32,000 bases of DNA from Candidatus Saccharimonadota bacterium (lineage in GTDB: Bacteria; Patescibacteriota; Gracilibacteria; UBA1369; 2-02-FULL-48-14), in the NCBI GenBank assembly GCA_016699145.1, contig CP064962.1, positions 840,001 through 872,000 on the forward strand, in the 5' to 3' direction. The position numbers and the translations under genes are program-made. Below, in pieces: positions 1 through 32,000 of the stretch. The notes beneath the pieces are model-generated. The model was not told the origin of the DNA and searched no databases. It saw nothing but the letters and a program-made list of their open reading frames with translations. Each line of letters opens with the position of its first letter. The first letter of the stretch is position 1.

Positions 1-2
1 AT

Positions 3-461
3 GCCTGGCTTGCGCGGCTTTCACCAAAAGAGAATGTACAAAAATACAATGAACATTACGGAGATCCAGTGTTGTTGATATTGAATCAGTTCTTTGAAGA
101 GCAGAAAGGTGACATTATCATACCTGCTAATCAAGGTATGCCCCCTAAAGTATTCAGTACGGCGATTCAAACAGAATTAAAAAAACAACTCACTGAGGAG
201 CCGGACCTTCTTGAGGCTGGAGATGTAGCGGTTTTTTGGATTAAAAGCCCAGATACAGGCTTAGATGACGCCTTCCATTCTGGTGTGATTGAAAAAGTCA
301 ATGGAGAACTGCATCTCATCTCAAAACTAGGTGAGCTCCCTACGGCCCCCCTCCCTCTATGGTACGTACTCTGGTTTTATCTAGAGAGTGGTAAGCTACC
401 TGATATGAAAATCAAGATGTACAAAAAGAAGCCAGCTCAAGGTGCATCGGAGTTGAAGTAA
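3..461 (+). CDS. hypothetical protein, probably 5'-truncated by the window edge
   Basis: Frame is open from nt 3 with no stop before the GTG at 69 used by the ORF track. Stop TAA 459-461. No motif recognised. Confidence 0.45.
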   Translation, partial: AWLARLSPKENVQKYNEHYGDPVLLILNQFFEEQKGDIIIPANQGMPPKVFSTAIQTELKKQLTEEPDLLEAGDVAVFWIKSPDTGLDDAFHSGVIEKVNGELHLISKLGELPTAPLPLWYVLWFYLESGKLPDMKIKMYKKKPAQGASELK

Positions 462-489
462 ATATTAATTTAGCCTCACACGTTAAAGT

Positions 490-1161
490 ATGAAACAAAT
501 TCTATTGCCTGTACTCTTTATTTTCTTACTTGGGTGTTCATCCGGTGAAGAGAGGGTGATTTCAGTAACTCCTGAAAGTAAGCAAGAGGAGGTAGCAGAA
601 ACCACTCAAAACCCAGCCTCACTCAAAATCCGTGAAGATTATCTTGAATGTTTTTCAGGAAAAATGTGCGAGAACTTGGACGAAGCCAAACTTAGCCCGG
701 AAATGAAAGTGGTTTTAAAACCAGAAGTTCAGGGTTCTATCAATCAAGTATACCTGGAATTCTCTCAGAATAATGGGAAGTCAACCGTTGCCCCACTATT
801 GATAAACGGAGGTATTTTAACCAGCAATCATGCAATAATTTACTACACAGATGCTACGTACATCATTGTGGACTCTGGAGAGTATCTGACTTTTCAAACC
901 ACTCCATTCTATTTTTATAATGGAATCGAATGGAACAGACTTCCCATTGAGGGGAAAATTGAAGAGGTGCTTTATAAGGAAGAGCCCACATTCAATGAGG
1001 CTTGGTGGGTTGGTCCAGAAGATGTATCAGGTGAAAACCCAGATAGCATAGACCTCTCAGTAAGTTGGAACCCCACTCCAGAAACTGCTCCGGTCTCAAT
1101 AAATGTGAGTTTTAATGTAAAGACCTACGAAGTAAAAATCACGGATAGGCACACGTATTAA
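490..1161 (+). CDS. putative lipoprotein (hypothetical)
   Basis: 223-aa ORF. N-terminal signal peptide ending in lipobox LLGC|SS (MKQILLPVLFIFLLGCSSG). No other motif recognised. Confidence 0.6.
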   Translation: MKQILLPVLFIFLLGCSSGEERVISVTPESKQEEVAETTQNPASLKIREDYLECFSGKMCENLDEAKLSPEMKVVLKPEVQGSINQVYLEFSQNNGKSTVAPLLINGGILTSNHAIIYYTDATYIIVDSGEYLTFQTTPFYFYNGIEWNRLPIEGKIEEVLYKEEPTFNEAWWVGPEDVSGENPDSIDLSVSWNPTPETAPVSINVSFNVKTYEVKITDRHTY

Positions 1162-1217
1162 ACCTTCCCAATAGTAAACTAAAATGCAGGCAACATTGAA
1201 AAGGCCGGGTGCGAAGC

Positions 1218-2013
1218 CTAAGACAGTTCCTGTAAGCGGACGCCCAGTGTTTTGATGTCATACCCTGGTGGGATAAAGTTTGTTTTGCAGCGTACTGAAC
1301 CCTGTGAAACCTGAGTTCTTTGAAAGGGCACTTGTATAACAGTAATCCCGAACTTATCAGATAGTTCTTCAAAGACGGGTTGATGCGTTCTGCCCTGCCC
1401 CGTTAAAACGAAGATCTCTCCATGTGCATTTGTCAAAACGATTGAGTTTGTTGGAAGTTCAGAGCTGCCAGTTCTCGCCGTTTCAAAAACCTCAAGATGC
1501 TCCATTTTTGCTATTTGAGCCACCGCCTTACTATTCATAGACCTATATAGAGGGTCAACTACCCAAACGTCTTTTTCCGGGATGAGTAACATATCAAGGT
1601 CTAGGTGGTCTCTCTGAAAAGGTCTAGGTACAAAGTGTACCCTAGACACGTCGTATAGTTCTTTCAGCCGTGATGTCGTGTCATCTGCATCCAAACCTAC
1701 TATTCTAGGAAATGTATCTGGTGCTAGGACATAGTCACCACCAAAGATGAGGCTACCCCCCCTCTGCCAGATAACCTTGTTGTTGATGAGTTTGAACAAG
1801 GCCATTATGGAAGACCCATTGATCTCTTGGCCAAAGTGTTTCTGGAGCATAGAGTACTGCGAGGCCAAGGCTTTTTAACACCTCTATCAAACCCTTAACC
1901 TCTGCCTCTCTCGCATCTGCTAAGTAACGGAAATCAGCTCCAGCCCTATCCTCGTAGTGTTGACTCACAGTTTGTCCTACAACCGCAATTGCGTTCTCAA
2001 TTTTATATGCCAT
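1218..2013 (-). pseudogene. amidinotransferase / arginine-deiminase-fold (guanidino-group-modifying enzyme) protein, interrupted by a frameshift in a C7/G7 run
   Basis: Two overlapping ORFs (1753-2013 and 1218-1868) in different frames. Removing one G from the G7 run (plus-strand C7 at 1756-1762) fuses ...PRDQWVFHNG...LAEGG to SLIFGGDYVL... into a ~264-aa protein. Family-like motifs: PRD, (E)GGD-VL, C-terminal GSVRCKTN (catalytic-Cys-like). Confidence 0.55.
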
Positions 2014-2034
2014 TTAGGATCCTAGATTCTCATT

Positions 2035-3072
2035 TGAATCCGAACACTTGGTAAGATGAGTTCATGAAAAAAACGCTAAGAAGTTCTCACAGCTTTCCAA
2101 AAGTGAGAGGGATGAAATATTCATACTGAAGGGGAAAGGATATTCGCTCAGAGCTATCGCTAAAAGTCTGAAGAGAAGTGTTTCAACTGTTTCAGATGAA
2201 CTCAAACGTAATGAAGTGAATGGCAGCTATAACCCGAAGAAAGCACAGCAGAAAAGCTATGTACGAAGGCGCTCCGCTCGCTTTCAAGGGAAGAAAGTTG
2301 CAATGAACAAGAAATTGAGAGATTTCGTAGAAGAAAAACTAAGAGATGATATTTCTCCAGCCGCTATTTCTGGGAGACTCAAATGCCAAGAGGGAGCTCT
2401 TCCTTTTGCCTCCAAAGACAGTATTTATCGCTTCCTAAAAAGCCCCTATGGAAGAGCTTTGGAGTATGAACGTGAGCAGAAAACAAAACATCGAAGAAAG
2501 AGGCCCAAAGTACTTTCAAAACTTTCGGACAGAACGTTCATAAATGAGCGTCCTAACAGAATAGAAATGAGAGAAGATGTGGGAGACATTGAAGGAGATT
2601 TCATAGTTTCAGGGAAAACGGGAAAGGGTTCACTTTTGGTTGCTGTGGACAGGAAACTAAGAGTTTCATTTCTTGAAAAGATCTTCCCAGTGACGATTGA
2701 AGAAGTTCATGAGGCTTTTTGCGAATCCAAAAACGTTTTCCAGAGCTTCAAAGCATGACTACGGACAATGATATTCTCTTCCAGAAACACAAGGAATTGG
2801 AGAAGCTGCTGGGCATTAAAATCTACTTTTGCCACCCTTATCATTCATGGGAAAAGGGCACAGTGGAAAACACGAATAAAATCATTCGGAAAGATATTCC
2901 TAAAGGCAGTGATATTTCAAAATACAGTAAAGCTTTCATTCAAAGGCTTGAAGAAAAACTCAATCGTAGACCGCTCAAGTGTTTGAATTATCTCACCCCA
3001 AAAGAAGCTCTTTTGGTGCACCGCGAAATCACAAAACTCAAAAAATCCTAATCCATTAAGTGTTCGGATTCA
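2035..3072 (+). mobile_element. IS30-family insertion sequence, decayed (~1038 bp)
   Basis: 15-bp perfect terminal inverted repeats: TGAATCCGAACACTT (2035-2049) and AAGTGTTCGGATTCA (3058-3072). They enclose an IS30-type transposase reading frame. Confidence 0.8.
2064..3051 (+). pseudogene. IS30-family DDE transposase, two frameshifts
   Basis: N-terminal HTH (SERDEIFILKGKGYSLRAIAKSLKRSVSTVSDELKRN) and C-terminal DDE region (TTDNDILF...YFCHPYHSWEKGTVENTNKIIRKDIPKG...LNRRPLKCLNYLTPKE). The ATG at 2064 is out of frame; A7->A8 at 2067-2073 restores it. A second break lies at T5 (2716-2720); T6 restores EAFLRIQKRFPE. Confidence 0.8.
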
Positions 3073-3136
3073 GCCCGTCCAGTGCCGATCAGTGAAGAAG
3101 CTCACAATAACATGTAAGTATAAAATGTCAATGGCG

Positions 3137-4071
3137 TGTAATGGTTCAATAGCTTTGCATCACCCCTGTGCAAAGATATGGACATGGCATACACACAAAA
3201 TCCCCATCTGCCTCGGGTGCGAATGGAGGCAGCAAAGTTAGTTCTGGAAAAAGGCTGGAGCACACGCGAAGTGGCCAGACACACAGGTTTTAACCAAAGC
3301 AGCATTGTGCGGTGGGTGGAAAAGCTCAGAGGCAATAACTATGGCCACACCATTCCCACAGAAAGCTCACGTCCCCATTCGCACCCCAGTGAGCTTTCTG
3401 CAGAGACAGTGCAGAAAGTCATAGAGTACAGACTCAAGTACCAGCGGTGTGCAGAAGTGATTCACTATTTTCTGGAAAGAGATGGCTACGAAGTGAGTCT
3501 TTCCAGTGTGAAGAGAACACTCAAAAGGAACGAGATGACCAAATACAGCAAGTGGAAGAAGTGGCACCAGTATGAGGAAAGACCGCGGCCTGAAAAACCA
3601 GGCATATTGGTGCAAATAGACACGATTGTGGATGGGCCTTATTATGACAGACTTTATGTATACACTATGCTGGACGTGTGCAGCAGATGGGCCTCTGCTA
3701 TGCCGGTGATGAAGATTGGAACCCACGCAAGTTGGGAGTTTATTCAGCACTCACAAGAAGACATGCCCTTTGAACTTAAAATGATCCAGACAGACCATGG
3801 AAGTGAGTTTTCCAAGTGGCTCACTAAAACGCTTGTAGCTAATGAAATTCAGCACAGGCATTCAAGAGTACGAACACCCACAGACAATGCCTATGTGGAG
3901 AGATTCAACAGAACCATCCAGGAGGAATGCCTCTCCCGAGTCCCAAAGACTTTAGAGGCTTACAAAAAAGCAATCCCTGACTTCCTTCACTATTACAATT
4001 TTGAACGTCCTCACATGGGTCTTCACATGCTAACTCCTAACGAAGTGATGCAAAGCTATTGATTACAAAAC
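3137..4071 (+). mobile_element. IS481-family-like insertion sequence, copy 1 (935 bp)
   Basis: Ends TGTAATGG...GATTACAAAAC. 18-bp perfect IR core TCAATAGCTTTGCATCAC (3146-3163) / GTGATGCAAAGCTATTGA (4045-4062). 6-bp direct repeat ATGGCG at 3131-3136 and 4072-4077. Same length and apparently the same sequence as copy 3. Confidence 0.85.
3178..4062 (+). CDS. IS481-like (rve/integrase-core DDE) transposase
   Basis: 294 aa. HTH WSTREVARHTGFNQSSIVRW. DDE candidates in VQIDT, QTDHGSEF, AYVERFNRTIQEE. C-terminal YNFERPHMGL. Protein identical to 24551-25435. Confidence 0.9.
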   Translation: MDMAYTQNPHLPRVRMEAAKLVLEKGWSTREVARHTGFNQSSIVRWVEKLRGNNYGHTIPTESSRPHSHPSELSAETVQKVIEYRLKYQRCAEVIHYFLERDGYEVSLSSVKRTLKRNEMTKYSKWKKWHQYEERPRPEKPGILVQIDTIVDGPYYDRLYVYTMLDVCSRWASAMPVMKIGTHASWEFIQHSQEDMPFELKMIQTDHGSEFSKWLTKTLVANEIQHRHSRVRTPTDNAYVERFNRTIQEECLSRVPKTLEAYKKAIPDFLHYYNFERPHMGLHMLTPNEVMQSY

Positions 4072-4076
4072 ATGGC

Positions 4077-4134
4077 GTGTATGTCATGTCCATATCTTTG
4101 CACAGGGGTGATGCAAAGCTATTGAACCACTACA
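4077..4134 (-). repeat. solo inverted copy of the first 58 nt of the 935-bp IS (left-end fragment)
   Basis: The reverse complement of 4077-4134 matches IS nt 1-58 (3137-3194) with 2 mismatches. No transposase sequence follows it. Confidence 0.8.
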
Positions 4135-4139
4135 TAACA

Positions 4140-4167
4140 TTGACAGAATCAAAATAGGTGATACTGT
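4140..4167 (+). promoter_or_regulatory. candidate sigma70-type promoter of the 4189 gene
   Basis: TTGACA (4140-4145), 16-nt spacer, TACTGT (4162-4167); 21 nt upstream of the ATG at 4189. Confidence 0.4.
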
Positions 4168-4188
4168 GCTATTCTAGCCTAGCTTTCA

Positions 4189-5454
4189 ATGTCATCAGAA
4201 AAAATCTTGGTAGATGCAATCTCTGATCCAGAAGTGCAAAATCAATTTGTATGTGTAGGTGGAGTGACCTTGATGGTGGAGGATTTTGTAAATATTTGGA
4301 ATGGTGAATTTATTTTTCCTGGTTTGAGTCCAGAAGAACTTTCAATGATTGATTCAATGTATGACCTAGAATCGGTCAATGGTCTTCTTTATTCGATGCC
4401 ACATTCTGTATTTGGTAGTCGTGTTGCTAATACTTGTTTTGAAACTGTGTCACGTTTGAAAAAGTTTCTGGAAATTAGAGGTATGATTGCTCGCTACAAA
4501 AAAACACACGATAGTGGCATTTTAAGTATGCATCGTGTTCTATCAGCCCTTGGAGGAGAAAGGTATCAATTTAGTACTATTGCTGAATTTGTATCTGCTT
4601 TGCCTGGTGTAACGCCTACCGCAGTCGATGCTGCTTTGGTACAAGGTGCTATTTCTGAACATATTGGTTCTTCAGATGTTCAAGTCCACTATATGACCGA
4701 ACGTGGCTCTGAAGCCATAAGCAGTGTGGTTGATGAGTCTAGACATGCCCTTGTGTGTAGTATTTTAGGGGTTAAACCCAAGCTTGTTGATAAGATTCCA
4801 TTATTTATTTTAGAACGGTTGGCCTTTGAAGTTGAACCTTCTGATGATGACATCCGAGAGCTTAGCAGGATGAACAATATTGGTTCACATGGAGTCGTGA
4901 CGGGTATCCAATTAACACAGTGGATAACCTTTTTAGGTGGATTTGGTTTGTTTGCTCATGGCATAACCCAAGTAATGACTGACCTTCCCATGGCTGAAAT
5001 GGAAATTAAAGTAGGTGTGGAGCTCATGTGTCTTATTGGAGTCTATCTTATGCTGTTGTACCCTGCTAATGCACGTAAGATTGCTGTATCTTTAGCTTCT
5101 AGCGATAGTCGTTATTCGAAGATGTATAAAGGTCTAGCTGAAAACATAGGAACACTTAAAGATTCACCATATGGTAAATCAAGATTGGTCTTGCTCAGAG
5201 AAATTGTGCGTGAAGCTTATGGAAAGAAGAATAATACTGAGGCTCTTCGAATTGCTTTGGAAGCCTTTGGCACTGAAGAAGAAATTGAAGGGTTTAATCG
5301 CTTCTCAAATTCTCAAGGTGTAGGTTATGACAGTCCTGAAGGGGTACTTAGTTTGCTGGCAGATTATCAGTCTTATTTGTTAGCTAACGAGAAGTTGTCA
5401 GCGGAGCTTGAAGAGTCTTTACGAAGAGCTACCCCGGGAAGAGTTTCACAGTAG
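4189..5454 (+). CDS. hypothetical two-TM membrane protein, paralogue of 15303-16640
   Basis: 421 aa, AT-rich. Shares with the 445-aa ORF the blocks FVxxGGxxxxVEDxxxxxxG, a ILER motif, two central hydrophobic helices, (L/F)(L/I)VREI(V/I) and C-terminal LLxD(Y/F)xxYLxAxxxLxxEL. Confidence 0.7.
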   Translation: MSSEKILVDAISDPEVQNQFVCVGGVTLMVEDFVNIWNGEFIFPGLSPEELSMIDSMYDLESVNGLLYSMPHSVFGSRVANTCFETVSRLKKFLEIRGMIARYKKTHDSGILSMHRVLSALGGERYQFSTIAEFVSALPGVTPTAVDAALVQGAISEHIGSSDVQVHYMTERGSEAISSVVDESRHALVCSILGVKPKLVDKIPLFILERLAFEVEPSDDDIRELSRMNNIGSHGVVTGIQLTQWITFLGGFGLFAHGITQVMTDLPMAEMEIKVGVELMCLIGVYLMLLYPANARKIAVSLASSDSRYSKMYKGLAENIGTLKDSPYGKSRLVLLREIVREAYGKKNNTEALRIALEAFGTEEEIEGFNRFSNSQGVGYDSPEGVLSLLADYQSYLLANEKLSAELEESLRRATPGRVSQ

Positions 5455-5496
5455 TGTATTTGCGAAATAACGGCTTGCAGAAGCCATTTAATGAAT

Positions 5497-5573
5497 TGGT
5501 CGGGGTAGCAGGACTCGAACCTGCGGCCTCTCGGTCCCAAACCGAGCGCAATAGCCAACTTTGCTATACCCCG
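5497..5573 (-). tRNA. tRNA-Pro (anticodon UGG)
   Basis: Cloverleaf by hand. Acceptor CGGGGTA/TACCCCG, anticodon arm CTCGG-TTTGGGA-CCGAG, T arm GCAGG-TTCGAGT-CCTGC. Discriminator A plus encoded CCA. Confidence 0.9.
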
Positions 5574-5639
5574 ACTGAGTGCACAGTGCACGCAAACAAA
5601 AGTCCAGTGCGCGAGCGAGTATAAGCGAAATCCACCAAG

Positions 5640-7847
5640 TTACGCAACCTTCTTCTCCTTCGACCCCCCTCCCGCACGTTTGTCTTTGGCAACGTTAACG
5701 AACAAATCTCTCAAAGCTTGCTTGCGGTAAACGTTCAAGGTCATCTTCTTATCTTTATTAAAAGGATCAGGAATATCCTCAGAATCACCGAGTCTAACGC
5801 CTATCCGTGCAGTGGAGGCACCTTCGTAGATGTAAACCTTGCCAGTGATAAGATCCTTCAACTGAAGAGTGACCGTTTGTTGACTGTCTTCATTCACACC
5901 AAACTTTAAACTTTCATAACTTTTACCTCTCAAAACCGCATCCACTTTTGCTGTCAAACGCTCTTCACGACCTTCGCGCAAAAACGCTTTGTCCAAAAGG
6001 ATGTGTACCCCCTCCTTAAGTGCGCCTTGCGAAAGCGCCTCTTGAGCGTCCACCTGACCTTTGAGCTTCCCGTCCTTATTCGGCACAGGGGCTTCAGCAC
6101 CAGTAGTGCTTGGAGCAGCACCGGGAGTCGTTTCGGTGGCAGGCTGAGCTCCTTCTGCAGAGGTTGTTACAGGCGTTTCAGTCGTTCCAGGAGTGCCAGC
6201 TACCGCTACCTCCTTCTTAGAAATCATGAACTTTGTATTATAACCTGCGCCAACCAACAAACGCTTCCCCTCCGGATTCTTCCATGTTCCATCCTTATAA
6301 CGATATTCTCCTCCATCCTCCGTCCGCAGAACCGTTTCACCGATTTCAGCCGCAGGAATTTCAGTCGCAGCGCCACTGCCTTCGGGGCCAACAAGGTGCT
6401 GAATGCGACTTTCTAAGACAGGCACATCTTCGGTAAGCTCTACAGAAGTGCTACCATCAGAATTTTCCGTTTTCTTCACATATTTTTCTGGATTTGCTTC
6501 CAAATCTTTCACAAAATCACTCTCGGATTCAATCTGCACGGAAGCCTTTTCAGATGAATCACCAGCCGACTCTAGGTCCGCCATTTCACCGCCAGCCTCT
6601 TCCTCCACGATAGACGCTTCACCGTCTGAACTGACCGGACCTACATCGCTCACATCAGGCGTACTTTCACTTGAAAGATCTTCACTGGGCGAAGTGCCAA
6701 AAGCTTCTGGCTCCGCTTCTGAAGTTTGACCATGAAGAGAAGGTATACCAGCAACAAGATCTGTCCTTTGTTTATTGAGCGCATCCAAAAGGCGTTGATC
6801 CGCAAATTGACGGAAAGCCTCAGGATCTTGACTCCTAATAACAGGGACAGATTCTTTATAAGAAGGTACGTCTGGCTTAAACTTAGTGGAGTTCTGCATT
6901 GAATCAAAATCGTAGACCTCTACAGTACGAACACCTTGAGGAAGGCGAGTGCTCCCCTCTTTTAGCGCAGTGGCGAGCGCCTTTTCGAAACTGCGAACGT
7001 CTAAAGCTGCATTTGCAAGTCCAGAAAGAAAAGGCTCATTAGCGTAGGCACTTGAGCTATAACGACATCCACTCCCTTCAATGATCCATACAGTCTTAGC
7101 GCCAGCATAAGCGCCATCAACCCTCAAAATCAAACGGCCTGCTTCTCCCAATTCAGGATTGCTCACCGTAACAACAGGCATATGGTCAGGCCCAACCTTT
7201 AATTGTGCCGTTACCCCTTCCCCAAAATCCAAATTCCTCATTTCACCCGCAATTTCCGTTGCAATACGAAGACGCTCAGATCGCTCTGCATCTAAGGGAA
7301 CTTGTTCTTTGCTCTTAGGAGAAGGGGAAACAGATACTTGACAGTACTCCTTAAAAAACGCTTCCAATCTAAACAAACCAAGATCAATATCGGCCTGATA
7401 AGGCACAGGCACTCGAAGAGCCTTGTTTAAAGCGGCTGCATCTTCAGGATGAGCCTGGGCATACTGTGTCAAAACGTTTTCACCATAAAACGGAGTCTGC
7501 AAATGCGTGTTGCGATACACATTCAAAGCGTCAGACAAATTTTTCACTGAAAATTCTCGTTCAAGGGGACTTTCTGGAGCCTTTAGCGCCTCATACTCAT
7601 CTAAAAAGCTGTCAAGCTCAGCGAGCTTGATTTGAATATTGTAGGAAAGATCAATACCCTCATCAGTATGGTCCTTGAGCAATCGAGTCAAATCCGCAGA
7701 CTCTTTAGGAAAGTTATAGGTGTAAAATTCCAAAAATTCTGGATCATACTCAGTAGCGCCATACAGCGACTCATTGTAATTCTGCAATGCCTCGCTCAAA
7801 TCATGACCGGCATCGGTACTTTGATTGGGTAATTCAAGAGGAGACAT
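5640..7847 (-). CDS. large acidic hypothetical protein
   Basis: Long uninterrupted ORF (738 aa from TTG 7856; first ATG at 7847, 5 nt after the upstream stop). Ser/Glu/Asp- and Thr/Pro-rich low-complexity centre. No motif recognised. Confidence 0.7.
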   Translation of the reverse strand: MSPLELPNQSTDAGHDLSEALQNYNESLYGATEYDPEFLEFYTYNFPKESADLTRLLKDHTDEGIDLSYNIQIKLAELDSFLDEYEALKAPESPLEREFSVKNLSDALNVYRNTHLQTPFYGENVLTQYAQAHPEDAAALNKALRVPVPYQADIDLGLFRLEAFFKEYCQVSVSPSPKSKEQVPLDAERSERLRIATEIAGEMRNLDFGEGVTAQLKVGPDHMPVVTVSNPELGEAGRLILRVDGAYAGAKTVWIIEGSGCRYSSSAYANEPFLSGLANAALDVRSFEKALATALKEGSTRLPQGVRTVEVYDFDSMQNSTKFKPDVPSYKESVPVIRSQDPEAFRQFADQRLLDALNKQRTDLVAGIPSLHGQTSEAEPEAFGTSPSEDLSSESTPDVSDVGPVSSDGEASIVEEEAGGEMADLESAGDSSEKASVQIESESDFVKDLEANPEKYVKKTENSDGSTSVELTEDVPVLESRIQHLVGPEGSGAATEIPAAEIGETVLRTEDGGEYRYKDGTWKNPEGKRLLVGAGYNTKFMISKKEVAVAGTPGTTETPVTTSAEGAQPATETTPGAAPSTTGAEAPVPNKDGKLKGQVDAQEALSQGALKEGVHILLDKAFLREGREERLTAKVDAVLRGKSYESLKFGVNEDSQQTVTLQLKDLITGKVYIYEGASTARIGVRLGDSEDIPDPFNKDKKMTLNVYRKQALRDLFVNVAKDKRAGGGSKEKKVA

Positions 7848-7852
7848 AAGGT

Positions 7853-8170
7853 TCAATTAAGAGTTGAAAGTAAGGAATCGGCTTGGCTTTGTGAAGCCGC
7901 CACATCTGCAGATTCAGCTGCAACGCGTTTCGTCCGCGCTTTATCGGCCTGCCACTCACTATGCGCGGCCGCCGCCTTTTTTAAAACTTCAGTTTTTGAC
8001 TGCAAGTCTTTCATCTGCGCGGCTTTTAAATCCAAAAGAAACTGTTTCAAACGGAGCAAATCTTCTTCCTTCATGTTTGGAGCCAACTGCAAAATGCGTG
8101 CGAGTGTTTCTCCTGTTAAAGCAGGGATTCCTTTCGCCAGGTTCAGAACTTCATCAAGCAAAGCAGCCAT
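7853..8170 (-). CDS. hypothetical protein (predicted helical/coiled-coil)
   Basis: 105-aa ORF with ATG start, abutting the downstream 5640 gene (operon-like). Confidence 0.55.
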   Translation of the reverse strand: MAALLDEVLNLAKGIPALTGETLARILQLAPNMKEEDLLRLKQFLLDLKAAQMKDLQSKTEVLKKAAAAHSEWQADKARTKRVAAESADVAASQSQADSLLSTLN

Positions 8171-8210
8171 TTGTTTTTGTTTTTAATCTTTTCATTGTAG
8201 CATAAGTCCA

Positions 8211-8768
8211 GTGTTTTCACAAGCCTTCATGAAGCGTCATTGGTCTCAAATCGTGGGCCTGCCCCTCACCTGCGAAAATCAAGTCCTCGCCGTTCTCACG
8301 GGCGTCTTTTTAGACCCGGAACAAGGGAAAGTTTTGGCCTACAGAGCGGGTTTCCAAGGCGTTTTCAGCCCTTTAGACATTCAATCGTGGCACGCAAAAT
8401 CCATCGAACTCCACGACCCCGATGCGCTCACCAGCCCCGAAGAAATCTCCCGCCTCAAGGCCTTTGGACTCAGACGCAGCTTGCTCAATCACAAAAAAGT
8501 GTCCACTCAAGGCGGAAAATCCCTGGGTCGTCTTTACGATTTTTGCTTGGAAACGAGCACGTCCAGCCTAATAAGCATTGAGGTCAGCAAACGCTTTCTT
8601 TTTTGGGAGTGGGACCATCGCCTCTTCCCCTTTTCAGACATTCAAGAAATCACCGAAAAAGAAATCATTTTGAAAGTGGAGCCAGAGCAAAAAGCAAAGA
8701 TCAAAACCAAGCAAACGGTCAAAGCAAACATTCGTCTGAGCCCGGTCAGTTCTTTCGAAAAGCACTAA
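8211..8768 (+). CDS. PRC-barrel-like domain protein (tentative)
   Basis: 185 aa from GTG 8211 (alternative ATG at 8229). Two segments resemble the PRC-barrel pattern (IVGLPLTCENQVLAVLTGVFLDPEQGKVLAY; KKVSTQGGKSLGRLYDFCLETSTSSLISIEV). Followed by a strong terminator. Confidence 0.5.
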   Translation: MFSQAFMKRHWSQIVGLPLTCENQVLAVLTGVFLDPEQGKVLAYRAGFQGVFSPLDIQSWHAKSIELHDPDALTSPEEISRLKAFGLRRSLLNHKKVSTQGGKSLGRLYDFCLETSTSSLISIEVSKRFLFWEWDHRLFPFSDIQEITEKEIILKVEPEQKAKIKTKQTVKANIRLSPVSSFEKH

Positions 8769-8770
8769 AA

Positions 8771-8796
8771 AAGACCCCGCAAAGGGGTCTTTTTTG
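8771..8796. terminator. bidirectional rho-independent terminator
   Basis: AAGACCCC-gcaaa-GGGGTCTT followed by a T run. A run on the other side. Lies between convergent genes. Confidence 0.75.
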
Positions 8797-8805
8797 AGAG
8801 TGCGT

Positions 8806-9243
8806 CTAGTTGGCAATACCCGTTGTCGTGGTCGTACCTGCTGCGCCGTCGCTGGCCGCTCCGAGCAAGGTGTTGACGAAAGCAAAGGAGACAAAGATGA
8901 GGATAGTTCCAATGGCACAATACATAAGAATTTTCTTCGCTTTCCCTACATTCTCTTCGTTTCCGGCTGCCGTGACATAAAGCACTCCGGCGTAAATCAC
9001 CATGAGCACCATCAAAAATCCAAGGAAGCTGAGGGCAAAATTCAAAATGGTTTTAACAATGGTTTTTAAATCACTTTCCCCCCCGGTGAGGCTGGAAACC
9101 GCAGAAGGATTGTCTTCTGGACTGATGAGTGAAGTCGCAAAAGAAGGTTCTGCGAAAAAGCTGCTGATGAACAAAGCGGCTCCGAGAAGTCCGGCAAAGA
9201 TCAAAACTTCACGAAGCAAAGGTTTTTGAGCAAGAGTGGTCAT
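8806..9243 (-). CDS. small membrane protein, TrbC/VirB2-like pilin-type architecture (tentative)
   Basis: 145 aa. N-terminal TM/signal, then two C-terminal TM helices flanking AAGNEENVGKAKK, and a Gly/Thr-rich tail. ATGA overlap with the murB stop. Confidence 0.5.
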   Translation of the reverse strand: MTTLAQKPLLREVLIFAGLLGAALFISSFFAEPSFATSLISPEDNPSAVSSLTGGESDLKTIVKTILNFALSFLGFLMVLMVIYAGVLYVTAAGNEENVGKAKKILMYCAIGTILIFVSFAFVNTLLGAASDGAAGTTTTTGIAN

Positions 9244-10144
9244 GGCGTGGAATTAAATTCACCTTCATTATAGCTCAAAACGGACGGAACGTAAACCACT
9301 TCTCGTTCCAGGCGCACGCCAAACCGCTCTTCCACTGTTTTTTGAACCTGTTCGCTGAGCATTAAGACTTCTTCGCAAGTGGCTCCGCCAAGGTTCATTA
9401 AAAAGTTGGCGTGCGCCACCGAAACTTGGGCTTTGCCCATTTGCACCCCTTTGAGTCCGGCGGCTTCTATCAAGCGCCCCGCATGGTCCCCCGCAGGATT
9501 TTGAAGAAAGAACCCGTGTTGAGTCCAGGGGGCTGTTTTTGAATCCGCGTGCGAGCCACCGCCTTCATTTTTTCTTGAATGGCTTCCGCGTTGCCAGGGT
9601 GTAGACGAAAAGTAGCACTCAAAATCACTCCATTTTCTTTTTTAAAACGGGACCAACGGTAAGCATAATTCATCTCATCCACACCCAAAGTTTTCACTCC
9701 CTGGCCCGGCAAATACACCGTCGCTTCTTTGAGCACATCCTTGACTTCCACCCCAAAACAACCCGCATTCCCAAGGACAGCGCCCCCCACCGTGCCAGGC
9801 AAACCGTTCCATTCTTCCAGTCCAGTGAGCGCAGACTCCGCGGCCGCCTTCACCAAACGAGCACTCATTGCACCGGCCTCTGCCCACAGTTCTTCGCCAC
9901 GCACTTTTAAAGCTTGTGCACGCATGCGAATCACCAGACCGCGAAACCCGGCATCGTCAAACAGCAGATTGCTCCCCCCGCCAAACACAAAAACCGGCAT
10001 GTCCCGATCTTCCGCCCAGGCCAAAGCTTCCAAAACCTCTTCCGTGGAGGAGGCTTCTAAAAAATAATCCGCCATTCCCCCAATTTGATAGGTGGTGTAA
10101 CGCGCCAGTACTTCATCTTTTTTGATTTTTTCATCCAAGCCCAT
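9240..10144 (-). CDS. murB: UDP-N-acetylenolpyruvoylglucosamine reductase MurB, split by a 1-nt frameshift
   Basis: Motifs YTTYQIGG, FGGGSNLLF, LPGTVGGAVLGNAG in the 9470-10144 ORF; IEAAGLKG...HANFLMN in the 9240-9473 ORF. A4->A5 (plus-strand T4 at 9499-9502) restores FKNPAGDHAGRLIEAAGLKG. Confidence 0.85.
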
Positions 10145-10181
10145 GCGCCCATTTTAGCACAGTGGCAGGCATCACGCTCAT

Positions 10182-10242
10182 GTGAAAAGTGAAAAGCGGC
10201 TAATTGTTACATTGTAACAATTAGAGTTTTTTGAGAATTTGG
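10182..10242 (-). repeat. 61-bp dispersed repeat, copy A, containing a perfect 12-1-12 palindrome
   Basis: The reverse complement matches 31591-31652 at roughly 87% by eye. Palindrome CTAATTGTTACA-t-TGTAACAATTAG at 10200-10224. Confidence 0.75.
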
Positions 10243-10316
10243 AATTAGAGAGCGGTCGCTCACCTATATATTGAATGAGTTCCCACGTCGATGAAGCCCA
10301 CCTCGCCCTCTTCCCT

Positions 10317-10607
10317 TCACTGAGCGGCCAAAATCTTTACTTTCATTTCAAGCACATCCCGTAGCTCAAATTCCACATTTTCAAGGTCATAGTGACTTTG
10401 CAAATTAAGCCAAAACTCAGGACTCGTTTGGAAGTATTTGGCCAAACGCAACGCTGTATCTGGGGTTATAGCCCGTTTCCCATGGATGATTTGACTCACG
10501 CGAATGGGTGGCACATCAATGTCCATGGCTAAACGATACATAGTGAGGCCAAAAGGCTCTAAGAATTCCTCTTTGAGGATTTCACCAGGATGGATTGCAT
10601 GAAGCAT
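10317..10607 (-). CDS. higA: HigA-family antitoxin (XRE HTH)
   Basis: MLHAIHPGEILKEEFLEPFGLTMYRLAMDIDVPPIRVSQIIHGKRAITPDTALRLAKYF is the classic HigA/VapI pattern. First ATG at 10607 (the ORF track starts at TTG 10640). Confidence 0.85.
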   Translation of the reverse strand: MLHAIHPGEILKEEFLEPFGLTMYRLAMDIDVPPIRVSQIIHGKRAITPDTALRLAKYFQTSPEFWLNLQSHYDLENVEFELRDVLEMKVKILAAQ

Positions 10608-10623
10608 GGGTATAAAGTGATAG

Positions 10624-10905
10624 TTAGTGATAATCAACAATCTCTAGATCATAAGCATTCCCCTCTCTCCAGCGGAAACAAATTCTCCATTGATCGTTGA
10701 TACGAATACTATGTTGATCGCCGCGCTCTCCTTTCAGTTTTTCCAATCGATTTCCAGGAGGCACCCGCAGGTCATTGATATCCACCGCCGCATGTATCAT
10801 CACGAGTTTTCTGAGGGCAATTCTTTGGATGGATTGCGGTATTTTTTTAGATCCCATCCGCTCAAATATTTTTTCTACTTCTTTGTCCTTGAAGGATTGG
10901 ATCAT
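10624..10905 (-). CDS. higB: HigB / RelE-superfamily toxin (plasmid maintenance system killer type)
   Basis: 93 aa. IQSFKDKEVEKIF...PPGNRLEKLKGERGDQHSIRINDQWRICFRW, typical HigB. Toxin-first gene order with higA downstream. Confidence 0.85.
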   Translation of the reverse strand: MIQSFKDKEVEKIFERMGSKKIPQSIQRIALRKLVMIHAAVDINDLRVPPGNRLEKLKGERGDQHSIRINDQWRICFRWREGNAYDLEIVDYH

Positions 10906-10917
10906 AAGGGTAACGAG

Positions 10918-10956
10918 ACGCGTTAATATCGTAACGCGTTAGTGACTGCGCGTCAA
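10918..10956 (-). promoter_or_regulatory. candidate higBA promoter with two TAACGCGT operator-like boxes
   Basis: Minus strand: TTGACG (10951-10956), 17-nt spacer, TACGAT (10928-10933). TAACGCGT (palindromic ACGCGT core) at 10934-10941 and 10918-10925 flanks the -10. Confidence 0.4.
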
Positions 10957-10961
10957 TACCT

Positions 10962-11796
10962 TGTAATGGTTCAATAGCTTTGCATCACCCCTGTGCAAAG
11001 ATATGGACATGGCATACACACAAAATCCCCATCTGCCTCGGGTGCGAATGGAGGCAGCAAAGTTAGTTCTGGAAAAGGCTGGAGCACACGCGAAGTGGCC
11101 AGACACACAGGTTTTAACCAAAGCAGCATTGTGCGTCAGAAAGTCATAGAGTACAGACTCAAGTACCAGCGGTGTGCAGAAGTGATTCACTATTTTCTGG
11201 AAAGAGATGGCTACGAAGTGAGTCTTTCCAGTGTGAAGAGAACACTCAAAAGGAACGAGATGACCAAATACAGCAAGTGGAAGAAGTGGCACCAGTATGA
11301 GGAAAGACCGCGGCCTGAAAAACCAGGCATATTGGTGCAAATAGACACGATTGTGGATGGGCCTTATTATGACAGACTTTATGTATACACTATGCTGGAC
11401 GTGTGCAGCAGATGGGCCTCTGCTATGCCGGTGATGAAGATTGGAACCCACGCAAGTTGGGAGTTTATTCAGCACTCACAAGAAGACATGCCCTTTGAAC
11501 TTAAAATGATCCAGACAGACCATGGAAGTGAGTTTTCCAAGTGGCTCACTAAAACGCTTGTAGCTAATGAAATTCAGCACAGGCATTCAAGAGTACGAAC
11601 ACCCACAGACAATGCCTATGTGGAGAGATTCAACAGAACCATCCAGGAGGAATGCCTCTCCCGAGTCCCAAAGACTTTAGAGGCTTACAAAAAAGCAATC
11701 CCTGACTTCCTTCACTATTACAATTTTGAACGTCCTCACATGGGTCTTCACATGCTAACTCCTAACGAAGTGATGCAAAGCTATTGATTACAAAAC
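10962..11796 (+). mobile_element. IS481-family-like insertion sequence, copy 2 (835 bp, internally deleted)
   Basis: Same termini as copies 1 and 3. Carries an A5->A4 deletion (11073-11076) and a net 99-bp deletion (junction ~11135). Flanks ATACCT / ATGGAG show no TSD. Confidence 0.85.
10993..11787 (+). pseudogene. degenerate IS481-like transposase (original start out of frame, 33-aa in-frame deletion behind the HTH)
   Basis: The 264-aa ORF matches the 294-aa transposase from GWSTREVARH onward. It lacks WVEKLRGNNYGHTIPTESSRPHSHPSELSAETV, and its first 28 aa come from a shifted frame. Confidence 0.75.
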
Positions 11797-11812
11797 ATGG
11801 AGCCACGATGTT

Positions 11813-11880
11813 TTCAACTTATTTTATGTTTGTGTTTGGGTTTTTCCGCAGCGGGAAGCAGTCCCGCCAAACATTTGCAC
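11813..11880 (+). repeat. 68-bp direct repeat R1 (upstream of yefM-yoeB)
   Basis: TTCAACTTATTTTATGTTTGT (21 nt) is identical to 12471-12491. Overall roughly 75% identity to 12471-12538 by eye. Confidence 0.7.
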
Positions 11881-11896
11881 TAAATAGGTTTTTATA

Positions 11897-11936
11897 TTGA
11901 TCTACGGGTCGCAGACATGTACAATAAAGCTGTACA
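11897..11936 (+). promoter_or_regulatory. candidate yefM-yoeB promoter/operator with paired TGTACA boxes
   Basis: TTGATC (11897-11902), 17-nt spacer, TACAAT (11920-11925). TGTACA at 11918-11923 and 11931-11936 (13 bp centre to centre), inside ATGTACA-n7-TGTACAT. Confidence 0.5.
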
Positions 11937-11948
11937 TATATTCCACTC

Positions 11949-12203
11949 ATGAATTCAACCACTACTTATACTAAGGCTCGAAAGAATTTAAAAACTGTGT
12001 TTGATGCTGTTTGTAGTGATCATGGGCCTTGCTTAGTCGAACGCCGTGAGGGCGGAAACATCGTACTTGTTTCCGAAGAGGACTTTAACTCACTTGAAGA
12101 GACAGCTTACCTTCTTTCCTCCCCTTCAAACCTTAAACATATCGCCACCTCTTTGAAGGAACTGGAAAACGGGAAGACTGTTGAATTTGATCTTCCTGCC
12201 TAA
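11949..12203 (+). CDS. yefM: Phd/YefM-family antitoxin
   Basis: 84 aa. YTKARKNLKTVFDAV...PCLVERREGGNIVLVSEEDFNSLEETAYLLSSPSN is the canonical YefM pattern. Its stop overlaps the toxin ATG by 1 nt. Confidence 0.9.
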   Translation: MNSTTTYTKARKNLKTVFDAVCSDHGPCLVERREGGNIVLVSEEDFNSLEETAYLLSSPSNLKHIATSLKELENGKTVEFDLPA

Positions 12204-12460
12204 TGAAAAAAGTCCAATTCACAAAATCTGCTTATACTGATTTTGAGTATTGGAAAGCCAAAGACCCTAAAGTGCATTCCAAAATCATCCATCTTCTCAA
12301 GGATATTCAGGTGAGTCCTTTTGTAGGGCTTGGAAAGCCAGAAGCTTTAAAATATTCTTTGAAGGATTGCTGGTCTCGTCGCATTAACAGGGAGCATCGA
12401 CTGGTTTATAAAGTCAGCGGACAATTGATCTCCGTCATATCTTGTCATTATCACTATTGA
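12203..12460 (+). CDS. yoeB: YoeB/Txe-family toxin
   Basis: 85 aa. FTKSAYTDFEYW...KIIHLLKDIQVSPFVGLGKPEALKYSLKDCWSRRINREHRLVYKV...ISCHYHY is the canonical YoeB pattern. Confidence 0.9.
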   Translation: MKKVQFTKSAYTDFEYWKAKDPKVHSKIIHLLKDIQVSPFVGLGKPEALKYSLKDCWSRRINREHRLVYKVSGQLISVISCHYHY

Positions 12461-12470
12461 TTGGCCTGCT

Positions 12471-12538
12471 TTCAACTTATTTTATGTTTGTATTTTGTTT
12501 TTGTCGCAGTGGGAAGCGGTATCCATTCATTTGCATCA
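12471..12538 (+). repeat. 68-bp direct repeat R2 (downstream of yefM-yoeB)
   Basis: See R1. Starts 10 nt after the yoeB stop. Confidence 0.7.
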
Positions 12539-12583
12539 ATCAAAAACTTACGATCTCTGTGATATACCTTGAGGGCATAGCTT

Positions 12584-13168
12584 TTATTCATCGCTCTTAA
12601 TTTCATCCGCATCTTTCCTAGAGGATGACAATGATTGGAATCCAGCAAGCCATTGTGAACGCAACTCATCACCTTTAAAACCTCTCTTCGTCAAATTCTT
12701 CCAGCGTTCGACATGAAGAAGGAAGTGAAACCCATAGAATTGTCTTAAGCGTTGTAGGATTGTATGAAGGATCGCTTCAGTCCTTATGTGTAAAGTTCCC
12801 TTCGCATTTTCAGCTGCTAGGTTTTCTTGCTCAGTTAAGAATTGGCTTAACTGACTACCATAGGTTCCTCTAAGCTTAGACAAGGCACTAGTCAAAATGT
12901 CGAGCTGATGAGGTATCGCATTGGGTTGTAAAGCCCCTGGCACGGTATTCTCACCAGCGTATTTAGCCTTGAACCTAGGTAGCACTGCATTTGCAGAAAC
13001 CACTGCGCCAATCGCTGCTTTAATTTCCTCAGGCAAGCCATCTAATGCTGCAACCTCAGGGTATCTGTTAAGAAAATCTGGATCAAAGACCAGGGGGGGT
13101 GGGGGGCTGTCATCTTCGCTCGATAGGACTCTCTTCTCAGGCAGGCTCGGTTCAACGAAAATTCTCAT
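12584..13168 (-). CDS. hypothetical protein
   Basis: The ORF is open to GTG 13243, but that start overlaps the 3' CCA end of tRNA-Thr. The first ATG (MRIFVEPSL) is at 13168. No motif recognised. Confidence 0.5.
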   Translation of the reverse strand: MRIFVEPSLPEKRVLSSEDDSPPPPLVFDPDFLNRYPEVAALDGLPEEIKAAIGAVVSANAVLPRFKAKYAGENTVPGALQPNAIPHQLDILTSALSKLRGTYGSQLSQFLTEQENLAAENAKGTLHIRTEAILHTILQRLRQFYGFHFLLHVERWKNLTKRGFKGDELRSQWLAGFQSLSSSRKDADEIKSDE

Positions 13169-13234
13169 AGGACAGTTGTTACGCAGGACGTTAGCAGCAA
13201 ATTCATTATACAATCTTTTAGTGCACACGTCAAA

Positions 13235-13310
13235 TGGAGCCACTTGTCGGACTCGAACCGACGACCCACGGTTTACAAAACCGTTGCTCTACCAACTGAG
13301 CTAAAGTGGC
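13235..13310 (-). tRNA. tRNA-Thr (anticodon UGU)
   Basis: Acceptor GCCACTT/AAGTGGC, anticodon arm ACGGT-TTTGTAA-ACCGT, T arm GTCGG-TTCGAGT-CCGAC, encoded CCA. Confidence 0.9.
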
Positions 13311-13389
13311 ACTGGCAACTTTTTATAGGAACTTACAAAATAGGTCAAGCGGAGCCCCTTTGGGGCAGTCTCGAAGTCGGACGCCAAAA

Positions 13390-13465
13390 TGGAGCCATCT
13401 ACCGGGATTGAACCGGTGACCTGCGGTTTACGATACCGCCGCTCTACCAACTGAGCTAAGATGGC
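13390..13465 (-). tRNA. tRNA-Thr (anticodon CGU)
   Basis: Acceptor GCCATCT/AGATGGC, anticodon arm GCGGT-ATCGTAA-ACCGC, T arm ACCGG-TTCAATC-CCGGT, encoded CCA. Confidence 0.9.
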
Positions 13466-13539
13466 CTGAAGCCAGCGTAGTATGGATAGAGGGCTTTTTC
13501 TAGTCAATAGTGCCGGCCCATCAGGATCTCCCGCTGCGC

Positions 13540-13568
13540 TTGACAAAATTATATATATTTCATAAAAT
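13540..13568 (+). promoter_or_regulatory. candidate sigma70-type promoter of the 13587 gene
   Basis: TTGACA (13540-13545), 17-nt AT-rich spacer, TAAAAT (13563-13568). Confidence 0.45.
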
Positions 13569-13586
13569 GAGCTACCGTAATAACAT

Positions 13587-14342
13587 ATGGCAATGTTGGG
13601 CGATCTATTTGAAGGCGGAGGAGAGGGATTATCAATACCAGAGCACAAACCTGGTACTGAGTTTAGAGTAGAGCCTGACCCAGCGCCATTCGCTGATAAA
13701 AAAGGAGAGATTCATGAGCTTATCGCAGAGGCCACCACTCCACGTGAAAATGCAACCCCGCTTTCCCCAGAGCTTGAAGCGTTTATGAGTACGATTTTGC
13801 AAAGATTCGATCAAAATAAGCACAACTTAGCATGCCACACAAAAGAAAATAGAGAAAAGCTCGAACTCAGATTGAGGGCAAAGCCAGCTAAATTGGCCGC
13901 ATTGAAGATGATGGAAGAGTGGGGTGGAAAGCCAGACTTTACGGGCATTAATGATAAAGGGGAATACCGGCTTGATGATTTAAGCGAAGAGTCCACAATG
14001 GAGCGGGGATTAACAGAAACAGGAGCCATTGTTTCATTTGATGCGTCAGAAGAGGAACTTACAAACAGAGGTAAGGCCTTAACATATCCAGAAGTCCTCA
14101 CAAAGATAGCGGCAATCGGAGGGGGTCTTGAACTGATGAGTACAGACCGGTATTTAGCTCTCAAAGAATTAGGGGTTAAGATGGATTTAAAAAATTACAC
14201 CTGGCTACTTCCCAGTGGAGACAGAAAAGCTGAAAAAGCTGCTTATGGACAGAAGGGCATGGTGTATCATCCGGGCGCAAGTGTAAACATAAACGTAATG
14301 TGTGCTTCCCGTATCGGGTTCCGTTGCTCCTTAGGAGTTTAG
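13587..14342 (+). CDS. DUF4256-like protein (tentative)
   Basis: 251 aa. The C-terminal two thirds resemble my recollection of the DUF4256 family (EEWGGKPDFTG...YRLDD...LMSTDRYLALKELG...TWLLP...MVYHPGA...GFRCSLGV). No search was run. Confidence 0.5.
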   Translation: MAMLGDLFEGGGEGLSIPEHKPGTEFRVEPDPAPFADKKGEIHELIAEATTPRENATPLSPELEAFMSTILQRFDQNKHNLACHTKENREKLELRLRAKPAKLAALKMMEEWGGKPDFTGINDKGEYRLDDLSEESTMERGLTETGAIVSFDASEEELTNRGKALTYPEVLTKIAAIGGGLELMSTDRYLALKELGVKMDLKNYTWLLPSGDRKAEKAAYGQKGMVYHPGASVNINVMCASRIGFRCSLGV

Positions 14343-14360
14343 AAGCTAACTCAAAAAGTC

Positions 14361-14390
14361 CACAAAAAAGCCCTCCGTAAGGAGGGCCTT
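14361..14390. terminator. rho-independent terminator between convergent genes
   Basis: GCCCTCC-gtaa-GGAGGGC (14370-14387). A6 on the plus side gives a T6 tract for the minus-strand gene. Confidence 0.65.
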
Positions 14391-14414
14391 ATTGATTGAT
14401 GGCAGCTAGCCTAT

Positions 14415-14972
14415 TTAAAATTCGTCGTCATTCAAAGGGTCTGTGCCGTTTCGGATTTCTTCAGGATCCGCCACCCCATCCCCGTCACTGTCCCAAAGAG
14501 TAGGATCCGTGCCGTAAATTTGTACTTCCAGGTTGTCTTCCAGCCCATCTCCATCACTGTCCATAAGGTCAGGTCGAGTGTGATGGGTGTTCACTTCATC
14601 TCCATCACGAAGGCTGTCCCCATCGGTATCCACTACAGCAGGGTTGCTTTGATGAGTCATCACTTCAGCATAATCAATGAGTCCGTCACTATCGGTATCC
14701 ATCACTCCTGGATTGGACGTATATCTATAGCCATTCACTGTTACGCCTTGTATTTCTTGGTTGTCCGTGAGGCCATCTCTATCGGTATCTGGATTAACGG
14801 TAGCGGTTCCCGTAGTAGAACTATTGTTTATGGAGGGATTGCTACGGCTACTAGGACCAAAGCGGCCCATAAAATCCTCGGCATCACCGCCCGAAAGCAG
14901 GTAATAAGCAGGTCCACCTAGGCCAACGGTAAGGACAAGGGCCAGGACGAGCAAGAGCTTTTTGTTTTTCAT
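14415..14972 (-). CDS. secreted protein with five thrombospondin type 3-like Ca-binding repeats
   Basis: N-terminal TM/signal peptide. Repeats DTDRDGLTDNQE, DTDSDGLIDYAE, DTDGDSLRDGDE, DSDGDGLEDNLE, DSDGDGVADPEE. Confidence 0.75.
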   Translation of the reverse strand: MKNKKLLLVLALVLTVGLGGPAYYLLSGGDAEDFMGRFGPSSRSNPSINNSSTTGTATVNPDTDRDGLTDNQEIQGVTVNGYRYTSNPGVMDTDSDGLIDYAEVMTHQSNPAVVDTDGDSLRDGDEVNTHHTRPDLMDSDGDGLEDNLEVQIYGTDPTLWDSDGDGVADPEEIRNGTDPLNDDEF

Positions 14973-15053
14973 ATTTTTGTGTTAAAAATTAAAAAGCATC
15001 ATGCAATTATATCACTTTTATATAATAAGTCAAATTCCAGCGATGAGGTTTTG

Positions 15054-15081
15054 TTGAGATTTTAGAGCGATACGCTATAAT
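15054..15081 (+). promoter_or_regulatory. candidate promoter of tRNA-Tyr
   Basis: TTGAGA (15054-15059), 16-nt spacer, TATAAT (15076-15081); 42 nt upstream of the tRNA 5' end. Confidence 0.4.
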
Positions 15082-15123
15082 CCCCCTGCTTTTGGATGGT
15101 TTTAGCCATCGACAAAACAATTC

Positions 15124-15208
15124 GGGCAGGTTCCAGAGTGGCCAAATGGGGCGGACTGTAAATCCGCTGGCTCTGCCTTCGGGGGTTCGAATCCCTCCCT
15201 GCCCACCA
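15124..15208 (+). tRNA. tRNA-Tyr (anticodon GUA)
   Basis: Acceptor GGGCAGG/CCTGCCC, anticodon arm GCGGA-CTGTAAA-TCCGC, long variable arm, T loop TTCGAAT, encoded CCA. Confidence 0.9.
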
Positions 15209-15302
15209 CCACAAAGTTTTTGAACAGGTTTGGGTTGAAGAAACGATCCAGACCGCACGGTAACCTGTAGACTGAAGAAATGTTTTCAGGTATAATCAAG
15301 GG

Positions 15303-16640
15303 ATGCAAGCACCTCAAAATCCTCAAGTCGAAAGTATAGAAGAGAGCTCGAAACGCTTTGTAGTGATTGGTGGCGAAAATTTTGCAGTAGAAGACATTCT
15401 AGATGCTGTTCATGGTAGACAATTCTTGGCTAGCCTCCACCCTGCTGATCTTGCAGAAATCCAAAATGCGATTGTCGATCCGTTCAGGATGAAAATCCAT
15501 CAAATTGACCACGATTCAATTCGTATCACTCGGGAAGACAAAACAAGAAAAATCCAAGGACTTGTAGCGCAGTGTACGGATGGCCTCAGAGATAACCTAC
15601 CCAATCGAGCGACTATTTTAGCTGCACTTGATCGACCCAACGCCTTACCTTTTAGTAACATGACGGAATTTTTGGCTCGATTCGCTGAGCTCTCAGAAGA
15701 TGGTGCAGCTTATGTAAGAGATGCAGCACGAGAAGTCGCTGACTTAAGCGAGGGTGTTTTGAACTCAAGTGCTTCGCTCTATGATCCACGCTTTGTTGAT
15801 CCAACAGTTCAAGCTATTCTTGGAGACGGAATGAGTGGTGGAGAGTGGGCCGAAGTGAATACCGTTATTCTAGAAAGAGCCCTGCTGGGTCAAACATTCA
15901 CTCACGATGACTTCCTACAACTGTGGATTGCAGATGGTTCGCGTTCAAGCGAAGTCATAAGGTCAAACTATGGAACCAGATCAAATCGTTACGATGCATT
16001 TTTGGGTAATATGATGCTCGTAGGGGGTGCCTCGACTTTATCCATTTTCCCACTTGCTCTCTCAGGAAATCCTTATCTCGTCTTGATACCCTTCCTTGCA
16101 ACTAGTGTGTGCGTCGGCAGCCTATTTGCAAATGCAGCCATGCAAAGACTGCCCAACTCATGGGTCACTAGAGCGGCGTTGACAGCAAATCGGATCACAA
16201 GTATTGCCAGCACCATTCCTGGATTTGGTCGAATGACAAGTACCGATTTAGAAAAGCGTGCTCGTCCTCACATTAAAAAATACGAAGAACTGTTTAGTTT
16301 GTGCCAACAGAGGATAGAAGAGATGCAAAGGACTGGATTTGGTCGATTTGGCTTATTCATTGTTCGTGAAATCATAGGTCAAGAAAGTGGTGCATTGGCA
16401 GAAGACACAGAGAACTTAGACATCTTCAAGCAGTGGCACCAATATTTGCATAGAAATGCTGATATACGGCGAGCGTTCGACGAATTTTCCAAGCGGAGGG
16501 CACATGGAGATTTTGATAAGGGAAGCTCAGTTAGCGCACTATTAAAAGACTTTGGGCTATATTTGGAAGCTCCATCTAGACTTGAACAAGAATTGGGCGG
16601 CAGAATTGAGGGAAGAGTAAATGCGAGGCAATCAAACTAG
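15303..16640 (+). CDS. hypothetical two-TM membrane protein, paralogue of 4189-5454
   Basis: 445 aa. Conserved blocks shared with the 421-aa ORF (see that feature). Starts 94 nt after tRNA-Tyr. Confidence 0.7.
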   Translation: MQAPQNPQVESIEESSKRFVVIGGENFAVEDILDAVHGRQFLASLHPADLAEIQNAIVDPFRMKIHQIDHDSIRITREDKTRKIQGLVAQCTDGLRDNLPNRATILAALDRPNALPFSNMTEFLARFAELSEDGAAYVRDAAREVADLSEGVLNSSASLYDPRFVDPTVQAILGDGMSGGEWAEVNTVILERALLGQTFTHDDFLQLWIADGSRSSEVIRSNYGTRSNRYDAFLGNMMLVGGASTLSIFPLALSGNPYLVLIPFLATSVCVGSLFANAAMQRLPNSWVTRAALTANRITSIASTIPGFGRMTSTDLEKRARPHIKKYEELFSLCQQRIEEMQRTGFGRFGLFIVREIIGQESGALAEDTENLDIFKQWHQYLHRNADIRRAFDEFSKRRAHGDFDKGSSVSALLKDFGLYLEAPSRLEQELGGRIEGRVNARQSN

Positions 16641-16656
16641 TGTAACCCCCTGCAAC
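16639..16656 (+). promoter_or_regulatory. conserved 18-nt motif AGTGTAACCCCCTGCAAC (candidate ECF-dependent promoter), copy 1
   Basis: Identical to 18091-18108. Lies 55 nt upstream of the sigma-factor ATG. Contains a GTAAC -35-like element. Confidence 0.45.
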
Positions 16657-16710
16657 TACTAAGGCGACACACCCTGGTCTTTTTTTGACTTAGCCACTAA
16701 GCTAAAAACC

Positions 16711-17292
16711 ATGATCGATCCGCACGAAAAAGAATGGATTGAGCGCGCAAAAACGGGTGAAGCCGAGGCTATTTCTCAACTCTATCAAGCTCACAAAGAA
16801 AAAGTATACAAATTCATCTATTTTCGCGTGGGTTCTCAAGCCGATGCAGAGGACCTTTTTCAGGACATCATGCTCGCTGCCTTCGACAGCCTGCCTCGTT
16901 TTCGAGGGGAAGTTCCTTTCTTGCACTGGTGCTATCAAGTGGCACGAAACAAAGTCGCCTACTTTTGGAGGCTCAAAAGTCAAAACAGAACTTTTGAACT
17001 GGATGAAGAACAAATTGGATTTGAAGAAGAGTGGGTGAATGCCAAAGATCCTGAAGAAGAAGCCACGGAAGACGCCATTCTCTTCGAAGAAATCGAAAAA
17101 GTGCGCGAAAAAATAAGCAAAGTCATGGATCAACTCCCTGAAAACTACGCACAGGTTCTCCGCTTCCGCTTCTTTGAGGGCCTCACTCTCACCCAAGTGG
17201 CAGAAAAAATGGAAATCACCCTCAACTACGTCAAAGTTCTCCAAAATCGAGCCTTAAAAAAAGCCGCTCAACTCTACGCTCTCACTTCCTAA
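16711..17292 (+). CDS. ECF-type RNA polymerase sigma-70 family factor
   Basis: 193 aa. Region 2 (VYKFIYFRVGSQADAEDLFQDIMLAAF...WCYQVARNKV) and region 4 HTH (LPENYAQVLRFRFFEGLTLTQVAEKMEITLNYVKVLQNRALKK). Confidence 0.85.
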   Translation: MIDPHEKEWIERAKTGEAEAISQLYQAHKEKVYKFIYFRVGSQADAEDLFQDIMLAAFDSLPRFRGEVPFLHWCYQVARNKVAYFWRLKSQNRTFELDEEQIGFEEEWVNAKDPEEEATEDAILFEEIEKVREKISKVMDQLPENYAQVLRFRFFEGLTLTQVAEKMEITLNYVKVLQNRALKKAAQLYALTS

Positions 17293-18074
17293 TGCAACCC
17301 ATGAACGAATTCAAAAATGAACCCGAAAAACTGACGCTTCAAGAGGAGCAATTCTCTGAAGCTTTGGAAGCCTTGCTCAGCAACAAGCCCCTGCCCAAGC
17401 AGCCGCTCACGCCGGAGCTCGCTATGGCGCTGCGCCTCCAAACCGCTCATCAAAAGCCTGTCTTACGTAAAGACTGGGATCGTATCACCGAAAAAGTGCT
17501 GCTCAAGGAATTTGCAAGCTCTCAAAAGGCCAAGTTCTGGCAACTCTTCTGGAAGCCTATAGCCGCTGGAGTGCTGCTCGGCGGACTTCTTTTAGCAGTG
17601 CTCAGCCCTATTTTCATCCCCGATTCCAACCCACCTCAAACTTTGGCAGAAGTCCAAGATTTTGAATCTCTCAGCGAAGCAGAGTCTCTGCTAGGGGCCT
17701 TACCCGCCGACGCCATCACGGAGGAAGGAATTTTGGTGGCCGAGCTTCGAGAAGACTTACATGCGATCAATCTCTTGCGCCAAAACGTCGACCTCACACT
17801 GGATGAGGAAGCCGAAACGGGCAGTTTCCCGCACGCCGAACTGCGCGACAACGCTCTCGAAGTGATTGAAGAAGAAAGAAAACTGGTCGCGATGATAGAC
17901 GTGCCCGTAGACATCGACACCTTTGCCGGAAAAGTGGCGGAGTGGCCCACGGTGAACGAAGGAGTGGATTTTGAAACCCATGCAAAGGCCGTAAACGGCT
18001 ATATCAACCATACTCAAATTTGGGAAGAAGCCACCTTAGAGTGGGCAAAGAAATTGGAAGCCAACCTGAATTAA
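17292..18074 (+). CDS. putative anti-sigma factor (single-pass membrane protein)
   Basis: Start overlaps the sigma stop by 1 nt. One TM (IAAGVLLGGLLLAVLSPIFI) splits a ~90-aa N-terminal part from a ~150-aa C-terminal part. The call rests on position and topology only. Confidence 0.5.
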   Translation: MQPMNEFKNEPEKLTLQEEQFSEALEALLSNKPLPKQPLTPELAMALRLQTAHQKPVLRKDWDRITEKVLLKEFASSQKAKFWQLFWKPIAAGVLLGGLLLAVLSPIFIPDSNPPQTLAEVQDFESLSEAESLLGALPADAITEEGILVAELREDLHAINLLRQNVDLTLDEEAETGSFPHAELRDNALEVIEEERKLVAMIDVPVDIDTFAGKVAEWPTVNEGVDFETHAKAVNGYINHTQIWEEATLEWAKKLEANLN

Positions 18075-18090
18075 AACACAAAATGGCAAA

Positions 18091-18108
18091 AGTGTAACCC
18101 CCTGCAAC
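18091..18108 (+). promoter_or_regulatory. conserved 18-nt motif AGTGTAACCCCCTGCAAC, copy 2
   Basis: Identical to 16639-16656. Lies 29 nt upstream of the ATG at 18137. The downstream CT-AGG-G positions are also shared. Confidence 0.45.
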
Positions 18109-18136
18109 ATCTTAGGTGCAACTAACCTAAGATGCT

Positions 18137-19015
18137 ATGCAAAGCCCCAATCAAAGCCTTTCTCGTCGTGAAGCCCTCGTCGGACTGCTCGCTACCTTCG
18201 CGATGGCCAGTGCTCCCAAATCAGCCGCTGCTGCCATTTCAAAACAAATCGACGAAACGCGAGAACAGCTCACGCTCCCTACTTTTATTAAGTACGAAAA
18301 TCCTGCATTTGGGCGGGCCGAGCACGAGGCCTTCCATAAGGAATTGGAAGCACGCTACGGCTTTGCCAAAGATCCCCATCTCACCCGCTGGACTTCCAAC
18401 CCCGAGCAGGTTTATGTGAACAAAAACGCAGGGGAAAGCATCCACATCGTCGGAGTCAACCTTAAGGAAAACTATGCCGAGATGGTTTGGGTCTTGGCAC
18501 CCGCTTACATCAACGCCGAAGGCCAAAGAGTCCTTGCTCACGTGCCTTTTGAACACATTCACAGCAACCAAGAAGAGCAATTTGAAAAACTCTGTGGAGA
18601 GGTCAACGCTCAAGTGAACGGCGTCATTCTTCAAGCAGAGAAGACAGATTTCTTCAGCGCCTTGCCCGAAGACGACCACATCGCCTGGAACTCAGGGGCC
18701 ACCCCTTTGGCCATGCGAGTGCGTTACTACCCAGCCTTTGGTCGAGATGGAGAACGGGCCTTGATGACCTATTGGGGGCTCGTGAATGAGCCAGAACGCA
18801 CCACCGATACCGGCGCCCCTAAAAACTTCGCTCTACTCGGTGCTTTAAACGCCCACCTTGGCCCTCAAGCCCTCGCAACAGGCATGCCAGCCTTTCTACC
18901 TAAAGTGGCCCATCCTTTCTTAGTGAACCCTTTGAATCGAAAAGAAGTATGCGATTTATACAGAGAACTGACCGGCGAAGAGCATCCTGAAGCAATTGAA
19001 GCACGTGAACCTTGA
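18137..19015 (+). CDS. hypothetical exported protein with Tat-like signal
   Basis: 292 aa. N-terminus SRREALVGLLATFAMASAPKSAAA (twin-arginine-like). No other motif recognised. Confidence 0.6.
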   Translation: MQSPNQSLSRREALVGLLATFAMASAPKSAAAAISKQIDETREQLTLPTFIKYENPAFGRAEHEAFHKELEARYGFAKDPHLTRWTSNPEQVYVNKNAGESIHIVGVNLKENYAEMVWVLAPAYINAEGQRVLAHVPFEHIHSNQEEQFEKLCGEVNAQVNGVILQAEKTDFFSALPEDDHIAWNSGATPLAMRVRYYPAFGRDGERALMTYWGLVNEPERTTDTGAPKNFALLGALNAHLGPQALATGMPAFLPKVAHPFLVNPLNRKEVCDLYRELTGEEHPEAIEAREP

Positions 19016-19139
19016 AATCGCAGTTTCAATTCAGGAGTTAGGAAAGCCGTTCGTTTTATTTTGCAAAACTTGATCTGTGGATTCCTCCCCGGGGAGGAAT
19101 TTTAACCCGTAAAAAACAGGAGATTGGCTTATTGAAGCC
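18988..19139 (-). repeat. ~150-bp hairpin-bearing dispersed repeat, copy X
   Basis: The reverse complement aligns to 27427-27580 at roughly 80-85% by eye. Overlaps the last ~28 nt of the 18137 CDS. Confidence 0.7.
19081..19103 (+). terminator. GC-rich palindrome / likely terminator inside repeat X
   Basis: ATTCCTCCCC|GGGGAGGAAT (perfect 20-nt palindrome) followed by TTT. Confidence 0.5.
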
Positions 19140-19264
19140 ATAGAGTAAATTTCAAGATTCACAGCCAAAGCCGCTACGTAGTTTCACGAATTTCAAGTAC
19201 AGCTCAGGGGAAAAGGAAGAGGGAGTAGAGTAGAGATACTTTACTTCTTCACCCCAACTCCCTC

Positions 19265-20344
19265 ATGGAACAATATAACATGACGAAAGGCATTCGTGGA
19301 CTGAGAAGATTACTTCGGCAGTTTAACGAAGCTACTTTAAAGCCCTGGCAGAGAGACGTACTTAGAGAAAGAATCCTTATTTTGGATTGGTACGACCATA
19401 ATGGAAAGAATAAAGCCAAGACTGCCAGGGCTTTTGAAACTTCTAGAAGCCACGTACAAAAGCTGGTGAAGGCCAGAAAGGAAGAAGGACTGGGTGGTCT
19501 TATTCCGAAAATAACAGGACCCAATAACAAACGTGGATTTAATCTCACCAGTGAAGAGAAACAAGAGATTGAACGCTATGCAAGGATGTTTCCAGATTGG
19601 AGCCACAAGAAGCTTCACATGTTTCTTCACCAGCACAGCATTTCCACCTTGTACCGCTATTTGGCAGCAAAAGGATTACTGGTTCGTAATCGCTGCCCCG
19701 GGTTTCACAAGAAACCAAAACCTAGGTCTGCTTGGAAAGTCCAAAGAAAGAAACTCCCCAAGGACTACCAAATCTTAAAACCTGGAGACTTGGTAGTCCT
19801 AGATTCCATCGTTGAGTTTGTGGACAGCGCCTTCAACAAACTGTACTTCATTACCTGTGTGGATGTGGCCACCAGGATAGGTTTTGCACTCGTAACCAAG
19901 CACCACAGTTCCAAGGCGGCCAAAGCTTTGCTGGAAAAGATGGAAGAAGTGCTCCAGACCAAGATTAAAGCTGTTTTAACAGACAACGGCAGTGAGTTCC
20001 TGGCGTACTTCCATAAAGCCTGCCAGCAGCAAGGGATTGAGCACTTCTTCACTCGCCCCAGAACACCAAAAGATAATGCGATTTGTGAGCGATTCAACCT
20101 TACTTTGCAACAACACCTCTACTGGAGAGTGGACTTAACCAGTCCCATTTACAAGATTAATGAGGTGCTCGCGGATTGGCTCGTGGAGTATAATTGCCTT
20201 CGTCCACATGAATCTCTCAATATGAGACCTCCAGTTGCTCACTACTTTCATCTATTCTACTCCCCTCGCCCCATCCCCGAGGTGTACTTGAAACTATGGA
20301 ACCGGACAGCCGCTTTACATAAAACAAAAATATGGTTATACTGA
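19265..20344 (+). CDS. IS481-like (rve/integrase-core DDE) transposase
   Basis: 359 aa. VVLDS, LTDNGSEF, PRTPKDNAICERFNLTLQ, YNCLRPHESL. Same family as the 294-aa transposase but divergent. Confidence 0.85.
   Translation: MEQYNMTKGIRGLRRLLRQFNEATLKPWQRDVLRERILILDWYDHNGKNKAKTARAFETSRSHVQKLVKARKEEGLGGLIPKITGPNNKRGFNLTSEEKQEIERYARMFPDWSHKKLHMFLHQHSISTLYRYLAAKGLLVRNRCPGFHKKPKPRSAWKVQRKKLPKDYQILKPGDLVVLDSIVEFVDSAFNKLYFITCVDVATRIGFALVTKHHSSKAAKALLEKMEEVLQTKIKAVLTDNGSEFLAYFHKACQQQGIEHFFTRPRTPKDNAICERFNLTLQQHLYWRVDLTSPIYKINEVLADWLVEYNCLRPHESLNMRPPVAHYFHLFYSPRPIPEVYLKLWNRTAALHKTKIWLY
20315..20342 (+). promoter_or_regulatory. candidate outward/hybrid promoter at the right end of the second IS
   Basis: TTACAT (20315-20320), 16-nt spacer, TATACT (20337-20342); 18 nt upstream of the ATG at 20361. 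Confidence 0.35.
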
Positions 20345-20360
20345 GACTGATCCCAAGACT

Positions 20361-20714
20361 ATGAACGCTCTTGCCTTACTTGCCGCCCTCACCGCCTGCG
20401 ACGTCCCTTCTCCAGAGGCCTCTGCTTCACAAGTAGAAGCAACCCATCAGGTAGCACTCAAGGCAGAACCAACAGAGATTGTGCCGAGCCAACTGGTCAA
20501 AACACAAGCAGCATTGCAGAAATGTTTGCCTGAAGAGGCCATGCAACGTTTAGAGGAAAGACAAGCAGAGTATAAAAAAGAATTAGTTGCCATGCGAAAG
20601 AATGGGGACACTCAAGGCGTGTATGCTCTCTTGCACCAAGTGGAGGGAAGCTACGGTGCTTTCCTGGAAAAATACAATTGCTCCGACCCCCTAGCGAAGC
20701 AAGACACCCCCTGA
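20361..20714 (+). CDS. small putative lipoprotein
   Basis: 117 aa. Signal with lipobox LTAC|D (MNALALLAALTACD). Confidence 0.55.
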   Translation: MNALALLAALTACDVPSPEASASQVEATHQVALKAEPTEIVPSQLVKTQAALQKCLPEEAMQRLEERQAEYKKELVAMRKNGDTQGVYALLHQVEGSYGAFLEKYNCSDPLAKQDTP

Positions 20715-20742
20715 TAGACTAAGCCCACTCTTCAGACATAGA

Positions 20743-21999
20743 ATGCCCAAGTTTCTCATCCAAGGTGGCCATACTCTTCAGGGAACAGTCACAGTCAGCG
20801 GCTCCAAAAACGCAGCGTTGCCCATTTTAGCAGCCACTATTTTGGCCACTGAGCCCGTCATCTTACACAAAGTCCCCGACATTTCCGATGTGCACGCCTT
20901 TTTGAAAATCCTTTCCAGTCTGGGCGCAGAGGTCACTTTCAATGCCGGCACCGTGACTGTGAACCCGGCCCATCTATCCCCCACTCAAATCGACGCTCAT
21001 CTCGTCAAACACATGCGGGCGTCCATCCTGCTTTTAGGCCCTCTGCTGGGACGTTTTGGGGAAGTGCGCCTCGCCTACCCCGGCGGTTGTGTGCTCGGGA
21101 AACGTTCGGTTCACGCCCATGTGCACGCCCTTTCTGCCCTAGGGGCACAGCTCATCGAAAGCAGCGAAGAAATCCACATGAAAGCCACCCTAAAACCCGC
21201 CCAGCTCATCATGGCCGAAGCCAGCGTCACAGCCACCGAAAACGCCATCATGGCTGCCGTTTGCACTCAGGGCACATCTGAAATCCGCTGGGCCGCCATC
21301 GAGCCGCACGTGCAGGATCTCTGTCACTTTTTAAACAGCCTCGGCGCAGACATCCAGGGTATCGGCACTCACACGCTCATCGTCCACGGCGGCAAACTTT
21401 TGCATGGCACGGAGTACACCGTCACGCCCGATTACCTCGAAGCCGGAACCCTCGTTTTAGCCACGCTCCTGACCAACGGAACCGTGACCATCGAAAATTG
21501 CCCGGTGGATCACCTGGACAGTTTTTGGCAAAAACTTGAAGAACTCGGAGCCCAATTTGAACTCGGCCAAAATCAAGTGAAAGTACTCCCTCACGGCCCC
21601 CTCAAAGCACCTGAAAAGTTGCAAACCTCCGTTTATCCTGGCTTCCCCACCGATTTACAAGCCCCCTTCACGGTGCTGCTCACGCAATGCATCGGGGAAA
21701 GTGCCGTTCACGAAACGCTTTTCGAAGGTCGTCTCAATTATCTTACGGAGCTGGAACGCATGGGTGCAGAGGTCCATTTGCTCAACCCCCATCAAGCCCG
21801 AATCAAGGGGCCCAGTAAACTCAAAGGCACCCCTATTGTGAGCCAAGACATTCGTGCCGGAGCCGCCATGGTGCTGGCCGCGCTGCTCGCCGAGGGCGAA
21901 ACCTCCATTTCAGAGATCAATTACATCGACCGTGGTTACGAACGACTCGATGAAAAACTCCGCTCACTCGGCGCCAAAATCGAACGAGTCCAAGAATAA
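20743..21999 (+). CDS. murA: UDP-N-acetylglucosamine 1-carboxyvinyltransferase MurA
   Basis: 418 aa. GSKNAALPILAA, active-site loop YPGGCVLGKRSVHAH, FPTDLQAPF, IDRGYERLDEKL. Confidence 0.95.
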   Translation: MPKFLIQGGHTLQGTVTVSGSKNAALPILAATILATEPVILHKVPDISDVHAFLKILSSLGAEVTFNAGTVTVNPAHLSPTQIDAHLVKHMRASILLLGPLLGRFGEVRLAYPGGCVLGKRSVHAHVHALSALGAQLIESSEEIHMKATLKPAQLIMAEASVTATENAIMAAVCTQGTSEIRWAAIEPHVQDLCHFLNSLGADIQGIGTHTLIVHGGKLLHGTEYTVTPDYLEAGTLVLATLLTNGTVTIENCPVDHLDSFWQKLEELGAQFELGQNQVKVLPHGPLKAPEKLQTSVYPGFPTDLQAPFTVLLTQCIGESAVHETLFEGRLNYLTELERMGAEVHLLNPHQARIKGPSKLKGTPIVSQDIRAGAAMVLAALLAEGETSISEINYIDRGYERLDEKLRSLGAKIERVQE

Positions 22000-22856
22000 A
22001 AACGGGCCCAAACACCATCGCCCGGCGTCTCAAAAACCACCGAAATGCGCCCCTCCAAATCGGTTCTAAACACCTCCATTCCCAAGGCGGCCGCCTTGTC
22101 GAGCGTCACCGAATGCGGATGTCCATAACTGTTGTCCACTCCACACGAAATCAGCATCCATTCAGCATCCACCGCCTCTAAAAATTCAGGGATACTGCTG
22201 CTCTCGGAACCGTGATGACCCGCCTTCAAAACGTCCGCGTCCAAGTCCACCCGCCCTTCTGCCCAAGCCTGCACCAATTCCGCTTCCACCTCTTTTTCGG
22301 CATCGCCCGTCAGCAAAACGGAATGCCCCTCCCCATCCTCCACGCGCAAGACCACCGAACTGTTGTTGATCTCCTCAAATTCCTGCCCCACTTCCTTCTT
22401 AAAAGGATAAATCACGTCTATGGTGCTGGAACCCAGGCGAAAATCCGTCGTAGCCTCGGCAAAATAAATCGCTCCATCAAAAGCTTCCACCTCCTGCAAA
22501 AAGAAGTCGTAAGCCTCGCTGTCGTAGGCGGAACCCCCAAGCAAAAGAGCCTTCACTTCAAAGCGCTGCAAAACAGGGACAAGTCCTGCCAAATGGTCCA
22601 AATGAGGATGCGTCAGCACCACCAAATCGAGTTCCCGAAACGCAGGAGGCAAGGCCGCACCCAACTCGGTCAAAACAGTAGAATCCGGCCCACCGTCCAC
22701 CAAAATATGATGCTCCTCAGCCGTGGTGATCAAAAGGGCATCTCCCTGCCCAATATTCAGCGCCTCCACCTTCAAGCCCGGGCTGAGTCGCCACAAATTC
22801 ACCGCCATGAAGCCGTTCAAGCCCAGGATCAAAGCTAAAAAAAGCTTAAAATTCAT
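21936..22856 (-). CDS. MBL-fold metallo-hydrolase, ComEC/Rec2 C-terminal-domain type
   Basis: 306 aa. N-terminal TM, LNIGQGDALLI, THPHLDHLAGL (HxHxDH), KAGHHGSESS. The 3' end overlaps murA by 64 nt (convergent). Confidence 0.75.
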   Translation of the reverse strand: MNFKLFLALILGLNGFMAVNLWRLSPGLKVEALNIGQGDALLITTAEEHHILVDGGPDSTVLTELGAALPPAFRELDLVVLTHPHLDHLAGLVPVLQRFEVKALLLGGSAYDSEAYDFFLQEVEAFDGAIYFAEATTDFRLGSSTIDVIYPFKKEVGQEFEEINNSSVVLRVEDGEGHSVLLTGDAEKEVEAELVQAWAEGRVDLDADVLKAGHHGSESSSIPEFLEAVDAEWMLISCGVDNSYGHPHSVTLDKAAALGMEVFRTDLEGRISVVFETPGDGVWARFYSWTRSILAPSERSFSSSRS

Positions 22857-22911
22857 GCAAACACTGTGCCCTCAAAAGCCCAGGCCGCCAAATGCCCCTG
22901 CGCGCCCCCTC

Positions 22912-22942
22912 TTTAAAAACCTGTTGTCGGAGCTCCAACAAC
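22912..22942 (-). terminator. rho-independent terminator after the 22952 gene
   Basis: Near-palindrome GTTGTCGGAG|CTCCAACAAC (22923-22942). The plus-strand A5 at 22915-22919 gives a T tract on the minus strand. Confidence 0.55.
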
Positions 22943-22951
22943 GTCGATCTC

Positions 22952-24442
22952 TTAACCCCTCTTCCTTCGGTTCACCACACCCGCTCCAGCCAAGGCCATG
23001 AGGCCAAGCAGCAGCATTTCAGGACCGGCTTCGGGCAAGCTCACTGTGCTCATCACACCTTCGGATTCATTTCCATTTTCATCCACCGCCGTCACCTTGA
23101 AGGTGTAGCTTTCACCGGGGGTCAAATCGTCCACTTCATATTCAGTTTCATCTGCATCAATGCTGATCGCGTCGTCGAAAGTCTCCCCTCCATCCATGCT
23201 TTGGTAAAGAAAGTACTTGGCCAAATCCCCCGCACTGTCCACACTGGCATCCCAAGTGAGAAGCACCGTGTCTTCAGCCGTGATTTTAGAGAGCAAGTCC
23301 GTGATGTCTTCAGGAGCAATCACATCTTCAAGATCGAGAGTTTGTGCGGTAAAGTCCACCGTGCGAGCCTCTTCAGGCAAGGCATCTCCCGCTTCATTGA
23401 GCAAGGTTTCATCTAGAGTCAGCACGTAGTCGTAACCCGGCTCCATGTCTTCGGTGACCAGGGTCACTTCTGTAAGATCGTCTTCATTCACGCTCAGGGC
23501 CAACACCTCCAATTCTTCGGAGGCATCTTCGGCCATTTGAATGGTAAAGGCACTGACTTCAGGAGCAGTCACTTTTTGACTGAAGTGCAAAACCACTTCA
23601 TTGCTGCCACTGGCTTCAATTTCTTCCACCTCAAAATCTTCATCCACGTCGGCTTCAGTGGAACTGGCATTGGCAGTGCCGTCGGGTTCGTCATTTTCTA
23701 CACGTTCTAAAGCGCTGCCGGTGAATAAACCGGTGTCAGAAGTTCCGCTGCTCACAGGGTTGCCGGCCAAATCTTCCACCTGAATTCCAGCCGTGAGCGT
23801 GTACTCGGCTCCGGCAATTTGCGTGTCCGTGACCAAGAACACCGTGCTGGGATCTTCTTCAGAAACATACGCGTCAAGCACATCTACAAAAGCGCCATCG
23901 CTGGCTTCCAAAGAGAAGGCGCTGGTGGGGTCTAAAGGCAAAGAAACCGCTTCCGAAAATTCCACTTGCACCAAAGCGTTGGCCACCGCTTCTGCATCCG
24001 TAACCATGGGCCCGGTAAAGTCGCCCACATCTGATTCGGCAGGAGTCACCTCCACTTCATTTGAATACACTTCCGATTCGTTTCCATCTTCATCATAGGC
24101 TTTGACCGCAAAATAGTAGGTCATTTCATTGGTGAGATTTTCCATCACATAAGTGGTGGTGTCCCCCACATCGGTGCTGCCTAAATTATAAGAACCGCGC
24201 TCTTCATAAGAGTCGAGTCCGGTATAAAGGGTATAGCCATCCACTCCTCCATCATCTGTGGCGGCATCCCAGCTGAGGGTCACTTGTCCATCGCCCGGAT
24301 AAGCTTGCAGATTTTCCACTTCACTTGGAGCAGAATCCGCGGAGTCAGTGAGCACTTCAGCTTGAGCCAAAGGTGCACAAAGCAGACTGAGCAGGGCTAA
24401 GCTGCCTAGAGTTCGCGCAAGATTGCGAGAAAGATTTGCCAT
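22952..24442 (-). CDS. secreted FN3-domain protein with PEP-CTERM-like C-terminal sorting signal
   Basis: 496 aa. Signal peptide ...LCAPLAQA|EV. FN3-like modules at both ends (VTLSWDAATDDGGVDGYTLY...YYFAVKAYDEDGNES; VLLTWDASVDS...YTFKVTAVDENGNES). C-terminus LPEAGPEMLLLGLMALAGAGVVNRRKRG. Confidence 0.7.
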   Translation of the reverse strand: MANLSRNLARTLGSLALLSLLCAPLAQAEVLTDSADSAPSEVENLQAYPGDGQVTLSWDAATDDGGVDGYTLYTGLDSYEERGSYNLGSTDVGDTTTYVMENLTNEMTYYFAVKAYDEDGNESEVYSNEVEVTPAESDVGDFTGPMVTDAEAVANALVQVEFSEAVSLPLDPTSAFSLEASDGAFVDVLDAYVSEEDPSTVFLVTDTQIAGAEYTLTAGIQVEDLAGNPVSSGTSDTGLFTGSALERVENDEPDGTANASSTEADVDEDFEVEEIEASGSNEVVLHFSQKVTAPEVSAFTIQMAEDASEELEVLALSVNEDDLTEVTLVTEDMEPGYDYVLTLDETLLNEAGDALPEEARTVDFTAQTLDLEDVIAPEDITDLLSKITAEDTVLLTWDASVDSAGDLAKYFLYQSMDGGETFDDAISIDADETEYEVDDLTPGESYTFKVTAVDENGNESEGVMSTVSLPEAGPEMLLLGLMALAGAGVVNRRKRG

Positions 24443-24475
24443 ACGAGATGAGTTATTTTTGTTTTAAATCTAAGT

Positions 24476-24504
24476 ATTATAGCAAAAATTCCATGCAAAA
24501 TCAA
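24476..24504 (-). promoter_or_regulatory. candidate sigma70-type promoter of the FN3 gene
   Basis: Minus strand: TTGATT (24499-24504), 17-nt spacer, TATAAT (24476-24481); 33 nt upstream of the ATG at 24442. Confidence 0.5.
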
Positions 24505-24509
24505 ATGGA

Positions 24510-25444
24510 TGTAATGGTTCAATAGCTTTGCATCACCCCTGTGCAAAGATATGGACATGGCATACACACAAAATCCCCATCTGCCTCGGGTGCGAATGGA
24601 GGCAGCAAAGTTAGTTCTGGAAAAAGGCTGGAGCACACGCGAAGTGGCCAGACACACAGGTTTTAACCAAAGCAGCATTGTGCGGTGGGTGGAAAAGCTC
24701 AGAGGCAATAACTATGGCCACACCATTCCCACAGAAAGCTCACGTCCCCATTCGCACCCCAGTGAGCTTTCTGCAGAGACAGTGCAGAAAGTCATAGAGT
24801 ACAGACTCAAGTACCAGCGGTGTGCAGAAGTGATTCACTATTTTCTGGAAAGAGATGGCTACGAAGTGAGTCTTTCCAGTGTGAAGAGAACACTCAAAAG
24901 GAACGAGATGACCAAATACAGCAAGTGGAAGAAGTGGCACCAGTATGAGGAAAGACCGCGGCCTGAAAAACCAGGCATATTGGTGCAAATAGACACGATT
25001 GTGGATGGGCCTTATTATGACAGACTTTATGTATACACTATGCTGGACGTGTGCAGCAGATGGGCCTCTGCTATGCCGGTGATGAAGATTGGAACCCACG
25101 CAAGTTGGGAGTTTATTCAGCACTCACAAGAAGACATGCCCTTTGAACTTAAAATGATCCAGACAGACCATGGAAGTGAGTTTTCCAAGTGGCTCACTAA
25201 AACGCTTGTAGCTAATGAAATTCAGCACAGGCATTCAAGAGTACGAACACCCACAGACAATGCCTATGTGGAGAGATTCAACAGAACCATCCAGGAGGAA
25301 TGCCTCTCCCGAGTCCCAAAGACTTTAGAGGCTTACAAAAAAGCAATCCCTGACTTCCTTCACTATTACAATTTTGAACGTCCTCACATGGGTCTTCACA
25401 TGCTAACTCCTAACGAAGTGATGCAAAGCTATTGATTACAAAAC
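24510..25444 (+). mobile_element. IS481-family-like insertion sequence, copy 3 (935 bp)
   Basis: Same termini and length as copy 1. 6-bp direct repeat AATGGA at 24504-24509 and 25445-25450. Confidence 0.9.
24551..25435 (+). CDS. IS481-like (rve/integrase-core DDE) transposase
   Basis: 294 aa, identical to 3178-4062. Confidence 0.9.
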   Translation: MDMAYTQNPHLPRVRMEAAKLVLEKGWSTREVARHTGFNQSSIVRWVEKLRGNNYGHTIPTESSRPHSHPSELSAETVQKVIEYRLKYQRCAEVIHYFLERDGYEVSLSSVKRTLKRNEMTKYSKWKKWHQYEERPRPEKPGILVQIDTIVDGPYYDRLYVYTMLDVCSRWASAMPVMKIGTHASWEFIQHSQEDMPFELKMIQTDHGSEFSKWLTKTLVANEIQHRHSRVRTPTDNAYVERFNRTIQEECLSRVPKTLEAYKKAIPDFLHYYNFERPHMGLHMLTPNEVMQSY

Positions 25445-25445
25445 A

Positions 25446-25467
25446 ATGGAGGCCCGTGAGCCCCCAT
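25446..25467 (-). terminator. terminator hairpin of the 25516 gene (original T tract displaced by IS copy 3)
   Basis: Minus strand: ATGGGGGC-tcacgg-GCCTCCAT (one mismatch). It is now followed by the IS-end sequence TGTTTTGT. In the reconstructed empty site it was followed by TTGATTTTG. Confidence 0.5.
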
Positions 25468-25515
25468 TGAAGTTTTACTTACCGTTAATCTGAATTCTAA
25501 AATCTATTGTTCGGA

Positions 25516-27363
25516 TTATTCATGCCTTTCTTCCCGTCGTTCGCCTTGACGAACTTCTCGAGATAAATTCAAATCCTTCGCCACTTCCCCACGTGCAATG
25601 GTCCAAGCCATGTCCGTTACTGCACTAGGATTATTAACAAGATTGGGCACTCCCATCCCTGAATACGCATCCAAATAAATTCGTGCATAGGGATCAGCAG
25701 GATGCCCACCATCGCCTTGCTTTTGACCACGCTCAGCACATCCATCCATGGTACAGGTCCCATCTGAGTCAAGAAGTTCACGAGTCTTATCACAAAGCTC
25801 ACGCATCATAGGGGCAGCAACTCCTCCCAAATCAGAGAAGTGATCTGCAGGGCACACTTGACCCGCAGTACTGGCATCTCCTTCTTTCCACTCTGGGTAA
25901 AGGCGTTCCCCTCGTGCAGCTGCATAAATCATGCTCCGTGAAGCATAGTCGTAACAGGTATCCACAGGGCCATCACACTTCTCTGCAAGGGAGGCCCAAA
26001 CTTTTTCAGCAGGCATAGAGTACAAATCCACTGAATTTCTCAAATCTTCGGTCACTTTATCATTAGCTTTACCACCTTTACTCCAATACAAGGTTTCAGG
26101 GACAAACGCCATATTTGTAGAGGCAATACGGCTCGCTTCCTCAAGTTCATCCGTGAACGAAAGATCATTTGACTTATGAACCGCTAAACCTCCCGCAAAA
26201 GCAGCATTAAATTGAGTCAACCAGGCCTGGGTATGCGCCTCAAAAACAGGATCTGTAATTCCTTCAAAGGGATTTTGAACAGTGAATTCAATAGAATCTA
26301 CAGCAGGGCATTCCGGCTGAGCCGATACCTCCGCCACAAACATGTCTCCATCTGCCTCATTACTGGTGGCCACGTCATTGGTTCCATAGAGTGCTGTTTC
26401 TTGTGTCACAGCAGCTCCAGCCATAGGATTCCCGACCTTAGCCATATCCTCTAAACATTTCTTCATTTCTTCTACTTGCTGAAGTGTCTCAAGAAGGCGA
26501 TCCCCATAAGCACTAATAGCCCGAGACTGTGCGAGTTGTTCACCCGCTGGAGTTGAAGAACGGGCCAACTCTTCTAGTTTGACTTTATTTTCATCTAGTT
26601 CTTTTCCTAACGCCACGCTCACTTCTTGCAAGCCTTCCAGTGCTTCTTCTCGATCCGTACCATAATCAAGATACCCAGCATAAATATAATTGGCTTGTTC
26701 CAACAAATCGAGTCGTCGCTTCTCAACTTCAGCACCTCGGGCAGTTTCCAAATTACGGGCAACATCTTCCATGAACCCAGCAAGTTCATTTAAACGTAGA
26801 TCCGTTAACTGCTGTTGTTCAACGGCATCATTATAAGCAATGCCCTCTGGAGAATCGGGTGCGGTCCCAGCAGCAACTGAGTGTTTGCTTTGTACGCCAC
26901 TCCAGTAGAGGTGAACGCTTTCAAGCGTTTCACGTCGTTCTTCTAGCATGCGCAGCAAAGCTTCATAACGGAGCACTTCCAACTCAGGGTTTTTGACACG
27001 CTTTACTTCCTGCTTCAAACCCGCCAATAGGCCATTGCTGGCGATGAGGCTCCCATCCACTACAGGGGGAGTGTGAGTGACCAAAAGCTCCTGCATAGCT
27101 TCTGTGTGCAATCTTTCTATATTTTCGAGGAAGCTGATAAAATCTTGTCTATAAAGCTCATTCAAAATCTCCTGAGTACGAGGAGCGGCCTTAAAGTCAA
27201 CATTCATAAGTTCATTAGCCAAATTTTCACTATTCTCTTCAGCAAGATTATTCCGAAGGGAACCCAATCCTTGGGTTTCCCTTGCATGGGCCGCGTGAGT
27301 CACAGAGTCGCTAACACCACCAATAGCCAGCCCTGCAGCAAGTAAGTAAGTTCTGATTGACAT
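25516..27363 (-). CDS. large hypothetical secreted protein
   Basis: 615 aa. Signal peptide MSIRTYLLAAGLAIGGVSDSVTHAAHA. Helical/coiled-coil N-terminal half, Cys-containing C-terminal half. No motif recognised. Confidence 0.65.
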   Translation of the reverse strand: MSIRTYLLAAGLAIGGVSDSVTHAAHARETQGLGSLRNNLAEENSENLANELMNVDFKAAPRTQEILNELYRQDFISFLENIERLHTEAMQELLVTHTPPVVDGSLIASNGLLAGLKQEVKRVKNPELEVLRYEALLRMLEERRETLESVHLYWSGVQSKHSVAAGTAPDSPEGIAYNDAVEQQQLTDLRLNELAGFMEDVARNLETARGAEVEKRRLDLLEQANYIYAGYLDYGTDREEALEGLQEVSVALGKELDENKVKLEELARSSTPAGEQLAQSRAISAYGDRLLETLQQVEEMKKCLEDMAKVGNPMAGAAVTQETALYGTNDVATSNEADGDMFVAEVSAQPECPAVDSIEFTVQNPFEGITDPVFEAHTQAWLTQFNAAFAGGLAVHKSNDLSFTDELEEASRIASTNMAFVPETLYWSKGGKANDKVTEDLRNSVDLYSMPAEKVWASLAEKCDGPVDTCYDYASRSMIYAAARGERLYPEWKEGDASTAGQVCPADHFSDLGGVAAPMMRELCDKTRELLDSDGTCTMDGCAERGQKQGDGGHPADPYARIYLDAYSGMGVPNLVNNPSAVTDMAWTIARGEVAKDLNLSREVRQGERREERHE

Positions 27364-27426
27364 AAAAATTTGAAATTAAAAAAGACTGCATTCTGACACA
27401 TCTTAGCGATTGAGTCAATAGCAAGG

Positions 27427-27580
27427 GGCTTGAATAAGCCAATTTCCTGTTTTTTACAGGTTGGAAATTCCTCCCCGGGGAGGATTCCCCAGATTAAGTT
27501 TTACAAAATCAAACGAATGTTGTTTCCTGACTTCTGAAGTGCAACTGAGGTTTTAAGATTCACGTCAAGCCTCAATTCCC
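27427..27580 (+). repeat. ~150-bp hairpin-bearing dispersed repeat, copy Y
   Basis: Aligns to the reverse complement of 18988-19139. Contains TCCTCCCC|GGGGAGGA and CCTGT-ttttt-ACAGG hairpins. Ends at the stop codon of the 27581 gene. Confidence 0.7.
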
Positions 27581-28228
27581 TCAACGGCCATCCCCAGCTG
27601 GTCTGGGAGGGGCAGGCATAAATTGAATGGGAGGGGTATTATCCTCCTCTTCAACCGGCAACTCTGGAGCAGGAGCAGGAGCCACAGGAGGAGTCACCGA
27701 AACCTCTGGAGGGGCCACGGGCACCTCTGCAGCTGGAACTTCTGAAGCGGGAGCTGCAGCCGGAGCCACAGGGATGACGGGTCCATCCCATGGGAAAATA
27801 TTGACCTCAAAAGAATGGCCACCTTCTCGTAGGACGGTTAAAACTCCATCTTTTACACTGAGTGAATCGCCAGAAATAATCAAATTAATATTTTCAGCCG
27901 GCTGTTTAAGACGAGCTTCACGCGACATATTCACATACGCAGCTTTAAGCAGTGCGCCGGTAGCAAACGCATGAGGCATCTTTTCTTTCAAAACAGTTAA
28001 GATTCCCCCTGAATCCTTGGCGGTGACAGGATAAGAATCCATTTGCATGGACGTACGTTCAGGGTACTTGATTGTTTGCTTTAAAGCATCCAACTCCTTC
28101 GCAAACTTTTCTGTTTGTTCTCTGGCATGTTGAGTCTCAGCTCCTCCTACTGCCTCAATATAATCTCCAGCTTTAAAAAGTCGATGAGGCTCATTGGAAG
28201 CCAGAAGACATGTGCGAAGCGAAAGCAT
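27581..28228 (-). CDS. hypothetical protein with Pro/Ala/Val-rich C-terminal tail
   Basis: 215-aa ORF, 12 nt downstream of the 28241 gene. Tail PVIPVAPAAAPASEVPAAEVPVAPPEVSVTPPVAPAPAPELP. Confidence 0.55.
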   Translation of the reverse strand: MLSLRTCLLASNEPHRLFKAGDYIEAVGGAETQHAREQTEKFAKELDALKQTIKYPERTSMQMDSYPVTAKDSGGILTVLKEKMPHAFATGALLKAAYVNMSREARLKQPAENINLIISGDSLSVKDGVLTVLREGGHSFEVNIFPWDGPVIPVAPAAAPASEVPAAEVPVAPPEVSVTPPVAPAPAPELPVEEEDNTPPIQFMPAPPRPAGDGR

Positions 28229-28240
28229 TGATGAGTTGGA

Positions 28241-28906
28241 TTAAATCTCCTCATTATACCCCAAGTCACGCACAAGCTCAACTCCCAAGATCCGCCCCGC
28301 CTCCACATCCATCCATGGCCCAGTTTCGTGTCCGGCCACAAATTCCCAGTCCAACCCCTCGGGCAGCAGTGTCGGAAAGCTCAGCCCCAGTGAAGTTTTT
28401 TCCGCCCCTGCTATCTTATAAATAGGAGCCACTAGAGCGAATTGCGCCTCCCCCTCACCCCAATAACCGGCCGCCGGAGTCGAATGCACTCGCAGTCTCA
28501 AAAACCCGTCTTTAAACACCTCGGCATAACCCACTTGTTCACCATAATTCACGCGTCCATCCGCCACAGTGTACAGCTTCCAATCCCCCCATTTGTTTGG
28601 CAAAACAAGCCCTTCACTTTCCACAAAAATCGTAAGATAGCGCAAGGTGTAAGGCCCCTCCGAATCCAAGTCAAAAAACAAAACTTCCGACTGAGAACTC
28701 ATTTGAATGGACCCCCTTTTTTCGGGCAAGATCACTCTCAACTCAGGATCCATAGGCAGCACGCCCAGCTCCTCCCCAATCGCCAAACTGTTCACTTGCT
28801 GGGCTTTCGGGACCAGCGGCCCCGTCACCACCGTCAAAACCACCAGCAGAACGGCGAGCAGCAAATGTTTGAGCGTGGAAGAGTTCATACTTTCCATCGT
28901 ACTCAT
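28241..28906 (-). CDS. hypothetical exported/membrane-anchored protein
   Basis: The ORF is open to TTG 28954. First ATG at 28906, further ATGs at 28897 and 28888, just before the hydrophobic segment LLLAVLLVVLTVVTGPLV. Start uncertain. Confidence 0.55.
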   Translation of the reverse strand: MSTMESMNSSTLKHLLLAVLLVVLTVVTGPLVPKAQQVNSLAIGEELGVLPMDPELRVILPEKRGSIQMSSQSEVLFFDLDSEGPYTLRYLTIFVESEGLVLPNKWGDWKLYTVADGRVNYGEQVGYAEVFKDGFLRLRVHSTPAAGYWGEGEAQFALVAPIYKIAGAEKTSLGLSFPTLLPEGLDWEFVAGHETGPWMDVEAGRILGVELVRDLGYNEEI

Positions 28907-28971
28907 CCTGTTGTAGGCGGCAAGAAAATGCACTTGCAAAACTTTCGCAAACAATCTGCCTTCATGCTACG

Positions 28972-31212
28972 ATGGGCTCCCTCCTTCCCCAGCACATGTC
29001 ACTTTTAGACGGACTCAACGAAAAGCAGCAGGAAGCCGTGCAGGCGACCGAAGGCCCGGTGCTCATCATCGCTGGAGCCGGTTCGGGCAAAACCCGTGCG
29101 CTCACAGCCCGCGTGGCCTACCTGATCGAAGAAAAAAACGTGCGTCCCTGGAACATCTTGGCCGTGACTTTCACCAACAAAGCAGCCGGAGAAATGAAGG
29201 AAAGAATCACAAAACTCCTCGCTCGCCCCGACTTCGAAACCGAGATGCCCACCGTGGGCACCTTTCACTCGATTTGCGCCCAACTTTTGCGTCGTCACAT
29301 CCACCTTTTGGGCTACGAAAATCAATTCGTCATCTACGACGCGAACGATCAAGTCGTGCTGATGAAGGAAATAATGAAAGAGCGCCACATCGACGAAAAA
29401 CAGCTCAACCCCAAAGCCGTGCTCGGGCACATTTCTCAGGCTAAAAATCAACTCATGGGCCCCGAAGATTACGCCCAGCACGCGCACAATATGTTCACCG
29501 AAAAAGTCGGCGAACTCTACAAGCCCTACCAACGTCGCCTTGCCCAAAACCAAGCCCTGGATTTTGATGACCTCATTTTAAAAACCGTCGAACTTTTTGA
29601 AAAATTCCCCGAGCTTCTCGACCAATACCAAGAGCGCTACCTTTACATTTCCGTGGACGAATACCAAGACACCAACCACGCCCAATACACCCTGGTGAAA
29701 ATGCTCGCGGCCAAGTACCGCAACCTCTGTGTGATCGGCGATCCCGATCAGTCCATTTATTCCTGGCGCGGAGCAAACATGCAAAACATCCTCGATTTTG
29801 AAAAGGATTACCCCGAAGCCCTGGTCATTAAACTGGAGCAAAATTATCGCTCGACCGCACTCATTTTAGATGCGGCCCATGCGGTGATTCAGCGCAATCA
29901 AAAGCGCAAAGAAAAAAAATTATGGACCCATCGTGAAGGCGGTGAAAAGCTCAAAGTCTGGCACTCCCGCGACGAACGCGACGAGGCCTACAAGGTGGCC
30001 GAAGCCATCTTGAAACACGTCCGCCTCGCCCAAGCGACCGGCGAAAAACTCACCCCCGACTACCGTGAATTCGCGGTGCTCTACCGCACCAACGCCCAAT
30101 CCCGCGTGCTCGAAGAAGCCTTCATGCGTTTTGGCATCCCTTACAAAATTGTAGGTGGGGTCAAATTTTACCTGCGCAAAGAGATCAAAGACCTCATCGC
30201 CTACCTGCGTGTCATTCAAAATCCAAACGACAGCGTGAGCCTGCTGCGCATCATCAACACCCCCGCTCGCAAAATCGGACCCAAAGCCATCGAACAGATT
30301 CAAAACGAAGCAACCCTCGCGGATGTGTCCTTCTTCACCGCCCTCGAAAAGCAGACCGACTCCAAGGCCATGACTGCCTTCTCGACGCTCATCCACCACT
30401 TCCGCAATTTGTCAGAAGAATTCGCCGTTGCCGGCCTCATCAAACACGTCATAGCCGAATCCGGTTACCGCGACATGCTCCTCGCCGACCAATCGCCCGA
30501 AGGTGAGGCGCGCCTCCAAAACATCCAAGAACTCATCTCCGTGGCCGACAAATACGAAGCCCTCGAACCCCGCATTTCCCTCGCTACTTTCCTCGAAGAG
30601 ATCAGTCTCGTCTCCGACCTCGACGACCTCGACGATGTGCCCAACTCCGTCACCCTCATGACCCTGCACAGCGCCAAGGGTCTGGAATACCCCGTCGTCT
30701 TCATCACGGGCCTGGAGGAAGGCATTTTCCCCCACTCACGCGCCCTCTTTGAACCCCACGAACTCGAGGAAGAGCGTCGCCTCATGTACGTGGGCATCAC
30801 CCGAGCCATGGACCATCTTTACCTTCTTTACGCCAAGCAGCGCATGCTTTTTGGTGAGTTCAAACAAAACGCACCCTCGCAGTTTTTACTCGATCTGCCC
30901 GAAGATTCGGTGGAGGGGAATACGCCCACCCCTGCCGTGCCCGGCTTTGGCGGAAAAATCTTCGGCGACCCCGATTCCAACTTCGTTCCCGAAGTTTCTT
31001 TCACCCCCGATGATCCCGAAAACCGCCCCATCCCTATGGAAGATGACGCCGGCTTCGACATTCCCCAGCTCCAAGACGGCGACCGTGTCTTTCACAAAAC
31101 CTTCGGCGAAGGCGTCGTGATCCAAGTGGCAGGCAGCATGGTAACGGTGGCCTTCAAAATGGCTGGCCTCCGAAAACTCTCGCTGAGCATTGCGCCTTTA
31201 CGAAAAATATAA
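28972..31212 (+). CDS. pcrA: ATP-dependent DNA helicase, PcrA/UvrD family
   Basis: 746 aa. LNEKQQEAV, Walker A AGAGSGKT, VDEYQDTN, QNYRS, TLHSAKGLEYPVVF, YVGITRA, C-terminal GDRVFHKTFGEGVV. An alternative ATG at 28996 is possible. Confidence 0.95.
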   Translation: MGSLLPQHMSLLDGLNEKQQEAVQATEGPVLIIAGAGSGKTRALTARVAYLIEEKNVRPWNILAVTFTNKAAGEMKERITKLLARPDFETEMPTVGTFHSICAQLLRRHIHLLGYENQFVIYDANDQVVLMKEIMKERHIDEKQLNPKAVLGHISQAKNQLMGPEDYAQHAHNMFTEKVGELYKPYQRRLAQNQALDFDDLILKTVELFEKFPELLDQYQERYLYISVDEYQDTNHAQYTLVKMLAAKYRNLCVIGDPDQSIYSWRGANMQNILDFEKDYPEALVIKLEQNYRSTALILDAAHAVIQRNQKRKEKKLWTHREGGEKLKVWHSRDERDEAYKVAEAILKHVRLAQATGEKLTPDYREFAVLYRTNAQSRVLEEAFMRFGIPYKIVGGVKFYLRKEIKDLIAYLRVIQNPNDSVSLLRIINTPARKIGPKAIEQIQNEATLADVSFFTALEKQTDSKAMTAFSTLIHHFRNLSEEFAVAGLIKHVIAESGYRDMLLADQSPEGEARLQNIQELISVADKYEALEPRISLATFLEEISLVSDLDDLDDVPNSVTLMTLHSAKGLEYPVVFITGLEEGIFPHSRALFEPHELEEERRLMYVGITRAMDHLYLLYAKQRMLFGEFKQNAPSQFLLDLPEDSVEGNTPTPAVPGFGGKIFGDPDSNFVPEVSFTPDDPENRPIPMEDDAGFDIPQLQDGDRVFHKTFGEGVVIQVAGSMVTVAFKMAGLRKLSLSIAPLRKI

Positions 31213-31268
31213 ATCTTGCAAAATAATACAAAATAGGGTTCTATTGAGATCTACCCATAATTTCAAAC

Positions 31269-31601
31269 ATGAACAGAATAGAAGGTGCTTTCGTTACCCT
31301 TGCTATCGCTGCTGCTGCTGCAGTCACTTATGAAAAGTGCAGTGAAGGCGAAGTAGAAATGGTGATAAGAACAGAAGGAGGCGATATACTCAGAACGGTA
31401 GAGGGTGGAGGGACCGCCTTTTATGAAAGAGGGCAAAATCCTTGTGTTTGGGTAATGCCAGGGCAACACGAACCTGCAGGTGAAATAATTCCTTTACCAC
31501 CCCACCTGGAAGGTGAACCCAAGTGTAAACTAATACTGGCAATTGACGAGCCTGGAGGAACAAAGACAGACGAGCAAATACTCTCGACGCCCAAATCTTG
31601 A
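31269..31601 (+). CDS. small hypothetical protein with N-terminal hydrophobic anchor
   Basis: 110-aa ORF with ATG start. AFVTLAIAAAAAV segment. No motif recognised. Confidence 0.45.
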   Translation: MNRIEGAFVTLAIAAAAAVTYEKCSEGEVEMVIRTEGGDILRTVEGGGTAFYERGQNPCVWVMPGQHEPAGEIIPLPPHLEGEPKCKLILAIDEPGGTKTDEQILSTPKS

Positions 31602-31652
31602 AAAAACTCCAATTGTTACATTGTAACAATGAGCCGCTTTTCACTTTTTCCA
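31591..31652 (+). repeat. 61-bp dispersed repeat, copy B, containing a 9-1-9 palindrome
   Basis: Matches the reverse complement of 10182-10242. Palindrome ATTGTTACA-t-TGTAACAAT at 31612-31630. Overlaps the stop of the 31269 ORF. Confidence 0.75.
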
Positions 31653-31715
31653 CCCTAAGCCCCTTTCCAATCGCAAGAAAAAATGCTAGAATAAAAGGAA
31701 ATTAAAAAACAAAAA

Positions 31716-31988
31716 ATGGAAAACTCATCACAGCAGTTACAAGATTTTACAGTCGATGCAAACGTCGTAAAACCGCCAGAAACAAACCTTGCACCGTTAG
31801 AAGAAAATCCTTGGGAAGTCAACAATTTAAGAGACGGTTTCGGAACCGACATCATGCAGGCTTTCAACGTTTCTGAAGGAGGGGATTCCGTCGCCACCTA
31901 CGAAGACCATGACCACCTCGCCCTTGCACCCGCCAACGACGCCTTCGCAAGCAATGAAGGCGAACTCGACTCAAGACTCGCCTCCTAA
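31716..31988 (+). CDS. small acidic hypothetical protein
   Basis: 90-aa ORF with ATG start, preceded by an A-rich leader. No motif recognised. Confidence 0.4.
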   Translation: MENSSQQLQDFTVDANVVKPPETNLAPLEENPWEVNNLRDGFGTDIMQAFNVSEGGDSVATYEDHDHLALAPANDAFASNEGELDSRLAS

Positions 31989-32000
31989 AACCCAAAATTT

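Follow-up and report, generated by a model that had tools for sequence, protein, structure and literature searches.

Copies of an IS481-like element in the window

The window analysed here, a 32,000-nucleotide stretch of contig CP064962.1 from a Candidatus Saccharimonadota bacterium, contains repeats that we identify from their sequence as copies of an IS481-like insertion sequence (IS), 936 bp long and with one DDE transposase gene. The copies, their target-site duplications (TSDs), the promoter-like sites that adjoin them and the neighbouring genes are as follows.

3104..3131, minus strand: promoter-like site adjoining copy 1 (TTGACA 3126-3131, N16, TG-extended TATTGT 3104-3109)
3132..3136 (left) and 4073-4077 (right), no strand: TSD TGGCG of copy 1, read from the junctions
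3137..4072, plus strand: IS copy 1, intact, 936 bp, 100% identical to copy 3; transposase 3178-4062, 294 aa
4078..4134, minus strand: 57-bp solo left end that remains from an older, inverted copy, 2 mismatches relative to copy 1
4135..4167, plus strand: flank of the solo end (TAACA 4135-4139, TTGACA 4140-4145, N16, TACTGT 4162-4167), read from the junction
10317-10640, minus strand: higA (Pfam/NCBIfam)
10624-10905, minus strand: higB (Pfam/NCBIfam)
10928..10956, minus strand: promoter-like site of higBA (TTGACG 10951-10956, N17, TACGAT 10928-10933)
10962..11797, plus strand: IS copy 2, defective, 836 bp, internal deletions of 1 nt and 99 nt; flanks TACCT / TGGAG, no TSD
22952-24442, minus strand: FN3-domain gene (Pfam)
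24476..24504, minus strand: promoter-like site of the FN3-domain gene (TTGATT 24499-24504, N17, TG-extended TATAAT 24476-24481)
24510..25445, plus strand: IS copy 3, intact, matching copy 1 at 936/936 positions; TSD ATGGA 24505-24509 and 25446-25450
25444..25469, minus strand: terminator-like hairpin belonging to the 615-aa gene upstream, overlapping the right TSD copy of copy 3

The intact copies 1 and 3 have termini TGTAATGG...TTACAAAACA and measure 936 bp, not the 935 bp given in an earlier note on this DNA. As in the IS481 family, the element is of the ~1 kb class with a single ORF, a short TSD and 5'-TGT ... ACA-3' termini, here within imperfect inverted repeats of ~28 bp (left repeat, IRL, tGTaATGGTTCAATAgCTT..AcCAC; right repeat, IRR, reverse-complemented, TGTTTTCTAaTCAATAGCTT..AcCAC). 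The 294-aa DDE (rve-fold) transposase carries an N-terminal HTH and is made without a programmed frameshift; Pfam matches were to rve, rve_3, HTH_23, HTH_32 and, weakly, LZ_Tnp_IS481, giving an HTH + HTH + rve architecture in which the domain search found no extra domain for a partner. Its catalytic residues D148, D206 and E241 are invariant or nearly so in 31 homologues, with 35 residues from the second D to the E. By far the best NCBIfam family is IS481 (NF033577, 196.9 bits, against 104 bits for IS3); as the curated NF033577 cutoff of 224 bits is not reached, we call the element IS481-like and place it in a divergent clade. No solved homologue was found by sequence, exact-protein look-ups of the transposase, the FN3 protein and HigB gave no match, and the plasmid database held no close relative, with a single match at 29%.

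The earlier note had described a TTGA(C/T)N hexamer lying 5 bp outward from every left terminus, and this is what we read at all four junctions: cgcca then TTGACA at copy 1 (hexamer 3126-3131, minus), aggta then TTGACG at copy 2 (10951-10956, minus), tccat then TTGATT at copy 3 (24499-24504, minus), and the solo-end flank listed above. TTGA is expected at one fixed offset with a chance of ~0.006 at this base composition, and at 4/4 junctions with ~1.5e-9 (2.5e-7 if three are independent), before post-hoc correction. A properly spaced -10 with a gene behind it, claimed for three of the hexamers, is found at copies 2 and 3 but not convincingly at the solo end, where a 421-aa gene starts at 4189 downstream of the hexamer but the -10, TACTGT, is weak (3/6 matches, preceded by TGA) and falls under the threshold of our consensus scan; the scan calls the other three of the four sites (3131->3104, 10956->10928 and 24504->24476). 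The site at copy 1 reads leftward into an IS30 remnant; the IS30 assignment was borne out, and there was no Pfam or NCBIfam match for the leftward ORF that had been labelled amidinotransferase-like.

TSDs are present at copies 1 and 3, as had been proposed, but they are of 5 bp rather than 6: the final A of the IS, set against a target that reads TCAA, gives the impression of a 6-mer with a leading A. The two identical copies have unrelated flanks and different TSDs. At copy 3 the hairpin overlaps the right TSD and its T-run is now provided by the right end of the IS, which shows that the IS inserted into the little space separating a terminator from the promoter that follows. Two other repeats were considered and set aside: a 99-nt inverted repeat reaching past the IS ends shares, outside the IS, CATTGACA alone, with flanks that are non-homologous by eye; and a repeat found around 19.05 kb / 27.45 kb is no end of the second IS481-like element but consists of the duplicated 3' end of a gene and a palindrome.

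Register and polarity across the family

By transposase homology we fetched 100 loci from unrelated metagenomes and genomes, all of the data being genome and metagenome assemblies, and obtained 85 left flanks which are independent, in that no pair is >71% alike beyond the hexamer. The transposases of these relatives are 47-66% identical, and the MAGs carry the labels Doudnabacteria, Saccharibacteria, Paceibacterota, Azambacteria, Yanofskybacteria and Peregrinibacteria; the clade is widespread among CPR/Patescibacteria. The spacing seen in the window holds family-wide: TTGA lies at offset 5 in 64 of the 85 left flanks (binomial p ~4e-122), at 6 in seven and at 4 in one, against 0/66 right flanks with TTGA at that offset. 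Register, orientation, TSD geometry and promoter-like flanks are common to the family.

The earlier note had also proposed a logo of flanks oriented on the left end. Built from the relatives, it reads T87 T93 G84 A85 C81 A64 (%) at outward positions 6-11, then TG at 26-27 and TATAAT at 29-34, amounting to a sigma-70-like TTGACA, 17 bp, TGnTATAAT; the right-flank logo is flat. The motif is missing in about 13 of the 85 external flanks (for example L041, L080, L028 and L014), and also in the close relative L110. Another close relative, L101 (91% aa), has the TSD TCTGC and TTGACA-N16-TATAAT, and the closer relatives L102, L103-106 and L108 likewise fit the pattern.

A TSD could be verified in 23/68 loci (about a third of those with both flanks), being 5 bp in 17-20 of them and 6 bp in three; relatives with CGT...ACG tips (L005, L040, L062) fix the size as 5 bp, and in loci with a 6-bp TSD (L046, L057) the hexamer still adjoins it. 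Flanks are swapped in L049-L053, so chimeric contigs or inter-copy recombination are common. In all 23 verified insertions TCAA adjoins the TSD and the hexamer lies directly against it on the outside, so the hexamer is target DNA and not part of the IS.

This geometry bears on the reading that the hexamer, or a whole promoter, is carried by the mobile element, either because its left end reaches further out or as a promoter of the IS that faces outward. The ends of many IS do contain outward-facing -35 boxes, the Bordetella IS481 has the outward promoter Pout (PMC6161684), and the right inverted repeat of the present IS includes TTGA(T/C)T; we nevertheless regard this reading as hardly credible, since the hexamer is always outside the TSD, the 5 bp between tip and hexamer equal the right-hand TSD and differ between the identical copies 1 and 3, and from one site to another there is no relation in spacer, -10 or downstream genes. 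We also looked for a hybrid promoter made of the right-repeat TTGA(T/C)T and a -10 in the flank, and rejected it, as -10-like hexamers show no peak at hybrid-promoter distance on the right flank.

Promoter-like character of the flanks and the choice of site

The flanking sites have the sigma-70-type arrangement of a -35 TTGACA, a 16-18 bp spacer and a -10 TATAAT, often TG-extended, and we predict that they are host promoters. An in-register -10 is found in 65 of the 85 left flanks (76%; 53 of these at 17 bp), whereas of the TTGAC[AT] hexamers elsewhere in these loci 26/124 (21%) have one (odds ratio 12, p 9e-16), and -10-like hexamers peak sharply at offset 28 (50/89, with every other offset <=15). 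In 39/61 left flanks an ATG-ORF that points outward begins no more than 150 nt from the tip, and in L102-L108 the called genes are divergent from the transposase gene. Insertion at about -41/-40 would keep the -35 and -10 hexamers in place; as TTGACA is the -35 consensus and the core hexamers are spared, surviving copies appear to sit just upstream of host promoters, divergent from them. Such promoter-edge siting may amount to a ‘safe haven’ in gene-dense genomes. Stable hairpins (z < -2) are mildly more frequent in right flanks than in left (13% versus 6%), which we do not take to make a hairpin or terminator the true target; the enrichment is what terminators situated by chance upstream of promoters would give.

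The earlier note had offered two explanations for the pattern, targeting of a TTGA motif or promoter and survival of insertions that spare the promoter, and the data show that both contribute. Survivorship on its own, in which insertion is near-random and only copies sparing core promoters and genes persist, is very improbable. Purifying selection does generally enrich IS in intergenic DNA (PMC13548323), CPR genomes are gene-dense, and of the 35 TTGAC[AT] hexamers in the window only 5 are followed by a -10; but under such selection insertions upstream of the -35 could lie anywhere and face either way, whereas what is seen, in loci proved independent, is one offset, right flanks without the hexamer and invariable TSD adjacency. 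Single-base register, left-end-only polarity and TSD adjacency together require that the site is chosen by the transposition machinery, not by survivorship alone; and survivorship or RNA polymerase is needed as well, because an in-register -10 is so much commoner beside the IS than at other hexamers in the same loci.

We therefore lean towards a preference for TTGAC(A/T) that is built into the clade, is orientation-specific and probably sites copies upstream of host promoters. In the mechanism that we propose, the element would integrate with its TSD directly against 5'-TTGAC(A/T)-3' on the left-end side, the transposase gene facing away. From standard DDE chemistry, the right-end 3'-OH would attack the bond next to the hexamer, and the left-end cut would fall 5 bp, sometimes 6, from the hexamer-side cut. 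We favour the transposase itself as the reader of the hexamer, probably via an N-terminal HTH module, with purifying selection then presumably clearing insertions at the numerous intragenic hexamers. Intragenic insertions did not separate the models: when empty sites were reconstructed and reading frames scanned, no loci other than L046 and L041 looked intragenic, and these two only at most.

Direct reading is favoured by -35 hexamers that are far nearer consensus beside the IS than in ordinary promoters: among promoters with an exact TATAAT, all six -35 positions match in 12/22 that are IS-adjacent and in 0/33 generic TATAAT+ORF promoters of the same loci, a small and noisy control set, and C stands at hexamer position 5 in 77-81% beside the IS against 21% in the generic set. 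Counting against it, 10/15 sites whose hexamers are degenerate (such as TAGACT, TTTACT and TTGCAT) retain a -10 in register, which fits recognition of the promoter as such, or strong selection. Nor is reading of the target by the domain that binds the inverted repeats evident, as the binding motif TCAATAGCTT has only TCAA in common with the target.

The main competitor to direct reading is integration directed by RNA polymerase or sigma, with the transpososome drawn to the holoenzyme, or to its distortion of the DNA, at strong promoters; insertion would then occur on the upstream border of sigma region 4 (about -41/-36), and the hexamer would be conserved via high-occupancy promoters with a consensus -35, not through reading by the transposase. 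We consider this possible, if on the unlikely side, and its more specific form, recruitment not by the hexamer itself but by promoter-bound holoenzyme (through sigma region 4 or a bend near -38), seems to us doubtful. It would account for flanks that are complete promoters, most with a TG-extended -10 at 17 bp, and for the -10 elements at degenerate -35-like sites. An asymmetric target beside the TSD is, moreover, the geometry of elements guided by a bound protein, or by the site of one, such as Tn7 with TnsD. ISAba32 at the XerC arm has the same geometry, with the mechanism left open by its authors (bioRxiv 10.1101/2022.12.17.520857). Against polymerase recruitment, the hexamer is much stricter than in generic promoters, above all at A4 and C5; TTGAC occurs with no recognisable -10 at 15 sites; the geometry would have the strand-transfer point touch the first base of the hexamer, the place of sigma region 4; and the 294-aa transposase has no spare domain. 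Mimicry of sigma region 4 by the transposase HTH was likewise unsupported, the match to Sigma70_r4_2 being sub-threshold (E 0.029, 14.5 bits; cutoff 25.7) and hhalign against E. coli sigma-70 region 4 giving a probability of 0.3%.

Known site-selective elements and what the target means

The closest precedent appears to be the ISAba32/ISAjo2 group of the IS1202 family, the ‘dif-site hunters’: DDE elements with TGT...ACA ends and a 5-bp TSD, inserted in a single orientation with IRL at TSD-length distance (5, sometimes 6 bp) from the XerC arm, for which a ‘safe haven’ role has been proposed and whose transposase is distantly related to IS481/IS3 (PMC10132070; bioRxiv 10.1101/2022.12.17.520857). 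IS1202 has been placed within or near IS481 (PMC10045372). The present IS likewise keeps IRL at TSD length from its site, with TTGA at offset 5 or 6 in 71/85 flanks, but its target is TTGACA-N17-TATAAT rather than the XerC arm of dif/pdif. It also differs in its 294-aa transposase, compared with 441-457 aa and extra C-terminal domains in ISAba32/ISAjo2, and in its CPR hosts, compared with Acinetobacter and other cultured bacteria.

IS481 proper, of Bordetella, uses an NCTAGN target, as the earlier note had remarked, with a 6-bp TSD. Unlike it, the present IS shows no CTAG in its TSDs, and conservation lies outside them. Its TSD of 5, sometimes 6, bp is inside the IS481 family range of 2-15 bp, the majority being 6 bp (PMC10045372). 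One IS481-family element is reported at REP sequences in Pseudomonas fluorescens SBW25 (PMC11708052). Our search of the openly accessible literature found neither an IS481-family member reported at -35 boxes nor any IS that targets the -35 box or TTGACA.

Among eukaryotic retroelements, protein tethering places Ty3 where Pol III starts transcription, Ty1 in the DNA preceding tRNA genes and Tf1 at Pol II promoters. The present IS resembles them in its integrase-fold enzyme, fixed position relative to promoters, avoidance of coding sequence and safe-haven logic; in contrast to their tethering to transcription factors or polymerase, tethering is here a rival reading only and a 6-bp motif may suffice. 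Among bacterial elements, Tn7 reaches attTn7 via TnsD, IS1397/ISKpn1 and IS110-type elements insert in REP/BIME, and IS30 and IS911 insert beside IR-like sequences. These devices (a target protein, a guide RNA, palindromic or IR-like sites) differ from the hexamer of the present IS. Other site-selective bacterial elements limit host damage (PMC1525189, PMC11187229). Hybrid-promoter IS, and IS5/IS1 at bgl, fucAO and similar operons, can alter expression by inserting just upstream of a -10 or gene (PMC9330008, PMC11894529); they supply a -35 or change DNA structure and are seen through selection for activation, whereas the address of the present IS is a pre-existing host -35 outside the TSD.

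The near-universal bacterial -35 hexamer is a new type of address among site-selective DDE transposons, with single-base register and fixed polarity achieved by a minimal 294-aa enzyme. How a simple, presumably symmetric transpososome reads an asymmetric site beside its cuts, a puzzle also posed by ISAba32 and dif, is now a testable question. Were polymerase recruitment the true mechanism, the copies would mark occupied promoters in uncultured CPR bacteria, and the element would be a prokaryotic equivalent of Ty3/Ty1/Tf1: a transposon tethered to the transcription machinery, the first from bacteria to our knowledge. More speculatively, as insertion swaps out the UP-element region and puts a transposase-binding inverted repeat at -41, promoter activity and transposition may interact.

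A safe-haven strategy suits streamlined, gene-dense genomes and, the target being essentially universal in bacteria, the element could move between phyla. If its specificity transfers to other hosts, the transposase could be used to place cargo directly ahead of promoters and always facing the same way. In these mostly uncultivable organisms every copy of the IS provides a free annotation of a predicted promoter, and the logo indicates that such CPR promoters follow TTGACA-17-TGnTATAAT, many of them driving genes which look leaderless.

Copies of the IS and their left flanks in the window

The four left termini belong to copies of an IS481-like insertion sequence (IS) with the ends TGTAATGG...TTACAAAACA.

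Parts of the IS in the window
3137-4072, copy 1, 936 bp
4078-4134, solo left end, inverted, 57 bp
10962-11797, copy 2, defective, 836 bp, with deletions of 1 nt and 99 nt
24510-25445, copy 3, 936/936 identical to copy 1
3178-4062, transposase ORF, the sole ORF of the IS, 294 aa, with HTH_23/HTH_32 and rve/rve_3 domains

The top family for the transposase is IS481 (NF033577; 197 bits, below the 224-bit cutoff; runner-up IS3, 104 bits), and its catalytic triad, D148/D206/E241, is kept in 31 homologues. The earlier note had claimed that, reading outward, N5 and then TTGA(C/T)N, acting as the -35 box of an outward promoter, follow each left terminus; we find N5 and TTGA(C/T)N at 4/4, just where they had been placed. 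A consensus scan independently calls promoter-like sites at three of them (3131->3104, 10956->10928 and 24504->24476), but the -10 of the solo end (TACTGT after TGA) is sub-threshold. Two readings needed correction: the target-site duplication (TSD) is 5 bp rather than 6 bp (TGGCG at copy 1, ATGGA at copy 3), and the IS measures 936 bp instead of 935 bp. With A as the last base of the IS and TCAA in the target, both lengths were ambiguous; relatives tipped CGT...ACG resolve the TSD as 5 bp.

Within 4073-4134, the inner breakpoint of the solo left end falls exactly at the right TSD copy of copy 1. No IS sequence lies to the left of copy 1, so an older truncated copy stood there before copy 1 arrived, at a distance of exactly 5 bp from another TTGACA of opposite orientation. 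Coincidence, an IS-mediated deletion and a single compound event are all candidates for the matching breakpoint.

Other features of the window
2216-3051, pseudogene of an IS30-family transposase, in two frames (NF033563 at 88 and 102 bits)
10185-10261 and 31572-31648, pair of 77-nt inverted repeats (82% complementary), each in an intergenic region, far apart
11809-11862 and 12467-12520, 54-nt direct repeats, 85% identical, bracketing yefM/yoeB
11949-12460, yefM/yoeB toxin-antitoxin (TA) pair
18990-19140 and 27427-27590, inverted duplication of ~190 nt
19265-20344, second, unrelated IS481-like transposase, 359 aa (NF033577, 169 bits; rve, HTH_28, HTH_32)
25444-25469, minus strand, terminator-like hairpin of a 615-aa gene, overlapping the TSD of copy 3

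The IS30-family pseudogene sits between the promoter-like site 3131->3104 and the leftward ORFs 1218-1868 and 1753-2013, which have no family matches, so that this predicted promoter is cut off from its gene. The yefM/yoeB segment (11809-12520) lies directly right of defective copy 2, with higBA opposite, placing one IS between two TA systems. No definable ends were found for the second IS481-like element. The ~190-nt duplication was rejected as an IS end; it contains 3' ends from two paralogous genes, a TTCCTCCCCGGGGAGGAA palindrome and an A-rich hairpin. The 77-nt repeats share the conserved core AAAAGTGAAAAGCGGCT.ATTGTTAC..TGTAACAATT.

Left flanks of relatives outside the window

The exact transposase has no match in the public gene index; it belongs to a large family, with 7,780 proteins at E<=1e-20, most of them on metagenome contigs of about IS size. 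We took 20 loci from GTDB genomes (transposases 47-64% identical to that of the window) and 80 further loci from metagenome contigs (50-66%). Most of the GTDB loci are labelled as MAGs of CPR (Patescibacteria) bacteria (Doudna-, Sacchari-, Paceibacterota, Azam-, Yanofsky-, Peregrinibacteria); the labels of a few others are Gammaproteobacteria, Pseudomonadota or Archaeoglobales. IS tips were placed via the conserved inverted-repeat core, and duplicate removal left 85 external left flanks, mutually unrelated beyond the motif (pairwise identity never >71%).

Counted outward, positions 1-5 of the left-flank logo are uninformative, 6-11 read T87 T93 G84 A85 C81 A64 (%), TG follows at 26-27 (49% and 46%) and TATAAT at 29-34 (65/70/49/53/56/64%); that of the right flanks is flat. 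TTGA starts at offset 5 in 64 of the 85 left flanks, at offset 6 in 7 and at offset 4 in 1, and at those offsets in 0/66 right flanks (left-flank binomial p ~4e-122). Hexamers resembling a -10 peak at offset 28 (50/89, with <=15 at every other offset), and an in-register -10 accompanies 65/85 sites (53 at 17 bp) against 26/124 other TTGAC[AT] hexamers of the same loci (odds ratio 12, p 9e-16). An outward ATG-ORF starts <=150 nt from the tip in 39/61 flanks, and where genes are called on a contig, the transposase gene and its neighbour point away from each other. Closer relatives fit the pattern: L101 (91% identical; TSD TCTGC, flank gcaga|TTGACA-N16-TATAAT), L102 (79%), L103-106 (66%) and L108 (76%); L110 (75%), with a degenerate tip, is an exception. 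These flanks confirm and strongly extend the arrangement claimed in the earlier note, and they support its reading of left ends at -35-type hexamers of outward, predicted promoters.

Many IS-adjacent host ORFs start 42-47 nt from the tip, at about the predicted transcription start. In the family's own transposase genes, a conserved ATG-NNN-ATG at the start lies 41 nt from the tip (left ends of L001-L110; window 3137-3186), and the -10-like box only a few nt upstream of the start suggests an mRNA that is leaderless or has a very short leader.

The hexamer as target and what reads it

Copies 1 and 3, themselves identical, differ in N5, each N5 being its own right-hand TSD, and their flanks are unrelated; judged from sequence, the hexamer is target DNA and not part of the IS. 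The TSD was verifiable in 23/68 two-flank loci, and TCAA directly adjoins it in 23/23. The hexamer still abuts the TSD where this is 6 bp (L046, L057), which argues for a fixed cut next to the hexamer and a variable one on the far side. Many two-flank loci lack a TSD. In L049-L053 (JGI Ga0210xxx contigs, sibling samples) left and right IS flanks recur in different pairings, and the TSD GCAAA joins the L049/L050 left flank with the L051/L052 right flank; chimeric assembly or inter-copy recombination is therefore behind at least part of the missing TSDs. Once reconstructed, the empty sites fall in intergenic DNA, either separating divergent genes or closely following the terminator of the upstream gene. 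The hairpin of the 615-aa gene now takes its T-run from the IS right end (TGTTTTGT), so that insertion of copy 3 may have preserved termination; hairpin enrichment in family right flanks is only mild.

The earlier note had offered two explanations, target choice during transposition and survival only of insertions sparing the core promoter. Survivorship alone cannot yield register, polarity and TSD adjacency, and is ruled out by them; TTGAC(A/T) must serve to position the transposition machinery. Targeting of the -35 hexamer is, as far as genome and metagenome assemblies can tell, almost certainly built into this IS family. By standard DDE chemistry, the right-end 3'-OH would attack the strand TGTCAA^N directly after the hexamer and the left-end 3'-OH the promoter strand 5 bp upstream, and gap repair would leave the left end adjoining the -35 box, at ~-41.

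We lean towards the transposase reading the hexamer directly, with selection in addition. Among exact-TATAAT promoters a perfect -35 occurs in 12/22 IS-adjacent cases against 0/33 generic TATAAT+ORF cases of the same loci, and C stands at hexamer position 5 in ~80% of IS-adjacent against ~21% of generic promoters; this excess, 15 sites with TTGAC and no recognisable -10, and the minimal 294-aa protein favour direct reading. That promoter-bound RNA polymerase (RNAP) helps to choose the site seems less likely, although 10/15 sites with degenerate hexamers retain an in-register -10, and a -10 accompanies only 5/35 TTGAC[AT] hexamers of the window while the IS copies occupy promoter-type sites; both observations point to RNAP or to strong selection. 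The transposase HTH does not specifically resemble sigma region 4, no solved structure was found among transposase homologues, and the inverted-repeat core (TCAATAGCTT) and the target have only TCAA in common.

Relation to other site-hunting elements

IS481 proper targets NCTAGN. An IS481-family element of Pseudomonas fluorescens SBW25 is found at REP sequences (PMC11708052). Among known elements, the ISAba32/ISAjo2 group comes closest. It belongs to the IS1202 family, whose transposases are related to IS481 (PMC10045372), and has TGT...ACA ends, a 5-bp TSD and a left inverted repeat always 5 bp from the XerC arm of dif/pdif, in a single orientation (PMC10132070; bioRxiv 10.1101/2022.12.17.520857). 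The geometry is the same as in the window IS, whereas address, transposase size and hosts differ. Hybrid-promoter IS elements bring their own -35, whereas here it was already in place, beyond the TSD. Promoter-proximal integration is also known from Ty3, Ty1 and Tf1, which the window IS resembles in logic. In the literature searched (ISfinder/TnPedia and subscription journals lay outside its scope) no IS was reported to target -35 boxes. Site-hunting DDE insertion sequences were already known; the -35 hexamer as address is what sets this family apart.
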